Source of the DNA: an uncultured Candidatus Saccharibacteria bacterium
GTDB taxonomy: Bacteria; Patescibacteriota; Minisyncoccia; Phycocordibacterales; UBA918
Direction of reading: 5' to 3'
DNA: 42,978 bases
Assembly (NCBI GenBank): GCA_964576905.1
Contig: CAZNWG010000003.1
Coordinates: 1-42,978 of the forward strand
Within the stretch, counting starts at the first letter, position 1, and the number at the start of each line of letters is the position of its first letter. This document shows positions 1 through 42,978 of the stretch, one piece after another. The translations under genes were made by a program, and so were the position numbers. Under the pieces are notes generated by a model. That model had not been told where the DNA came from and did no database searches. It saw nothing but the letters and a program-made list of their open reading frames with translations.

Positions 1-51
1 TGGTGGTGGCGGAGGAGGCGGTGCAATCTAAAAGTGACGGACATCCGAAGC

Positions 52-82
52 AAAATTATGGACATCGGATGTCCATAATTTT
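52..82. repeat. REP-like palindromic element, copy 1. Core ATGGACATCGGATGTCCAT at 58-76, with arms extended to AAAATT...AATTTT.
   Basis: Perfect 15-bp arms around one central base, read directly from the sequence. The same 19-nt core recurs at 588, 788, 28026 and 39799. The element lies 8 nt downstream of the transposase stop codon (91-93). A degenerate half-copy (GACGGACATCCGAAG) sits at 37-50. Confidence 0.9.
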
Positions 83-90
83 GCTACTTG

Positions 91-795
91 TTACTCGAGG
101 GTCACACCACTCAGGTGGAGCATATCGAATTTTTTGAGATACGACTGCAATGCTTTTGTGTAGCCATCCGTACCTCCAAAATAGTTGAGAAAAAATGTTC
201 GGTCGGTGACTGAAGCAAAGTTACTTGTGCCACTGTAGTCGAGGTGGCTACTCCACTTGTACTTTGAAAGTAATTCCTCGACGTGTTCTAGAGAAGGGAT
301 TTCCCCCTTGCGCCACTCTGGTGTGGTGAGGTCGAGTGGATTGAGGTGAATATAAAAGGGAAGATACATGAAGTGCGCATCTGAGGTGACGTGAACTGAT
401 TTGTACTTACCTTGGAAGAGTGATCCAGAGCGTTTGTATCGCTCGTTGAAATACTTTGCGTATCCCATATTTATTTTTTTCATAAAGAGAGATACCCCAC
501 CTTCAACGAGCGGGGAGAGCATGAGGTGGTAGTGATTTGGCATGAGACAAAAGAAGTGTATCTGCACCAACTGCTCACCACGAGAATATGGACATCCGAT
601 GTCCATATTTCTTGCGTTTTCTTTATTATAGCGATGGTTCGGGTCTACTCGTTCGATACTATTAAAAACTTCAAGATCATGGATAAATCGTTGATAGTCA
701 CGTGAATCCATAAAGATTTTGCGTTTCTCAACACCACGATTGAGTACATGATAGAATTCTGTTTGCATAGTGTGTAGTGTACCATTTATGGACAT
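91..795 (-). CDS. RayT / IS200-like HUH (Y1) tyrosine transposase (REP-associated transposase family)
   Basis: The translation contains YHVLNRG near the N-terminus, the HUH motif in CLMPNHYHLML and the catalytic-Tyr region FYIHLNP. The ORF-track entry 91..1116 has a 107-aa low-complexity N-terminal extension that overlaps dnaE in another frame, so I trimmed it to the ATG at 793-795. An alternative ATG at 766-768 would give MQTEFYHV.... Confidence 0.8.
   Translation of the reverse strand: MSINGTLHTMQTEFYHVLNRGVEKRKIFMDSRDYQRFIHDLEVFNSIERVDPNHRYNKENARNMDIGCPYSRGEQLVQIHFFCLMPNHYHLMLSPLVEGGVSLFMKKINMGYAKYFNERYKRSGSLFQGKYKSVHVTSDAHFMYLPFYIHLNPLDLTTPEWRKGEIPSLEHVEELLSKYKWSSHLDYSGTSNFASVTDRTFFLNYFGGTDGYTKALQSYLKKFDMLHLSGVTLE
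585..609. repeat. REP-like palindromic element, copy 2 (core at 588-606), located inside the transposase coding sequence
   Basis: AATATGGACATCCGATGTCCATATT read directly. It is translated in frame on the minus strand as NMDIGCPY, between the N-terminal motif and the HUH motif. Confidence 0.9.
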
Positions 796-809
796 CCGAT
801 GTCCATAAA
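785..809. repeat. REP-like palindromic element, copy 3 (core at 788-806), between the dnaE stop and the transposase start
   Basis: TTTATGGACATCCGATGTCCATAAA read directly. The candidate transposase ATG (793-795, minus strand) lies inside one arm. The dnaE stop codon is at 815-817. Confidence 0.9.
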
Positions 810-814
810 TTCTA

Positions 815-3800
815 TCATTGGGGTTGGGGTGCGGACGTAGTGGCGAGGGATTTGATGCGGTCGATGACGACAGTGGGCTCCTCGTTCCGCATCGAGAGCT
901 TGCCCTGTACGGCGATGCAGGAGCCGACCGAAAAGAGGTCGTGGTGTGTTTTGTACGTTTCGGGGAACGCGACGATTTCGATACTCTCTTGCCCATCGCC
1001 AATCGTGATGAAGCCCATCTTGTCGCCCTTCTTGGTGAGGATTTCGTGTACGCCCTCCACCATTCCCGCGGTGACGACAGGGATGCCGTTTCGGGTCTCT
1101 CTCTTGATGGCGCCAATCTTGGGTCGCTTCTCTATCTCGGCACGGAACGCGTCGAGGGGGTGCCCCGAGACGTACACGCCGAGGAGCTCTTTCTCCCAGA
1201 GGAGCTTCTGCTCTTTTGTCGCGGGTTCCGCGGGAGCGAGTGAGAGCGTGTGCACCGAAGAGTCACCGAGACTGCCAAAGAGCGAGTCTTGCGCGGACTC
1301 CCTCTGTGCGCTGTGCTCCTTGTGGTAGGCGAGGAGCGTATCGAGGTTGCCGAGCATCTGCCCGCGCTCATGGAAACGGTCGAACGAGCCCGACATGATG
1401 AGTGCCTCGAGGGACTTCTTGTTGAGGTTTTTTGAGGTGACGCGGGAGAGGAAGTCTTGGAGAGAAGCATATGCGCCATGTTTTTTGCGTTCCTCGATGA
1501 TGGATTCAGAAATACCTTCGCCGAAATTCTTGATGGTAGTGAGTCCGAATCTAATCCTGGGAGACACACCTGCATGTGCAGGTACGACCGAGAACGGAGC
1601 AAAGCTCTCATTGATGTCCGGCGGGAGTACCTCAATACCCATGCGCACGCACTCTTGAATGATTTCGGCAATCTTCTCGGTGTCGCCCGCGTCGGCGGTG
1701 AGGACCGCGGACATGTACTCCTCGGGATAGTTCGCCTTCATGTAGGCGGTCTGGTATGCCACGCGCCCGTAGCTCGCCGCGTGTGCCTTGTTGAACCCGT
1801 ACGCGGCAAACGGCTCGATGAGCTTCCAGAGCTTGTCCGCGAGCGACGCGCTCAATTTTCCGTACTCGACAAAGCCCTTCAGGAGCTTTTCCTTCTCGGC
1901 CTCCATCACCGCGGGGATCTTCTTTCCCATTGCCTTTCGGAGCATATCGGCTTCGAGCCACGAGTAGCCGGCGAGCTCGCGCGCAATCATCATGACGTCA
2001 TCTTGGTAGGTAATCACCCCGTACGAACGGTCGAGTATCTTTTCGAGGCGCGGGTCGAGGTAGGAGATGAGCGAGGCATTGTGCTTGCGCTCGATGTACT
2101 GCGGAATGGATTCCATGGGCCCCGGGCGGTAGAGCGCGACCATCGCGTTGATGTCGTGGATGGTCGAGGGGCGGAGCTGTTTCAGAAAGGCGGTCATGCC
2201 ACTTCCGTTTAACTGGAAGAGTCCCATTGTTTCGCCACGCGCGAGCATTGCGAATGTGTTCGCGTCGTCGACGGGAATGTTTTCTATGTCGACCGCGATT
2301 CCGCGTATTTTTTCCACCCGCTTCACCGCGTCGGCGAGTATGGAAAGGTTTTTGATACCGAGAAAGTCGAACTTCAAAAGTCCCACGCCGTCTTCTCCCA
2401 CGGAGTGCATTTCGTACTGGGTGATGAGCTTCCCGGTCTTCGGGTCGGGCTGGACGGGGACGAATTCGGTGAGCGGGAGCGGGGAAATAACGACGCCCGC
2501 GGCGTGCACGCCGACGTGGCGCACGCGTCCCTCAATCTGACGCGCGAGGTCAATAACCTCTTTCGTGTCCGGATCCTTCGCGTAGAGAGTCTTGAGGTCG
2601 GGTTCTATTTCCATCGCTTTTTCGATGGTCATCGGGAACCCCTGACTCCCCATGGGGATGAGCTTCGCGATGCGGTCGCCCACGGCGTACGGGTGACCGA
2701 GAGCACGCGCGACGTCGCGCACCGCAGCGCGCGCCATCATGGTACCGAAGGTGCCAATCTGCGCGACGTTCTCCGCGCCGTACTTCGCGCGCGCGTAGTC
2801 GATAATCTCGTCGCGCCTGTTGTCGGCGAAGTCCATGTCGATGTCGGGGGCGGAGGGACGCTCGGGATTGAGAAAACGCTCGAAGGGAAGCTTGTACTCG
2901 AGCGGGTTCACGTTCGTGATGCCGAGCGCGTACGTGGTGAGCGAGCCAGCGACCGAGCCACGGATGGTGGTGAGGATTTTGCGCTCGCGTGCTTCGCGGA
3001 GGAGGTCACCCACCACGAGGAAGTACTTTGCGTAGCCCTTCATCTTGATGACGCCAAGCTCGTAGTCGAGGCGCTCTTTCACCTTTGCATCTCCGAGGGA
3101 AAGTCCGCGCCACTCAAGACCCTCGTACGCCATGTCGTGGAGTTCTGCGTCTGGCTCTTTGCCACTCTTGATGGCGTACTCGGGAAAGTACCATGTCGCA
3201 CCAGGGGTCATGGTGACGGTGCACTCCTCAGCAATTTTCACCGTATTGGCGAGGGCTTCTTTTCCCACAGTAGTCGCAAAGAGTTCCTGTGCTCGTTCTT
3301 GTGAGATGAACGAGAAGTTCGGCGCGAGCTCGCCTTTGGCGTCCTGTGTCTCCACAATGCCCCCCGATTGAATCTTGAGCATAGTCTCACGCGCGAGATA
3401 ATCACTCTGTTCGAGGTAGTACACGTCGTGCGAAGCGACGAGGGGTGTATTGGATTTTTCCGCGAGCGCCATGATGCTTTTTTGGAGTGCCTCGTGGCCG
3501 TCTATTTCCGGGTGGTGGGTGATTTCGAGATAGCAATCTTCACTGAAAAGTTTTTTGTACCAATCGAGCGACGCTCCCGCACTCTCCGCGTCTCCGTTTT
3601 TGAGCGAGAGTATCGGCTCACCACTGAAGGAGGGGATGATGCAGATAAGGTCCCTGTGGAATTCTTCGATGAGCCCGTGGTCGACACGGGGCTTGTAGTA
3701 GAAACCGTTCACGTACGACTCGGTGACCATCTTGATGAGGTTTTTGTAGCCGTCATTATTTTTCGCGAGGAAGACGACTCGTCCGCGCGGTTTGTCGATA

Positions 3801-4057
3801 CCCGCATCTTTGTCGAAGCGTGTGCGTGGCGCGAGGTAGGCGTCGAGGCCGATGATGGGCTTCACGCCCTCCTTCGTGCACGCTTTGTAGAAATTGATTG
3901 CCCCGTAGAGGCCTCCACTGTCGGTCAGTGCTAGGGCAGACATGCCATCGCGCTTCGCGCGCTGGGCAAGCTCCTTCGGGGTGGGGAGCGCATTGAGGAG
4001 GGAATAGTGCGAGTGCACGTGGAGGTGGATGAAGTTTGGTTTCGTAATCTCGCTCAT
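815..4057 (-). CDS. dnaE: DNA polymerase III alpha subunit
   Basis: 1080-aa ORF. It has an N-terminal PHP motif (HLHVHSHYSLL) and is polymerase-core-like throughout (FDFLGIKNL, ALYRPGPM, FNKAHAASY). Confidence 0.95.
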   Translation of the reverse strand: MSEITKPNFIHLHVHSHYSLLNALPTPKELAQRAKRDGMSALALTDSGGLYGAINFYKACTKEGVKPIIGLDAYLAPRTRFDKDAGIDKPRGRVVFLAKNNDGYKNLIKMVTESYVNGFYYKPRVDHGLIEEFHRDLICIIPSFSGEPILSLKNGDAESAGASLDWYKKLFSEDCYLEITHHPEIDGHEALQKSIMALAEKSNTPLVASHDVYYLEQSDYLARETMLKIQSGGIVETQDAKGELAPNFSFISQERAQELFATTVGKEALANTVKIAEECTVTMTPGATWYFPEYAIKSGKEPDAELHDMAYEGLEWRGLSLGDAKVKERLDYELGVIKMKGYAKYFLVVGDLLREARERKILTTIRGSVAGSLTTYALGITNVNPLEYKLPFERFLNPERPSAPDIDMDFADNRRDEIIDYARAKYGAENVAQIGTFGTMMARAAVRDVARALGHPYAVGDRIAKLIPMGSQGFPMTIEKAMEIEPDLKTLYAKDPDTKEVIDLARQIEGRVRHVGVHAAGVVISPLPLTEFVPVQPDPKTGKLITQYEMHSVGEDGVGLLKFDFLGIKNLSILADAVKRVEKIRGIAVDIENIPVDDANTFAMLARGETMGLFQLNGSGMTAFLKQLRPSTIHDINAMVALYRPGPMESIPQYIERKHNASLISYLDPRLEKILDRSYGVITYQDDVMMIARELAGYSWLEADMLRKAMGKKIPAVMEAEKEKLLKGFVEYGKLSASLADKLWKLIEPFAAYGFNKAHAASYGRVAYQTAYMKANYPEEYMSAVLTADAGDTEKIAEIIQECVRMGIEVLPPDINESFAPFSVVPAHAGVSPRIRFGLTTIKNFGEGISESIIEERKKHGAYASLQDFLSRVTSKNLNKKSLEALIMSGSFDRFHERGQMLGNLDTLLAYHKEHSAQRESAQDSLFGSLGDSSVHTLSLAPAEPATKEQKLLWEKELLGVYVSGHPLDAFRAEIEKRPKIGAIKRETRNGIPVVTAGMVEGVHEILTKKGDKMGFITIGDGQESIEIVAFPETYKTHHDLFSVGSCIAVQGKLSMRNEEPTVVIDRIKSLATTSAPQPQ

Positions 4058-4119
4058 AGTTTATATACAATTGAAATGAATCTTCTTTTTCGGTATTAAC
4101 TTTTTATGGGCACGCATAA

Positions 4120-4157
4120 GCCCCAAAATTAAAATCGAGAGATTTTAATTTTGGGGC
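4120..4157 (+). other. Orphan 17-bp stem / GAGA-loop hairpin in the divergent dnaE-rnhB intergenic region
   Basis: GCCCCAAAATTAAAATC-gaga-GATTTTAATTTTGGGGC followed by TTT. No upstream gene on either strand ends here. Confidence 0.6.
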
Positions 4158-4249
4158 TTTGCTCTACTCGTCGCTGTTACGCGACTCCGTAAGGCCCCTA
4201 AAAAGTTATACCTCAACGAAGATTTCAAAACATATTGTATAGTAGATAA

Positions 4250-4846
4250 GTGAAAAAGCGAATTACCCATATAGTTGGAGTCGACGAAGCCGGACGCGGA
4301 CCTTTAGCCGGACCTGTGGCGGTGGGGATGGTGGTTGTGCCGGTGGATTTTGATTGGGGATTGTTGCTGGGGGGGGGGGACTCGAAAAAGGTGTCGGCGG
4401 AAAATCGCGACGCGATTTTCCGCCGTACCCGCGCGCTCGCGCGCGCGGGTATCCTCGCGTACACCGTCTCGCTCGTCGGCGCATCCACCATCGACCGCAT
4501 CGGCATCACGAAGGCGGTCGCGCTCGGCATCACGCGCTCATTTAGAAAGCTCGCCCCTGACCCACGGAGGACGAGGGTGCTCCTCGATGGGCTCCTCCGC
4601 GCTCCGGAGGAATTTACCGAGCAGGAGACAATCATAAAGGGTGACGCGAAGGAGAAGGTGATAGGACTCGCGTCTATCTGTGCAAAGGTCACGCGCGACG
4701 CCTACATGGTGCGCGTCGCGCGCAACTACCCCGCCTACGGCTTTGACATCCACAAGGGCTACGGCACAAAAATGCACAGCGACGCAATCCGTGCGCACGG
4801 CCTCACAAAGATTCATCGCCGTTCTTTCACGAAGCGGTTTCAGTAG
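4250..4846 (+). CDS. rnhB: Ribonuclease HII
   Basis: GTG start. The motifs VGVDEAGRGPLAGPV, DSKK and HRRSF are typical of RNase HII. Confidence 0.9.
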   Translation: MKKRITHIVGVDEAGRGPLAGPVAVGMVVVPVDFDWGLLLGGGDSKKVSAENRDAIFRRTRALARAGILAYTVSLVGASTIDRIGITKAVALGITRSFRKLAPDPRRTRVLLDGLLRAPEEFTEQETIIKGDAKEKVIGLASICAKVTRDAYMVRVARNYPAYGFDIHKGYGTKMHSDAIRAHGLTKIHRRSFTKRFQ

Positions 4847-4934
4847 GGCGGACGGGAATCTGCCGAACGGGCATAGACTGTACTTAGTTTGCGTGTTATA
4901 GTGAGTAGAGACAATATGAGCACAGGAGAAGCAA

Positions 4935-5270
4935 ATGGACACTCTGAACACTGAGATTGATGTTTCAACTATACTGAAAATAGCAAAAGAGATTGCGGGG
5001 CATGTGGTTCGTCCACTGCGCGAATCTCTCCCCGGTATTACGGCTACACCTTCGTTTTCTCGCCCCGGATTTATTGACATCAAGTTTTGTTTGGAAGAAC
5101 CCAGATCATTCACCGATGCCGATAGAACGGTCGTCCGAGACTTTGTCACGAATCGCAAATTCCTGAAGTATGCTAGAAAGAAGCTCTGCTGGAAGAAGGT
5201 GCGAGTGACTACGTGTTCTCGTAATAGAGATAAACACACGTACACGTGGACAATCGAGAATCGTTCGTAG
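4935..5270 (+). CDS. Hypothetical protein (111 aa)
   Basis: An ATG preceded by GGAGAAGCAA (SD-like). The composition is more protein-like than the overlapping antisense ORF 4538..5332. No recognisable motif. Confidence 0.45.
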   Translation: MDTLNTEIDVSTILKIAKEIAGHVVRPLRESLPGITATPSFSRPGFIDIKFCLEEPRSFTDADRTVVRDFVTNRKFLKYARKKLCWKKVRVTTCSRNRDKHTYTWTIENRS

Positions 5271-5391
5271 ATCTCGATTTTTCGAACAGTATTCTGTGAA
5301 TTCACAACGATTTGTGGATTTAAGGCCGCCACGCAGTATGGGCGGTCTTTTCTATTGCGTTTTTGAATACATTTGGTATAGTAGCCCCACT

Positions 5392-5688
5392 ATGGTTATA
5401 CGAATGCGACATACACGCGCCCATTCAGCAAATAGGCGCTCACACCACGCGATTAAGGAGGAGACACTTTCTTCTTGCTCACACTGTGGTGCTTCACGAC
5501 GACCACATCACATGTGTCTTACGTGTGGATATTATAATGGCCGACAGGTGGTTGATCTTACCGCGGAAAAAGCAAAGCGTGATGCGCGTATTAAGTCGAA
5601 GGATGAGCGCATTAAAAACGAGCTCGGTTCTTCACAAGAGACCCCAACTCCAAAAGAAGCAATCACCGAAGAGAAGAAAGTCAAATAA
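5392..5688 (+). CDS. rpmF: 50S ribosomal protein L32, with a Lys/Glu-rich C-terminal tail
   Basis: The layout RHTRAHSANRRSHH...CSHCG...HHMCLTCGYYNGRQVV matches L32, including its two Cys pairs. I trimmed the ORF track start (5296) to the ATG at 5392. Confidence 0.85.
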   Translation: MVIRMRHTRAHSANRRSHHAIKEETLSSCSHCGASRRPHHMCLTCGYYNGRQVVDLTAEKAKRDARIKSKDERIKNELGSSQETPTPKEAITEEKKVK

Positions 5689-5710
5689 TATAGACATCGA
5701 CAAAATCCAC

Positions 5711-5737
5711 AGCGCCCCCAGATACGGGGGCGTTTCT
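5711..5737 (+). terminator. Rho-independent terminator after rpmF
   Basis: CGCCCCC-agatac-GGGGGCG followed by TTTCTG. Confidence 0.6.
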
Positions 5738-5786
5738 GTACAAAAGTCTGATACACTAGAGTGCAGTACCAGTTCATTAGTTTTTT

Positions 5787-6686
5787 ATGGCAAATCGGCA
5801 TCTTTCACGTTCAATTGTTCTTCAGTCACTCTTCGAGTGGGATTTAAATAGTATCGAAAAAAGCATGATGTCTGAGACACTCATGCGCAATGTAGAAGAG
5901 TTTGCACCCAATAAGTCGGACACTCCGTTCATGGAGAAGCTCCTTGATGGTGTACTGCAAAAGCAACCAGAGCTCGATCTCATTATTGAGAAAGCCGCAC
6001 CCGAATGGCCGATAGACAGAATCGCCCCCGTCGACCGCAACATTCTTCGTCTTGGACTGTATGAGCTTCTTTTTTCAGACAGAAATGAGGTACCCGCAAA
6101 AGTCGCTATCAATGAGGCCATAGAGCTCGCAAAGCAGTTTGGTGGTGAAAACTCATCACGTTTCGTAAACGGTGTGCTCGGTGCTGTCTACAAAGAAATT
6201 GGCGAGCCGGGGAAAGAAGAAGTTTCAAAAAATAAGAAAAAGAAAGACGTCCCCTTTGAAGAAATGGAAATTGAGCGTCTTGCAGGCGCTGTTGTGTATG
6301 CAATACATGAAGGCACAATGTACCTTGCGCTCGTGCACGACATCTTCGGGCACTGGACGCTCTCAAAGGGAAAAATTGAAGAAGGTGAAGATTTGGAGAT
6401 GGGAGCAGCACGAGCACTGAAAAGCGAAATAGGACTCATTATTGAAGTAGAGACAGAGCTTGGAAAGAATGAATACGTGGCTTCCCATCCCGAAAAGGGC
6501 AAGATTCGCAAGCAGGTGATTTATTTCCTTGCCCGTGCACCGTATGAAAATCTTACGCTCGAGCAAAAGGGTGGTCTCGATGCGGCACAGTGGTTTAAGG
6601 TTGCTGATATTCTCGACCTCAATTTTTATGAGGATATCTTGCCTATCGTCACTAAGGCAGTGACGGTGTTGGTGGGCAGAAAATGA
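5787..6686 (+). CDS. nusB: NusB (N-terminal ~140 aa) fused to a C-terminal Nudix-fold domain
   Basis: The N-terminus has NusB-like motifs (SLFEWD, DRNILRLGLYELLF, AINEAIELAKQFGGENSSRFVNGVLG). After a Lys-rich linker the C-terminus carries a Nudix-box-like stretch, GKIEEGEDLEMGAARALKSEIGL. Confidence 0.85.
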   Translation: MANRHLSRSIVLQSLFEWDLNSIEKSMMSETLMRNVEEFAPNKSDTPFMEKLLDGVLQKQPELDLIIEKAAPEWPIDRIAPVDRNILRLGLYELLFSDRNEVPAKVAINEAIELAKQFGGENSSRFVNGVLGAVYKEIGEPGKEEVSKNKKKKDVPFEEMEIERLAGAVVYAIHEGTMYLALVHDIFGHWTLSKGKIEEGEDLEMGAARALKSEIGLIIEVETELGKNEYVASHPEKGKIRKQVIYFLARAPYENLTLEQKGGLDAAQWFKVADILDLNFYEDILPIVTKAVTVLVGRK

Positions 6687-6859
6687 GCAAAATTTGAAAA
6701 CTGCTTTGTTGCTTTTCAAAAAATTTCATTCGTCGTATGACCTATACGCCTCATGAAATTTTTATCAAGCGCCTCGCATTTTCCTAAATTTTTCGCATTT
6801 TCTAAATTGCATATCAGTATATTCTTTTACAAACCAGCATTCTATGCTACCTTAGCGCT

Positions 6860-7573
6860 ATGACAGACCCACAAAACATTGATGATGATTTTACGAAGCT
6901 CGAAGCACAGATAGGTGTTGTCTTTGTTGATAAGATTCATTTACTTACCGCAGTGACACACCGCTCATACTTGAATGAACATCGTGATGCTCCACAAGAT
7001 CACAACGAGCGGTATGAGTTTTTGGGTGATGCGGTGCTTGAGCTTGTCATTACTGACTTTCTTTTTCATAAATATCCAGAGAAGCCAGAGGGAGAACTTA
7101 CCGCCATCCGCGCCGCACTCGTGAACACAAATTCAATTTCTGAATCAGCAACAAAGCTCAATTTGAATGAATTTCTCTTGCTCTCAAAAGGTGAAGAGAA
7201 AGACACGGGTCGTGCACGTCAGTACATTCTCGCGAATACCTTTGAGTCGATTATTGGTGCTCTCTATCTCGACCAAGGATATGACGTCGCAAAAGAATTC
7301 ATAGCACGAAATCTCTTTGATAAAACGGAGACCATTGTCGCAAAACGGTTGTGGCAGGATGCGAAGAGTCGTTTTCAAGAACTCTCTCAGGAGCACGTCG
7401 GTATCACTCCAAGCTATGTGACACTCAATCAAAGTGGGCTCGACCATGACCGCATCTTTACGGTCGGCGTATTCTTGGGAACTGAAAAAATTGCAGAGGG
7501 TAAGGGACGCTCAAAACAAGAGGCAGAGCAGGTCGCAGCGGAGGCTGGTGTACAAGCAAAAGGCTGGCTCTGA
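6860..7573 (+). CDS. rnc: Ribonuclease III
   Basis: RNase III signature ERYEFLGDAVLELV plus a C-terminal dsRBD-like region (GKGRSKQEAEQVAA). Confidence 0.92.
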   Translation: MTDPQNIDDDFTKLEAQIGVVFVDKIHLLTAVTHRSYLNEHRDAPQDHNERYEFLGDAVLELVITDFLFHKYPEKPEGELTAIRAALVNTNSISESATKLNLNEFLLLSKGEEKDTGRARQYILANTFESIIGALYLDQGYDVAKEFIARNLFDKTETIVAKRLWQDAKSRFQELSQEHVGITPSYVTLNQSGLDHDRIFTVGVFLGTEKIAEGKGRSKQEAEQVAAEAGVQAKGWL

Positions 7574-7666
7574 ATCTGAGTTGGGTTTTGAAGGTTTCCA
7601 AACATACTCAAATTTGATTAACACCCTCGAACTTATTTTAGAAGATACTCATGATAGAATACACAC

Positions 7667-8161
7667 ATGAGATTTTCATGTGCTCAACGCAAAGGTTTTA
7701 CACTCGTCGAAATGCTTGTTGCGGTTGCAATACTCGCGCTTCTTTCTGCAATTGTGCTCGCAAGCATGAATGAAGCCAAGAAAAAAGCGCGCGACGCACA
7801 ACGCGTGAGTGATTTGCAACAAATTCAAGTTGGAACACGCATGTATCGAGATTTTTTCTCAACGTCAACATTACCATCGGTACCATCGGGTGAAATTTTT
7901 GGTGATGGTGCTGGTTTTGATACTGTACTCACACCCTATCTCCCCGGGACAATAAAAGACCCAATCAACTCAGGTACTACTCGTTACTATTACAACAGTG
8001 CATACGGCGACTGTAACGGCACCCACGCAGTTCTCATAGCGCTCACCATGGAGCGCTCGAGTAATGGAAATATGGCGAGTGTCTGTGGTACGGGGCCGTA
8101 TGATCCAGTCTCATCTGGTGCAACACCGACGGCGTCCTCGTACGTCATTATTTTGAAGTAG
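7667..8161 (+). CDS. Type IV pilin-like / pseudopilin protein with a prepilin N-terminal methylation motif
   Basis: N-terminal QRKGFTLVEMLVAVAILALL, the class III signal peptide (G|FTLVE), followed by a hydrophobic helix. Confidence 0.8.
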   Translation: MRFSCAQRKGFTLVEMLVAVAILALLSAIVLASMNEAKKKARDAQRVSDLQQIQVGTRMYRDFFSTSTLPSVPSGEIFGDGAGFDTVLTPYLPGTIKDPINSGTTRYYYNSAYGDCNGTHAVLIALTMERSSNGNMASVCGTGPYDPVSSGATPTASSYVIILK

Positions 8162-8165
8162 CTGT

Positions 8166-10451
8166 ATGTACCTCAAAGAGCTCACCATAAACGGATTCAA
8201 ATCATTCGCACGTAAAGGTGAGCTTGTCTTCACAACGCCAATCACGGCAATTGTGGGCCCCAATGGCTCAGGGAAATCCAACGTCGCTGAGGCGTTTCGT
8301 TTTGTGCTCGGTGAGCAGTCCATCAAGTCGCTCCGGGGGAAAAAGGGTGAAGACCTCATCTTTAATGGTTCAGAGAGCGTCTCGCGCGCCAACCGTGCAT
8401 CGGTCACCATAACCCTCCTCAATCCACTCAAAAATGGCACACGCGTCTTCCCACTCGATTTTGATGAGATTACCGTGGAGCGTGTTGTCAATCGTGATGG
8501 GACCAATGAATACAGTATCAATGATTCAAAAGTGCGACTCAAAGACGTACAAGAACTTCTTGCTTCAGCAAATATAGGTCCCACGGGGCATCACATTATT
8601 TCGCAGGGGGAAGCCGACCGTATTCTCTCCGCTACTCCAAAAGAGCGAAGGGAGATGATTGAGGATGCGCTCGGGCTCAAGATTTTTCAATTCAAAAAAG
8701 CAGAGAGTGAACGCAAACTCAAAAAAACTCGCGAAAATATTATGCAGGTAGAATCACTTCGCAGAGAGGTTGCACCGCACCTCAGGTTCCTTGAGCGACA
8801 GATTAAGAAAATTGAGCGTTCGCTCGCACTCCAAGAAGAGCTCAAAGATGTGTATGCTGAGTACCTGAAGCGTGAAGATACGTACATCGCATTTCACCAT
8901 GACCGTTTGAGTGAAATGCGTCGTGTACCCATTGCACAAAGAGAGACGCTTCAGGCAGAACTTGCGCGTGCAAAAGAGAAGCTTGCGACGCGCGAAGATG
9001 ATTCGACGAAGTCAGCGCTCATCGATCTTGAAGCTCGCATACGAACAGCGCGTACAGCACGGCAGGAAACAACCCGCATTCTTGGGCAACTTGAGGGGCA
9101 GATACTTTTCATCGAGCGTCAGATAGCTGAAGCAGAGCGTCGCAAAGAGGACACGCACCATGACCCCGTCCCGCGTGATAGCTTTGAACACGCTCTTTCG
9201 GAGGCAGAAACAGTAATGGAGAGCATGCGTGATGAAAACACGGCAGAGAAGGTGTTTCAGGGTCTCAGTGCAATCATCAAGATATTCAGAGGACTCCTCA
9301 CACACACAGAGAATGTAACCCCTCCTGAGTCTGCGCGAGAAGCACTACAAAAGGAGTTGCACACTCTCGAAGAGAGACAGAGAGAGGCAGAAGAGAAGGT
9401 GGCTACCATGAGTGCCGGTGAAGATAGTCTCAATGATGAGTACAATGCGCAGAAGCGCGCTATTGAGTCTGAGGCGAGTGAGAGCCGAGACGCAGAGCGC
9501 GAAATATTCCGCATTATGAACGAACAGCGTGAGGTAGAAAAGACCATCGATACTATTGACCGTGAGCTCGGTGTTCTTGAACGCGATCGACAAGAGTTTA
9601 AGAATGAGTTGCAGGAAGCGGTGTCGCTCCTCGGACGCTCGGCGGGCATGTACTTTGAGTACACAGTACGCGATGAACAGGGTGTCGAGGTACCCCATGA
9701 GCAGATTGTGCATGAGGATCGCACACAACAGCGCGCTCGTAAACACGAGCTCGAGCGCATGAAGATTCGTCTTGAAGAACTCGGTATAGGCTCAAATGAA
9801 GATGTACTCAAAGAGTACAAGGAAGTAAAAGAACGTGATGAATTTTTGGTACACGAAGTCGCCGACCTCACCGAATCAGTTGCAAAACTTGAAACGCTCA
9901 TTGCTGAATTGACCAATGATCTCAACACACAGTTTGTATCAGGCATCGAAAAAATCGGCGCCGAATTCAATACGTTCTTCACGCTCATGTTTGGAGGCGG
10001 TTCTGCCAATTTGCTCCGTATCAAGCCGAAGGTTTCAAAGAAATCAGAGGAGGATATGGAAGACGGTGTTATTGAAGAGGAGGCAGAAGAGACTGAAGAG
10101 GGAATTGAGATAGACGTGAAGCTACCGAATAAGAAAGTGCGTGGGCTCGAAATGCTCTCCGGAGGCGAGCGAGCGCTCACCTCAATCGCGCTCATCTTCG
10201 CGATGAGTCAGGTGAACCCGCCACTCTTTGTGATACTCGACGAGACCGATGCTGCACTCGATGAGGCAAACAGCCGACGCTACGGTGATATGATATCTGC
10301 GCTCGCTGAGCGCTCACAGCTCATCCTCATCACACACAACCGCGAGACGATGGGGCGTGCCGGCGTCCTCTACGGCGTCACCATGGCTGGCGATGGTATG
10401 TCGAAGTTGCTCTCAGTGAAGTTCGACGAGGCGGTCGCGGTGGCGAAGTAG
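8166..10451 (+). CDS. smc: SMC-family chromosome segregation ATPase, short form (761 aa)
   Basis: N-terminal Walker A (GPNGSGKSN) in an SMC-like head, long coiled-coil-like charged heptad regions, a C-terminal signature motif LSGGERALT and Walker B FVILDETDAALD. Confidence 0.85.
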   Translation: MYLKELTINGFKSFARKGELVFTTPITAIVGPNGSGKSNVAEAFRFVLGEQSIKSLRGKKGEDLIFNGSESVSRANRASVTITLLNPLKNGTRVFPLDFDEITVERVVNRDGTNEYSINDSKVRLKDVQELLASANIGPTGHHIISQGEADRILSATPKERREMIEDALGLKIFQFKKAESERKLKKTRENIMQVESLRREVAPHLRFLERQIKKIERSLALQEELKDVYAEYLKREDTYIAFHHDRLSEMRRVPIAQRETLQAELARAKEKLATREDDSTKSALIDLEARIRTARTARQETTRILGQLEGQILFIERQIAEAERRKEDTHHDPVPRDSFEHALSEAETVMESMRDENTAEKVFQGLSAIIKIFRGLLTHTENVTPPESAREALQKELHTLEERQREAEEKVATMSAGEDSLNDEYNAQKRAIESEASESRDAEREIFRIMNEQREVEKTIDTIDRELGVLERDRQEFKNELQEAVSLLGRSAGMYFEYTVRDEQGVEVPHEQIVHEDRTQQRARKHELERMKIRLEELGIGSNEDVLKEYKEVKERDEFLVHEVADLTESVAKLETLIAELTNDLNTQFVSGIEKIGAEFNTFFTLMFGGGSANLLRIKPKVSKKSEEDMEDGVIEEEAEETEEGIEIDVKLPNKKVRGLEMLSGGERALTSIALIFAMSQVNPPLFVILDETDAALDEANSRRYGDMISALAERSQLILITHNRETMGRAGVLYGVTMAGDGMSKLLSVKFDEAVAVAK

Positions 10452-10540
10452 CTTTTCCTGTTGCTTTTTTCGTGGTATATATCACGCAGGTTGCACCCTG
10501 TTTTTTGTTGTCAATATAGGGCACGTCGTGTCCACAACTT

Positions 10541-11023
10541 ATGAAGGGAGATTTTAGAGTGACTACGGTCAATGAAACATTGCGCAGTATTGTGCAAGAG
10601 CACCCATGGGCGCTTTCAATCCTTGAGCATGTCGACGAAGCGTATGAAGTGAGAGAGGAAACATTCTCCGTGCATGATCTCGAAAAGCTGTGGTGCGGAG
10701 AAATTCAATACAAGAAAGAGGGCGTTGTAAAAAAGAAATGGTTCATCAGAATATTCCTTGTCACCACCGCAAGAAGGGTGATTGAAATCACGAAAGAGGC
10801 GGTGAAAGCGCAACCGTGGTGGCGTCGAGTATTCAAACCGGCTGAATCAGGTGATTGGTACCAGTACCTTGGCGAAACGTTACTGCTTGATACGTATAGC
10901 AGTATGCACATTGAAAAGGTTATCGTGTTCGACCACGGTCCCAAACACTACAGTGAACCGAAACTCACCTTCTACTCGTTGCCGGAAGGCAAGACGATGC
11001 GCGAACTTCTCAGCAAGTCCTGA
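10541..11023 (+). CDS. Hypothetical protein (160 aa)
   Basis: The ORF has no recognisable motif. An alternative GTG start at 10559 is preceded by AAGGGAGA. Confidence 0.5.
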   Translation: MKGDFRVTTVNETLRSIVQEHPWALSILEHVDEAYEVREETFSVHDLEKLWCGEIQYKKEGVVKKKWFIRIFLVTTARRVIEITKEAVKAQPWWRRVFKPAESGDWYQYLGETLLLDTYSSMHIEKVIVFDHGPKHYSEPKLTFYSLPEGKTMRELLSKS

Positions 11024-11115
11024 CGTACCTCACCAAAAGACACGATTAGAAATGATCATGGCAGGTGAGGGTAGATCAACCAGTGTTCGTGAATCAGAAC
11101 TTCTCACATGACTTG

Positions 11116-11145
11116 AAAAACCCGCCACCGGCGGGTTTTGTTTTG
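11116..11145. terminator. Bidirectional rho-independent terminator between convergent genes
   Basis: AAAACCCGCC-acc-GGCGGGTTTT, with T-runs on both strands. Confidence 0.8.
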
Positions 11146-11155
11146 ATACTTTTTG

Positions 11156-13102
11156 CTACCCGACGAGCTCAAAATCAAGCACACGCTCTTCCATGTCGGC
11201 TCGGGTGAGCTTGACGCGCACCTCACCACCCAAGGTGTAAGTTTTGCCCGTGCGGTTGCCCTTGATGCGGTACTTCGTCGCTTCGTGGGTGAAGAAGTCA
11301 CCCTTAATGCTCGAGAGACGTACCATACCCTCACAGCGGGAGATTTTGTCTTCTACATACATACCCCAATCGGTCACACCGGTGATGATGCCGTCAAATT
11401 CTTGTCCCACTTTGTCGAGCATGTATTCAACTTGCTTAAACTTGATAGAGTCGCGCTCAGCGGTGACTGCGGACATTTCACGCTCTGAAGATTGAATGGA
11501 GAGCTTTTCGTACTTTGCGAGTTCACGCCCCTGAATCATTCCGCCATCGAGATGCTTGCGGAGGAGGCGGTGTGACATGAGGTCGGGGTAGCGACGAATC
11601 GGCGAGGTGAAGTGCGTGTAGTACTTGAATGCGAGACCGAAGTGGCCGATATTCTTGGTCGTGTAGACGGCCTTTGCCATTGAGCGGATGGTCGCGGTCT
11701 TGATGAGATTTTCCTCCGGTGTACCCTCGATGGATTTGAGGAGCGCGTTGATGTCCTTTGCTTGGATGACACCCTTCTTGGTCTCAAACTCATGCCCGAG
11801 CGCGCGGAGGAAAATACCGAGCGACTCAATTTTTTCGGGATTGGGGACATCGTGCACGCGGTAGACGAAGGCCGCGTCGCGCCCGCTCTTTTTGGTGTGC
11901 GCGTACACAAACTCAGCGACCCGTTTGTTGGCGAGCAACATGTAGTCCTCAATCATGAGCATGGTCTCGGTGCGTACCTTTGTGTACACGCGAATGGGCT
12001 TGCCTTTCGCATCGAGCTCGAAGCGAACTTCCGGCTGGTCAAAGGCGATGGCGCCGTCAGAGAATCGCTGTGCGCGGAGGATACGCCCTATGTCCATGAG
12101 GGTGCGCAGTTCGTTGTGCATAGTGCCCTCACCTTTGTCGAGGACTTCCTGAGCTTCCTCATATGAAAAACGCTTATTTGAGTGGATGATGGTCTGACCA
12201 AACCACTCATGGTGAATGTTTCCTGCGGTGTCCATTTCAAAGACTGCTGAGAATGAGAGTCGGTCCTCATTGGGGCGAAGTGAGCAGAGGTCATTGCTCA
12301 GCACCTCGGGGAGCATGGGAATGACGCGGTCGACAAGGTAGATAGACGTTCCGCGCTCCTGCGCTTCTTTGTCGATGGTGTCCTCTTCACGGACGTAGTG
12401 CGAGACATCGGCAATGTGAATGCCAATTTCGTAGTTGCCGTTAGGAAGCACATGAAAGGAAATAGCATCGTCAAAGTCTTTCGCATCGACAGGGTCGATG
12501 GTGCAGGTGGTGCGGTCACGCATATCCCGTCGCGTTGGATGTTGCCCCAGCGTTGCAAAAACTGCGTCCGCAAAAATTTGCTCTTTCCGTGCGTAGAGCT
12601 CCTGACCTGCCTTCGCGACGTGCTCGGGGAAATTTTCCGAAAAGCCACCTCCGCGGATGATTGCCTGCATCTCGGTTTCGTGGTCACCGGCCGGCCCGAG
12701 TACTTCGGTAATGGTGCCGATGGGGTCGGTGAGGGGATTCTTCCATGAGTCAATTTTTACGACCACTTTCATACCCTCATGCGTTGCCGTCGCTTTGGGT
12801 AACTGTGGATGAATGTGGATGCGCTTGCTGTCAGGAATGAGCTGGTACCCGTCATTCTTTTTTTGTACGAGACCAACGAATTCATGATGGCGCGGGGTGA
12901 CCACATGCAACACCGCGCCTTCTTGGCGTTTGCCGGTGACCTTCGGTTTGAGCTCAATCTCGACAATGTCGCCATCGAGGGCGAAGGAGAGCGCTTCGGG
13001 GGGGATGACGATATCCTCATCGTAACCGGGTACGGTGACGTAGCCAATGCCCTTTCCGCGAACCATAATAACCCCCTCGTGTGTAGTCGTATTTCTTTCC
13101 AT
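11156..13102 (-). CDS. rnr: Ribonuclease R (RNase II/R-family 3'-5' exoribonuclease with a C-terminal S1 domain)
   Basis: RNB-domain motifs (IDPVDAKDFDDA, HFGLA..YTHFTSPIRRYPDL) and an S1-like C-terminus (GIITGVTDWGMYV). Confidence 0.92.
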   Translation of the reverse strand: MERNTTTHEGVIMVRGKGIGYVTVPGYDEDIVIPPEALSFALDGDIVEIELKPKVTGKRQEGAVLHVVTPRHHEFVGLVQKKNDGYQLIPDSKRIHIHPQLPKATATHEGMKVVVKIDSWKNPLTDPIGTITEVLGPAGDHETEMQAIIRGGGFSENFPEHVAKAGQELYARKEQIFADAVFATLGQHPTRRDMRDRTTCTIDPVDAKDFDDAISFHVLPNGNYEIGIHIADVSHYVREEDTIDKEAQERGTSIYLVDRVIPMLPEVLSNDLCSLRPNEDRLSFSAVFEMDTAGNIHHEWFGQTIIHSNKRFSYEEAQEVLDKGEGTMHNELRTLMDIGRILRAQRFSDGAIAFDQPEVRFELDAKGKPIRVYTKVRTETMLMIEDYMLLANKRVAEFVYAHTKKSGRDAAFVYRVHDVPNPEKIESLGIFLRALGHEFETKKGVIQAKDINALLKSIEGTPEENLIKTATIRSMAKAVYTTKNIGHFGLAFKYYTHFTSPIRRYPDLMSHRLLRKHLDGGMIQGRELAKYEKLSIQSSEREMSAVTAERDSIKFKQVEYMLDKVGQEFDGIITGVTDWGMYVEDKISRCEGMVRLSSIKGDFFTHEATKYRIKGNRTGKTYTLGGEVRVKLTRADMEERVLDFELVG

Positions 13103-13199
13103 GTGGTGTTGAGTGTATCACGATGGTCATGCAATCGCTATATGGAAGGTGATGGAACACTTGACCTTATGGGTCAGTTCTGCTATTGTTCTTCGCACC

Positions 13200-13601
13200 A
13201 TGTTAAAGATGCGTTTACAACGAATTGGGCGAAAAAATAATCCTTCATACCGGATTGTTGTTACTGATTCACGAAATGCCCCTTCACGCGGGCGACATGT
13301 TGATTATGTTGGTTCATACGACCCACTCCTTGGGCGCGTACAGATTGATGCAGAAAAAGCAAAGCACTGGCTCAGTAATGGCGTACAGCCTTCAGATACG
13401 GTGTACAACTTCCTCGTTTCAGAAAAGATACTTGAAGGAAAGAAGAGGAATGCACTTTCTAAGAAATCACCAATTGTAGACGAAGCAAAATTGAAAGCAG
13501 AAGCAGAAGCCAAAGTAAAGGCAGAAGCAGAAGCTAAGGCAAAGGCAGAAGAGGCACATGCGGTTACAGAAGCTCCAGTGGAAGAACCGGTTGCCGCATA
13601 A
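13200..13601 (+). CDS. rpsP: 30S ribosomal protein S16, with an Ala/Lys/Glu-rich C-terminal extension
   Basis: MLKMRLQRIGRKNNPSYRIVV...G.YDP...A..WL..G.QPS is typical of S16. I trimmed the ORF track start (13113) to the ATG at 13200. Confidence 0.9.
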   Translation: MLKMRLQRIGRKNNPSYRIVVTDSRNAPSRGRHVDYVGSYDPLLGRVQIDAEKAKHWLSNGVQPSDTVYNFLVSEKILEGKKRNALSKKSPIVDEAKLKAEAEAKVKAEAEAKAKAEEAHAVTEAPVEEPVAA

Positions 13602-13623
13602 AAGTTGCATTACATCGAATTTT

Positions 13624-13659
13624 ATACACGCACATACGATTATCCGTATGTGCGTGTAT
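13624..13659 (+). terminator. 15-bp perfect-stem hairpin downstream of rpsP (possible terminator or processing site)
   Basis: ATACACGCACATACG-attatc-CGTATGTGCGTGTAT. Only a weak T tract follows. Confidence 0.45.
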
Positions 13660-13757
13660 TGACGTATGGCAACTACCTGTTACCATTCTTATTAGTACGT
13701 TCCTGATAACGAACGTAGATGGACGCTTAACAGAGTAAGTTCTCAATTCATAATCAT

Positions 13758-14123
13758 ATGGAGTCAGACCAGCAATTTCTTGAACAGGTGGTAAAGGCAC
13801 TTGTGGACCACCCAGAAACCGTAAAGATTAACCGAACCGTTGATGAGATGGGCGTGCTCCTCACCCTCGATGTGCATGCAGAAGATATGGGGAAGATTAT
13901 CGGACGTTCAGGTAACACCGCAAAGGCAATCCGTACGCTCCTTCGCGTTGTGGGTATGAAGAATGACGCTCGTGTCAATCTCAAAATTAATGAACCAGAA
14001 GGGGGTACTCGCAGTGCTCAGTCAGCAGTAGGAGCAGATATGAGTGCGGTAGATGGTGGTGCTGATGACACACCAATGGCACCGAAGTCTTTAGACGAAG
14101 CAATCGACGGACTTCGCATCTAA
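13758..14123 (+). CDS. KH-domain RNA-binding protein (YlqC/KhpA-like, UPF0109), with a C-terminal extension
   Basis: LVDHPE...V...DMGKIIGRSGNTAKAIRTLL matches the small KH protein usually found next to rpsP. Confidence 0.8.
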   Translation: MESDQQFLEQVVKALVDHPETVKINRTVDEMGVLLTLDVHAEDMGKIIGRSGNTAKAIRTLLRVVGMKNDARVNLKINEPEGGTRSAQSAVGADMSAVDGGADDTPMAPKSLDEAIDGLRI

Positions 14124-14145
14124 AACATCAACTGCTTGATGTTTT

Positions 14146-14390
14146 GGATAGCGAAGTTAGCCGGAGCCATGTTTTGTCTATTCATAATGACAAAACAGGC
14201 GAGGCAGGGCAGGAGGTTCTTAGTGAGCGAAGCGAACTTAGAAACCTGCGCTGAGAATCTAAATTGGCGAATTGCGTCGTTGCGGTTCGGTAAAATGACA
14301 GTCGTCGTATTCTTATACGTCTTCTGTCATTTTCCTCCCGCGCCTCGCACTTCATCCAATTTCGAGTTCTCAAACTTCGCAAGGTAAAAA
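14146..14390 (+). ncRNA. Candidate structured non-coding RNA or structured leader, family unknown
   Basis: No credible ORF. There are two nested long-range helices: 14151-14158 GCGAAGTT with 14373-14380 AACTTCGC, and 14199-14205 GCGAGGC with 14342-14348 GCCTCGC. These enclose four local hairpins (14170-14197, 14215-14246, 14268-14289 and 14292-14333). The 14268-14289 stem has three G-U wobbles that only pair on the plus strand. The region ends at a strong terminator. Confidence 0.4.
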
Positions 14391-14437
14391 GCAAACACAA
14401 AACCCGCGCGCCGACGGCGCGCGGGTTTTGTGTTTGC
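14391..14437. terminator. Very strong bidirectional terminator hairpin (22-bp perfect arms)
   Basis: GCAAACACAAAACCCGCGCGCC-gac-GGCGCGCGGGTTTTGTGTTTGC. Confidence 0.8.
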
Positions 14438-14508
14438 TGTATAGAGCATAGAAACATTTACTTCTATACCCAGTAATACAGCTAATTTACAATTCTCAAA
14501 TAAAAACC

Positions 14509-14548
14509 CTATGCAAAACCTTCCATTCGAATGGAAGGTTTTGCATAG
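14509..14548. repeat. 40-nt perfect palindrome
   Basis: CTATGCAAAACCTTCCATTC|GAATGGAAGGTTTTGCATAG read directly. It lies upstream of the Nudix gene. Confidence 0.85.
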
Positions 14549-14623
14549 TGCACCGTGTATCTTTCGTATCGTAAAACGGTTTCAAGTCGCAATTCAGTCT
14601 CAGGTGTATACTAAGTTAGCATA

Positions 14624-15103
14624 ATGGTTGGAGAAAGAGGAAATTTGTGTCAGACTATTTGTATGATTAAGGGTATTGATTATACGGGGATAACCATTTC
14701 GTTTTATTGCCACGACGGGAAGGGAAATTTTGTTACGCATCGTCGCACTCAAAATTGTCGAGACGAATGGGGGCGCTGGGATTTTGGGGGTGGTGGACTC
14801 AAGTTTAATGAAAAATTAGAAGATGGTGTTATGCGCGAAGTAGAAGAAGAGTATGGTACCAAGCCCATACAGATTGAATTCATGGGGACCGATGAGGTCT
14901 TTCGTACACATGAAGGAAAGAATACTCACTGGATTTCGTTTCGGTATAAAGTTCTTGTAGATAAAGATTCCGTCAAAAATAACGAACCAGAGAAACATGA
15001 TGCACTTATGTGGGTAACACTTGATAATCTTCCATCGCCGTTGCATTCCCAAAGTGGAGCATCTTTAGAAAAATATAAGAGTATCCTTAACACTCATAAC
15101 TAG
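14624..15103 (+). CDS. Nudix hydrolase
   Basis: Canonical Nudix box GGLKFNEKLEDGVMREVEEEYG. An alternative start is the ATG at 14663 (MIKGIDY...). Confidence 0.85.
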   Translation: MVGERGNLCQTICMIKGIDYTGITISFYCHDGKGNFVTHRRTQNCRDEWGRWDFGGGGLKFNEKLEDGVMREVEEEYGTKPIQIEFMGTDEVFRTHEGKNTHWISFRYKVLVDKDSVKNNEPEKHDALMWVTLDNLPSPLHSQSGASLEKYKSILNTHN

Positions 15104-15111
15104 TCATTATC

Positions 15112-15810
15112 ATGCATTTTCACGTTATAACCCTATTCCCGGAAATCTGCGAGACGTATACCAGTTCGTCTATTCTTGGTCGTGCGCAAAAGACGGAGAA
15201 GGGGAAAGGTGCAAAGCACCGAGGAAAGAAAATTGAGGTGAAGTACTACAATCCCCGTGACTTCACGAAAGACAAACATCACAAGGTAGACGACCGTCCC
15301 TACGGTGGTGGTCCGGGAATGGTGATGTACGCCGAGCCGATACTCAAGGCATGGGAGAAAGCGGTTGGGAGGAAGGTAAAAAGTAAAACAGAAAATAGAA
15401 ACTATAAAATCAAAACGCTCGTCATGTCGCCCCGTGGAAAAGTGTTTGACACGAAAATGGCAAAAGCGCTCGCTCAAAAATATACCGACATTGTCCTCAT
15501 TTCGGGCAGGTACGAGGGGATTGATTCACGCGTCAAGAAAATCCTCAAGGCGGATGAAGTTTCTGTGGGTGATTATGTACTCACCGGTGGAGAACTCCCA
15601 GCGCTCGCAATTATTGACTCCGTCGCACGCCAAGTACCCGGAGTCCTCGGCACCTTCGAGTCACTCGAAGACGAGCGCGTCTCGAGCGGAGAAATGTACA
15701 CGCGTCCGGAAGTCCTTGAGTATAAAAAGAAAAAATACAAAGTCCCACCAGTCTTTCTCTCGGGAAACCACTCAGAGATAGAGCGGTGGAGAATGTCGCA
15801 CGATGAATGA
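15112..15810 (+). CDS. trmD: tRNA (guanine37-N1)-methyltransferase
   Basis: The pattern MHFHVITLFPE...DDRPYGGGPGMVM...ISGRYEGIDSRV...GDYVLTGGELPA is typical of TrmD. Confidence 0.93.
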   Translation: MHFHVITLFPEICETYTSSSILGRAQKTEKGKGAKHRGKKIEVKYYNPRDFTKDKHHKVDDRPYGGGPGMVMYAEPILKAWEKAVGRKVKSKTENRNYKIKTLVMSPRGKVFDTKMAKALAQKYTDIVLISGRYEGIDSRVKKILKADEVSVGDYVLTGGELPALAIIDSVARQVPGVLGTFESLEDERVSSGEMYTRPEVLEYKKKKYKVPPVFLSGNHSEIERWRMSHDE

Positions 15811-15871
15811 ATCTGTGCGGTATGATATTCTGATGAGATGTTATCAATCTCGGAGGTAAGAAAGAAAAAAT

Positions 15872-16567
15872 ATGAATGAGGAAATGAGGACAATACATAA
15901 TGGAGACGCGTATGTAGTCGACCATGAAGAGGCTGTGCGTAAAGAGGAGCAAGAAAGGAGAATAGCAGAGCTTAACGAAGAGAGAGAAGAATTGCTGGGC
16001 ACTCTCAGATCACTCGAGGGAGGTGATGGAAAGAAGGGGCAACGAGAGAAAAATCGGGAGAGAAAAATAGCTGGAGAAATCACAGAAGAAAAAGAAGCTG
16101 AGTTGAACGAGCGTCTCGATGTGGCACGTGCTGAATGCCGAAAGAGATTGGCGGAAATTGAAGCAAAACTCAAAGTACTCGGTACTGCAGAGGTAGAGGA
16201 ATCGGGTGTAGACGCGAACGCAGGAGATCCTGTGGGACATGGAGCGGAGGAGGTTGTTCCCAACGGAGAGGCGAAAGAACGTACGCTCGAACACGACGAA
16301 GTTTTCTGGACCGCAATAGAAACTCTGATTGCTAATATCAAACAGTCTGAAGTCGTGTACGGACCTGTCACGAATGAGAGTGGAAAAACGTACTCGGCAG
16401 AGAACCTTGAAACAATTATCCGAGGCATTGCAGATGGGAGTATTCGCGATGAGCAGGGGAAAGATAAGTTCGACTATATGACAAAAGCGAATAGTCTTAG
16501 GAATACCCTCCGTCAGATATTTGAGCGAGAAGAAAAAAGAAAGGGTTTGGCGAATGAGGATGTCTGA
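15872..16567 (+). CDS. Hypothetical Glu/Lys-rich protein (231 aa)
   Basis: The ORF has a charged, coiled-coil-like N-terminal half. No recognisable motif. Confidence 0.5.
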   Translation: MNEEMRTIHNGDAYVVDHEEAVRKEEQERRIAELNEEREELLGTLRSLEGGDGKKGQREKNRERKIAGEITEEKEAELNERLDVARAECRKRLAEIEAKLKVLGTAEVEESGVDANAGDPVGHGAEEVVPNGEAKERTLEHDEVFWTAIETLIANIKQSEVVYGPVTNESGKTYSAENLETIIRGIADGSIRDEQGKDKFDYMTKANSLRNTLRQIFEREEKRKGLANEDV

Positions 16568-16881
16568 GCGTAGTTTGTTAGGATTCGAATCCATGGCTGT
16601 ATTGGTAGCAACCTGAATTCCCCAGTGTGGGCTTGCTATACTAACAAATCTCTGATACTATTCCGTCACGCAATAGATCTCGAATGAGTCATGGATGTGC
16701 GATGTTTGTAGGAGGTCATATACCGCAGTGTATATGAGAACACCGGGGACGAACGTCCCATAATCACGCATCACGTGATGTACACATTACACGCAAAGTA
16801 AAAACCGTATGCAGGGAACGCGCTTTTGGCGCGGTTTTGCTGGTGCGGTGATTACTTTTTAAGAGATAATTTTTATACACT

Positions 16882-19800
16882 ATGTCGAATGCACCAAAAC
16901 ACGATGTGTCTGTAGGAACACTTCCAAAGAAGCGTTTCCAAAATTTTCGTGATGCGCGCGTGTCACTCCCTGATCTTGTGGAGCCACAACGTGAATCATA
17001 CAAGGCATTTGTCGAGCAGGGTCTCAAAGAAATTTTCAGAGAATTTTCACCCATCAGTGACTATTCTGAAAAAAAGTTTGACCTCCTCTTCAAGAAGTAC
17101 GAGCTCGGTCAGCCAAAGACGACACCTGAGTATGCTCGCGAAAACAAGCTCACCTATGAGGCGCCACTTCGTGCACTCGTCGTCTTGAACAACAAGACGT
17201 TTGGTGGCGAAAAGGAACAGGAGATTTTTCTCGCTGACATTCCGGTGATGACTGAGAACGGTACCTTCATCATCAATGGTGTCGAGCGTGTTATCGTACC
17301 CCAGCTCGCACGCTCCTACGGTGTATTTTTCACGACGAATGAATCAAAGGGACGTACCTACTTTGGTGCAAAGATTATTCCTGCCCGCGGTGCGTGGGTA
17401 GAGATTGAGTCTGAAGCAGATGGAGTCATCTACGTGAAGATTGACCGCAAACGCAAATTCCCTATTTCGTCACTCTTCCGTGTACTTGGTGTGACGAATG
17501 ACAAGGATATGCTCAAACTCTTGAAGGGCACTCCACAGGGTGAAGAGTACATCACCCGTACACTCGCAAAAGATCCTGCAAAGACAACCGACGATTCATA
17601 CATCGAAATCTATCGTCGTCTTCGTGACGGTGACCTTGCAACAGTCGACAATGCAAAAGAGTTCATCAACTCTATCTTTAGTCCAGCGCGCTACGACCTT
17701 TCAGAAATTGGACGCCACCACTTCAACGAGCGTTTTGGTCTTTCGATTGATGCGAAGGCAGATGCACAGCGTACGGTGTCTATTGAGGATGTGGTGACTA
17801 TCATCAAAAACATCATTGAGCAAAATAATACCCCAGGGGCGCTCGCCGATGATATCGACCACCTCGGCTTCCGACGGGTGCGCTATTTTGGGGAGATGTT
17901 GCAACAGCGTATTCGTGTGGGTATGACCCGCGTGAAGCGCAATATCCAAGACCGTATGTCGACGATTGAAACCGAGACATCACTTCCGATTCAACTCGTG
18001 AATCCCCGCCCACTCCAAGCGGCGATTAAGGAATTCTTCACGACCAACCAGCTTTCACAGTTCATGCAACAGCAAAACATGCTCGCAGAGCTCGAGGGAC
18101 TCCGCACGCTCTCAGCACTCGGCCCGGGTGGACTCACTCGCGAGCGTGCTGGCTTCGAGGTACGTGACGTACACACCTCTCACTATGGACGCCTCTGTCC
18201 AATTCACACCCCAGAAGGTCCAAACATTGGACTCATCCTCCGTCTCTCCATGTATGCGCGTGTGAACCGCTTCGGTATCATTGAAACACCATACGCAAAG
18301 GTAGAAAAGGGTGTGGTGACTGATGAAATTGTCTACCTTAATGCCCACGAAGAGGAGCGGTACTACATTGCACACGCTGCTGTTGAGGTTGATGACAACG
18401 GAAAGATAAAACCAGACATCCTCGAAGCGCGACTCAAGGGTGAACCAGTCATCGTCGCGAAAAAGCAGATTGAATATATCGACATTGCATCCAACCAAGC
18501 ATTCTCTGTTGCAACTTCGATGATTCCTTTCATCAACCACGATGATGCAAACCGCGCACTCATGGGTAGTAATATGCAGAAGCAAGCTACTCCGTGTATC
18601 GTGCAAGAGGCACCACTTGTTGGAACCGGTGTTGAGGAGCTCGCCGCACGAGATACGGGACGTATGATAATGGCTCTTGAAGCAGGTGAGGTGGTAGAGG
18701 CAGATGCACGCCACATTGTGGTAAAAAATAAGGACGGCAAGAAAAAGGAATACACACTCACGACATTCCAGCGAACCAACGATTTTTCAGCGTTCTATCA
18801 CATCGCATCGGTATCGGTGGGTGATAAGGTCAAGCGGGGTGATGTGCTCGCAAATACATCCTCGACCGATAATGGTCAAATGGCACTCGGGCAAAACATG
18901 CTCGTTGCGTTCATGAGCTGGTCTGGAGCAAACTATGAGGACGCTATCATTATTTCAGAGCGTGTGGTAAAGAACAGCAAGTTTTCTACCATTCACATTG
19001 ATGAACTCGAGGTCTCTGTACGTGACACGAAACTCGGTCCTGAAGTAACAACTCCAGACATTCCGAATGTATCTGAGCTCAAGCTCCGCAACCTCGACGA
19101 GGAGGGAATCATTCGTATTGGCGCTGAGGTTCGCCCCGGCGATATTCTTGTGGGTAAGGTGACACCAAAAGGTGAAACACAGCTCACTCCGGAAGAGCGT
19201 CTCCTCCGTTCTATTTTCGGCGAGAAGGCAAAAGATGTGAAAGACACTTCCCTTCGACTTGAAGCAGGAAAGCGGGGACGTGTCATTGGAGTAAAGATAT
19301 TCACACGCGAAAATGGAGATCAACTCGAAAGTGGTGTCATCAAGCGTATCCATATCACGGTTGCACAGGTGCGTAATGTGTCTGTGGGAGACAAGCTTGC
19401 CGGACGCCACGGTAACAAGGGTGTTATTTCACGCATTCTTCCTGAGGAAGATATGCCATACACTGAGGACGGAAACCCTGTCGATGTTATTCTCACACCA
19501 CTCGGTGTACCAAGCCGTATGAACCTTGGACAGATTCTTGAACTCCACCTCGGTATGGCGGCAAACACGCTCGGCTACCAAGCTATCGTACCTCCGTTTG
19601 CTGGTGCAACAGAAAACGAGGTAAAGGCGGAACTCGTTTCAGCGGGACTTCCCGCAGATGGAAAGCTCTGGTTGCGCGATGGGCGTACTGGCGATACCTT
19701 CGCACAGCGTATTTCAGTGGGGTACATGTACATTATGAAACTGCACCACATGGTGGAAGACAAAATCCACATGCGCTCAATTGGTCCATACTCACTCATT

Positions 19801-20085
19801 ACCCAACAGCCACTCGGTGGAAAGGCACAAGTGGGAGGTCAGCGTTTTGGAGAAATGGAGGTGTGGGCACTTCTCGGGTATGGCGCAGCGTACACACTTC
19901 GCGAGATGCTCACCATTAAGTCAGACGATATTGTCGGACGTTCTGCAGCATTCGATGCCATTGTCCGTGGCGAAAAGATTAGTCATCCACATACCCCCGC
20001 AGCATTCAATGTGCTCGTCAATCAGTTGCGTGGACTCTCACTCGATATCGATCTCCGCAAGGAGGGTAGCAATCGCACTTATTAA
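16882..20085 (+). CDS. rpoB: DNA-directed RNA polymerase beta subunit
   Basis: 1067-aa ORF with RpoB-wide motifs (NMQKQA, GRHGNKGV, GGQRFGEMEVWAL). Confidence 0.97.
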   Translation: MSNAPKHDVSVGTLPKKRFQNFRDARVSLPDLVEPQRESYKAFVEQGLKEIFREFSPISDYSEKKFDLLFKKYELGQPKTTPEYARENKLTYEAPLRALVVLNNKTFGGEKEQEIFLADIPVMTENGTFIINGVERVIVPQLARSYGVFFTTNESKGRTYFGAKIIPARGAWVEIESEADGVIYVKIDRKRKFPISSLFRVLGVTNDKDMLKLLKGTPQGEEYITRTLAKDPAKTTDDSYIEIYRRLRDGDLATVDNAKEFINSIFSPARYDLSEIGRHHFNERFGLSIDAKADAQRTVSIEDVVTIIKNIIEQNNTPGALADDIDHLGFRRVRYFGEMLQQRIRVGMTRVKRNIQDRMSTIETETSLPIQLVNPRPLQAAIKEFFTTNQLSQFMQQQNMLAELEGLRTLSALGPGGLTRERAGFEVRDVHTSHYGRLCPIHTPEGPNIGLILRLSMYARVNRFGIIETPYAKVEKGVVTDEIVYLNAHEEERYYIAHAAVEVDDNGKIKPDILEARLKGEPVIVAKKQIEYIDIASNQAFSVATSMIPFINHDDANRALMGSNMQKQATPCIVQEAPLVGTGVEELAARDTGRMIMALEAGEVVEADARHIVVKNKDGKKKEYTLTTFQRTNDFSAFYHIASVSVGDKVKRGDVLANTSSTDNGQMALGQNMLVAFMSWSGANYEDAIIISERVVKNSKFSTIHIDELEVSVRDTKLGPEVTTPDIPNVSELKLRNLDEEGIIRIGAEVRPGDILVGKVTPKGETQLTPEERLLRSIFGEKAKDVKDTSLRLEAGKRGRVIGVKIFTRENGDQLESGVIKRIHITVAQVRNVSVGDKLAGRHGNKGVISRILPEEDMPYTEDGNPVDVILTPLGVPSRMNLGQILELHLGMAANTLGYQAIVPPFAGATENEVKAELVSAGLPADGKLWLRDGRTGDTFAQRISVGYMYIMKLHHMVEDKIHMRSIGPYSLITQQPLGGKAQVGGQRFGEMEVWALLGYGAAYTLREMLTIKSDDIVGRSAAFDAIVRGEKISHPHTPAAFNVLVNQLRGLSLDIDLRKEGSNRTY

Positions 20086-20107
20086 TTCGTAGTCTTTTAG
20101 TCATCAT

Positions 20108-23100
20108 ATGAAAACACAAGCTCCACAGCAATTCAGCGAAATTTCGCTCAAGCTCGCGTCACCAGAGCGTATTCTTGAATGGTCAAAGGGTGAAATCACA
20201 AAACCGGAGACCATCAACTATCGCACCCAGCGCCCAGAAAAGCATGGCCTTTTTGATGAGCGTATCTTTGGACCGGTGGAAGACTACGAATGTGCATGTA
20301 AGAAGTACCGCGGTATTCGCTACAAGGGTATCACCTGTGAAAAGTGTGGTGTTGAAATCACCCGCTCTATTGTGCGACGTGAGCGCATGGGCCACATCGA
20401 CCTCTGCGTACCGGTGTCACACATCTGGTTTCTCCGTGGTGTACCAAGCCGTATTGCACTCATCCTCGGTACCTCAGCTGCATCGATTGAAAAGGTTATC
20501 TACTTTGCGGGATATATCGTCACCAAGGTAAGTCAGGATGAAAAAAATCGCATTCTCCGTGAACTCGATACTGAATTCAAGACGAAATACAAAGAGCTCG
20601 CAAATGAGCAGGCACGTGAAGAACTCCAGAGCCGTATGACCGATATCAAACACGAGATTGAATCAATCACGGTTGGTTCCATTCTCGACGAGATGCACTA
20701 CCACAAGTACTCAATGAAGTATTCAACACTCTTTGATGCACGTATCGGTGCGGAAGCGATTTACGATATTTTCAAGAAACTTGACCTCGTCCTCCTCCGC
20801 GATCAACTCGAAAAAGCGCGTGAGACAGCGGGTGCAGCAGAGCGCACCAAGCTCGACAAGCGACTCTCACTCGTGAAAGGAATGATACATGCTGAAGTGC
20901 GTCCTGAGTGGATGTTCCTCATGCGTATTCCCGTCATCCCACCAGCACTTCGCCCGATGGTGGCACTCGAAGGAGGGCGACATGCATCTTCAGACCTTAA
21001 CGACCTCTATCGTCGCGTTATCAACCGAAATAATCGATTGAAGAAACTCATCGATATCATGGCACCGGATGTGATTCTTCGAAACGAGAAGCGTATTCTC
21101 CAAGAAGCCGTCGACGCACTCATCGACAACTCAATCCGTCACGGCAACACCGCGTACTCGGCAATGAGCCAGGCACAGCGTCGTCCACTCAAGTCACTCT
21201 CAGACTACTTGAAGAGTAAGCAGGGTTACTTCCGCCAGAACCTTCTTGGAAAGCGTGTAGACTACTCGGGACGCTCTGTGATTGTTATCGGTCCAGACCT
21301 CGCGCTCGATCAGTGCGGTCTCCCAAAGCACATGGCGCTCGAACTCTTCCGCCCCTTTGTCATCGCACAGCTCTTGAAACAAGAGCTCGCATACAACATT
21401 CGTGGTGCAGGGCGCTTGATTGAAGACGGTGTACCAGAAGTGTGGGCAATTCTTGAAGATGTTATTCGAGACCGTCACGTACTCCTCAACCGCGCACCAA
21501 CGCTCCACCGACAGGGTATTCAGGCATTCCGCCCAGTCCTCATTGAGGGTAATGCAATCCAAGTGCACCCACTCGTCTGTCGTGCGTTCAACGCCGACTT
21601 CGACGGTGACCAGATGGCAGTGCACGTTCCTCTTTCAGATGAAGCACAGTACGAGGCGCGAGAAATTATTTCTGCAAACAAAAACATTCTGAAGCCGGGA
21701 AGTGCTGATCCTGTTGTATCAGAGAAACTGCTCGATATGGCACTCGGTGCATTCTGGATGACTAAAATAATTGATAAAGCATTGGGAGAAGGAAAAGCAT
21801 TCCAATCACCAAACGCTGCTATCCTTGCGTACGATTTTGGAGTCATTGATCTTCGTGCAAAAGTGAAAGTCCTTGCAACTGATACACCAAAGTACAAGCA
21901 CTTCGGTGGACAGCTCTTTGAGACATCAGTGGGACGCCTCCTCTTCAACTCAGTACTTCCGTCGGATCACCCATTCCTCAATGAGAATGTCACACAGCGC
22001 ACACTCTTTGGTATCATCATCGATCTCATTGATGATGAGGGTATTGGCGCAGTACCAAAAATCGTCGACCGCATGAAGCGATTCGGTTTTGAGTACGCGA
22101 CAAAGTCAGGTGTTACGTGGGGTATTGATGATGTGGTGGTACCACACCAAAAGAAGGCAATCATTGAAAAAGCGCGCGGTGAAGAAGCGAAGGTCATCTC
22201 ATTTTTCAATGAGGGTCTTATCTCTCGTGATGAACGACGTCGCATGATTATCGAAATCTGGCACCGCACAAAGACCGAGATTGAGGGGACACTCCCTGAA
22301 ACACTCGATGTGAACGGCTCCGTGTACGATATGTGGAAGTCAGGCGCTCGAGGTTCTATGGGACAGATCGCCATGATGGCTGGTATGAAGGGACTCATTA
22401 TCAACACGCGAGGAGAAACGCTCGAGTTCCCGATTCTCTCATCGATGAAGGAGGGTATGAGCCCTATTGAATACTTCATTACCACACACGGTTCACGAAA
22501 AGGACTCGCTGACACGGCACTCCAAACTGCAAAGGCAGGGTATCTCACACGACGTCTTTTCGTGGTAGCACAGGATGCCATCATAACTGAACCAGATTGT
22601 AAGACAAAAGACGGTGTCACTATCGGGCGCGTGTCATCTTCAGGTATCGAGATTGCATTCTCAAAGGCAATTCGTGGACGTATCCTTGCGGTAGATGCAG
22701 TGACTGGTAGTGGAGAAGTACTCTTTAAGAAGGGACATTTACTCTCACGCCTTGAGTCGATTGCTATTGAAAAATCTGATATTGCAACCGTTGAAGTACG
22801 TTCACCGATGACCTGTAAGACACTCCGCGGTGTGTGTCAGCAGTGCTACGGTATCGACCTCACGACCAACAAACTCGTTGATATTGGAGAGGCAGTCGGT
22901 ACCGTGGCGGCACAGGCGATTGGTGAGCCGGGAACACAGCTCACCATGAATACGAAGCATGCGGGAGGTGCCGCATCGGTTGGTGGAGACGTAACGCAGG
23001 GTCTCCCCCGTGTGGAGGAGGTGTTTGAGAAGCGCTCACCAAAGGTGCCAGCGGTCATTTCAAAAACCGACGGTATCGTAACAAGCGTCCGTACCGAGGG

Positions 23101-23764
23101 GAAGGAAAAAATCATTACGATAGCGCCAACACTCGGTTCAAAACATGCAACGAAGAAAAATGATCCTATTGAATATGCAGTGCACTTTAGACGCGTCATT
23201 ATTGTGAAAGAAGGCGAATCAGTGAAGCAGGGGCAATTCCTCACCGATGGTTCTGCACACCTTCCCGACCTCTTCAAATATGCAGGTCAAGAGCCAACGC
23301 AGGAATACATCATCAATGAAACGAACAAGATTTACGAGCTTCAGGGTGTGACCATTGCGCGTAAGCACATTGAGCTCATCGTGAAGCAGATGATGAGCCG
23401 AGTGAAAATCACCCACGTAGGTGACAGTTACTACACCGTCGGTGACGTTGTCGAGGAGTGGAATTTTGTTGAGACCAATAATACACTGGTCGGTGAAGGG
23501 AAGGAGCCAGCAAAGGCAGACCGTCTCATTCTCGGTATCACCGAGACCTCACTCTCGCGAAAGAGCTTCCTCTCGGCGGCATCATTCCAAAACACCACGC
23601 GCGTTCTCATCAATGCAGCTGTGCGTGGGAGCGATGATAAGCTCACGGGGCTCATGGAGAACGTCATCATCGGACGACTCATCCCTGCGGGGACCGGCTT
23701 CGTCGGAAGCAACAAGTACGAAGCGATTAAGCAGTTCCAAATTCAGGACACTGACGGGGAATAG
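20108..23764 (+). CDS. rpoC: DNA-directed RNA polymerase beta' subunit
   Basis: 1218-aa ORF with a zinc-binding Cys cluster (CACKKY..C.KCG), the catalytic NADFDGDQM motif and a trigger-loop region. Confidence 0.97.
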
Positions 23765-23786
23765 GAACTAACGAAAAAAGAGAATG

Positions 23787-23822
23787 AAAACAGCCGGCGC
23801 CCACAGGGCGCCGGCTGTTTTC
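23787..23822 (+). terminator. Rho-independent terminator after rpoC
   Basis: AAAACAGCCGGCGCCC-aca-GGGCGCCGGCTGTTTT followed by C. Confidence 0.85.
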
Positions 23823-23917
23823 GTGACAAAGCACAGGGTTACCCTGTGGTGACATAAATACGTTTTGATGTCAAACTTTGTGCAGAGCAGGCGATGGTCG
23901 GGTATAATACTCGCACT

Positions 23918-25660
23918 ATGTCACGCACCGCAGTCGAGCAAATCAAAGACCGACTCACCATCGTGGACGTGGTGGGTAGCTACGTTGAGCTCAAACCGGC
24001 GGGAAAAAATTTCAAAGCACGCTCCCCGTTCACGAACGAAAAAACCCCCTCATTTTACGTATCACCCGACCGCGGGATGTACTACTGCTTCTCGTCACAG
24101 CAAGGCGGTGACATGTTTACCTTTGTGGAGAAAATGGAAGGAGTCGATTTCAAAGGTGCACTCAAGATACTTGCGGATCGTGCACACGTGGAGCTTATCC
24201 CCGAAGACCCCAAGAAGCGCGACGAGCGAGAGACCGAGTACGCGCTTCTCGAAGAAGCAACACAGTATTTTTTTAGAGCGCGCGAACGTGCGCCACTCGT
24301 CGACGCGTACATTCTTGATCGTGGAGTGACGATGCAGACTATCCATGCGTGGCGGATTGGCTACGCACAGGATGAGTGGCGCGCGCTCCGCTCACACCTC
24401 GCGGGGAAAGGATACACAGATGCACAGATGCTCTCGGCGGGACTCATCAAGAAGACGGAAGGAGGGAAAGAACCGTACGATGTATTCCGTGACCGCATCA
24501 TGTTCCCGATTTTTGATACGTCAGGACGCGTCGTTGCTTTTTCGGGACGGACGCTCAAAAAGGAAGAGGGAATTCCGAAGTACGTGAACTCACCCGAAAC
24601 AGACCTCTTCAAAAAGTCTGAAATCCTCTACGGCTACGACAAAGCGAAAGCGGGAATTCGCCACTTTGATTTCTCACTGCTCGTTGAGGGTCAGTTCGAC
24701 CTCGTGCTCGCGCACCAGGCGGGGTATACGAATACGGTTGCAGTTTCAGGGACAGCATTCACCGAGGAGCACCTCGCACTCCTCAGGCGCCTCTCCGAGC
24801 GAGTTGTGCTCGCGCTCGACTCCGATAGGGCTGGTGTGACCGCGGTGAAACGTGTTGCCGGCATGATGCTCACGCGGGGTATGGATGTGAAGGTTGCGCG
24901 CATGGAGGGTGGCAAGGACCCCGCAGATATCATCAGTGCAAACCCTGCTGACTTTAAACATTTTATCGGAAATGCGGTACATGTGGTCGAGTTTCTCCTT
25001 GCGGTCCTCAAAGAGGGAATGAAAGACGAGCGTACGTACAAACTCCGTGTGCGTGAAGAAATTCTTCCGCTCCTTGTGGCAATGGAAAATCGTATCGATC
25101 GGGAACACTTTGAAGGTATCATCGCTTTGCACATTGGTACCACGAAGGAAGGGATACACTATGAGGTAGAACGACTCGAAGTTCTGCATAAAAATACACC
25201 AAAGACAGATCATGTATCTCAGGCCCCTGCGGTGCATAAAGAAGTGTCGATTTCCAATCGTCAGGGTGGGCTCTACAATCATCTCCGTGCGCTCATGCAC
25301 GTGTGTGTCGGTGAACGTACATGGATAGGGGATCGCATTAGAGCACACATGGAAAGCATTCTCAGCCCTGAAGTGTTCCTCTCGTTTATGGAAGCAGAAG
25401 TCACACCACAGATTCAAGCAGAGATTTTTACCCTCGAAGAACACCTTGAGGGACTGCGGGAAAAATACTTTTTGGAAGAGGTATCTGATGTGCTCACACA
25501 GTATACGCACACCATGGCACGCGATCACCTCGGCACACTCAGGAAGCAACTTGGGGCTCTGGAAGCAGGTAAAGACGATGAGAGAGAACTTGCCATACTC
25601 ACCGAAATGAAAATTGCAGAAAAACTGCTCCAGTCACCGGTTAAAATCGAAAAAGAATAA
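23918..25660 (+). CDS. dnaG: DNA primase
   Basis: A zinc-ribbon-like N-terminus (KARSPFTNEKTPSFYVSPDRGMYYCFSSQQGGD) and a TOPRIM region (LVEGQFDL, ALDSDRAG). I trimmed the ORF track start (23894) to the ATG at 23918. Confidence 0.93.
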   Translation: MSRTAVEQIKDRLTIVDVVGSYVELKPAGKNFKARSPFTNEKTPSFYVSPDRGMYYCFSSQQGGDMFTFVEKMEGVDFKGALKILADRAHVELIPEDPKKRDERETEYALLEEATQYFFRARERAPLVDAYILDRGVTMQTIHAWRIGYAQDEWRALRSHLAGKGYTDAQMLSAGLIKKTEGGKEPYDVFRDRIMFPIFDTSGRVVAFSGRTLKKEEGIPKYVNSPETDLFKKSEILYGYDKAKAGIRHFDFSLLVEGQFDLVLAHQAGYTNTVAVSGTAFTEEHLALLRRLSERVVLALDSDRAGVTAVKRVAGMMLTRGMDVKVARMEGGKDPADIISANPADFKHFIGNAVHVVEFLLAVLKEGMKDERTYKLRVREEILPLLVAMENRIDREHFEGIIALHIGTTKEGIHYEVERLEVLHKNTPKTDHVSQAPAVHKEVSISNRQGGLYNHLRALMHVCVGERTWIGDRIRAHMESILSPEVFLSFMEAEVTPQIQAEIFTLEEHLEGLREKYFLEEVSDVLTQYTHTMARDHLGTLRKQLGALEAGKDDERELAILTEMKIAEKLLQSPVKIEKE

Positions 25661-25687
25661 AGACCCCAATCTTTCGAAAGGGGCCTA

Positions 25688-25715
25688 CTGAAGCATGCGT
25701 TGGCTTCAGATTTTC
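25688..25715 (+). terminator. Candidate terminator after dnaG
   Basis: CTGAAGC-atgcgttg-GCTTCAG followed by ATTTTC. Confidence 0.5.
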
Positions 25716-25885
25716 AGGGTGATCCACGAAGGATCCTGCTTCGTTTTCATGACGCTTCCTTTCAGAGTAGCGGACATGCCCCACCAAAATCAGTGGTTTT
25801 CAAATTATAGCAGAAAATGCCACGTACACACAATTCAGGAACGTATATGGACATTTTTGAGTTTTAGGGTATAGTTGCAGATATT

Positions 25886-27181
25886 ATGGCAAAAAAGGTG
25901 GTAGCACAAAAGAAAAAAGTAGCAAAAAAGTCGCCTGCAAAAAAGGCGATTATTAAGTCAGCGCCAAAGAGACAGGTTGCACCAAAAAAAGCACCTGCTA
26001 AAAAAGTGGCCAAAAAAGTTGCCGTCATAAAGAAAAAAGTTGTCGCCAAAAAAGTGGCACCAAAAAAAGCACCCGCTAAAAAAGTTGTCACTAAGAAACT
26101 TTCAAAATCAGAATTACTGCAAGAGCATAAAGCAAGCTCACTTTTGACTCTGGGAAGAACACGTGGATATGTGACATACGATGAAATACTCAAAGAGTTC
26201 CCACAGGTGGAACGCGATATTACGTTCCTCGAAAATCTCTATGAGCGTCTCGCGACTGCGAGTATTGATATTATTGGCGGTGGTGGTATGCTCGGTGATG
26301 AACAAGACAGTGGGCTTCTCGATCGAAAGAATGTATACAAGCGCAGTGATAGCGCGTACGACTCTATTCAGATGTACCTGCGCGAAATCGGCCAGTACCC
26401 ACTCCTCACCGCGCACGAAGAGCGTGTGCTTGCGAAGCGTATCGTCGACGGTGACACCGAAGCGCGTAATCTCCTAGCGCGCGCTAATCTCCGCCTCGTC
26501 GTCTCGATTGCAAAGAAGTACGTGGGGCGCAGTCCCGACCTCACTTTGCTCGACCTCATTCAGGAGGGGAACCTCGGACTCTTTAAGGCCGTCGATAAGT
26601 TTGACTTTACGAAGGGTTTCAAGTTTTCGACCTATGCGACGTGGTGGATACGACAGGCAATTACTCGTGCTTTGGCCGACCAGTCACGCACCATTCGCAT
26701 TCCCGTACACATGGTAGAAACCATGGCGAAGTACAAGCAGGTCGCCCGCCGTCTCGCGCAGGACTTAGGCCGTGACCCGATGGCGGAAGAGATTGCGACC
26801 GAAATGGATGTGGAGGTGGAGAAAATCTACCAGATTGAAAAAATCAGTCAGGACACTATCTCGCTTGAGCTCCCGATTGGGGACGACGATGACCGCTCAC
26901 GTCTCTCAGACTTCATTGCGGATGACAAGATAATGTCTCCCGATCAAGAAGTTGCCCACCGCATCCTTGCCGACCAGATGCAGGAGATACTCGAATCGCT
27001 CTCCGAAAAAGAGCGAAAGATTCTCGAGATGCGCCACGGACTCCTCGATGGTACATACCATACCCTTGAAGAGGTGGGTAAAGAGTTTGGCGTCACCCGC
27101 GAGCGTATTCGACAGATTGAGGCAAAGGCACTCGAGAAGATACGCCAGCACGACAAGGCGAGGAGGTTGAAGAGTTACTAA
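25886..27181 (+). CDS. rpoD: Primary RNA polymerase sigma factor (sigma-70 family), with a Lys/Ala-rich basic N-terminal tail
   Basis: Regions 1.2-4.2 are recognisable ([63 protein letters not shown]). It sits downstream of dnaG, as in the classic dnaG-rpoD arrangement. Confidence 0.95.
27096..27181 (+). repeat. Direct repeat A (86 nt): the last 28 codons plus stop of the expressed rpoD
   Basis: Identical to 27936-27993 over the first 58 nt. There are 7 mismatches in the last 28 nt, all synonymous. Confidence 0.95.
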
Positions 27182-27279
27182 TTGTTAATTAGGATTACTT
27201 TATCAATTTGTTGAATCTTGTATACTGTAATTAAATTAAGTTGTAGAGTTACGCATGATTAAATATTTGAATAAATTAT

Positions 27280-27498
27280 ATGAAAGAATATACAAGTTTT
27301 ACACTTAGATTGTTTAAAAAACAGAAAACATCACCATTTATTGAAGGAATGGCTTCTATTCTTGACAATTCAAATTCTGATTATAAATACAATTTTGACA
27401 AAACTGATTCTGATGCTGATAGAAAATCTATACAAGCAGATTGGAAACAAGTTGGTGCAGATTTACAAACTGTTATGATGCAACATGCCACAAAGTGA
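27280..27498 (+). CDS. Hypothetical small protein (72 aa), first gene of the insertion cassette
   Basis: An ORF in AT-rich DNA whose 3' end overlaps the downstream ORF's start by 14 nt. Its C-terminus reads DRKSIQADWKQVGADLQTVM. No family is assigned with confidence. Confidence 0.5.
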   Translation: MKEYTSFTLRLFKKQKTSPFIEGMASILDNSNSDYKYNFDKTDSDADRKSIQADWKQVGADLQTVMMQHATK

Positions 27499-27916
27499 AA
27501 AACAAGATGAAGGTGTTGAGATTGTTAAAGAACAACGAGCATCGTCTGAGCAACAACTTGTATCTGCAGAATATTACGAAGGCATCATACCTCACCCACG
27601 CCTAATGAGAGAATGGGAAGAAGTGGTTCCTGGTTCAGCAGACTCTATTTTTAAGCGTTTTGAAGAGCAGTCCAAACATCGTATAAAAATTGAAGAAAAG
27701 GTTGTTGGTGCAAATAACTTTAAACTCATTATTGGTCCGATATTTGCATTCATCATTGCGATGACAACTATTGGCGGTGGTATTTGGATTGCTTTAGCAA
27801 CGCCAACAACAGCTGGAGCAATATTGGGAGGATTTTTAACCTTATCTGGATTAGGTACTGTCGTCACTCCATTTCTCGTGACAGAGTTTAGAAAGAAAAA
27901 AGAAGATAATAGCTGA
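27485..27916 (+). CDS. DUF2335-like membrane protein (143 aa, two predicted C-terminal TM helices)
   Basis: YEGIIPHPRLMREWEEVVPGSADSIFKRFEEQSKHRIKIEE resembles the conserved DUF2335 N-terminal block as I recall it (P-P..L..Y....PG.a..I....E.E..HR). Two hydrophobic segments follow (IIGPIFAFIIAMTTIGGGIWIAL and GAILGGFLTLSGLGTVVTPFLV). Confidence 0.6.
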   Translation: MPQSEKQDEGVEIVKEQRASSEQQLVSAEYYEGIIPHPRLMREWEEVVPGSADSIFKRFEEQSKHRIKIEEKVVGANNFKLIIGPIFAFIIAMTTIGGGIWIALATPTTAGAILGGFLTLSGLGTVVTPFLVTEFRKKKEDNS

Positions 27917-27935
27917 ACTATTAAAGGACTTCTAG

Positions 27936-28021
27936 CCCGCGAGCGTATTCGACAGATTGAGGCAAAGGCACTCGAGAAGATACGCCAGCACGATAAGGCG
28001 CGGAGATTGAAGTCGTACTAG
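27936..28021 (+). repeat. Direct repeat B (86 nt): an orphan second copy of the rpoD 3' end, with no upstream rpoD sequence
   Basis: Encodes the same peptide (..[27 protein letters not shown]) as repeat A, using different codons for D, R, R, S and the stop. A REP hairpin and a terminator follow it. Confidence 0.95.
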
Positions 28022-28048
28022 AATTATGGACATCCGATGTCCATAATT
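28022..28048. repeat. REP-like palindromic element, copy 4 (core at 28026-28044)
   Basis: AATTATGGACATCCGATGTCCATAATT followed by TTTTT. It starts 1 nt after the TAG of repeat B. Confidence 0.9.
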
Positions 28049-28052
28049 TTTT

Positions 28053-28091
28053 AAAAACGCGCGGGTTGCCTTTGGCAATCCGCGCGTTTTC
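28053..28091 (+). terminator. Rho-independent terminator (native rpoD terminator)
   Basis: AAAACGCGCGGGTTGCC-ttt-GGCAATCCGCGCGTTTT, a 17-bp stem including one G-U pair. Confidence 0.8.
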
Positions 28092-28099
28092 GTGTGGCA

Positions 28100-28132
28100 A
28101 ACAAAAACCGCGCGATGCATTGCGCGGCTTTT
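28100..28132 (-). terminator. Rho-independent terminator for the minus-strand kinase-like gene
   Basis: On the minus strand: AAAAGCCGCGC-aatgcatc-GCGCGGTTTTTGTTTG. Confidence 0.75.
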
Positions 28133-28146
28133 CGGGTAGTACTTCA

Positions 28147-28809
28147 CTACTCAGTCACTACCTCTAGTTTCGGGAGGATATGTGCAAGTGCACAAGCAAG
28201 GATTTCCTCATCAGTGCCACTTGCGGGAATTCTTTTCACGCACTGTCTGGGATCTTTGGCGTATGTCTTGAAGGCTTCGCCCCAGAAAATCGCTCGTTCC
28301 CTCTGCGCCTCTTTGTCTGGACCATCTGGAATTGATTCCGGATCGACCTCCAAATAGAGGTAGATTGGGGGATAGATTCCCATGCCGAAGACGCACGCAC
28401 TGACGATTGCATCATGAAGTGCAATGAGCATCGTACGCATTTTTTCTGTCTTCGCTTGTGCCAGAGCATGGATAAGTACAGAGCCCCCGAAACCGACCAT
28501 TACGACCGGTGTGTTCTTGGTAAGGCAAGGCACGATATCTTCGATGATGATCAACACCAGGCGCGCCCAGAATAGAAATAGCTGGGCAATCGGATGAATG
28601 AAATCATTGAAAAGACCCATCTTTGAGATGGCTGTGATGCCCCTGACCACAGGATTGCCATTCTCCCCTTGGTGCGCCCCTGTGTCGAAGACAAAACTAC
28701 AATGGGACAATCGCGGATCTTCTTGCAGGCCTCTGCTGAGTGTCGATTTCTTATCGTGGCATGTTCCGACGATTGCGACAAACAGAGGGTTGTTAGTGCT
28801 GAGTGACAT
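28147..28809 (-). CDS. Thymidylate-kinase-like P-loop protein with degenerate motifs
   Basis: The overall layout resembles dTMP kinase (FVAIVGTCHDKKST.., LFLFWARL...IVPCL, YLYLEVDPE). However, Walker A reads GTCHDKKST rather than GxxGxGKST, and GFG replaces the DRY/DRF motif. A good SD (AGGGAG) sits upstream of the ATG. Confidence 0.6.
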   Translation of the reverse strand: MSLSTNNPLFVAIVGTCHDKKSTLSRGLQEDPRLSHCSFVFDTGAHQGENGNPVVRGITAISKMGLFNDFIHPIAQLFLFWARLVLIIIEDIVPCLTKNTPVVMVGFGGSVLIHALAQAKTEKMRTMLIALHDAIVSACVFGMGIYPPIYLYLEVDPESIPDGPDKEAQRERAIFWGEAFKTYAKDPRQCVKRIPASGTDEEILACALAHILPKLEVVTE

Positions 28810-28928
28810 GAATGCTCCCTTTCAAGGAATGCAGGTTATGAAATGTAGAACAAAAAACCAACCGCCATCATACTCCTCTCCGTGAATGCGTCAATCTTCA
28901 CTATTCACCGTATATGTGTGTAATGTGA

Positions 28929-28960
28929 GCAAAAAATGGCGCTCCATCTCGCGCCATTTT
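28929..28960 (-). terminator. Rho-independent terminator after the antiporter gene
   Basis: AAAATGGCGC-8 nt-GCGCCATTTT, with a T-run on the minus strand. Confidence 0.7.
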
Positions 28961-28980
28961 GTTGTTCTGATCCAACACGA

Positions 28981-31077
28981 CTACGCCTTCGTATGCTCCT
29001 TTTCGAGACGTTCGAGGAGTGCAATGGATACCTTGGGTGTCACCATAGCGCGCTCCTTCAGGTGTTCGAGAATATCTGTTTCAATTGAGTAGAGTGCGTG
29101 GCGGGTGAGTGATGCGTCAATCGTATCGAAGAGTCGGATATTGTCTTTTCGGAGTTCTTCCATTTTCATCGTGGAACCCTCGCGGAATGTTTCGTACACC
29201 TTGATGACATCAGTGACCGCTCTGTGTGGGGCCTCCGAGACAATCTCAAAACACGCGCTCAAGCGACGAAGCTCTTTGAGGACCTTCCGTGAAATGATGG
29301 CGAGTGCGCGGTAGTAGAGGTACTCATCCTGTACCCGCTCATCTTCCGACATCTTCCGCCACGAGAAGAAGCGGAGCCACCCGGCGAGAGTTTCAAACAC
29401 GTCGAGCGCACCGCCGTGCTCATAGCGCGTGTCATATATGTCACGCTCTATGGCATCACTCTGGTAGTCAATTTTTGCCATCACCCGTCGTATGACACGC
29501 TCAGGCACCTCGTTCGTGGCGTAGAGTCTCCTGATAGACCTCCGCTCTATTCCCATGGCGTACAGTCGGATGACCTTCACGAAGATAAGTGGGTCATTCG
29601 TGTACTGTTCCAATTCTGCAAATGTCGTGCGCATGTACGCGTGTTGCTCCTTGGCGAGCGTCACGTACGCCTGCGGGGTGATGTAGTCCTTATCGGCGAG
29701 CTCTTTGAGTTTGCGGAGCGTCGTGTCGTAGATGTAGATGAGCATCTCTCGGTAATTGATTTCCTCAACTTTCGTGAAGTGGTTGAGTTTCATCTTTCCC
29801 ATGAGCCATCCAATCGTGGTTGCCTTGATGAAGAGTGTCGCGAATACACAGCTCACGGTGACCGCGAGTATGAACTCTTTCGGGGTGAAGAGGTAGTTCC
29901 AATTCGGGAAGGAGAGCGTGTCGGGTATCATGAGCACCATGGTGACCGCGAGCGCACCGCGCAAGCTCCCCCACGAGAGTACGTGTTGCCATGCGCGGGG
30001 AATGCGCTTCTCTGGTGTACTGAAAAAGTTGAATATCGCGACGACGGGGTAGATGGAGAGCGCCCGCGCGGTTGCAACGATAAAGATGGTGACTGCTATC
30101 GGAACCATGAGCGAGTACGTTGCGGGTGGTAGGGTGACCGCGAGCATACCGATCATGATGAAGATGAGCGAATTGGCGAGGAACGCAAATTGACTCCAGT
30201 ACTTCTCCACAAATTCTGCTCCATTCACGGGGATTTTGTACCGGCCGTAGTTTCCCATGAGGAGTGACGCAACGGCAGTCGCAATGATTGACGAGAGGAT
30301 GATGTGCTGGCCACCGATTGTGACGTGGTGCGAGAAGAGTTCTGCACAGATGAAGGTCGTGTGTGCCAAGACCATAGTGAGTGTGATTGAGGCAAACTCA
30401 TTGCTCCGCGTGTACCCGATCAGTTTTGCAAACGCCCCACCGAAGATGAGTCCGAAGAGAATACCCCCAAACACCATGATGGCAAACGAGAGGGTACCGT
30501 GGAGGATGTCCTCGGCACCGTATACGCCCGTCTCTGCTATCGCGAGCACGACGAGGAAGAGCGCGACACCGGTACCGTCGTTGAAGATGCTCTCCCCCTC
30601 AAAGATGAGCGAGAGGCGTCGCGGAGCGCCATACTCCTTGAAGAGTGCCAAGACCGCAACCGGGTCGGTTGCTGAAATGATGGCACCGAAGGTGAGCGAG
30701 AGGAGGAAGGGAATATCAAACCCAACCAAGGTGAGTACGGTATCGAGACCAAATCCGATGAGGAGTGCAGACACAAGCAAGCTCACAACGGAGAGTGTAC
30801 TAATAATCACCGCATCCTGCGTGAGGTGTTTGATGTTGATGTTGTACGCGGACTCAAAAATGAGTATCGGGAGGAAAATAAAAAAGAGGAGCTCAGGAGT
30901 CAGTGACAAATCGTCAATGAAACCGAGGTAGGGGAGTGAGGCAAGGGAACCGAGTACGACACCTATGGCAACGAGGAATACGGTATGCGGGACCTTGATT
31001 CGCTGTGCGATAAAGAGTGAGATACTCGATATCGCGAGCATAAGAAAAAGTGCAAGTGCTGATTCTACGGTAAGCAT
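28981..31077 (-). CDS. Monovalent cation:proton antiporter (CPA1/NhaP-type) with a long C-terminal cytoplasmic domain
   Basis: About 400 aa of multi-TM sequence with Na+/H+-exchanger-like motifs (FLPILIFESA, ISATDPVAVLALFK, GESIFNDGTGV), followed by about 280 aa of soluble helical region. Confidence 0.85.
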   Translation of the reverse strand: MLTVESALALFLMLAISSISLFIAQRIKVPHTVFLVAIGVVLGSLASLPYLGFIDDLSLTPELLFFIFLPILIFESAYNINIKHLTQDAVIISTLSVVSLLVSALLIGFGLDTVLTLVGFDIPFLLSLTFGAIISATDPVAVLALFKEYGAPRRLSLIFEGESIFNDGTGVALFLVVLAIAETGVYGAEDILHGTLSFAIMVFGGILFGLIFGGAFAKLIGYTRSNEFASITLTMVLAHTTFICAELFSHHVTIGGQHIILSSIIATAVASLLMGNYGRYKIPVNGAEFVEKYWSQFAFLANSLIFIMIGMLAVTLPPATYSLMVPIAVTIFIVATARALSIYPVVAIFNFFSTPEKRIPRAWQHVLSWGSLRGALAVTMVLMIPDTLSFPNWNYLFTPKEFILAVTVSCVFATLFIKATTIGWLMGKMKLNHFTKVEEINYREMLIYIYDTTLRKLKELADKDYITPQAYVTLAKEQHAYMRTTFAELEQYTNDPLIFVKVIRLYAMGIERRSIRRLYATNEVPERVIRRVMAKIDYQSDAIERDIYDTRYEHGGALDVFETLAGWLRFFSWRKMSEDERVQDEYLYYRALAIISRKVLKELRRLSACFEIVSEAPHRAVTDVIKVYETFREGSTMKMEELRKDNIRLFDTIDASLTRHALYSIETDILEHLKERAMVTPKVSIALLERLEKEHTKA

Positions 31078-31160
31078 AGGATGAGTATGTTATAAATGGG
31101 AAAAAATAAATAAATAAACATACACACAAGTGGTGTATGAGAAAGGACAGAGAACTCACC

Positions 31161-31628
31161 CTAACTCGCACTGTGAGTATCTCGAATACCGAGATACTTT
31201 GCAAGGATATGCTTGAGCCCGCGACGAGATATGACTCCGATGGGGCGGTCGTCGTGGTCGACAATGGGGATGTGTGCTGTCTGGTGCGCGATTGCAATTC
31301 CGGCGATGGTGATGAGTGAATCATCGACGTGCACGGACTGAAAATCGGTGTTCATGAAATCGCGCACTTCTTTTTCTGACGCGTCTTGCACTGCCATCTC
31401 AAAGAGTTCCTCAGTTCCGAGTCGCTTCATGACATGATCACCGTCTAAATTGGTGGGAACGATAGCGTCAAGCAAATCGGGCACGTTTACCTCCCCGACG
31501 AGCGCGCCACCTTCACCCACGACGAGGAGGGAATTGGTCTGTTTTTTCATCATGAGCGCGATTGCATCACGAAACGTCGCATCTTCCGAGATGAGAACCG
31601 CCTCTTTTGTAATATCGCGTATCTCCAT
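31161..31628 (-). CDS. CBS-domain pair protein
   Basis: Two CBS-like repeats (..SLLVVGEGGALVGEVNVPDLL.. and ..HIPIVDHDDRPIGVISRRGL..). I trimmed the ORF track start (31772) to the ATG at 31626-31628. Confidence 0.75.
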   Translation of the reverse strand: MEIRDITKEAVLISEDATFRDAIALMMKKQTNSLLVVGEGGALVGEVNVPDLLDAIVPTNLDGDHVMKRLGTEELFEMAVQDASEKEVRDFMNTDFQSVHVDDSLITIAGIAIAHQTAHIPIVDHDDRPIGVISRRGLKHILAKYLGIRDTHSAS

Positions 31629-31820
31629 ATACAAAAATGATACTCTCCTTTGGTAGATTGTAAAGAGTATCGAAATGTGGTGTACAGCATCGTACGCCAG
31701 TCGTTGCACTGCACAAATGTGCAACTTACGATGTTGCACATTTTGGATATGTCGATATTCATAATCAGACATCTGAAGGTGGCAATGTTTTTTGAGGATA
31801 CTTTTCTGTATAATACCGTA

Positions 31821-34820
31821 ATGAACGAATCATTATTTTTGGAGGCGTACAATCGGCTCAATCCAGAGCAAAAGCGAGCCGTGGATACCATTGAAGGACC
31901 CGTGATGGTGATTGCGGGCCCGGGGACGGGGAAGACCCAGATACTCACCTTGCGCATAGCGCATATTTTGCGCACAACGGACACACAGCCAGAAAGTATT
32001 TTGGCACTCACGTTTACAGAAAGCGGTGCACGTGCAATGCGTGCACGTCTCCATACCTACATTGGTGCATCATCCTACCGAGTCCACATTCATACATTTC
32101 ACGAATTTGCCGGTTCACTCATCCGCCAGTATCCCGATGCATACGAACGCGCAGTGGGTGGTAGGCCTGCATCCGATCTCGAGAAGATTGGTATCATTGA
32201 GGAAATTATTGAAACAGGCGGAATACATGCGCTTCGCCCACACGGGAACCCCGAGTACTACATAAAGCCCATCATGGGAGCACTCGCACTCCTCAAGCGT
32301 GAGTACATTACCCCAGATGTGTTTACAGCCATCATTGCTGAGCAGGAAGCAGAACTCGCGAAGACACCACAATTCCATGAGAAAGGTGCACACAAGGGAA
32401 AAGTGCGAAGCGAGTATCAAAAACGAGAAAAAGAGGTGCTCAAGAATAAAGAATTACTGTACGTGTATCGTGCGTATGATGCGCTCCTCACCGACCGAAA
32501 CCTCTACGATTTTGAAGATATGATATTTGAGACCGTACGTGCACTCGAGCGCAACGAAGACATGCTCAGGGATTTGCAGGAGCGATTTTTGTACATCCTT
32601 GCTGATGAACATCAAGATGTAAACGGAAGTCAAAATCGAATTCTTGAACTGCTCGCCTCATTTCATGACCGCCCCAATCTTTTTGTCGTCGGAGATGAAA
32701 AACAAGCAATTTTTCGTTTTCAGGGAGCATCATTAGAAAATTTTCTGTATTTTGAGGAACAGTTTCCGCACACAGAAACAATCGCGCTCACGACGAATTA
32801 CCGTTCTGTACAACAGGTACTTGATCTTGCACACACACTCATCACACAAGTGGAGAGCCCCGCAATGGCACTCCGTGTACCGCTTACTGCGAGCACCCAC
32901 GCTGAAGGGAGTATTGAGAAGCGCATTTTTGGACATGAAGCGGTTGAGGATGAGAGTATTGTTGCACAAATCGTAGCACTTGTGGATGCAGGAGTACCGA
33001 GAGAAGAGATTGCAATTATCGTGCGAAGCAATAGAGAAGTAGAGCTTTTTGCGAGTCTGCTTCGTAAGAAAGAGCTTCCGGTCAGTGCCACAGCCGAGGG
33101 TGATATTCTCTATCATCCGCTCACGATTCAGGTGCGTACGATGCTTACTGCGGTACTGGAGCCGGGGAATGAGGAAGCACTTTTTGTGCTCCTCCATGCA
33201 CCATACTGGGGTTTTGCGCATGGTGATTTGGTACACGTGCTCCGTGCACGTTCGTATGCGCGCCCACTTGCACGAATCATTGCAGATGGAGAAATACTGA
33301 GTACGCTTGGACTTCAGCATGCAGTACGCTTCACACACGTTGCCGAAATACTTGAAGGTGCGCGCGCTCGAATGACACACGAGGCACCACATCGCGTTCT
33401 CGAATATGTGCTTCGCGAGAGCGGATGTATCAATCATCTTATGGCCAATGATCCACTTGAAGGAGGACGTGTCGTCCGGCGTCTCTATGATGAGATTGAG
33501 TCGATGGTCCGTACGCACGAAACAACAACGCTTCGTGATATTACAACAATGTTTGCTACACGGAGTGCTCACAAGTTACCCTTGAATGCGCCCTATATAC
33601 ATACAAACACACACGCGGTACAGGTAATGACCGCACACAAGTCGAAAGGGCTTGAGTTTGCGCATGTCTTTGTACCCCACCTCACTGATGCCCACTGGGG
33701 CGATACATCGCGAGCATCACTGTTTCGCATACCTATTACCAAACACATTCGTGATGAGGGATTTGATGAACTCGACGATGAGCGCAAGCTACTTTACGTA
33801 GCAATGACGCGTGCAAAGGAAGGATTGCACCTCTCTCATGCACTTCAAAACAGTGACGGACGACCATTCACGGAGTCACCACTTACCGTCGATCTTTCGC
33901 CCGCGCTCTATACCGTATGTGATACGCTCGCTGAAGAAGAGTCATTTGATGCTCTCGAACGTCTTGCTCATGAGGAAATGCAGGCATCAATTGATACATC
34001 ATTGCTTACACAGTCACTCAGTGAGCGGGGTCTCTCTGCTACATCTCTCAACAATTATCTCAAAAGTCCGTGGACATACCTCTATCGCAATGTACTTCGT
34101 ATTCCTGAGTTACAAGAGGAGAGTGCACTCTTTGGAACGGCGCTCCACAATACGCTGTGTCGCATAACGACGTACCGTACCCAGTGTGGAGACATACCCT
34201 CTCTAACCCACATGAAAGAATACCTTGAGCAGGAACTGAGCAAGCTCCCCCTCACGGTACATGAATTCACACGCCTTCTCGAACGGGGTTTTGAAGCACT
34301 GACGATGTATCTCGGTACTGTGACATCCGAGCTTCCCCCACGTACGCGCGAAGAGGTGCACCTCGAAGCGCGCCTTAGGACGGGTATTGATACATTTCCG
34401 GAGGTGCTCCTTACCGGTAATCTTGACCGGCTCGACTACGATGCTGACGGAATGCTTATCCGCGTCGTTGATTACAAGTCGGGGAAGCCAAAGACACGGG
34501 GATATATAGAGGGAACGACAAAAGACTCTACGGGGGACTATAAGCGTCAGCTCACGTTCTATGCGCTCCTCCTCTCGCTTCAGAACGATGATAGACTGCA
34601 TACCAAAAATGGTTTGCTCTCTTTTGTAGAGGCAGATCCGAAGGGGAAGATACACGAAGAGCCCTATACTATTACCGATGAAGAAATAAGCGCACTTAAA
34701 GATGAAATACTTCGTGTCGTGAATGAAATAACACACGGCGCGTTTCTGAACGCGCCGTGTGACCCAGAACAGTGTGACTACTGTCACCTTGTTGCGGAAC
34801 TTCGATTACCGCTTAGTTGA
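31821..34820 (+). CDS. UvrD/PcrA-family helicase fused to a C-terminal PD-(D/E)XK (AddB/Cas4-like) nuclease domain
   Basis: Helicase motifs (AGPGTGKTQ, DEHQDVN, TAHKSKGLEF, YVAMTRAK). C-terminal nuclease-like region DRLDY...VVDYKSGK...QLTFYALL, ending in the Cys cluster CDPEQCDYC. I trimmed the start to the ATG at 31821. Confidence 0.85.
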   Translation: MNESLFLEAYNRLNPEQKRAVDTIEGPVMVIAGPGTGKTQILTLRIAHILRTTDTQPESILALTFTESGARAMRARLHTYIGASSYRVHIHTFHEFAGSLIRQYPDAYERAVGGRPASDLEKIGIIEEIIETGGIHALRPHGNPEYYIKPIMGALALLKREYITPDVFTAIIAEQEAELAKTPQFHEKGAHKGKVRSEYQKREKEVLKNKELLYVYRAYDALLTDRNLYDFEDMIFETVRALERNEDMLRDLQERFLYILADEHQDVNGSQNRILELLASFHDRPNLFVVGDEKQAIFRFQGASLENFLYFEEQFPHTETIALTTNYRSVQQVLDLAHTLITQVESPAMALRVPLTASTHAEGSIEKRIFGHEAVEDESIVAQIVALVDAGVPREEIAIIVRSNREVELFASLLRKKELPVSATAEGDILYHPLTIQVRTMLTAVLEPGNEEALFVLLHAPYWGFAHGDLVHVLRARSYARPLARIIADGEILSTLGLQHAVRFTHVAEILEGARARMTHEAPHRVLEYVLRESGCINHLMANDPLEGGRVVRRLYDEIESMVRTHETTTLRDITTMFATRSAHKLPLNAPYIHTNTHAVQVMTAHKSKGLEFAHVFVPHLTDAHWGDTSRASLFRIPITKHIRDEGFDELDDERKLLYVAMTRAKEGLHLSHALQNSDGRPFTESPLTVDLSPALYTVCDTLAEEESFDALERLAHEEMQASIDTSLLTQSLSERGLSATSLNNYLKSPWTYLYRNVLRIPELQEESALFGTALHNTLCRITTYRTQCGDIPSLTHMKEYLEQELSKLPLTVHEFTRLLERGFEALTMYLGTVTSELPPRTREEVHLEARLRTGIDTFPEVLLTGNLDRLDYDADGMLIRVVDYKSGKPKTRGYIEGTTKDSTGDYKRQLTFYALLLSLQNDDRLHTKNGLLSFVEADPKGKIHEEPYTITDEEISALKDEILRVVNEITHGAFLNAPCDPEQCDYCHLVAELRLPLS

Positions 34821-35604
34821 TTTCTACTGGTTTCGTATCGCCACCACTCAGCTGTGTGAGCATGGTGTCTATCATTTGCTTCACGACCGCATACGGTTGT
34901 GCACCATCAATAACACCCTGTTGGTCACCCACAATCATGACTGAGTATGGGGTCCCCTTCGCACCTGCTTTTACTGCCGCTTTAATGTCTGCGGAGATTT
35001 TGTCATTGTACTTATCTGAACCGACACACTCATTGAACTTTGTTTTATCCGCCCCCGCCTTTTCAGCATACTCGGGGAGCTTGGTGATGTTTGTCGGTTC
35101 ATTGGTGCCACGATCGCTAATGACGGAGTCAGCAAATTTCCAGAACGCATCGTTGCCTCCAAGCCATGCCACACATTCCGATGCAGCGGCAATTTTTGGT
35201 GCATTCGGATGCAGTTGCTGGAGCGGGAACTGGCGGTATACCCATGCCACTTTGCCATCCTTGCCATACTCAGCCATGATACGTTGCATTGTTTGGTGGA
35301 AGTTTTTACAGAAAGGACACTCAAAGTCGGAATACTCAACAATCATAATCGGTGCATTGGGGTTTCCGAGTATGTGGTCCTCTTTGGTAACCGGTGCAAC
35401 CACAATCTCTTTCGTTTCTTGTTCAGCTGGATTCTTCTGGTTTCCTATTTGAATTGGATTGCCATTTTTTCCTCCAAAGACAATCGCTCCAGCAATAATG
35501 ACTGCTGCAATAACAATAGCAATCGGTACACCGAGTGACCCACCACGTGGTGTTTGTGGAGTAGGTGCGGGAGATGGTTGATTTTGTGTTGTGTTCTCAT
35601 TCAT
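34813..35604 (-). CDS. DsbA-family thiol:disulfide oxidoreductase, membrane-anchored
   Basis: An N-terminal TM helix, a thioredoxin-fold CPFC active site and DsbA-like spacing. ATG at 35602-35604; the ORF track uses an upstream TTG at 35625. Confidence 0.8.
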   Translation of the reverse strand: MNENTTQNQPSPAPTPQTPRGGSLGVPIAIVIAAVIIAGAIVFGGKNGNPIQIGNQKNPAEQETKEIVVAPVTKEDHILGNPNAPIMIVEYSDFECPFCKNFHQTMQRIMAEYGKDGKVAWVYRQFPLQQLHPNAPKIAAASECVAWLGGNDAFWKFADSVISDRGTNEPTNITKLPEYAEKAGADKTKFNECVGSDKYNDKISADIKAAVKAGAKGTPYSVMIVGDQQGVIDGAQPYAVVKQMIDTMLTQLSGGDTKPVEIN

Positions 35605-35680
35605 ACGTAAAGAAAAATTGTCCAATAATTATTGGAAAAGTATACCATAGTCAATATTCACCGTGCTATACTTCAGAAAT

Positions 35681-36490
35681 ATGGATATTCTTGCAAGTGG
35701 CGTTCTCGGTTTTGTACAGGGTATTACGGAATTTTTGCCGGTATCTTCGACAGGACACCTCGTGCTTATCCACACTGTTTTGGGAGTTGAGACGGATTCG
35801 TCGCTCGCCTTCGATGCGGTACTGCACCTCGCTACCGCTCTCGCAGTCGTGGTGTATTTCTTTGATGAGATATGTGTGCTCGTACAGGCACTCCTACGCA
35901 AGCTCGGTCGTCTCCCCGTGAATGAAAAGGATATTTTGATTGTGAAAGCACTCGCGATTGGTACTATCCCCGCAGTGATTATGGGGGTACTTCTTGAATC
36001 ATACATGGATGCGCTTTTCCGTAATCCAATACTCATTGCAGTAGTACTCATTTTGGGTTCCTTTTTCTTTATGTACGCAGAGTATGTGTATGACAACAAT
36101 TTTCACACCGGTGAAATAGATACCGCTACTGGTTTCAAGATAGGTCTTTTTCAAACACTCGCACTCATCCCCGGTATGTCACGCTCAGGCGCAACTATTG
36201 CCGGAGGGATGCTTCTTGGACTCAGCCGGAGTGATGCTGCACGGTTTTCATTCCTCCTCGCACTTCCTATCATTCTCGGAGCAGGTGCAAAAAAAATTCT
36301 TGAGCTCATCTCATCAGATATGCTCGTCGATTGGGTATCGGTCTGTGTGGGTGCACTCGTTGCGTTTGCTGTCGGCCTCGTGGCAATTCATTTCATGATA
36401 ACTTTTGTGCGCAAGTATTCACTTTGGCCATTCATCTGGTACCGCATTACGCTCGCGTGCTTCGTCCTCTTTGTCGCGTTTTTCGGATAG
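35681..36490 (+). CDS. uppP: Undecaprenyl-diphosphate phosphatase
   Basis: BacA/UppP motifs (QGITEFLPVSSTGHL, PGMSRSGATI). I trimmed the start to the ATG at 35681. Confidence 0.9.
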   Translation: MDILASGVLGFVQGITEFLPVSSTGHLVLIHTVLGVETDSSLAFDAVLHLATALAVVVYFFDEICVLVQALLRKLGRLPVNEKDILIVKALAIGTIPAVIMGVLLESYMDALFRNPILIAVVLILGSFFFMYAEYVYDNNFHTGEIDTATGFKIGLFQTLALIPGMSRSGATIAGGMLLGLSRSDAARFSFLLALPIILGAGAKKILELISSDMLVDWVSVCVGALVAFAVGLVAIHFMITFVRKYSLWPFIWYRITLACFVLFVAFFG

Positions 36491-36527
36491 CTTTGGATTA
36501 TGCGTTGAACACTGCACGAGTACAATT

Positions 36528-39068
36528 CTATTTTGTTTGATTAAAAAACCGTCTCTCACCTATGCGCAAGAACGTGAGCCACACGAGTGTTGCGAAGACG
36601 ACCACACAGAGATACGGGAGATCTGCCACCTTGAGTGCAGTGACGTGGAAGAGCTTGGCAAGGGCGGGTACAAAGAGTACGGCAGAAAGGCAGGTGATGG
36701 CACCAATTGATACAGAGAGGAATACACGGTTGGGCGATGCAAATGATACTGCCTTCCTCTGCCAAGAAAGATTTGCTGTAATGAGTATGATATTTGTAAT
36801 AACGAGTGCACTAAAAGCGAACGCGCGTGCCTCTTGCTCACCATTTCCCGCAATCCAATAATAGAGTCCAAATATAATGCAGAGAATTCCAAATCCTTGG
36901 AGGATACTCATCACAATCATTCGTGCGGTGAACGGGCGGATGCGAATATTTCGGGGAGGTCGTTTCATGACATCTGGCGATGCTTTTTCCGCCTCAAATA
37001 CCATAGAGCACGCCGGATCAATGATGAGCTCTAAAAAGGCGATGTGTGCAGGGAAGAGCACAATAGGAGAACCACTTATAAGTGGTAGGACCGACATGCC
37101 AGCAATGGGGACATGCACCGCAATAATGTATCCAATTGCACGTGTGATGTTGTCATAGATACGCCTTCCTTGCTGTATTGCCTGTACAATCGAAGAGAAA
37201 TCATCATTGAGGAGAACCAGTGCAGACGCCTCGCGAGCAACGTCGGTCCCCCGTTCACCCATTGCAATACCAATGTGCGCTGACTTGAGTGCAGGAGCGT
37301 CGTTCACACCATCGCCGGTCATTGCGGTTACCTCACCGTTACCTTTTTTGAGTGCATTTACGATAAGGAGCTTTTGTTCGGGAAGCACTCGTGCAAATAC
37401 CTGCGTTGATTGTATGCGTTTGCGGAGTGTACTCGTATCCATCTGCGTTAAATCATTTCCGGTGAGGTACACATCGGGGTTTGTGATACCTATCTGACGC
37501 GCAATGCATGTCGCTGTTGCTGGATGGTCACCTGTTATCATAACTACTCGAATTCCGGCAGTCGTTGCTTCCTCAACTGCTTCTTTGACACCCTCACGGA
37601 TAGGATCCATAAATCCGAGCAAGCCGACAAATGCAAAATTGAATTCGTGTGGTGTTGTGGGGAGTTCATTCCCGCGATATGTTGCACGCGCTACACCAAG
37701 GACACGCATTCCTTTTTTTGACAGCTCACGCACACGGTGTTCAACTTCTCTCTGTGTGTTTCGATCAGCGTGACAGAGTGAGAGAACCGCCTCAGGAGCA
37801 CCCTTTGTCGCAATCGTGAGTGGATCGGTATCCCCATGTCGCCATACGCGTGTTATCGCGAGTAAATCTTTAGAAAGGGGATACTCACGGAGGAGTGTGT
37901 ACGTATTGAGTTCCACCGTGGTTTCTCTTTGTGTGTTTGTAACACGGAGCAGTTCTTTTTCTATAGGGTCATACGGCTCACGCTTGCTCGCAAACATTCC
38001 GTACGAGAGTAACGTTCGAATGTGCTCAGGAAATGGACGTGTCCCCCACGTACGTACATCGAAGAATGAGCTCTCGGTATAGAGTGTTGCGAGTTCGGTT
38101 TTGTTCATGGTAATGGTGCCCGTTTTGTCCGTGCAGAGTACCGTTGCCGCACCGAGTGTTTCTATTGCGGTCGACCTACGGGTGAGCACGTGGTGCTGTG
38201 AAATTCGCCACGCACCGAGTGTCAAAAATATGGTGAGCACGACAGGAAACTCTTCGGGGAGAATTGCCATACCGAGTGTGAGTCCAGCGAGTAAGCCATC
38301 CATGATGTTTCCCTGTCCGAAAGTGTATATAATGACTACAGAAACACACAGAATGACCCCAACGAACGCCATTCCGCGTACAAGACGAGCAATCTCTTTT
38401 TGAAGTGGACTTTCTTCGGGGACTATTTCTGTTACGCTTTTACCGATGATGCCAATTTCGGTATTGATGCCAGTATGAGTTACCTGTGCAATTCCTCTTC
38501 CGCTTACCACGAGGGAACCAGAGTATACAAAAGGGGACGAGGAGCCCCCGGGGCGTGCTTTTTCCATGATGCCATCCCATATTGTTTTTTCGACAGGGAC
38601 AGATTCACCGGTGAGTAGTGACTCATCTACAAAGAGGTGTTCCGAATGGAGTACGGATGCATCAGCGGGGATGCGATCACCTTCATGGAGCATGATAGTG
38701 TCGCCCCGTACCACCTCGCGTCCTGCAATTCGCTTTTGTGATCCATCACGGATGACGAGCGCACGGGGACTCGTGAGATCACGGAGTGCTTCAAGCGTTC
38801 GTTCCGTTTTTCGTTCTTGGTGAAAGGTGATTCCGACGACCCCAATGACAGCCACAAGCATCATGAGTGCGTCATTGAGGTCACCCATCAGTGTGTAGAT
38901 GAGTGCGCAAAAAAGGAGGATGAGGAGCATTGGTTCACTGAGCACCCGAAGCAGGATGCGGAACCCCCCATACTTTTTTTGTGTGGGAAGTTCATTGAAG
39001 CCCTCAGTACGAAGTACACGGCTAGCGTCTGCTTCGGTTAGACCAACAATTCCTGTGTCTTGATCCAT
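36528..39068 (-). CDS. Cation-transporting P-type ATPase (type II, Ca2+/Mg2+-like)
   Basis: The motifs TGES, DKTGTIT, MITGDH and TGDGVNDAPALK, with a ten-TM-like architecture. Confidence 0.9.
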   Translation of the reverse strand: MDQDTGIVGLTEADASRVLRTEGFNELPTQKKYGGFRILLRVLSEPMLLILLFCALIYTLMGDLNDALMMLVAVIGVVGITFHQERKTERTLEALRDLTSPRALVIRDGSQKRIAGREVVRGDTIMLHEGDRIPADASVLHSEHLFVDESLLTGESVPVEKTIWDGIMEKARPGGSSSPFVYSGSLVVSGRGIAQVTHTGINTEIGIIGKSVTEIVPEESPLQKEIARLVRGMAFVGVILCVSVVIIYTFGQGNIMDGLLAGLTLGMAILPEEFPVVLTIFLTLGAWRISQHHVLTRRSTAIETLGAATVLCTDKTGTITMNKTELATLYTESSFFDVRTWGTRPFPEHIRTLLSYGMFASKREPYDPIEKELLRVTNTQRETTVELNTYTLLREYPLSKDLLAITRVWRHGDTDPLTIATKGAPEAVLSLCHADRNTQREVEHRVRELSKKGMRVLGVARATYRGNELPTTPHEFNFAFVGLLGFMDPIREGVKEAVEEATTAGIRVVMITGDHPATATCIARQIGITNPDVYLTGNDLTQMDTSTLRKRIQSTQVFARVLPEQKLLIVNALKKGNGEVTAMTGDGVNDAPALKSAHIGIAMGERGTDVAREASALVLLNDDFSSIVQAIQQGRRIYDNITRAIGYIIAVHVPIAGMSVLPLISGSPIVLFPAHIAFLELIIDPACSMVFEAEKASPDVMKRPPRNIRIRPFTARMIVMSILQGFGILCIIFGLYYWIAGNGEQEARAFAFSALVITNIILITANLSWQRKAVSFASPNRVFLSVSIGAITCLSAVLFVPALAKLFHVTALKVADLPYLCVVVFATLVWLTFLRIGERRFFNQTK

Positions 39069-39157
39069 AGGGCTATTGTAGCAGAGTCGAGCGTCATGTT
39101 TCTCACTAATACGTTGACTGTTGATACAAAATTTTGCGCGCGCGGTATACTGGTACC

Positions 39158-39748
39158 ATGCTTAAGCACAAAACACTCTCATGGCTCCTTGTGGGCTATG
39201 CCGTACTTTTTACCATCCTCGCATTTAATCCTGTCGATAGACCAACATGGTTTGTCGAAAATCTCACGGTGTGGATAATCCTTGCGGTGATACTCATTCT
39301 CTACGCGCGGGGTATTCGTTTTTCTTCAGTTGCGTACATACTCATGTTTGTGCTCGTGTACCTGCACACCATAGGCGGACACTACACCTTTGCGCTTGTG
39401 CCATTTGACTACGTCACCAATTTCTTTGACTTCGAGCGCAACCACTTCGACCGTATCGCACATTTCTCGGTCGGTTTCTACGCGTACCCCGTGGCCGAGT
39501 GGCTCTACACGAAACGCCTCGTCGCCAACAAATTCCTCCTCTTCACCTATCCCGTGTTTGTCATTGCGACTGTCGCAATGAGTTACGAACTCATAGAATG
39601 GATATATGCTGCACTCGCCAATCCAGAAGCGGGCATCGCGTATCTCGGAAGTCAGGGCGATATATGGGACGCGCAGAAAGACATGCTCGCGGATACGCTC
39701 GGCGCGCTCATCGCGACAACTGCATATGTGTGGCACAAACGTATGTAG
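39158..39748 (+). CDS. DUF2238 (YjdF-like) inner membrane protein
   Basis: A multi-TM protein with YLHTIGGHYTF..VPF and a conserved GSQGDIWDAQKDM block, which I recall from the YjdF family. I trimmed the start to the ATG at 39158. Confidence 0.65.
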   Translation: MLKHKTLSWLLVGYAVLFTILAFNPVDRPTWFVENLTVWIILAVILILYARGIRFSSVAYILMFVLVYLHTIGGHYTFALVPFDYVTNFFDFERNHFDRIAHFSVGFYAYPVAEWLYTKRLVANKFLLFTYPVFVIATVAMSYELIEWIYAALANPEAGIAYLGSQGDIWDAQKDMLADTLGALIATTAYVWHKRM

Positions 39749-39767
39749 ATAAAATAAAACAAACAAA

Positions 39768-39792
39768 ATGGACGACGTCCGACGTCGTCCAT
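39768..39792. repeat. Variant REP-like palindrome (ATGGACGACGTCCGACGTCGTCCAT)
   Basis: It has the same terminal ATGGAC...GTCCAT and central TCCGA as the main family, but a different and longer inner stem. It directly abuts copy 5. Confidence 0.8.
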
Positions 39793-39823
39793 AAAAATAT
39801 GGACATCGGATGTCCATATTTTT
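39793..39823. repeat. REP-like palindromic element, copy 5 (core at 39799-39817)
   Basis: AAAAATATGGACATCGGATGTCCATATTTTT lies between convergent genes. Its central base orientation matches copy 1 and is opposite to copies 2-4. Confidence 0.9.
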
Positions 39824-39847
39824 ATTTGAGGCTGGGTGGTGGTGTAG

Positions 39848-40423
39848 TTAGAAGGGGAGAGAGAACGTCATTGAATTATCCTTTTCAGCGACCCAATTTG
39901 CGGTATTGAGTAAGACCTCACGTTTCTTTGTTCCGTCTTTGTAGAAAATTTTTTGATTTGCAAGGGCGTATTCGAAAAGCTCTTTCGTGACTTTCACATC
40001 TTGCTTGCAGTACTTCTTGATAGAGGCAATGTCGCCCTCACGCCACCATTTGATCGCCATGAGGCCATTACCCATTTTTTTTGCACCGATGGTCGCTTGT
40101 GCGACCGAGTCGAGTTTGAGGCGTTTGCCCAGAGATTCACGAATCGACGCCATGATGTCGATACTCTTTATTTTGGACAGATCGCCCGGATAGTATTTGT
40201 TGAGGAGTGGAATATCAAAATGGTCGCTATTGTACCCCACAAGTACGTCCGCCTGCTCAATGACGGGCCAGAGTTTGTTGAGCTCATCATGAGCCACGGT
40301 GGTATATGTATCGGTCTCTGAGTCATAGACGCACCCCACAGATATGGAAAGGTCACGGGGGTCATTGCTCTCAACATCAGCAAAGGTGTTCTGTGTTTCC
40401 AGATCAAAGACAACGTAGCGCAT
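39848..40423 (-). CDS. DEDDy-type 3'-5' exonuclease (RNase H-like fold)
   Basis: ExoI FDLET, ExoII GYNSDHFDIPLL and ExoIII YCKQDVKVT. Confidence 0.75.
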   Translation of the reverse strand: MRYVVFDLETQNTFADVESNDPRDLSISVGCVYDSETDTYTTVAHDELNKLWPVIEQADVLVGYNSDHFDIPLLNKYYPGDLSKIKSIDIMASIRESLGKRLKLDSVAQATIGAKKMGNGLMAIKWWREGDIASIKKYCKQDVKVTKELFEYALANQKIFYKDGTKKREVLLNTANWVAEKDNSMTFSLPF

Positions 40424-41694
40424 TATGATATGTGTTTAGCAATAGTTACGGGAAGCCCAGTGAATTCCTCTTTTGTTTTGAGGTTCTTGAGTGTGTAGGT
40501 GTGTTTTATGACCTCATCACCACCAAGGACGATGACGAACCCTGCGCCTTTGTCGCTCGCAGTACCTATCTTTTTTGCAAGTTTTTTGTCGGTGATATCG
40601 ACTGCTGTCCGAATACCGAGCGAACGAAACTCTGATGCAAGCGATTGTGCGCGTGTATGGTAGGCACCGTCTGTGGGGATGAGGATGAGCGTCGGTGCAG
40701 TGACGTGTATATCTGTGGGGAGGAGTTTGTGCGTTTCAAGAAAATCACGCATAACCACATCACCAACTCCAAACCCAACACCCGAGAGCGCATCACCACC
40801 AAAGAGCTGTGTGAGATTATCATACCGACCACCACCGAGGAGTGAGCGACTATTTTCGGATGAGGTGTCAAAGATTTCAAACACGGTGCCGGTGTAGTAG
40901 TCAAAGCCACGCGCAAGTGAGGCATCAAAAACGACATTGGTGATTTTGAGTTCTTTGAGTGCGTCAATAATTTTGGAAAGTTCGGTTTTTTCGCCGAGTG
41001 TATTGGGGTCTGTGGCGTTCAATCCTTCGATGAGTCGATCGGTATCGGGGACTATTGCACCGAGCATCATTTTAAACTCAGCACCGCTTACTTTCTTTCT
41101 GCGATCAACGATGCGGGTGACTGCACGAATCGAGTCACTATCGAGGTGAAAGGTATGTGCATACCACGACTCCATGAGCGCGCGGTCATTGATATGTATC
41201 TGGAATGTGTCAGGAGTTGCGCCGAATGAGGTGAGTACGCTGTGTGCGAGTGCAATACTCTCTACATCGGCAGAAATATCGTCGACGCCAAATATATCGC
41301 AGTTGAGTTGCCAGTGTTCACGGAGACGCCCACGCTGGGGACGTTCGTACCGAAAGAGGTTGGGGATTGCGTACCACCGTACGGGAAATGTGAGTTCACG
41401 TTTCCGCGCTGCTACCATACGCGCTACCGAGGGGGTCATTTCGGGACGGAGAGTCACCTCGCGTTCGCCACGGTCGGTAAAGGTGTACGTCTGTTCATTC
41501 ACCATCTCCTCATTCTCGGCACCTTTGCTCTTGTAGAGTTCAGAAGGTTCGAGAATAGAAGCATCGTATCGCTCATAGCCAAAGAGCTCTGCGCTCTTGC
41601 TCCACGTATCGAAGATGTAACGCTGTATCGCCATATCTTCCGGGTAAAAGTCGCGCGTTCCCTTGTACGGGTCTGTATGCAATTTCTTAATCAT
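40423..41694 (-). CDS. hisS: Histidine--tRNA ligase
   Basis: Class II aaRS motifs in a HisRS layout (YKGTRDFYPE, LRPEMTPSVARM, FRYERPQRGRLREHWQ, GGGRYDNL) plus an anticodon-binding C-terminus. Confidence 0.93.
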   Translation of the reverse strand: MIKKLHTDPYKGTRDFYPEDMAIQRYIFDTWSKSAELFGYERYDASILEPSELYKSKGAENEEMVNEQTYTFTDRGEREVTLRPEMTPSVARMVAARKRELTFPVRWYAIPNLFRYERPQRGRLREHWQLNCDIFGVDDISADVESIALAHSVLTSFGATPDTFQIHINDRALMESWYAHTFHLDSDSIRAVTRIVDRRKKVSGAEFKMMLGAIVPDTDRLIEGLNATDPNTLGEKTELSKIIDALKELKITNVVFDASLARGFDYYTGTVFEIFDTSSENSRSLLGGGRYDNLTQLFGGDALSGVGFGVGDVVMRDFLETHKLLPTDIHVTAPTLILIPTDGAYHTRAQSLASEFRSLGIRTAVDITDKKLAKKIGTASDKGAGFVIVLGGDEVIKHTYTLKNLKTKEEFTGLPVTIAKHIS

Positions 41695-41738
41695 TATGGA
41701 TTGATTGTATGTGAAAGAGGGTACGAAAACAAGCTGGA

Positions 41739-42290
41739 CTACACCTCGCTGTGTGGCTGTGATTGAGGGCTGTAGATGAGTTTACCGGTTGCCTGCAGTA
41801 TGGTGGATTTTATTGCGGAAGGGTTCGGCATGCCGGTAACAAGAAATTTCTCTTCTTCACCGGCGGTTTGGATTTCGAGCGTGCCATAGTCAAGGAAGGT
41901 TGCGATAATGCCATGGATGTCTACCGTGATGTCTTGCATGCGCTCAAGACGGAAACTTGCGATAGTGCGTGAGAAAAAACCATGCTGATCTACGGCAATG
42001 AGTCGCTTGTCGGTCACTGTCCAGACGTCGAGGTAGTAGTTGGTCCATATGTTGAAGAGTGCCATCCACTGGAGGATGAGCCAGCACGTATAGAGAGCAA
42101 TCGCAAATGGACCGTTCAGAGGAACGAGTGCAGAGAGGGTTTCACTCATGGATGTGAAAACATAAAAGGGGATAGGGAGAAGTGCGAGTATGAGTATCGA
42201 GAGCACCTGTACACACAACACAAACCAGTGTTTACGGACCTGAAGGAGTATCGTTTCGTTTTCTTCGAGTGTGAGACTTTCTAATTTCAT
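41739..42290 (-). CDS. Membrane protein with a bacterial PH (YdbS/YdbT-like, DUF304) domain
   Basis: An N-terminal region (ILLQVRKHWFVL), two TM helices, then a PH-like region (YYLDVWTVTDKRL...GTLEIQTAG). Confidence 0.65.
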   Translation of the reverse strand: MKLESLTLEENETILLQVRKHWFVLCVQVLSILILALLPIPFYVFTSMSETLSALVPLNGPFAIALYTCWLILQWMALFNIWTNYYLDVWTVTDKRLIAVDQHGFFSRTIASFRLERMQDITVDIHGIIATFLDYGTLEIQTAGEEEKFLVTGMPNPSAIKSTILQATGKLIYSPQSQPHSEV

Positions 42291-42499
42291 AGTGTATTGA
42301 GAGCAAGTGAGAGAGTAAGGAAAAGTATGGCACCACCGACGAGATACGTCGCGAGTGCTACGAGTGACATTTCACGACTAGTGCCGTACTTGAACCAATG
42401 GTACGCAAGGAAACACCCATGAATGGTAAAGAAGAGGAGGAGTACAAAAAAGAGTCCTTCGGTGCCAATAAACATGTATGACGCAAGGGAATTTTCCAT
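42287..42499 (-). CDS. Small hydrophobic protein (70 aa, two predicted TM helices)
   Basis: The ORF's start and stop overlap the neighbouring genes (ATGA-type coupling), and it has two clear hydrophobic stretches. Confidence 0.5.
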   Translation of the reverse strand: MENSLASYMFIGTEGLFFVLLLFFTIHGCFLAYHWFKYGTSREMSLVALATYLVGGAILFLTLSLALNTL

Positions 42500-42966
42500 T
42501 ACGGTAATTTTTGCACATCCTGAGGAGTTTTGCGAGTTATGACTGTGTACCGTGGTACTCCGTATTGGTCAGGAAATGTCTCTGATAGGTACCCATGAGT
42601 GGAAGCGGTGTGCGAGATGTGTGCGACATGCTCTGGTTCATGCTCAAGATACAGAACACCTGTTGGTGAAAGGAAGGGGGACATATCAGTAATGATCTGT
42701 GTGATGATATGGGTACCCTCTTCGCCACCATAGAGTGCGAGGGCGGGCTCATATCGTGCCACCTCGGGCGCTACGCGCCCGAGGGTTTTGTCTATATAGG
42801 GTGGATTACTCAGAATGTAGTCGTACGTATCCGTGAGTTCGGTAAAAAGTGTGCCACCAAAAATACGGGTACGACTGGGGTCGATGTCATTCTCGACAAT
42901 GTTTTTGTGGATAGTCGGGTGGAGGCGCGGGGGGGGTTTGGAAGAAAAAACAAAACCCCAACACAA
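42499..42966 (-). CDS. prmC: Release-factor glutamine N5-methyltransferase (PrmC/HemK family), C-terminal part only
   Basis: SNPPYI motif followed by EPALALYGGEEG. The SAM-binding N-terminal part is missing. The reading frame stays open to the window edge through low-complexity sequence. Confidence 0.7.
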   Translation of the reverse strand: MCWGFVFSSKPPPRLHPTIHKNIVENDIDPSRTRIFGGTLFTELTDTYDYILSNPPYIDKTLGRVAPEVARYEPALALYGGEEGTHIITQIITDMSPFLSPTGVLYLEHEPEHVAHISHTASTHGYLSETFPDQYGVPRYTVITRKTPQDVQKLP

Positions 42967-42978
42967 AAAAAAAGAAAA

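What the first reader, a model, noticed from the sequence alone, without database searches (positions are those of the whole stretch)
37..812. REPtron-like locus: a RayT-type HUH transposase flanked by copies of a 19-nt palindrome family dispersed across the window
The core ATGGACATC(C/G)GATGTCCAT occurs five times with perfect arms, at 58-76, 588-606, 788-806, 28026-28044 and 39799-39817. A longer variant lies at 39768-39792, and half-sites lie at 37-50 and 25845-25854. In every full copy the flanks extend the palindrome with A/T bases.

Three copies cluster on the HUH transposase gene: just downstream of its stop, inside it, and at its start. This resembles the association of REP elements with their RayT transposase that has been described mainly in Proteobacteria. 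The single asymmetric central base gives each copy an orientation: copies at 58 and 39799 are inverted relative to the other three.

The dispersed copies sit immediately after stop codons (dnaE, rpoD repeat B, and the convergent DUF2238/exonuclease pair), so they probably also act as terminators or mRNA stabilisers. REP/RayT systems in reduced CPR-like genomes are poorly documented as far as I know. Each arm also contains an ATG, which explains spurious ORFs that start MDI(G/R)CPY.
Basis: partly seen in the sequence, partly recalled or inferred. Interest (0 to 1): 0.6.

Follow-up and report, generated by a model that had tools for sequence, protein, structure and literature searches.

The report
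REP-like palindromes with their transposase
A small nuclease gene in an ultra-small (CPR/Patescibacteria) bacterium is bracketed by, and itself contains, a 19-base hairpin-forming palindrome that is also scattered after other genes; this is the "REP plus its own transposase" arrangement known from E. coli and Pseudomonas, here in a bacterial group and an enzyme branch where I found no description of it.

Summary
ATGGACATCSGATGTCCAT occurs five times exactly (0.01 expected): after the stop of, inside, and before the start of a 225-aa Y1 HUH gene (94-768, minus strand), after the duplicated end of rpoD, and between a convergent gene pair.

The REPtron-like reading is supported.
- The exact 19-mer lies in 59 stretches from 28 CPR assemblies, and 51 of the 60 stretches found lack the gene.
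- Of 88 loci with a homologue, 40 have the gene bracketed by two palindromes with the same inner core. The core differs between loci and follows the protein tree.
- The best structural match is the E. coli REP-associated transposase bound to its hairpin (4ER8).

It is not a canonical RayT/REP:
- 34 bits against the NCBIfam cut-off of 80;
- sequence motifs like TnpA-Y1 subclass 2.1, which was reported to have no REPs;
- no GTAG tag, and mostly single, symmetric, perfect palindromes.

- The copy inside the gene sits at a fixed disordered loop across the family and always carries the local palindrome variant.
- In related genomes the 19-mer also lies in frame inside housekeeping genes.

Cleavage and copying by the enzyme, and terminator activity, are inferred, not shown. 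Verdict: a new variant of a known kind, of moderately high interest.

The parts
94..768 (-). Y1 HUH tyrosine nuclease/transposase gene, RayT-like, 225 aa; stop codon at 91-93. HUH motif = H79-Y80-H81; catalytic tyrosine = Y139 in YIHLNP.
   Evidence: ORF and translation. Pfam Y1_Tnp, E=1.6e-7. NCBIfam REP_Tyr_transpos, 34 bits, below the cut-off of 80. More than 3000 full-length CPR homologues. Catalytic residues are invariant among the window protein and 22 homologues. AlphaFold2 model with mean pLDDT 76. Best Foldseek PDB match is 4er8_A.
785..809 (.). Upstream REP-like palindrome (core 788-806, extended TTTATGG...CCATAAA). It lies in the 46-nt spacer between the dnaE stop and the Y1 gene start.
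   Evidence: Folds as a 12-bp hairpin, z = -5.8. A -35-like TGGACA inside it gives a promoter-like match 805->776.
585..610 (.). REP-like palindrome inside the gene (core 588-606). It is read as M55-D-I-G-C-P-Y61 in a predicted disordered loop before the HUH strand.
   Evidence: Residues 45-62 have pLDDT below 50. Homologues carry a palindrome at the same loop.
49..85 (.). Downstream REP-like palindrome (core 58-76). A 37-nt hairpin with 17 bp and a 3-nt loop, starting 5 nt after the gene's stop codon.
   Evidence: Folding energy -17 kcal/mol, z = -10.3.
36..50 (.). Partial copy (GACGGACATCCGAAG) next to the downstream palindrome. Membership of the family is uncertain.
   Evidence: Isolated half-sites are at chance level overall, but similar partial copies adjoin full copies in L016, L026 and L054.
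28022..28048 (.). Dispersed copy (core 28026-28044), 5 nt after the second copy of the rpoD 3' end and followed by TTTTTT. The orthologous site in relative L023 also has it.
   Evidence: L023 aligns to window 27941-28051 at 91% DNA identity, and its flanks are shown.
39793..39823 (.). Dispersed copy (core 39799-39817) between the convergent DUF2238 gene (39134-39748, +) and the exonuclease gene (39848-40423, -). It is followed on the + strand by TTTTTATTT.
   Evidence: In UBA2100, L033:6161 occupies the same position after the exonuclease orthologue.
39768..39792 (.). Variant palindrome ATGGACGACGTC-C-GACGTCGTCCAT that abuts the previous copy. Its inner core GACGTCsGACGTC is the REP core used by other clades of the family. 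On the - strand it is followed by TTTTGTTTGTT.
   Evidence: Scored as terminator-like on the - strand. The GACGTC core is seen in L065, L089, L090, L092 and L120.

Best explanation
This is a REP/RayT-type system (a REPtron) in a CPR/Patescibacteria genome close to Kaiserbacteria and Paceibacterota.

The gene at 94-768 (minus strand) encodes a single-tyrosine HUH nuclease. I infer that it recognises the hairpin form of its cognate palindrome on single-stranded DNA, and cuts and rejoins it. That activity would copy, replace or homogenise the palindrome at other sites. This would explain four observations:
- the palindrome brackets the gene;
- it sits inside a tolerant loop of the gene;
- it is scattered as solo copies;
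- it changes sequence in step with the enzyme lineage.

The scattered copies accumulate just downstream of genes. There the hairpin with its A/T-rich flanks probably serves as, or is tolerated as, a transcription terminator or RNA 3'-end structure.

Shown: the anatomy, the spread across genomes, the co-variation between palindrome and protein, and the fold. Inferred: binding, cleavage and copying by the protein, and terminator activity.
For: **Observation.** Five exact copies against 0.01 expected.

**Enzyme.**
- Pfam Y1_Tnp.
- Invariant H79-Y-H81 and Y139-I-H-x-N143 (with P144 in at least 90% of sequences) among the window protein and 22 homologues.
- The window protein and its 22 aligned relatives hit only NCBIfam REP_Tyr_transpos.
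- Best Foldseek PDB match is 4er8_A, E. coli RayT with a REP hairpin (E=6e-5), ahead of the ISDra2 and IS608 TnpA structures.

**Dispersal.**
- The 19-mer lies in 59 stretches from 28 CPR assemblies, against about 4 chance hits expected in 596 Gb.
- One MAG (UBA2100) has 12 stretches with the palindrome and no gene in any of them. Another (CAYZRD01) has 8 copies and one gene.

**Bracketing and co-variation.**
- Of 88 gene loci, 58 have a perfect palindrome (stem of 7 or more) within about 100 nt upstream and 57 within about 100 nt downstream. The background is 1.04 per kb.
- In 40 loci the two flanking palindromes share the same 6-nt inner core.
- 18 different cores occur, and they cluster by protein clade.

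**Selection for pairing.**
- The three base pairs just outside the fixed 19-mer are paired in 66-72 of 73 copies, with changes on both sides in 24-39 copies.
- Covariation score 0.278 against 0.093 in shuffles (0 of 500 reached it) and at most 0.092 in slid controls.

**Hairpins.** DNA folds have z-scores of -5 to -10.

**Position.**
- 15 of 42 intergenic copies lie between convergent genes, although such spacers are 16% of all spacers.
- Only 2 of 42 lie between divergent genes, against 17% of spacers (p about 0.02).
- The median distance to the upstream stop codon is 27 nt.
- REPs at orthologous sites are retained between species (window 39799 and L033; window 28026 and L023; L020 and L047).
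Against: - No biochemical evidence exists. The cleavage site is unknown, and no asymmetric guide or tag sequence is present.
- The score to the RayT equivalog model is below its cut-off (34 against 80 bits).
- A sequence search of the PDB finds only ISDra2 TnpA, weakly, and not RayT.
- The window's own genome is not in the searched collections. Its genome-wide copy number and the copy number of the gene are therefore unknown.
- About 40 of the 88 homologue loci show no matching palindrome pair by my strict criterion (perfect stem, same 6-nt core).
- Copies inside genes do not look like clean insertions, so simple cut-and-paste insertion is not demonstrated.
- The stems are only moderately G+C-rich, and the T-tract is partly inside the stem. 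Terminator function is uncertain.
Confidence: 0.75

Rival explanations
1. It is an autonomous IS200/IS605-like insertion sequence. The two palindromes are its ends, and the solo palindromes elsewhere are leftover ends or MITE-like derivatives.
For: - The fold and Pfam family are shared with IS200/IS605 TnpA.
- The palindromes abut the gene on both sides in many loci.
- A truncated second gene fragment is present in L010.
Against: - The tyrosine motif is Y---NP, not the Y---Q of IS200, and no IS200 NCBIfam model is hit.
- The two 'ends' are the same self-complementary sequence rather than distinct left and right hairpins.
- Solo copies far outnumber genes: 51 of 60 stretches have none.
- There is one gene copy per locus even in the roughly 20-kb loci retrieved and in this 43-kb window.
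- The gene sits at different chromosomal sites without a duplicated flank, and REPs at orthologous sites persist between species.
Confidence: 0.08
2. The palindromes are host regulatory hairpins, either bidirectional terminators or RNA 3'-end structures. Selection and gene conversion would keep them alike. The Y1 protein would then only process or resolve such hairpins, or merely be insulated by them, without spreading them.
For: - The copies favour gene 3' ends: median 27 nt after a stop codon, enriched between convergent genes, rare between divergent genes.
- A/T tracts flank the stem.
- At 39768-39823 each of the two hairpins is followed by a T-rich tail, on opposite strands; the scan scored the 39768-39792 hairpin as terminator-like.
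- Orthologous sites are conserved between species whose flanking proteins share only 56% identity.
Against: - Terminator function does not explain why the palindrome sequence changes with the Y1 protein clade.
- It does not explain why the palindrome lies inside the Y1 reading frame at one fixed loop.
- It does not explain why it lies in frame inside LeuRS, TrmD, MurD, PheT, PurL and UDG genes.
- Other genes in the window end with ordinary, unrelated G+C-rich hairpins.
Confidence: 0.12
3. The copy inside the gene reflects a conserved functional peptide (DIGCP), and the DNA palindrome there is incidental. The intergenic copies would be unrelated, for example operator sites of a dimeric regulator.
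For: DIGCP-like peptides recur in the listed homologues. A perfect 19-bp dyad is also typical of an operator.
Against: - The peptide co-varies exactly as DNA pairing requires: I with C and V with R in 51 proteins, against 10 that break the rule.
- In other loci the same loop carries quite different palindromes read in other frames (VGHPMSH, VRHRMSH, IGVGHQ, VAVGQRQ). These are identical to that locus's flanking copies.
- The loop is predicted to be disordered.
- Operators would lie upstream of genes, but these copies lie downstream.
Confidence: 0.03

Closest known systems
REP / RayT (TnpA_REP) REPtrons of Enterobacteria and Pseudomonas (Nunvar 2010; Bertels & Rainey 2011; Ton-Hoang 2012; structure 4ER8)
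   Same: - A Y1 HUH nuclease gene with a Y---NP tyrosine motif is bracketed by its cognate short palindrome.
- The same palindrome is dispersed as many extragenic copies, mostly after gene 3' ends.
- The palindrome sequence co-varies with the enzyme lineage.
- The best structural match is 4er8_A.
   Different: - There is no GT[AG]G guide tetranucleotide. The element is a perfect, symmetric palindrome with a 1-nt centre.
- Copies are mostly single rather than REPIN doublets.
- The protein is 225 aa with an extra C-terminal helical region, and scores 34 bits against the cut-off of 80 on the NCBIfam equivalog model.
- The host is a CPR bacterium.
- One 19-nt core is shared by 28 assemblies, each the GTDB representative of a different species, rather than being specific to one species.
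TnpA_Y1 subclass 2.1 / Bertels group 1 / TIRYTs (Quentin et al. 2018, PMC6006769; Di Nocera et al. 2013, PMC3733652)
   Same: - The motif set matches: NHYH, FQ in place of WQ, YIHLNP, and a C-terminal WSSH ('SS') segment.
- The length is close to the 238-aa median given in Table 1 of PMC6006769.
- The nearest relative found in the plasmid collection is of this type: Sporomusa pSPTER, 25.6% identity over 94% of the protein.
   Different: - Subclass 2.1 was reported to have no REPs and to be flanked by long inverted repeats containing GGGG[AT][CG]A[CG]. The Sporomusa relative indeed has such repeats, with GGGGTCAG.
- The window gene has no such repeats. It has REP-like palindromes instead.
- It also lacks the longer HTH-type tail of the 295-aa Sporomusa protein.
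TnpA_Y1 subclass 2.4 (Cyanobacteria/Bacteroidetes), with REPs inserted in frame inside tnpA_REP (PMC6006769)
   Same: The cognate REP lies in frame inside the transposase gene, in a region described there as a peripheral extension.
   Different: [quoted passage not shown]
- Here the copy lies before the HuH strand, at residues of about 47-58. It recurs at that one loop across clades and always carries the local REP variant.
Intragenic REPs and Rickettsia palindromic elements (Ogata 2000, from my own knowledge; Di Nocera 2013)
   Same: Palindromic repeats are read through in frame inside housekeeping genes, including tRNA synthetases.
   Different: - The element here is much shorter: 7-9 codons.
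- The 19-mer has no stop codon in any of the six frames, and all three frames are used (MDIGCP, WTSDVH, GH[RP]MSI).
- The copies are not clean insertions relative to orthologues.
- These cases are in related genomes, not in this window.
IS200/IS605 TnpA insertion sequences
   Same: The Y1 HUH fold, and hairpins next to the gene.
   Different: - The tyrosine motif is Y---NP, not Y---Q.
- The flanking hairpins are identical and self-complementary.
- Solo hairpins far outnumber genes.

Membership tests
REP/RayT (REPtron) system | Y1 HUH nuclease with an HUH motif and a single catalytic Tyr in Y---NP | tested here: met
   H79-Y-H81 and Y139-I-H-x-N143 are invariant, and P144 is present in at least 90%, among the window protein and 22 homologues. 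Pfam Y1_Tnp. Best fold match is 4er8_A.
REP/RayT (REPtron) system | Gene flanked on both sides by copies of a short palindromic repeat | tested here: met
   In the window: 49-85 and 785-809. In 40 of 88 homologue loci, palindromes with the same core lie upstream and downstream, against a background of 1.04 palindromes per kb.
REP/RayT (REPtron) system | The same repeat is dispersed in the genome in copies that far outnumber the gene | tested here: met
   Met in related genomes. 51 of 60 stretches with the 19-mer lack the gene. UBA2100 has 12 stretches, and CAYZRD01 has 8 copies with one gene. In the window there are 2 dispersed copies plus 1 variant in 43 kb. The window's full genome could not be searched.
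REP/RayT (REPtron) system | Repeat sequence specific to, and co-evolving with, the transposase lineage | tested here: met
   18 different inner cores occur across the loci, and they cluster by protein clade in a neighbour-joining tree.
REP/RayT (REPtron) system | Conserved unpaired GT[AG]G (or CGTC) tetranucleotide at the foot of the hairpin | tested here: not met
   The flanks of 75 copies are symmetric and paired, with consensus AAAWNK-core-MNWTTT. No asymmetric tag is present.
REP/RayT (REPtron) system | REP doublets (REPINs) as the predominant unit | tested here: not met
   Single copies dominate. There is one mixed doublet at 39768-39823, and doublets occur in L069, L096 and L130.
REP/RayT (REPtron) system | Gene present in about one copy per genome | tested here: inconclusive
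   There is one copy in the 43-kb window and one per retrieved locus of up to about 20 kb. No complete genome could be read in full.
REP/RayT (REPtron) system | Score at or above the NCBIfam REP_Tyr_transpos (NF047646) equivalog cut-off | tested here: not met
   34 bits against a cut-off of 80. The window protein and its 22 aligned relatives all hit only this model; the window protein's score is below the cut-off.
REP/RayT (REPtron) system | Protein binds, cleaves and rejoins the REP hairpin as single-stranded DNA | not testable with these tools
   This needs purified protein and oligonucleotides.
IS200/IS605 insertion sequence | TnpA with a Y---Q motif and an IS200-type model hit, different left and right subterminal hairpins, and the whole element multi-copy (often with tnpB) | tested here: not met
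   The motif is YIHLNP. No IS200 NCBIfam hit. The flanking palindromes are identical and self-complementary. Solo palindromes far outnumber genes.
TnpA_Y1 subclass 2.1 / TIRYT | Motifs NH[YF]H, FQ and Y[IV]HLNP; about 238 aa; C-terminal 'SS' segment | tested here: met
   Inspection shows NHYH, LFQG, YIHLNP and WSSH in 225 aa, compared with Table 1 of PMC6006769. This is a motif comparison, not a phylogeny.
TnpA_Y1 subclass 2.1 / TIRYT | No REPs; gene flanked by long terminal inverted repeats containing GGGG[AT][CG]A[CG] | tested here: not met
   No such motif flanks the gene; REP-like palindromes flank it instead. As a positive control, the Sporomusa relative does have 34-nt inverted repeats with GGGGTCAG.
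Intrinsic (Rho-independent) terminator | G+C-rich hairpin directly followed by a U-tract, downstream of a gene | tested here: inconclusive
   The copies lie a median of 27 nt after stop codons. The scan scores 49-85, 584-610 and 39768-39792 as terminator-like. However, the stems are only about 45% G+C and the T-tract is partly paired. No transcript data are available.

The most novel reading that the evidence does not exclude
The hairpin inside the transposase gene is not a passive hitch-hiker. It would be a functional cis-element, either an autoregulatory site or a master or template copy, kept identical to the genome's REP population by enzyme-driven replacement.

Under the same reading, the enzyme spreads copies by a hairpin-primed (fold-back) or replacement route rather than by plain insertion. 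That would explain two things:
- the locus-specific inverted duplications around many copies;
- the small net length change when copies arise inside housekeeping genes, helped by the 19-mer having no stop codon in any of the six frames.

This would make a large CPR-wide Y1 family (more than 3000 proteins) a distinct class of hairpin-propagating enzyme.
Probability: 0.25. Interest if true: 0.8.

Novelty: new variant of a known kind. Interest (0 to 1): 0.62.

Why it matters
- **Persistence in reduced genomes.** REP/RayT systems are argued to be long-lived, vertically inherited replicators (described in the Bertels and Rainey papers listed). Finding one spread across the streamlined, roughly 1-Mb genomes of CPR bacteria shows that such elements persist even under strong genome reduction. 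The enzyme family here has more than 3000 members. This argues that the palindromes pay their way, most likely as terminators.
- **A branch thought to lack REPs.** The finding links a TnpA-Y1 branch reported as REP-less to a new, untagged and perfectly symmetric type of REP. The natural co-variation between protein clade and hairpin sequence could be used to work out how the enzyme recognises its hairpin.
- **Practical consequences for CPR genomics.** The palindrome explains spurious ORFs (MDIGCP..., WTSDVH..., GHRMSI...). In related genomes it adds 7-9 foreign codons to housekeeping proteins. It is also a likely cause of assembly breaks.

Tried and rejected
- **Isolated half-sites as family members: rejected.** They occur at chance level.
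- **Central base as a conserved orientation mark: rejected.** Upstream/downstream combinations vary between loci.
- **Search for a clean 'empty site' to define the element's ends: inconclusive.**
  - The closest LeuRS homologues found for the UBA2100 copy are at most 63% identical (58% for the top-ranked hit) and show only a net +3 aa.
  - TrmD of the window against L034 (73% identity) also shows +3 aa in a variable loop.
  - LeuRS of L014 against L042 shows no length change.
  - The intergenic regions of the window and L019 were not comparable.
- **Sequence search of the PDB with a family profile.** It found only ISDra2 TnpA, weakly, and not RayT. The fold search was needed to find RayT.
- **Viral contigs.** No copy of the 19-mer.
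- **Rfam.** No family matched anywhere in the window.
- **TIRYT-type inverted repeats.** Absent around the gene.
- **Literature.** Five searches combining RAYT, REP or palindromic terms with CPR, Patescibacteria or Parcubacteria found no paper describing this. A further search on RAYT and REPIN supplied the background papers.
- **The window's own genome.** It was not among the retrieved loci; the nearest are L023 and L019. Its genome-wide census could therefore not be done.
Full report
**1. The observation**

The 19-mer ATGGACATCSGATGTCCAT occurs exactly five times, at 58, 588, 788, 28026 and 39799. No further copy appears even with three mismatches. Dinucleotide-preserving shuffles give 0.01 expected.

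Each copy is extended by complementary A/T bases, so the full palindromes are 25-37 nt long. As single-stranded DNA they fold into hairpins with a 3-nt loop, with z-scores of -5 to -10.

A second palindrome, ATGGACGACGTC-C-GACGTCGTCCAT, abuts the copy at 39799.

Isolated half-sites are at chance level: 14 against about 12 expected.

**2. The gene**

The reading frame on the minus strand, 768 to 94 with its stop at 91-93, encodes 225 aa. The start at 768 matches the N-termini of the homologues; the 234-aa version starts at the ATG inside the palindrome.

- It matches Pfam Y1_Tnp.
- It matches only NCBIfam REP_Tyr_transpos, at 34 bits against a cut-off of 80.
- More than 3000 full-length relatives of about 225 aa exist; every source name that gives a taxon places them in Parcubacteria, Patescibacteria or Paceibacterota.
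- H79-Y-H81 and Y139-I-H-x-N143 are invariant, and P144 is present in at least 90%, among the window protein and 22 homologues.
- An AlphaFold2 model has mean pLDDT 76.
- Its best match in the PDB is 4er8_A, the E. coli REP-associated tyrosine transposase bound to a REP hairpin (E=6e-5). The ISDra2 and IS608 TnpA structures follow.
- A sequence-profile search of the PDB finds only ISDra2 TnpA, weakly.

Three palindromes sit on this gene. One lies 19 nt before the ATG, which is 8 nt after the dnaE stop. One lies 5 nt after the gene's own stop. One lies inside, read as M55-DIGCP-Y61.

**3. The same 19-mer elsewhere**

I scanned one genome for each of 185,579 species. The exact 19-mer is in 60 stretches. 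Of these, 59 come from 28 MAGs named as Patescibacteria-group lineages (Kaiserbacteria, Ryanbacteria, Harrisonbacteria, Moraniibacteriota, Paceibacterota, Parcubacteria, 'Saccharibacteria') or simply as 'bacterium', and one from a Streptomyces. My arithmetic gives about 4 chance matches: 596e9 x 2/4^19.

- One MAG (UBA2100) has 12 stretches. Another (CAYZRD01) has 8 copies.
- Only 9 of the 60 stretches hold a homologue of the gene.
- Where the gene is present, the layout matches the window. Palindromes abut both ends in L004, L016, L018, L035 and L052; L018 and L021 also carry the copy inside the gene.
- Outside the fixed 19-mer the next bases differ between genomes but stay complementary: atat/atat, aatg/catt, atct/agat.
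- The three pairs just outside the 19-mer are paired in 66-72 of 73 copies, with changes on both sides in 24-39 copies. The covariation score is 0.278 against 0.093 in shuffles (0 of 500 reached it) and at most 0.092 when the partners are slid.

**4. Homologues with other palindromes**

I retrieved 80 metagenome loci encoding relatives that are 46-56% identical. Listing the perfect palindromes in them shows the gene bracketed by a palindrome specific to each locus. Examples of the cores:
- GACATCsGATGTC
- GACGTCsGACGTC
- GGTGTCsGACACC
- GCTGTCsGACAGC
- GACACGsCGTGTC
- CGACATTsAATGTCG
- GACTTgcgAAGTC
- GGTTTacgAAACC

Further copies often lie nearby; L086 has about a dozen in 20 kb.

Counts over all 88 loci that hold the gene:
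- 58 have a palindrome within about 100 nt upstream, and 57 within about 100 nt downstream. The background is 1.04 per kb.
- In 40 loci the two flanking palindromes share the same 6-nt inner core.
- 18 different cores occur.

On a neighbour-joining tree of the proteins the cores cluster by clade. The window's clade is almost all GACATC. This co-variation between enzyme and repeat is the hallmark of REP/RayT systems as described in PMC6006769.

**5. The copy inside the gene**

- The peptide it encodes lies in residues 45-62, which have pLDDT below 50. This is a loop between the first helix and the strand that carries HUH.
- Among the 120 listed homologues, the peptide varies as DNA pairing requires. 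DI[GR]C and DV[GR]R (I with C, V with R) occur in 51 proteins, against 10 that break the rule.
- At the DNA level, 26 of 88 loci have a perfect palindrome in this loop. In 18 it has the same core as that locus's flanking copies.
- It is read in different frames in different loci: NDIGCR, VGHPMSH, VRHRMSH, IGVGHQ, VAVGQRQ.

The selected or maintained object is therefore the DNA palindrome and not the peptide. Because the internal copy keeps pace with the local REP variant, either it is repeatedly replaced or it evolves in concert with the other copies.

[quoted passage not shown] Here the site is before HuH.

**6. Where the dispersed copies sit**

Among the 42 intergenic copies of the 19-mer:
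- 15 lie between convergent genes; such spacers are 16% of all spacers.
- 25 lie between genes in tandem.
- 2 lie between divergent genes, against 17% of spacers (p about 0.02).
- The median distance to the upstream stop codon is 27 nt.

A-tracts precede and T-tracts follow most copies.

In the window, at 39768-39823 each of the two hairpins is followed by a T-rich tail, on opposite strands; the scan scored the 39768-39792 hairpin as terminator-like. The copy at 28026 is followed by TTTTTT.

REPs persist at orthologous sites between species:
- the window's copy at 39799 and UBA2100 L033:6161, both after the exonuclease gene (56% protein identity);
- the window's copy at 28026 and L023, both after rpoD;
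- L020 and L047.

A terminator role is plausible but untested. The stems are only about 45% G+C.

**7. Copies inside other genes (related genomes, not the window)**

About 13 copies of the 19-mer lie in frame within housekeeping genes, which I identified by reading conserved motifs:
- LeuRS (L014, L042)
- PurL (L031)
- PheT (L045)
- MurD (L024)
- a MiaB-like radical SAM enzyme (L060)
- MnmA (L005)
- TrmD (L034, L038)
- uracil-DNA glycosylase (L040)

They are read as MDIGCP, WTSDVH or GH[RP]MSI. The 19-mer has no stop codon in any of the six frames.

Intragenic REPs are known elsewhere (PMC3733652). Here they are not clean insertions:
- LeuRS of L042 is net +3 aa relative to 76 of about 100 homologues.
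- TrmD of L034 is net +3 aa relative to the window's own TrmD.
- LeuRS of L014 shows no length change.

**8. An unexplained feature**

Beyond the shared core, perfect complementarity continues into sequence specific to each locus. It runs 6 nt or more in 26 of 74 copies and 8 nt or more in 13 of 74. Shuffling the flanks between copies gives 1.6 and 0.28 expected. The longest extension is 15 nt.

Two explanations are possible. The element may land at the centre of existing palindromes. Alternatively, the hairpin may prime fold-back synthesis or template switching that copies one flank onto the other. I could not tell these apart.

**9. Comparison with known systems**

In the classification of Quentin et al. 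(PMC6006769), the motifs of this protein match subclass 2.1, which is Bertels group 1 and the TIRYTs. These motifs are NHYH, FQ, YIHLNP, a C-terminal SS segment and a length of about 238 aa.

That subclass was reported to have no REPs and to be flanked by inverted repeats containing GGGG[AT][CG]A[CG]. The nearest relative I found in the plasmid collection fits that description. It is on Sporomusa termitida pSPTER, is 25.6% identical and 295 aa long, and has 34-nt inverted repeats containing GGGGTCAG.

The window gene has no such repeats. It has REP-like palindromes instead.

Compared with canonical REPs there is no GT[AG]G or CGTC tag, the element is symmetric, and single copies predominate.

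Five literature searches found nothing that links RAYTs or REPs with CPR bacteria.

**10. Mechanism and rival explanations**

- **Best reading (confidence 0.75).** This is a REPtron-type system. The Y1 nuclease acts on the hairpin form of its cognate palindrome in single-stranded DNA and so copies, replaces or homogenises it. The host uses, or tolerates, the copies at gene 3' ends. The anatomy, spread, co-variation and fold are shown; the enzymology and termination are inferred.
- **An autonomous IS200-like element (0.08).** This fits poorly. The tyrosine motif is Y---NP, the two ends are identical and self-complementary, and solo copies far outnumber genes.
- **Purely host-maintained terminators, with the enzyme unrelated to their spread (0.12).** This does not explain the co-variation with the protein clade or the in-frame copies.
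- **A conserved peptide or an operator (0.03).** This is contradicted by the frame changes and by the copies lying downstream of genes.

**11. Verdict**

I classify it as a new variant of a known kind: a REP/RayT-like system in CPR bacteria, built on a 2.1-like Y1 branch, with untagged perfect palindromes and a conserved site inside the gene.

The main caveats are the lack of any biochemistry, the lack of a complete-genome census for the source organism, and undefined element boundaries.

Noticed in passing
window 27182-27935 (with 27096-27180 and 27936-28020): An AT-rich insert of about 755 bp carries a DUF2335 membrane-protein ORF (27485-27916). It sits between two 85-nt copies (93% identical) of the rpoD 3' end. 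In the related L023, rpoD is directly followed by the REP copy, with no room for the insert. This looks like an integrated element that brought its own replacement 3' end for rpoD.
   Followed up: partly
L014:4261, L042:1927, L031:5312, L045:1186, L024:4399, L060:2386, L005:4912, L034:3219, L038:6814, L040:5267: In related CPR genomes the same 19-mer lies in frame inside housekeeping genes: LeuRS, PurL, PheT, MurD, a MiaB-like enzyme, MnmA, TrmD and UDG. All three frames are used. The copies are not clean insertions relative to orthologues (net 0 to +3 aa).
   Followed up: partly
L002:1656, L003:3075, L013:4579, L027:5859, L029:102, L050:1155, L018:1553 and 2289; window 49-85: The palindrome extends 8-15 nt beyond the shared core into sequence specific to each locus (13 of 74 copies against 0.28 expected). 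I could not tell whether it was inserted at the centre of an existing palindrome or grew outward by fold-back copying.
   Followed up: partly
window 776-805 (minus strand) and 25848-25875: The hexamer TGGACA inside the palindrome resembles a -35 element. A promoter-like match ends 8 nt before the ATG of the Y1 gene, which would give a nearly leaderless transcript. The same hexamer forms a promoter-like site upstream of rpoD.
   Followed up: no
window 36-50; L016 about 3740; L026 about 3730; L054 about 160: Partial or degenerate copies of one arm lie a few bases from full copies in several genomes. They could be remnants of doublets or of processing events.
   Followed up: no
L010:951-1376 and 1662-1865: A second, truncated N-terminal fragment of the Y1 gene (aa 4-69) lies on the opposite strand and ends just past its internal palindrome. 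This hints at rearrangement at the intragenic copy.
   Followed up: no
L061, L072, L118, L130; L079, L064: Other hairpin repeat families occur in CPR metagenome loci. CCTGCCTGCCGGCAGGCAGG recurs in four unrelated loci. ATTCCCGY-N4-RCGGGAAT occurs nine times in L079 and twice in L064.
   Followed up: no
L085, L086, L095, L097, L101, L107: REPs of one clade of the Y1 family share an outer module (cctgtggata/tatccacagg) around different inner cores. This suggests a two-part recognition element.
   Followed up: no
L141 (Sporomusa termitida plasmid pSPTER, 27838-28725): The nearest relative in the plasmid collection is a 295-aa TIRYT-type protein. It is flanked by 34-nt inverted repeats containing GGGGTCAG, which fits the published subclass 2.1 description.
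   Followed up: yes
window 25886-26100: The N-terminus of RpoD carries Lys/Ala-rich tandem repeats with a weak match, below the Pfam cut-off, to the HC2 histone-like nucleoprotein family.
   Followed up: no
window 4118-4159, 14385-14443, 14509-14548: Long perfect or near-perfect palindromes unrelated to the REP family. From their sequences the first two look like ordinary terminator hairpins (a stem flanked by A and T runs).
   Followed up: no

Follow-up and report, generated by a model that had tools for sequence, protein, structure and literature searches.

How does the 3' end of the gene for a primary sigma factor come to lie twice around a pair of foreign genes, with the sigma factor itself unchanged? 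The question is raised by a 42,978-nt stretch of DNA, analysed here as a whole and referred to as the window, from a Kaiserbacteria-like bacterium of the candidate phyla radiation. Candidate-phyla-radiation genomes are ~1 Mb in size and, to our knowledge, very little is known about how these bacteria acquire genes.

Two copies of the rpoD 3' end

The locus comprises the following features:

25886..27181, + strand: rpoD, primary sigma-70; complete ORF, 431 aa, the last 28 nt being the incoming tail
27096..27181, + strand: copy A (attL-like); core at 27096-27153, the same in copy B; tail at 27154-27181
27182..27935, + strand: AT-rich insert; 754 bp, 33.7% G+C
27280..27498, + strand: small ORF, first cassette gene; 72 aa, 14-nt overlap with the next gene
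27485..27916, + strand: DUF2335 membrane protein, second cassette gene; 143 aa, PF10097, E = 1.6e-9
27936..28021, + strand: copy B (attR-like); displaced native rpoD 3' end, now non-coding
28022..28090, + strand: native rpoD 3' flank; REP-like hairpin at 28022-28050, then G+C-rich hairpin and T run at 28054-28090

The rpoD product has the Pfam domains Sigma70_r1_1, r1_2, r2, r3 and r4 and shares 86%-98% amino-acid identity with Kaiserbacteria-like RpoD proteins. The last 86 nt of the gene (27096-27181, copy A) recur as a direct repeat (27936-28021, copy B) with a start-to-start offset of 840 bp. An earlier note, written from the sequence without database searches, had described the first 58 nt of the two copies as identical and the final 28 nt as differing at seven positions, and re-alignment matches this geometry exactly. 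In copy A numbering, the mismatches lie at 27154, 27161, 27166, 27173-27175 and 27181 (C/T, A/C, G/A, A/T, G/C, T/G and A/G, copy A versus copy B). As claimed there, all seven are silent in the rpoD frame; no non-synonymous difference was found on re-alignment, the encoded peptide is identical and the stop codon is retained. In simulations, the probability that seven random substitutions are all silent is ~1e-5, and the probability that all seven fall within the last 28 of 86 nt is 2e-4. The homology ends sharply on both sides, on the left at position -1 and on the right immediately past the stop codon. The repeat corresponds to RpoD residues ~404-431 and spans the end of Pfam Sigma70_r4 (residues 369-421), which agrees with the earlier assignment of the core to the helix-turn-helix of region 4.2.

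Tail A (27154-27181) reads GAC AAG GCG AGG AGG TTG AAG AGT TAC TAA and tail B (27994-28021) reads GAT AAG GCG CGG AGA TTG AAG TCG TAC TAG. Both are of types found as genuine rpoD ends in other Paceibacteria, and the natural rpoD tails closest to tail A are those of two such bacteria, L025 and L046 (27/30 nt). Tail A is unvarying across all insert-bearing contigs. Directly 3' of copy B, and not of copy A, as had been pointed out before, lies the hairpin ATTATGGACATCCGATGTCCATAAT (28022-28050), which we regard as a REP-like element of the host because it is present in five copies in the window. Neither this hairpin nor the one at 28054-28090 was called by a simple terminator scan. In contig L002 the flank at 28022-28090 is 100% identical, and the copy-B tail of this contig (GATAAAGCTAGAAGACTAAAGTCGTACTAA) nearly matches that of rpoD in the sister lineage L140 (98% amino-acid identity). 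Because a host REP-like hairpin adjoins copy B and the L002 tail resembles the native tail of L140, copy B is the displaced native tail and the tail of copy A an element-borne replacement.

Recurrence of the junctions and empty sites in relatives

The duplication could have been generated during assembly if rpoD ends from two strain variants were joined around an unrelated AT-rich sequence. The window does come from a metagenome-type assembly, and several related contigs stop at the repeat or close to it. However, the junction from rpoD through copy A into the insert is reproduced in L001, L136 and L137, and the junction from the insert through copy B into the terminator in L002. These are separate MEGAHIT assemblies of other samples, made with k = 141, which exceeds the 86-nt repeat; moreover, the insert encodes an intact, conserved gene pair. 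We give an artefact almost no credence.

Over the parts covered by L001, L002, L136 and L137, the insert is identical to that of the window, and in L144 it has one SNP, at 27312. Across six samples, all from one study and one species-level population, the insert is near-invariant while rpoD and copy B vary. The variation takes the form of short patches, 6-12% divergent, whose flanks are otherwise identical, as in a mosaic population. Contig L001 has the order rpoD, repeat c1, insert, repeat c2, insert start, and repeat c2 consists of the 5' variant of copy B (GCGCATCC) fused to tail A. An excised circle and a tandem copy predict this same sequence, and the hybrid junction, which lies in a single short, low-coverage MEGAHIT contig, is best read as one or the other. 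Thus, an excision junction of the kind suggested for checking does have a candidate. Since RecA could act on an identical core of 58 nt, the junction is no proof of a site-specific enzyme.

Among 119 species-level rpoD loci, 92 of which extend for at least 1 kb downstream, none has the cassette. A search of these loci with the 45-aa tail gave no second rpoD tail; a more sensitive scan, carried out later, detected short displaced rpoD tails in eight species. In ~100 related species rpoD is followed directly by a terminator, and the nearest relatives (L042, L108, L064 and L141-143; 86-90% amino-acid identity) likewise have the stop codon and then the terminator, which is the empty site that the earlier note had anticipated. 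The insertion is genuine and neither an artefact nor an old duplication. If the rpoD end had been duplicated locally long ago and become fixed, or if the duplicate served as an alternative functional 3' end, the cassette would be a gene pair of long standing; such a history would fit with a copy B that still encodes the peptide perfectly and with the linkage of the cassette to rpoD in three lineages (see below). But all sister species lack the arrangement, the insert is foreign in composition, and a stop codon and 754 bp of other genes stand between the rpoD reading frame and copy B. An untranslated copy would be expected to lose the silent-only pattern, and in L112 a displaced rpoD tail is already frameshifted. 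We therefore consider such an origin highly improbable.

The end of rpoD carries other DNA elsewhere in the group. Among 111 related species, eight hold other small inserts in the rpoD tail; in each of them the native tail has been displaced, and its differences are synonymous only. The carriers are intermingled with element-free sister species, and matching empty sites are present in L104 for the insert of L088 and in L108 for that of L072. These small elements (E1-E3) are roughly 100 to 125 nt in size and have a highly stable fold (z = -6 to -7) in which the replacement codons make up one helix strand; they have no match at Rfam gathering scores. In a scan with the E1 loop motif, the lone match, in L150, lacks the hairpin context and was dismissed as chance. 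The right-hand junction lies at the same codon in four species, and the two tail copies lack any identical stretch that would suffice for RecA (e.g. 5 nt in L120). In L128, a large-serine-integrase element, of which the near end was read, begins 37 nt past the rpoD stop codon, and the RpoD tail of L128 is atypical for its clade. A large serine recombinase near rpoD in L016 was rejected as a further case; it is linked to the adjacent tRNA gene and not to rpoD.

Relatives of the cassette itself lie close to rpoD in two divergent lineages, 220 nt downstream in L003 (DUF2335 identity 66%) and 85 nt downstream in L138/L139 (51%), in both cases without a repeat. Between the window cassette and that of L003, which is the closest, no conservation was found beyond ~20 nt before the start codon. 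At the 3' end of another housekeeping gene, rpmB, there is a 1.7-kb bPH_2/TPR insert with 58-nt repeats at 84% identity whose differences are almost all synonymous, and L004 provides the matching empty site. Comparison with relatives suggests that foreign DNA has a recurrent landing site at the rpoD end in the group of the host, and the rpmB parallel suggests that the same mode may operate at other housekeeping genes.

The two-gene cargo and its phage kinship

The earlier note had estimated by eye that the insert is about one third G+C against roughly half elsewhere, and the computed values are 33.7% for the insert, 49.2% for the window and 49.7% for rpoD. The insert is the lowest-G+C stretch of the entire 43-kb profile and is foreign to the host by composition. 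In all eight contig groups with relatives of the cassette, cassette A+T content exceeds that of the host by 4 to 15 points. No terminal inverted repeats were found at the ends of the insert. As had been remarked before, there is no integrase in the insert or nearby, that is, among the 24 window ORFs scanned, and the ORFs of the window include no reverse transcriptase. At Rfam gathering scores there was no match across the whole window, including the insert and the region downstream of rpoD, nor in L003 or L139.

The small ORF is partnered with DUF2335 in all eight contig groups examined and likewise in phages. It has no match in Pfam, NCBIfam or PADLOC and a weak match to phrog_26284, and its AlphaFold model (pLDDT 54) is too poor for use. 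The DUF2335 protein matches phrog_3996, a "membrane protein" of the moron category, with E = 1.3e-23; NCBIfam and PADLOC gave no match. Its AlphaFold model is a helical hairpin with pLDDT 68 and pTM 0.35, values too weak for fold searching. As a guess, the two proteins might act at the membrane in phage exclusion or lysogenic conversion. Two other functions were set aside. Papers that name DUF2335 as a phospholipase toxin domain treat large secreted effectors, as opposed to the 143-aa, two-helix membrane protein found here, and we suspect that a different DUF number was meant in those papers. Similarly, the position of a membrane-protein gene behind that of a sigma factor brings to mind an anti-sigma factor; this idea was dropped because the same cassette also occurs after gyrA, beside rpmB and beside ndk.

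The overlapping pair of small ORF and DUF2335 gene is also present in temperate phages of Streptococcus, Lactococcus and Pseudomonas, near the attachment end. In Streptococcus Javan433 the pair follows the lysin gene at one end of the prophage, with the integrase at the other. The pair also follows the lysin gene in Lactococcus proPhi6 and D6890, and in Pseudomonas MD8 it lies ~450 nt from the integrase gene. Searches for a larger element with the specificity of the window unit had no yield in the collections covered: two degenerate rpoD-tail coding patterns and a cassette profile gave no match among IMG/VR viral contigs, the insert DNA gave none among GenBank phages, and no integrase-bearing relative with this 86-nt repeat was found. 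Copies of the insert at other loci, which the earlier note had proposed to look for, were not found, nor was a copy in another species.

Origin of the unit and comparison with known systems

Based on these data, we suggest that the window unit is the integrase-less remnant of an integrative element that targeted rpoD, and we put the probability of this reading at about 0.5. In this model, a foreign 840-bp unit, composed of an 86-nt copy of an rpoD end and the 754-bp two-gene cassette, would have entered the 3' end of rpoD by Campbell-type recombination, with the crossover inside the 58 nt over which the two copies are identical today. With the crossover placed there, rpoD continues from host sequence into the incoming tail A, ending at the stop codon at 27181 with sigma-70 unchanged, and copy B, the native tail, has been shifted 840 bp downstream together with its own hairpins and is no longer translated. 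The two repeat copies may still recombine to give a circle or a tandem copy. The ancestor would have been an integrase-bearing temperate phage or integrative element with the rpoD end as attB and a gene-restoring attP, later reduced to attL-moron-attR, a state termed cis-mobilisable element (CIME) in streptococci. We deem an ancestor of this kind the most likely because the moron pair adjoins the attachment site in temperate phages. The recurrent inserts in the rpoD tails of other species and the serine-integrase element next to rpoD in L128 also speak for this reading. On this evidence we infer that a site-specific recombinase made the insertion and that a larger element was cut down to the present unit. 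The proposal in the earlier note of a gene-restoring integrative element stands in part: the incoming tail, the displaced native tail and the empty sites speak for it, but no integrase of this specificity was found, and the repeat-free cassettes linked to rpoD allow for homology alone.

The latter would mean that an rpoD end and a neighbouring cassette from a donor lineage were integrated by the general recombination of the host, anchored on the strongly conserved 3' end of rpoD and with no dedicated recombinase or attachment site. This could have happened through one crossover with a fragment that had circularised, or by unequal exchange. Either event would duplicate the 86 nt, and later RecA exchange would give the tandem or circle junction. 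The cassettes of L003 and L138/L139, which lie just downstream of rpoD without repeats, are in line with this route, since the linkage to rpoD could then be ancestral in the donor lineage and not the mark of an attachment site. So are the 58-nt core, which at 100% identity is a usable RecA substrate, the lack of conserved non-coding ends and of an integrase in the regions searched, and the mosaic structure of rpoD and copy B in the population. On the other hand, uptake of linear DNA with one- or two-sided homology replaces rather than duplicates, and a circular 840-bp intermediate must be assumed. Also, the tails of the small elements have no identity of RecA length and yet share the same right-junction codon in four species, and the cargo is of a type carried by integrase-bearing phages. 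We take homology-only transfer seriously, although we hold it to be somewhat unlikely.

The hybrid junction in L001 and the near-invariance of the insert over six samples, with one SNP in L144 and with rpoD and copy B variable, would also be expected if the 840-bp unit were an active, non-autonomous cassette that is released in circular form and inserts into rpoD ends again with a recombinase supplied in trans by the host, a phage or another element. Such a unit would be a member of a wider class of small, integrase-less cassettes that candidate-phyla-radiation bacteria harbour at housekeeping-gene 3' ends; the rpmB insert, with different cargo and an empty site in L004, would be a second case, and the eight other species with small inserts in this part of rpoD fit as well. 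Nevertheless, the six samples all represent one study and one species-level population, neither a second insertion site nor a candidate recombinase was found in our searches, and the L001 junction may be a tandem duplication that arose by unequal crossing-over. Moreover, a 125-nt circle is implausible as a substrate, and the small elements would therefore need another route. Overall, we think it unlikely that the unit is still mobile in this way. A broader version, which we offer tentatively and do not favour, is that the rpoD end serves as a dedicated landing pad for undescribed, small, integrase-less mobile units in Paceibacteria, each with the last 7-28 RpoD codons recoded; the DUF2335 cassette would then be a cargo carrier that still moves, and E1-E3 non-coding members.

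The choice of target stands out. We found no prior description of integration into the essential gene for a primary sigma factor, within the region that encodes the helix-turn-helix, and no paper that describes rpoD as an attachment site, which is in keeping with the earlier note, where no described element class was known to target rpoD in this way. Integration into rpoD is tolerable only because the incoming DNA restores the protein exactly. The locus offers a concrete route of gene acquisition: occupied as well as empty sites are present, the displaced native tail can act as an internal clock, and there is a candidate excision product. The recurrence of events at this site, with inserts at the same codons in eight species, one family that folds with the replaced codons and an integrase element abutting rpoD in L128, makes the question of the catalyst directly testable, and the 58-nt core is a defined substrate for doing so, with the metagenome samples as a source of material. 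Even if the unit is only the scar of a decayed prophage, it is a neat case of a phage accessory gene pair kept in a streamlined genome.

Several classes of mobile DNA can be set apart from the unit. An integron attC site was rejected because the 86-nt repeat does not fold (z-scores -0.8 to +0.5, with both strands of both copies similar to shuffled sequences). In a diversity-generating retroelement the mismatches would be adenine-specific, whereas here they are not and all are silent, and there is no reverse transcriptase; an insertion sequence or MITE is contradicted by the lack of terminal inverted repeats and by a "duplication" that is 86 nt long and silently diverged. Integron cassettes share with the unit a size of 0.5-1 kb, one or two genes without a recombinase of their own, a fixed insertion site and a circular intermediate; however, the recombination site in the window is the coding sequence of the target gene, and there is no integron integrase or attI. 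Streptococcal CIMEs, which can form tandem arrays with related elements, similarly keep attL and attR and lack genes for integration and transfer. By comparison, the descent of the window unit from a larger element is inferred, and its candidate parent is phage-like and not conjugative. The sole lead to a partner that could mobilise the unit is the serine-integrase element of L128. The phage moron module of phrog_3996 likewise consists of two overlapping genes, of ~70 aa and ~143 aa. The window cassette has this overlapping pair and is homologous to it, with 32% identity (E = 1e-20) for the DUF2335 protein and a weak match for the small ORF, but in the window the pair stands alone between two repeats, without other phage genes.

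Integrative elements at the 3' ends of protein-coding genes include phage 21 at icd, ICESt1/3 at fda and SGI1 at trmE. The closest parallel is e14 at icd in Escherichia coli, where the prophage brings in the 3' end of the gene and what remains beyond it is a 163-bp pseudo-icd (PMC6379469). As in the window, elements of the e14/icd type bring in their own version of the target 3' end and keep the gene intact, the displaced native end persists as a pseudo-fragment at the far side, and the two copies differ mainly at silent sites. Of the features that define this type, the window has the flanking 3'-end repeats with an intact gene, and relatives have the empty attB sites; an integrase beside the attachment site is absent from the insert, which holds two ORFs, and from the 24 window ORFs scanned. 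Thus, the unit resembles the e14/icd type in how the gene is restored and differs from it in being 840 bp only, without integrase or excisionase, in having the gene of a primary sigma factor as its target and in residing in a candidate-phyla-radiation bacterium.

The rpoD end and its displaced copy

In the window, which was inspected over 24800-28700, rpoD ends in copy A of an 86-nt repeat, and copy B lies 840 bp further on, in register.

Features of the window
25886-27181, rpoD, complete primary sigma factor, all Pfam regions present
27096-27181, copy A, the present end of rpoD
27182-27935, insert, 754 bp
27280-27498, small ORF, 72 aa, on the strand of the DUF2335 gene and overlapping it
27485-27916, DUF2335 protein, 143 aa (PF10097; PHROG 3996 'membrane protein', moron category, E = 1.3e-23)
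27936-28021, copy B, the displaced end of rpoD
52-82, 582-612, 782-812, 28020-28050, 39793-39823, palindromes of the ATTATGGACATCCGATGTCCATAAT family

In a script comparison, the first 58 bases of the two copies were identical and the remainder differed at seven positions, the same ones that the earlier note lists; translation in the rpoD frame confirmed that both encode the same 27-residue peptide. On both flanks of the repeat, homology stops abruptly. In simulations, seven random substitutions were all silent in about 1 in 100,000 trials, and the probability of all seven falling within the last 28 of the 86 positions was 2e-4; the pattern is real and not due to chance. The insert, previously called AT-rich by eye, has a computed G+C content of 33.7% over 754 bp versus 49.2% for the window. 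Directly 3' of copy B lies the hairpin ATTATGGACATCCGATGTCCATAAT, and next to it another, G+C-rich and trailed by a T run. With its variants, ATTATGGACATCCGATGTCCATAAT makes up a set of 25-31-nt perfect palindromes, at least one of them immediately past a stop codon, which has the look of a genome-specific family of REP-like or terminator hairpins; given its five copies in the window, the hairpin after copy B is the host's.

The 72-aa ORF matched phrog_26284 weakly and no Pfam, NCBIfam or PADLOC family, NCBIfam and PADLOC searches with the DUF2335 protein gave no match, and the structure models of both proteins are of low confidence. A Pfam scan of 24 ORFs of the window revealed no recombinase, in line with the claim that no integrase is nearby; the scanned genes have housekeeping roles and include dnaE, rnhB, nusB, rnc, smc, rnr, rpsP, dnaG, hisS, transporters and a helicase-nuclease, while rpoB and rpoC were left out of the scan and read from their ORFs. 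The DUF2335 gene ends in a TGA that is in frame with copy B (27914-27937), and read-through would extend the protein by TIKGLLA and then by the 27-residue peptide of copy B; with one chance in three, this match is probably a coincidence. The lysine/alanine-rich repeat region at the RpoD N-terminus (25886-26100) is made of 15-21-nt DNA repeats, has a weak Pfam HC2 histone-H1-like match and varies by strain (RpoD of 431 aa in the window versus 451 aa in L136, an insert-bearing contig). Downstream of the displaced tail, a 220-aa ORF at 28147-28809 (-) has no Pfam, NCBIfam or PADLOC match.

The DUF2335 protein and the small ORF both recur, unchanged, on short contigs from separate MEGAHIT assemblies of one ENA series.

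Insert-bearing contigs
L001, ERZ27258524: 3' portion of rpoD, repeat c1, complete insert, repeat c2, beginning of insert
L002, ERZ27258528: insert, copy B, terminator, downstream gene
L136, ERZ27258489: complete rpoD, copy A, insert in part
L137, ERZ27258486: 3' portion of rpoD, copy A, beginning of insert
L144, ERZ27258480: interior of insert

Apart from a single SNP, their insert is identical to that of the window, and the set reproduces the rpoD/copy A/insert and insert/copy B/terminator junctions. This recurrence in separate assemblies makes an assembly artefact a very improbable source of the insertion. An ancient duplication of the rpoD end is similarly hard to credit in view of related genomes. 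Collecting rpoD loci by the coding pattern of an 18-residue RpoD peptide, one genome per species, gave 119 loci, nearly all labelled Patescibacteria. The cassette of small ORF and DUF2335 gene is absent from all 119 (92 with at least 1 kb downstream), and a 45-aa tail search found no second rpoD tail in them; a more sensitive scan detected short displaced tails in eight. In the nearest RpoD relatives (L042, 88% identical; L064, 87%; L108, a Kaiserbacteria MAG, 86%; L141-143, 90%), the terminator hairpin lies directly 3' of the rpoD stop, which is the empty site that the earlier note had envisaged. The insertion is genuine and well-defined, recent and confined to this lineage. From these relatives, the host is a Kaiserbacteria-like member of Paceibacteria.

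rpoD tails compared
Tail A: GAC AAG GCG AGG AGG TTG AAG AGT TAC TAA
Copy B, window: GAT AAG GCG CGG AGA TTG AAG TCG TAC TAG
Copy B, L002: GAT AAA GCT AGA AGA CTA AAG TCG TAC TAA
Native tail, L140: GAT AAA GCT AGA AGA CTA AAG TCT TAC TAG

Tail A is constant in all insert-bearing contigs. Copy-B tails vary, and that of L002 almost equals the native tail of L140, a sister lineage (RpoD protein 98%, rpoD DNA 90% identical). Tail A resembles natural tails of other Paceibacteria (27/30 nt in L025 and L046). Tail A therefore arrived with the insert, and copy B is the host's own rpoD end, as had been proposed. Copy B of L002 (617-702) differs from that of the window (27936-28021) at 10 of 86 positions, all silently, between flanks that are identical over 616 nt before and 535 nt after; such a divergent copy between identical flanks suggests either an exchange between copy B and another rpoD allele that was functional, or insertion into two different alleles. 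A similar patch is found in rpoD (12 differences within 26500-26686).

Recombination at the repeats and the origin of the cassette

On L001, the full insert runs into c2, a third copy of the repeat, after which the insert's first 47 nt appear again. Near its 5' end, c2 has GCGCATCC, like that population's copy B, and it then ends in tail A; c1 of this contig instead has GCGTATTC. Such a hybrid is required both in a circle formed by excision (attP) and in a tandem dimer. The junction, on one short, low-coverage contig, is probably real, as the assembly k was 141 versus a repeat of 86 nt and junction k-mers must stem from reads spanning the whole repeat. It fits a circle and a tandem copy, a site-specific enzyme and RecA, equally well; the search for an excision junction thus yielded the hybrid but did not tell a circle from a tandem copy. 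The repeat copies recombine or have recombined.

DUF2335 homologues with 36-66% identity occur in other Patescibacteria contigs at differing sites, always with a small-ORF homologue ahead.

Sites of the cassette or overlapping pair elsewhere
L003: 220 nt past the rpoD stop
L138/L139: 85 nt past the rpoD stop
L012: 34 nt past gyrA
L004-L007, L135: between DEAD-box helicase and rpmB 3' end
L013: adjoining the ndk 3' end
Streptococcus Javan433 and relatives: past the lysin, at the other prophage end from the integrase
Lactococcus proPhi6 and D6890: past the lysin
Pseudomonas MD8: ~450 nt from the integrase gene

The G+C content of the cassette is 4-15 points below that of its surroundings in each of its hosts, and no flanking repeats surround it at L003, L004, L006, L012, L013, L138/L139 or L135. 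The phages in GenBank that carry the pair are temperate, and its placement there marks it as a typical attachment-site-proximal accessory module. The cargo is phage-type, and the cassette is a wandering module. In the main rival explanation, which we consider less likely, the cassette would have been an ordinary rpoD neighbour in a donor, as it is at L003 and L139, and would have entered without a dedicated enzyme, through general recombination with the conserved rpoD end as anchor. Descent from an integrase-bearing temperate element is, in our analysis, the most likely origin.

Inserts at rpmB and at other rpoD ends

At L008 and L009, the 3' end of rpmB (ribosomal protein L28) is interrupted by 1.7 kb of inserted DNA that carries bPH_2 and TPR genes but no integrase. 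Copies of the rpmB end, 58 nt each, bracket this insert (L009:1788-1845 and 3570-3627; L008:1973-2030 and 3755-3812) and are 84% identical, differing almost entirely synonymously with one conservative change near the boundary; the empty site is seen at L004:8420-8700. This is the rpoD-type architecture in another gene, cargo and lineage. In the 2.5 kb that follow rpoD, 91 ORFs were examined across the loci, and two of them are large serine recombinases; the one at L016 belongs to the neighbouring tRNA gene and was rejected as rpoD-associated. A phage-like element at L128:3695-8000 (CAYUNN010000003.1), of which the near end only was read, begins 37 nt past the rpoD stop; its genes are for an HTH protein, a large serine integrase (phrog_95, E = 7.7e-74) and a replication initiator. 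The RpoD tail of L128 is KGLTKLKGYK* versus ALKKLKGY* in its sisters, which is atypical for the clade. The element is a candidate for one that carries an integrase and uses the rpoD end.

The 119 loci were also scanned downstream of rpoD for an in-frame second copy of the last nine codons plus stop. Such copies were found in seven loci, with a frameshifted one in L112, whereas the opposite strand, taken as the null, had none; carriers amount to 8 of 111 related species.

Small inserts at rpoD tails
E1: L088:1714-1878(+), L055:4237-4401(-), L120:5764-5929(+), L112:2960-3130(-)
E2: L072:7612-7783(+), L110:4291-4483(+)
E3: L105:6115-6230(+), L107:616-726(-)

The second copy lies 42-124 nt past the real stop, beyond a non-coding insert of 50-110 nt, and spans the last 7-15 codons. 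Between it and the real tail there are 4-9 differences, every one silent (in one case with a TCA/AGC serine switch), and the native terminator comes after it. In a tree, sister species of the carriers have no small inserts, and a sister's native tail and downstream sequence align with the carrier's second copy and downstream sequence (L104 with L088, L108 with L072). A replacement tail and insert therefore precede a displaced native tail, as in the window.

E1 and E2 are mutually alignable, and the fold of E1 is highly stable (z = -6.9 and -6.1). In the predicted consensus fold, the replacement codons GGCAAGGAGA pair with the element's UCUCCUUGC, with a compensatory A-U to C-G change in L120; the stop codon lies in the loop of a hairpin whose stem tracks synonymous codon choice, another hairpin has the conserved loop CCCUCGGUAGGUC, and 18 of 40 predicted pairs have double changes. 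No Rfam family matched the small elements. Tail A and the insert start of the window have no such fold (z = -0.1), and the window cassette is therefore rejected as an E1-type element. Two types of conserved non-coding sequence 3' of rpoD in several Paceibacteria, one with CCTCACCGTAC and GTACGGCTC (L003:128-347, L108, L071, L030, L077) and one with GTGTWATACCTCGC, ACGCGTTCAATTTT and AAATTGCCGCTATGCTCGAA (L088 after copy 2, L104), are possibly small RNA genes; neither is present in the window, and an Rfam gathering-score scan of L003 and L088 gave no match.

The rpoD tail has been hit repeatedly by inserts. These repeated small inserts with displaced, silently diverged tails, one family of which folds with the replaced codons, give the locus more interest than one prophage scar would have.

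Origin of the unit and known systems

A foreign unit with its own rpoD end was inserted, the gene was restored and the native end displaced, which bears out the structural interpretation of the earlier note. We suggest, with a probability of roughly 0.5, that its ancestor would have been an integrase-bearing temperate element that used the rpoD end as attB, restored the gene on entry and was then reduced to attL-moron-attR. That the 840-bp unit is itself an active cassette, mobilised in trans, we regard as the least likely of the three origins considered. No report of rpoD as an integration target was found in the literature searched, which is not proof that none exists. An integron cassette was rejected because the 86-nt repeat forms no hairpin, a diversity-generating retroelement because the A/B differences are not adenine-specific, and an insertion sequence because there are no terminal inverted repeats. 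Lacking an integrase, the unit differs from autonomous integrative elements. It works like gene-3'-end integrative elements; for instance, e14 uses the icd end as attB and restores the gene (PMC6379469). A reduced state flanked by attL and attR is by definition a cis-mobilisable element, or CIME (PMC5704250), and the window unit fits this definition as far as testable.

Follow-up and report, generated by a model that had tools for sequence, protein, structure and literature searches.

Directly behind rpoD, in a 42,978-nucleotide stretch of DNA from an uncultured Candidatus Saccharibacteria bacterium (the whole stretch analyzed, here called the window), an AT-rich insert carries two overlapping genes, ORF1 and ORF2. 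Together they represent a real, widespread, and uncharacterized two-gene unit, for which no family is defined beyond DUF2335, the family of the membrane protein ORF2. Comparison of related loci indicates that the two genes are usually inherited together.

The rpoD gene is full-length (positions 25886–27181; RpoD models match at 1e-128), and the 755-bp insert (27182–27935) begins immediately after its stop codon. The GC content is 23–40% in the insert versus about 50% on either flank. An 85-nt direct repeat (27096–27180 and 27936–28020, 93% identical) brackets the insert, a structure that is unique within the 43-kb window. Each repeat copy covers the codons for the C-terminal 28 residues of RpoD, and all differences between the copies are synonymous (GAC/GAT, AGG/CGG, AGG/AGA, AGT/TCG, and TAA/TAG). 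The left copy runs straight into the AT-rich insert, and the right copy is joined to no gene. Insert and one repeat copy add up to 840 bp. ORF1 and ORF2 are the sole genes of the insert, as a sequence-only reading of this DNA had claimed; other ORFs in the insert have no relatives. The overlap described in that reading is likewise exact in its coordinates: the ATG of ORF2 at 27485 lies inside the end of ORF1 (stop codon 27496–27498), which gives 14 nt of overlap in another frame of the same strand. The features of the region are collected in the table.

Features of the rpoD 3' region and its insert (window coordinates)
Feature	Position	Strand	Remarks
Left repeat copy and stop codon; working rpoD 3' end, probably brought in by the insert	27096..27181	+	Codons AGG AGG ... 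AGT TAC TAA
AT-rich leader (98 nt), rpoD stop to ORF1	27182..27279	+	+ strand free of promoter-like and terminator-like sites
ORF1 (72 aa)	27280..27498	+	Hydrophilic, predicted cytoplasmic; small-protein family without Pfam model
ORF2 (143 aa), DUF2335	27485..27916	+	Pfam 37.9 bits; phrog_3996 1e-23
Spacer (19 nt), ORF2 stop to right repeat; right end of insert	27917..27935	+	
Right repeat copy; probably the displaced native rpoD 3' end	27936..28022	+	Codons CGG AGA ... TCG TAC TAG; tblastn 93% to RpoD residues 403–431
Two hairpins after the native rpoD stop	28022..28090	+	Palindrome AATTATGGACATCCGATGTCCATAATT, then T-run; GC-rich hairpin 28054–28090

The two hairpins are probably the original rpoD terminators, now 3' of the cassette; neither of them was picked up by a consensus terminator scan. 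Core chromosome makes up the remainder of the window and includes dnaE, smc, rnr, rpoB, rpoC, and dnaG besides rpoD, together with genes for a Na/H exchanger, an AddA-like helicase, and a P-type ATPase, and hisS, nusB, rnc, and trmD. The window contains no tRNA genes, and among its 28 scanned ORFs of at least 150 amino acids no integrase, recombinase, transposase, phage gene, or lysin domain was detected.

The pair recurs as a unit. The sequence-only reading had proposed checking whether the two ORFs are conserved together elsewhere, and this is the case: an ORF1-family HMM, built from 58 ORF1 relatives, finds a match in 15 of 22 distinct loci, in each case the ORF that immediately precedes the DUF2335 gene, and no other match in those loci (4539 stop-to-stop ORFs; E-values of the matches 1e-35 to 0.011). 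Loci paired by the HMM include candidate-phyla bacteria, Leptospira, Ralstonia, Pseudomonas, and gut phages, with E-values of 4e-14 for Leptospira phage LE1, 2e-6 for a gut phage, 1e-4 for a Ralstonia phage, and 0.002 for Pseudomonas phage MD8. In six further loci, this position ahead of the DUF2335 gene is likewise taken by a small ORF. Two of these ORFs, both unannotated (in an Azospirillum plasmid and an E. coli prophage), carry a (W/M)-x-V-G-D motif, and the partner ORF is uncalled in several annotated records. Two loci deviate from this pattern in a way that is awkward for a strict antitoxin role of the small protein. In L037 the partner seems to lack its middle third next to an intact DUF2335 gene, and in an Enterobacter phage-plasmid (L044) an unrelated 157-residue ORF lies upstream of the DUF2335 gene.

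In close relatives, the start codon of the DUF2335 gene lies inside the end of the upstream small ORF or abuts it (as in L028). The overlap is 1–53 nt in the other measured loci, and an E. coli prophage has an 18-nt gap. Across 55 locus pairs, the identity between ORF1 proteins correlates with that between DUF2335 proteins (r = 0.85). At unsaturated dS, the dN/dS of both genes is 0.07 in the comparison of loci L006 and L010, and that of ORF1 is 0.12 when L005 is compared with the window. These ratios point to strong purifying selection on both ORFs, which are thus genes and not chance ORFs.

ORF1 was described in the sequence-only reading as small and hydrophilic with a conserved-looking C-terminal motif, and the alignment of its relatives bears this out. 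Its maximum hydropathy over 19 residues is –0.03, and its conserved motifs are TFRLFK, SF..G.aS.LD, YN, and AD...DW.QVG.DL; the D-W-x-x-V-G-x-D-L core of the last hardly varies within the family. Among 58 relatives, Leu-11, Ala-46, Asp-47, Asp-54, Gly-59, and Asp-61 are invariant, Thr-8, Phe-9, Arg-10, Phe-12, and Tyr-37 are nearly so, and Trp-55 is at least 90% conserved. The AlphaFold2 model (mean pLDDT 70) consists of a poorly ordered N-terminal third, a short helix (residues 19–28), and a long, confidently predicted helix (residues 43–71). It contains no recognizable HTH, RHH, or AbrB domain at a model confidence of only 70. ORF1 matches nothing in Pfam, NCBIfam, or PADLOC; some of its relatives weakly match the phage families phrog_26284 and phrog_27385, the former being matched by the partner from phage MD8. 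An indexed search gave 59 clusters of relatives. An exhaustive search of 1.84 billion representatives gave 3018 clusters (50% identity) at E ≤ 1e-3 and 429 at E ≤ 1e-10, and the best 150 of the 3018 clusters are 52–124 residues long. This family of about 3000 clusters is absent from Pfam and NCBIfam and often unannotated, and neither Pfam nor PHROGs records an upstream partner for DUF2335 or PHROG 3996. A common two-gene unit of phages and bacteria has thus been overlooked. A possible fusion of the partner domain to a 229-residue protein in L032 was marginal (hhalign E = 2.8e-4, probability 41%) and was dropped.

ORF2 is a DUF2335 protein with two transmembrane helices, in agreement with the sequence-only reading. 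It matches the Pfam model (PF10097) with 37.9 bits against a gathering cut-off of 25 bits (E = 1.6e-9; residues 36–82 on model positions 1–47 of 50), and all 65 of its relatives match DUF2335 as well. PHROG 3996, which ORF2 also matches, is annotated as "membrane protein". ORF2 shares with DUF2335 the cytoplasmic block G-x-x-P-x-P ... P-G-x-A ... Q-x-x-H-R-x-x-x-E, followed by two transmembrane helices. Across the 65 relatives, Pro-36, Gly-50, and Phe-130 are invariant, and Gly-33, Pro-38, Pro-49, Ala-52, Gln-62, His-65, Arg-66, Glu-70, Gly-84, Phe-89, Gly-115, and Leu-123 are at least 90% conserved.

In the AlphaFold2 model of ORF2, based on 65 relatives (mean pLDDT 85), residues 1–30 are disordered and followed by a short helix (residues 38–47). 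A long helix (residues 51–105), in which the conserved cytoplasmic block continues into the first transmembrane segment, is joined by a three-residue turn to a second helix (residues 109–142); both long helices have pLDDT values above 90. By hydropathy, the transmembrane spans cover about residues 83–104 and 109–131 (peaks 82–99 and 105–126), which leaves an outer loop of 4–5 residues. The hairpin is rich in glycines, of which Gly-98, Gly-99, Gly-115, and Gly-122 are invariant in the 11 closest relatives. Because the N-terminal domain is acidic and the C-terminal tail is basic, both ends should be cytoplasmic. The predicted topology of ORF2 is therefore that of a conserved cytoplasmic N-terminal domain anchored by a C-terminal two-helix hairpin. 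Some relatives carry an additional SEC-C zinc motif on the C-terminal tail, which fits a cytoplasmic C terminus.

DUF2335 has no assigned function in Pfam or PHROGs, and a literature search for DUF2335, PF10097, and COG5346 found nothing relevant to function, so the statement in the sequence-only reading that the family has no established function stands. In published type VI effector lists, the name appears as "DUF2335 phospholipase", which looks like a slip for DUF2235.

The sequence-only reading had likened the pair to toxin–antitoxin, abortive-infection, superinfection-exclusion, or holin-like modules. The layout of a type II toxin–antitoxin system is present (a compact two-gene operon of overlapping or adjacent small genes). 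However, nothing links the pair to a family of any of these kinds, and searches of Pfam, NCBIfam, PADLOC, and the PDB (by fold for ORF2) connected neither ORF1 nor ORF2 with known toxins or antitoxins. PADLOC-DB v2 contains no family with E ≤ 1 for ORF1 or ORF2, Pfam and NCBIfam offer nothing besides DUF2335 for ORF2, and sequence and profile searches of the PDB gave nothing below E = 0.3. When the ORF2 model was compared with the PDB by Foldseek, only generic helical hairpins were retrieved (all E > 1), and BFVD returned only uncharacterized phage homologs. A Pfam scan of the 65 relatives gave nothing consistent beyond DUF2335; a lead to SLATT_4 from one homolog (E = 0.09) was not repeated across the relatives and was rejected.

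All seven phage records examined carry the pair, and the five annotated ones place it among accessory genes: it lies directly after the holin–lysin genes in Streptococcus phage Javan433 and in Lactococcus phages D6890 and proPhi6, adjoins the integrase gene in Pseudomonas phage MD8, and lies near a toxin gene in Leptospira phage LE1. The unannotated records are those of Ralstonia phage YO375_1 (L041) and a gut phage (L043). PHROGs places the DUF2335 family in the class "moron, auxiliary metabolic gene and host takeover". These accessory positions would suit a role in superinfection exclusion or lysogenic conversion, in which ORF2 blocks DNA entry or an envelope step, ORF1 serves as an assembly factor or regulator, and nothing is toxic. 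The predicted topology of ORF2 is also suited to action at the cytoplasmic face of the membrane. However, an outer loop of this length leaves almost nothing outside the membrane, and the solitary copies behind housekeeping genes of tiny genomes, with no prophage nearby, would need another rationale. The sets searched, which included no dedicated library of exclusion proteins, revealed no resemblance to known ones. We consider exclusion unlikely.

The position behind holin–lysin genes in the Streptococcus and Lactococcus phages could also indicate a phage-derived pair for lysis timing, composed of a holin-like protein and a cytoplasmic antiholin, of which the window copy would be a leftover. 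Two transmembrane helices with both termini inside and a charged tail resemble class II holins. Yet these same phages already have an annotated holin, and no lysin gene is adjacent to the pair in MD8, LE1, the E. coli prophages, or any of the small-genome loci. ORF2 itself has no holin match. Weak Holin-X matches occur in 3 of the 65 homologs (best E = 0.005); they are below threshold and scattered among matches to many unrelated transmembrane families. Moreover, a leftover would not yield dN/dS values of 0.07–0.12, and we regard this explanation as highly improbable.

In bacterial genomes the pair occupies different sites. It lies behind rpoD in two further lineages, L005 (proteins 66–69% identical to those of the window) and L026/L027 (in which the DUF2335 protein has a SEC-C tail). 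Elsewhere it is found behind a DEAD-box helicase gene and before rpmB (L006–L017), between rpsG and fusA (L018), behind gap (L020–L025), behind hisF and adjoining GmrSD and two Rpn genes (L028), next to an IS1595 transposase (L030), and behind a hydrolase gene in a Candidatus Sungiibacteriota genome (L036). The small-genome metagenome loci have the pair just downstream of a housekeeping gene and co-oriented with it. In E. coli, where 55 of 5426 genomes possess the pair, the prophage copy lies beside YafO and BRO-N genes and consists of WP_001154803 and an unannotated 82-residue ORF (L050, 5488–5736). A scan of 185,579 species-representative genomes for the subfamily of the window gave one locus, a metagenome scan gave three loci, and a scan of viral contigs gave none. 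A sigma or anti-sigma role was also considered and rejected, since the relatives sit behind unrelated genes and the RpoD protein is unaltered by the insert.

Most loci show no sign of recent mobility of the pair, and most of those in small genomes look like a resident pair without repeats. Together with the strong purifying selection and the proximity and co-orientation to housekeeping genes, this would be consistent with a pair that has an ordinary accessory role in the membrane, such as that of an envelope- or stress-related adaptor, came to rpoD by a one-off recombination, and is neither selfish nor defensive. The SEC-C tails of some homologs point the same way, as this motif is known from SecA. 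On the other hand, the distribution is patchy, both in the subfamily (one locus among the representative genomes) and in E. coli, the pair recurs on phages, on a phage-plasmid, and at IS-flanked sites, and the composition of the insert is foreign to the host. An ordinary accessory function is, in our judgment, rather unlikely.

From architecture and distribution, we tentatively prefer another reading, that ORF1 is a cytoplasmic partner controlling a membrane-hairpin effector, ORF2, in an addiction or defense module; we hold this to be possible rather than probable. The pair would be transcribed by read-through from rpoD, and translation of ORF2 would be coupled to that of ORF1. Both are likely because the + strand of the leader is free of promoter-like and terminator-like sites, the probable terminators follow the cassette, and the relatives trail housekeeping genes. 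ORF1 may bind the cytoplasmic domain of ORF2 and either hold ORF2 inactive or act as its sensor. Free or triggered ORF2 would then oligomerize via its glycine-rich hairpin and damage the membrane barrier, which would make the pair an addiction or abortive-defense module. Such a role would explain the upkeep of the pair between recombination-prone repeats or as a phage moron.

In favor of addiction or defense we count the gene order, the overlap, the glycine-rich hairpin, the patchy mobile distribution, the moron sites on phages, and the neighboring YafO, GmrSD, Rpn, and IS elements, and also that the cassette has been kept unchanged although it lies between recombination-prone direct repeats. 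Against it we count the lack of resemblance of either protein to known families of toxins, antitoxins, Abi proteins, holins, or exclusion proteins, the scarcity of signs of recent mobility, and the predicted structure of ORF1, in whose model (mean pLDDT 70) no DNA-binding fold is recognizable, whereas classical type II antitoxins usually carry one.

The closest known logic to that proposed here is found in SpoIISA–SpoIISB of Bacillus subtilis, a two-gene operon in which a membrane toxin with a cytoplasmic domain is neutralized by a small hydrophilic protein. In both cases, a small soluble protein would act on the cytoplasmic domain of a membrane-damaging protein. In contrast to SpoIISA, which has three N-terminal transmembrane helices and is encoded by the first gene, ORF2 carries its hairpin at the C terminus and the small gene comes first; no similarity in sequence or fold was found. 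RexA–RexB of phage lambda and comparable abortive systems of prophages, composed of a soluble sensor and a membrane effector, are likewise prophage-borne accessory pairs in which the gene for the soluble protein comes just before that for the membrane protein. However, RexA is much larger than ORF1, RexB has four transmembrane helices, and our pair has no match in PADLOC.

If ORF1 and ORF2 were a membrane-acting addiction or defense pair, they would define a new family of that kind and provide a rare functional lead for accessory genes of candidate phyla. The function is directly testable, since E. coli prophages and phages of Lactococcus, Streptococcus, and Pseudomonas offer tractable representatives.

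The sequence-only reading had further described the insert as an element that targets an essential gene, which overstates the case: the insert has neither an integrase nor terminal inverted repeats, the flanking rpoD repeat is found only in the window lineage, and relatives of the pair lie downstream of several other genes. In nine other loci searched, no flanking repeat of the 3' end of the upstream gene was found. No tyrosine or serine recombinase is encoded on the insert or by the 28 scanned ORFs, as would mark an integrase-mediated element. An insertion sequence or MITE is equally unsupported, as terminal inverted repeats are absent from the insert ends and the flanking duplication is 85 nt long and only 93% identical.

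Other assemblies of what is apparently the same population provide four short contigs that encode identical proteins behind rpoD. The element body is 100% identical in these four assemblies, and the upstream rpoD differs by 1–2.5%. In L002, the displaced right-hand fragment differs at 10 of 87 positions. Because all of these differences are synonymous and the element body is identical, the displaced fragments seem to come from different working rpoD alleles and not from decay in place. Contig L001 has the order rpoD, left repeat, element, hybrid repeat, and element left end again, and the hybrid repeat is of the right-hand type in its 5' part and of the element type in its 3' part. This junction, present in one short metagenome contig (assembled by MEGAHIT with k = 141, longer than the repeat), would be the exact product expected of recombination between the repeats, which could have left either a tandem copy or, after excision, an 840-bp circle. 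A search via the downstream gene found no empty rpoD site; the contigs end at a genomic palindrome or differ upstream.

The L001 junction, together with the absence of a recombinase and of terminal inverted repeats, makes homologous recombination of the Campbell type the simplest model. A single recombination of the resident rpoD with an 840-bp circle that carried an rpoD 3' end would have put the incoming end in service and displaced the native one. Integration and loop-out would both proceed by homologous recombination through the 85-nt homology arm and require no enzyme encoded by the insert. The DNA may have come from an organism in which, like in L005, the pair already followed rpoD. With its length and a diverged 3' third, the repeat has the form that homologous recombination would predict and differs from a short identical att core. 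Under this model, the insertion would illustrate how a tiny cassette can enter and leave the 3' end of an essential gene without an enzyme of its own. The most far-reaching view combines both parts, namely that the pair is an unrecognized, very widespread membrane-acting addiction or anti-phage module of phages, enterobacterial prophages, and candidate phyla that spreads here without a recombinase as an 840-bp circle, with the rpoD 3' end as its arm and transcription from rpoD; taken as a whole, we find it doubtful.

Among tRNA, tmRNA, and protein-gene islands there are integrative elements that bring along a substitute 3' end for the gene they target. Like these, the insert supplies a synonymous version of the last 85 nt of rpoD, so that the gene remains intact and the native end is displaced. 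It differs from them in that its 755 bp encode no integrase, and its long repeat with a diverged 3' third takes the place of a short att core.

The displaced rpoD fragment, which is the right repeat copy and the former native end of the gene, was compared between the window and L002, a contig from another assembly that seemingly stems from the same population. The two copies differ at 10 of 87 positions, and all 10 changes are synonymous. The backgrounds are otherwise identical, with 0 differences in the element (the AT-rich insert carrying the small partner and the DUF2335 gene) and 0 differences in the 534 nt downstream. A purely synonymous pattern of change is odd in untranslated DNA. It suggests that the differences came from other rpoD alleles by exchange, or from integration and excision that took place repeatedly.

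At the other end of the gene, the N terminus of RpoD is a repeat array rich in Lys/Ala/Pro/Val, in which related units recur at a spacing of 15–120 nt. A strain variant (L003) carries a 60-nt (20-aa) insertion in this array, resulting in a protein of 451 instead of 431 aa.

A perfect palindrome of 21–27 nt (TATGGACATCSGATGTCCATA with AT-rich flanks) occurs in five copies in the window, mostly directly 3′ of gene ends, and also forms the break point of metagenome contigs. The sequence is a repeat of the REP type or else a common site that acts as a terminator or binds a protein. In the last 95 nt of L048 (a contig of SRR18682681; reversed strand), what lies before the gene downstream of the insertion, on the far side of the palindrome, is the end of a gene other than rpoD; this arrangement stems from a strain with a rearrangement or else from a join that the assembly made across the palindrome. 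A sub-threshold Rfam match for the Leu operon leader, scoring 25.9 bits (E = 0.013) where the gathering cut-off is 50, overlaps the GC-rich hairpin 3′ of rpoD and most likely reflects just a terminator-like structure.

The gap between rpsG and fusA in the str operon holds small cassettes that differ between two small-genome metagenome lineages (L018 and L006). This gap appears to be a place behind highly expressed genes at which small modules have landed repeatedly.

In L032, a 3-Mb high-GC genome, the gene for a 229-aa protein lies 554 nt upstream of a DUF2335 gene. The last 60 residues of this protein are similar to the small partner, with E = 2.8e-4 in hhalign and E = 0.011 with the HMM, and its N-terminal part shows a faint match to PadR-type winged helices; judged from these matches, the protein may be a fusion of the small partner to a DNA-binding domain. 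In two RefSeq records (L050 and L045), the small partner is present as an unannotated ORF directly 5′ of the annotated DUF2335 gene, with the conserved motif.

Coordinates of the features in the window and in the compared loci
Locus	Position	Feature
Window	25886-26100	rpoD start, repeat array
Window	27936-28022	displaced rpoD fragment
L002	617-702	displaced rpoD fragment
Window	28049-28135	Leu operon leader match
Window	52-82	palindrome
Window	582-612	palindrome
Window	782-812	palindrome
Window	28020-28050	palindrome
Window	39793-39823	palindrome
L018	7814-9265	rpsG-fusA gap: DUF2335 pair, 63-aa ORF, 106-aa ORF
L006	8455-9273	rpsG-fusA gap: 111-aa ORF, HicA toxin gene
L032	3758-4447	gene for 229-aa protein
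L050 (E. coli ST648 prophage)	5488-5736	unannotated partner ORF
L045 (Azospirillum plasmid)	about 3620-3865	unannotated partner ORF
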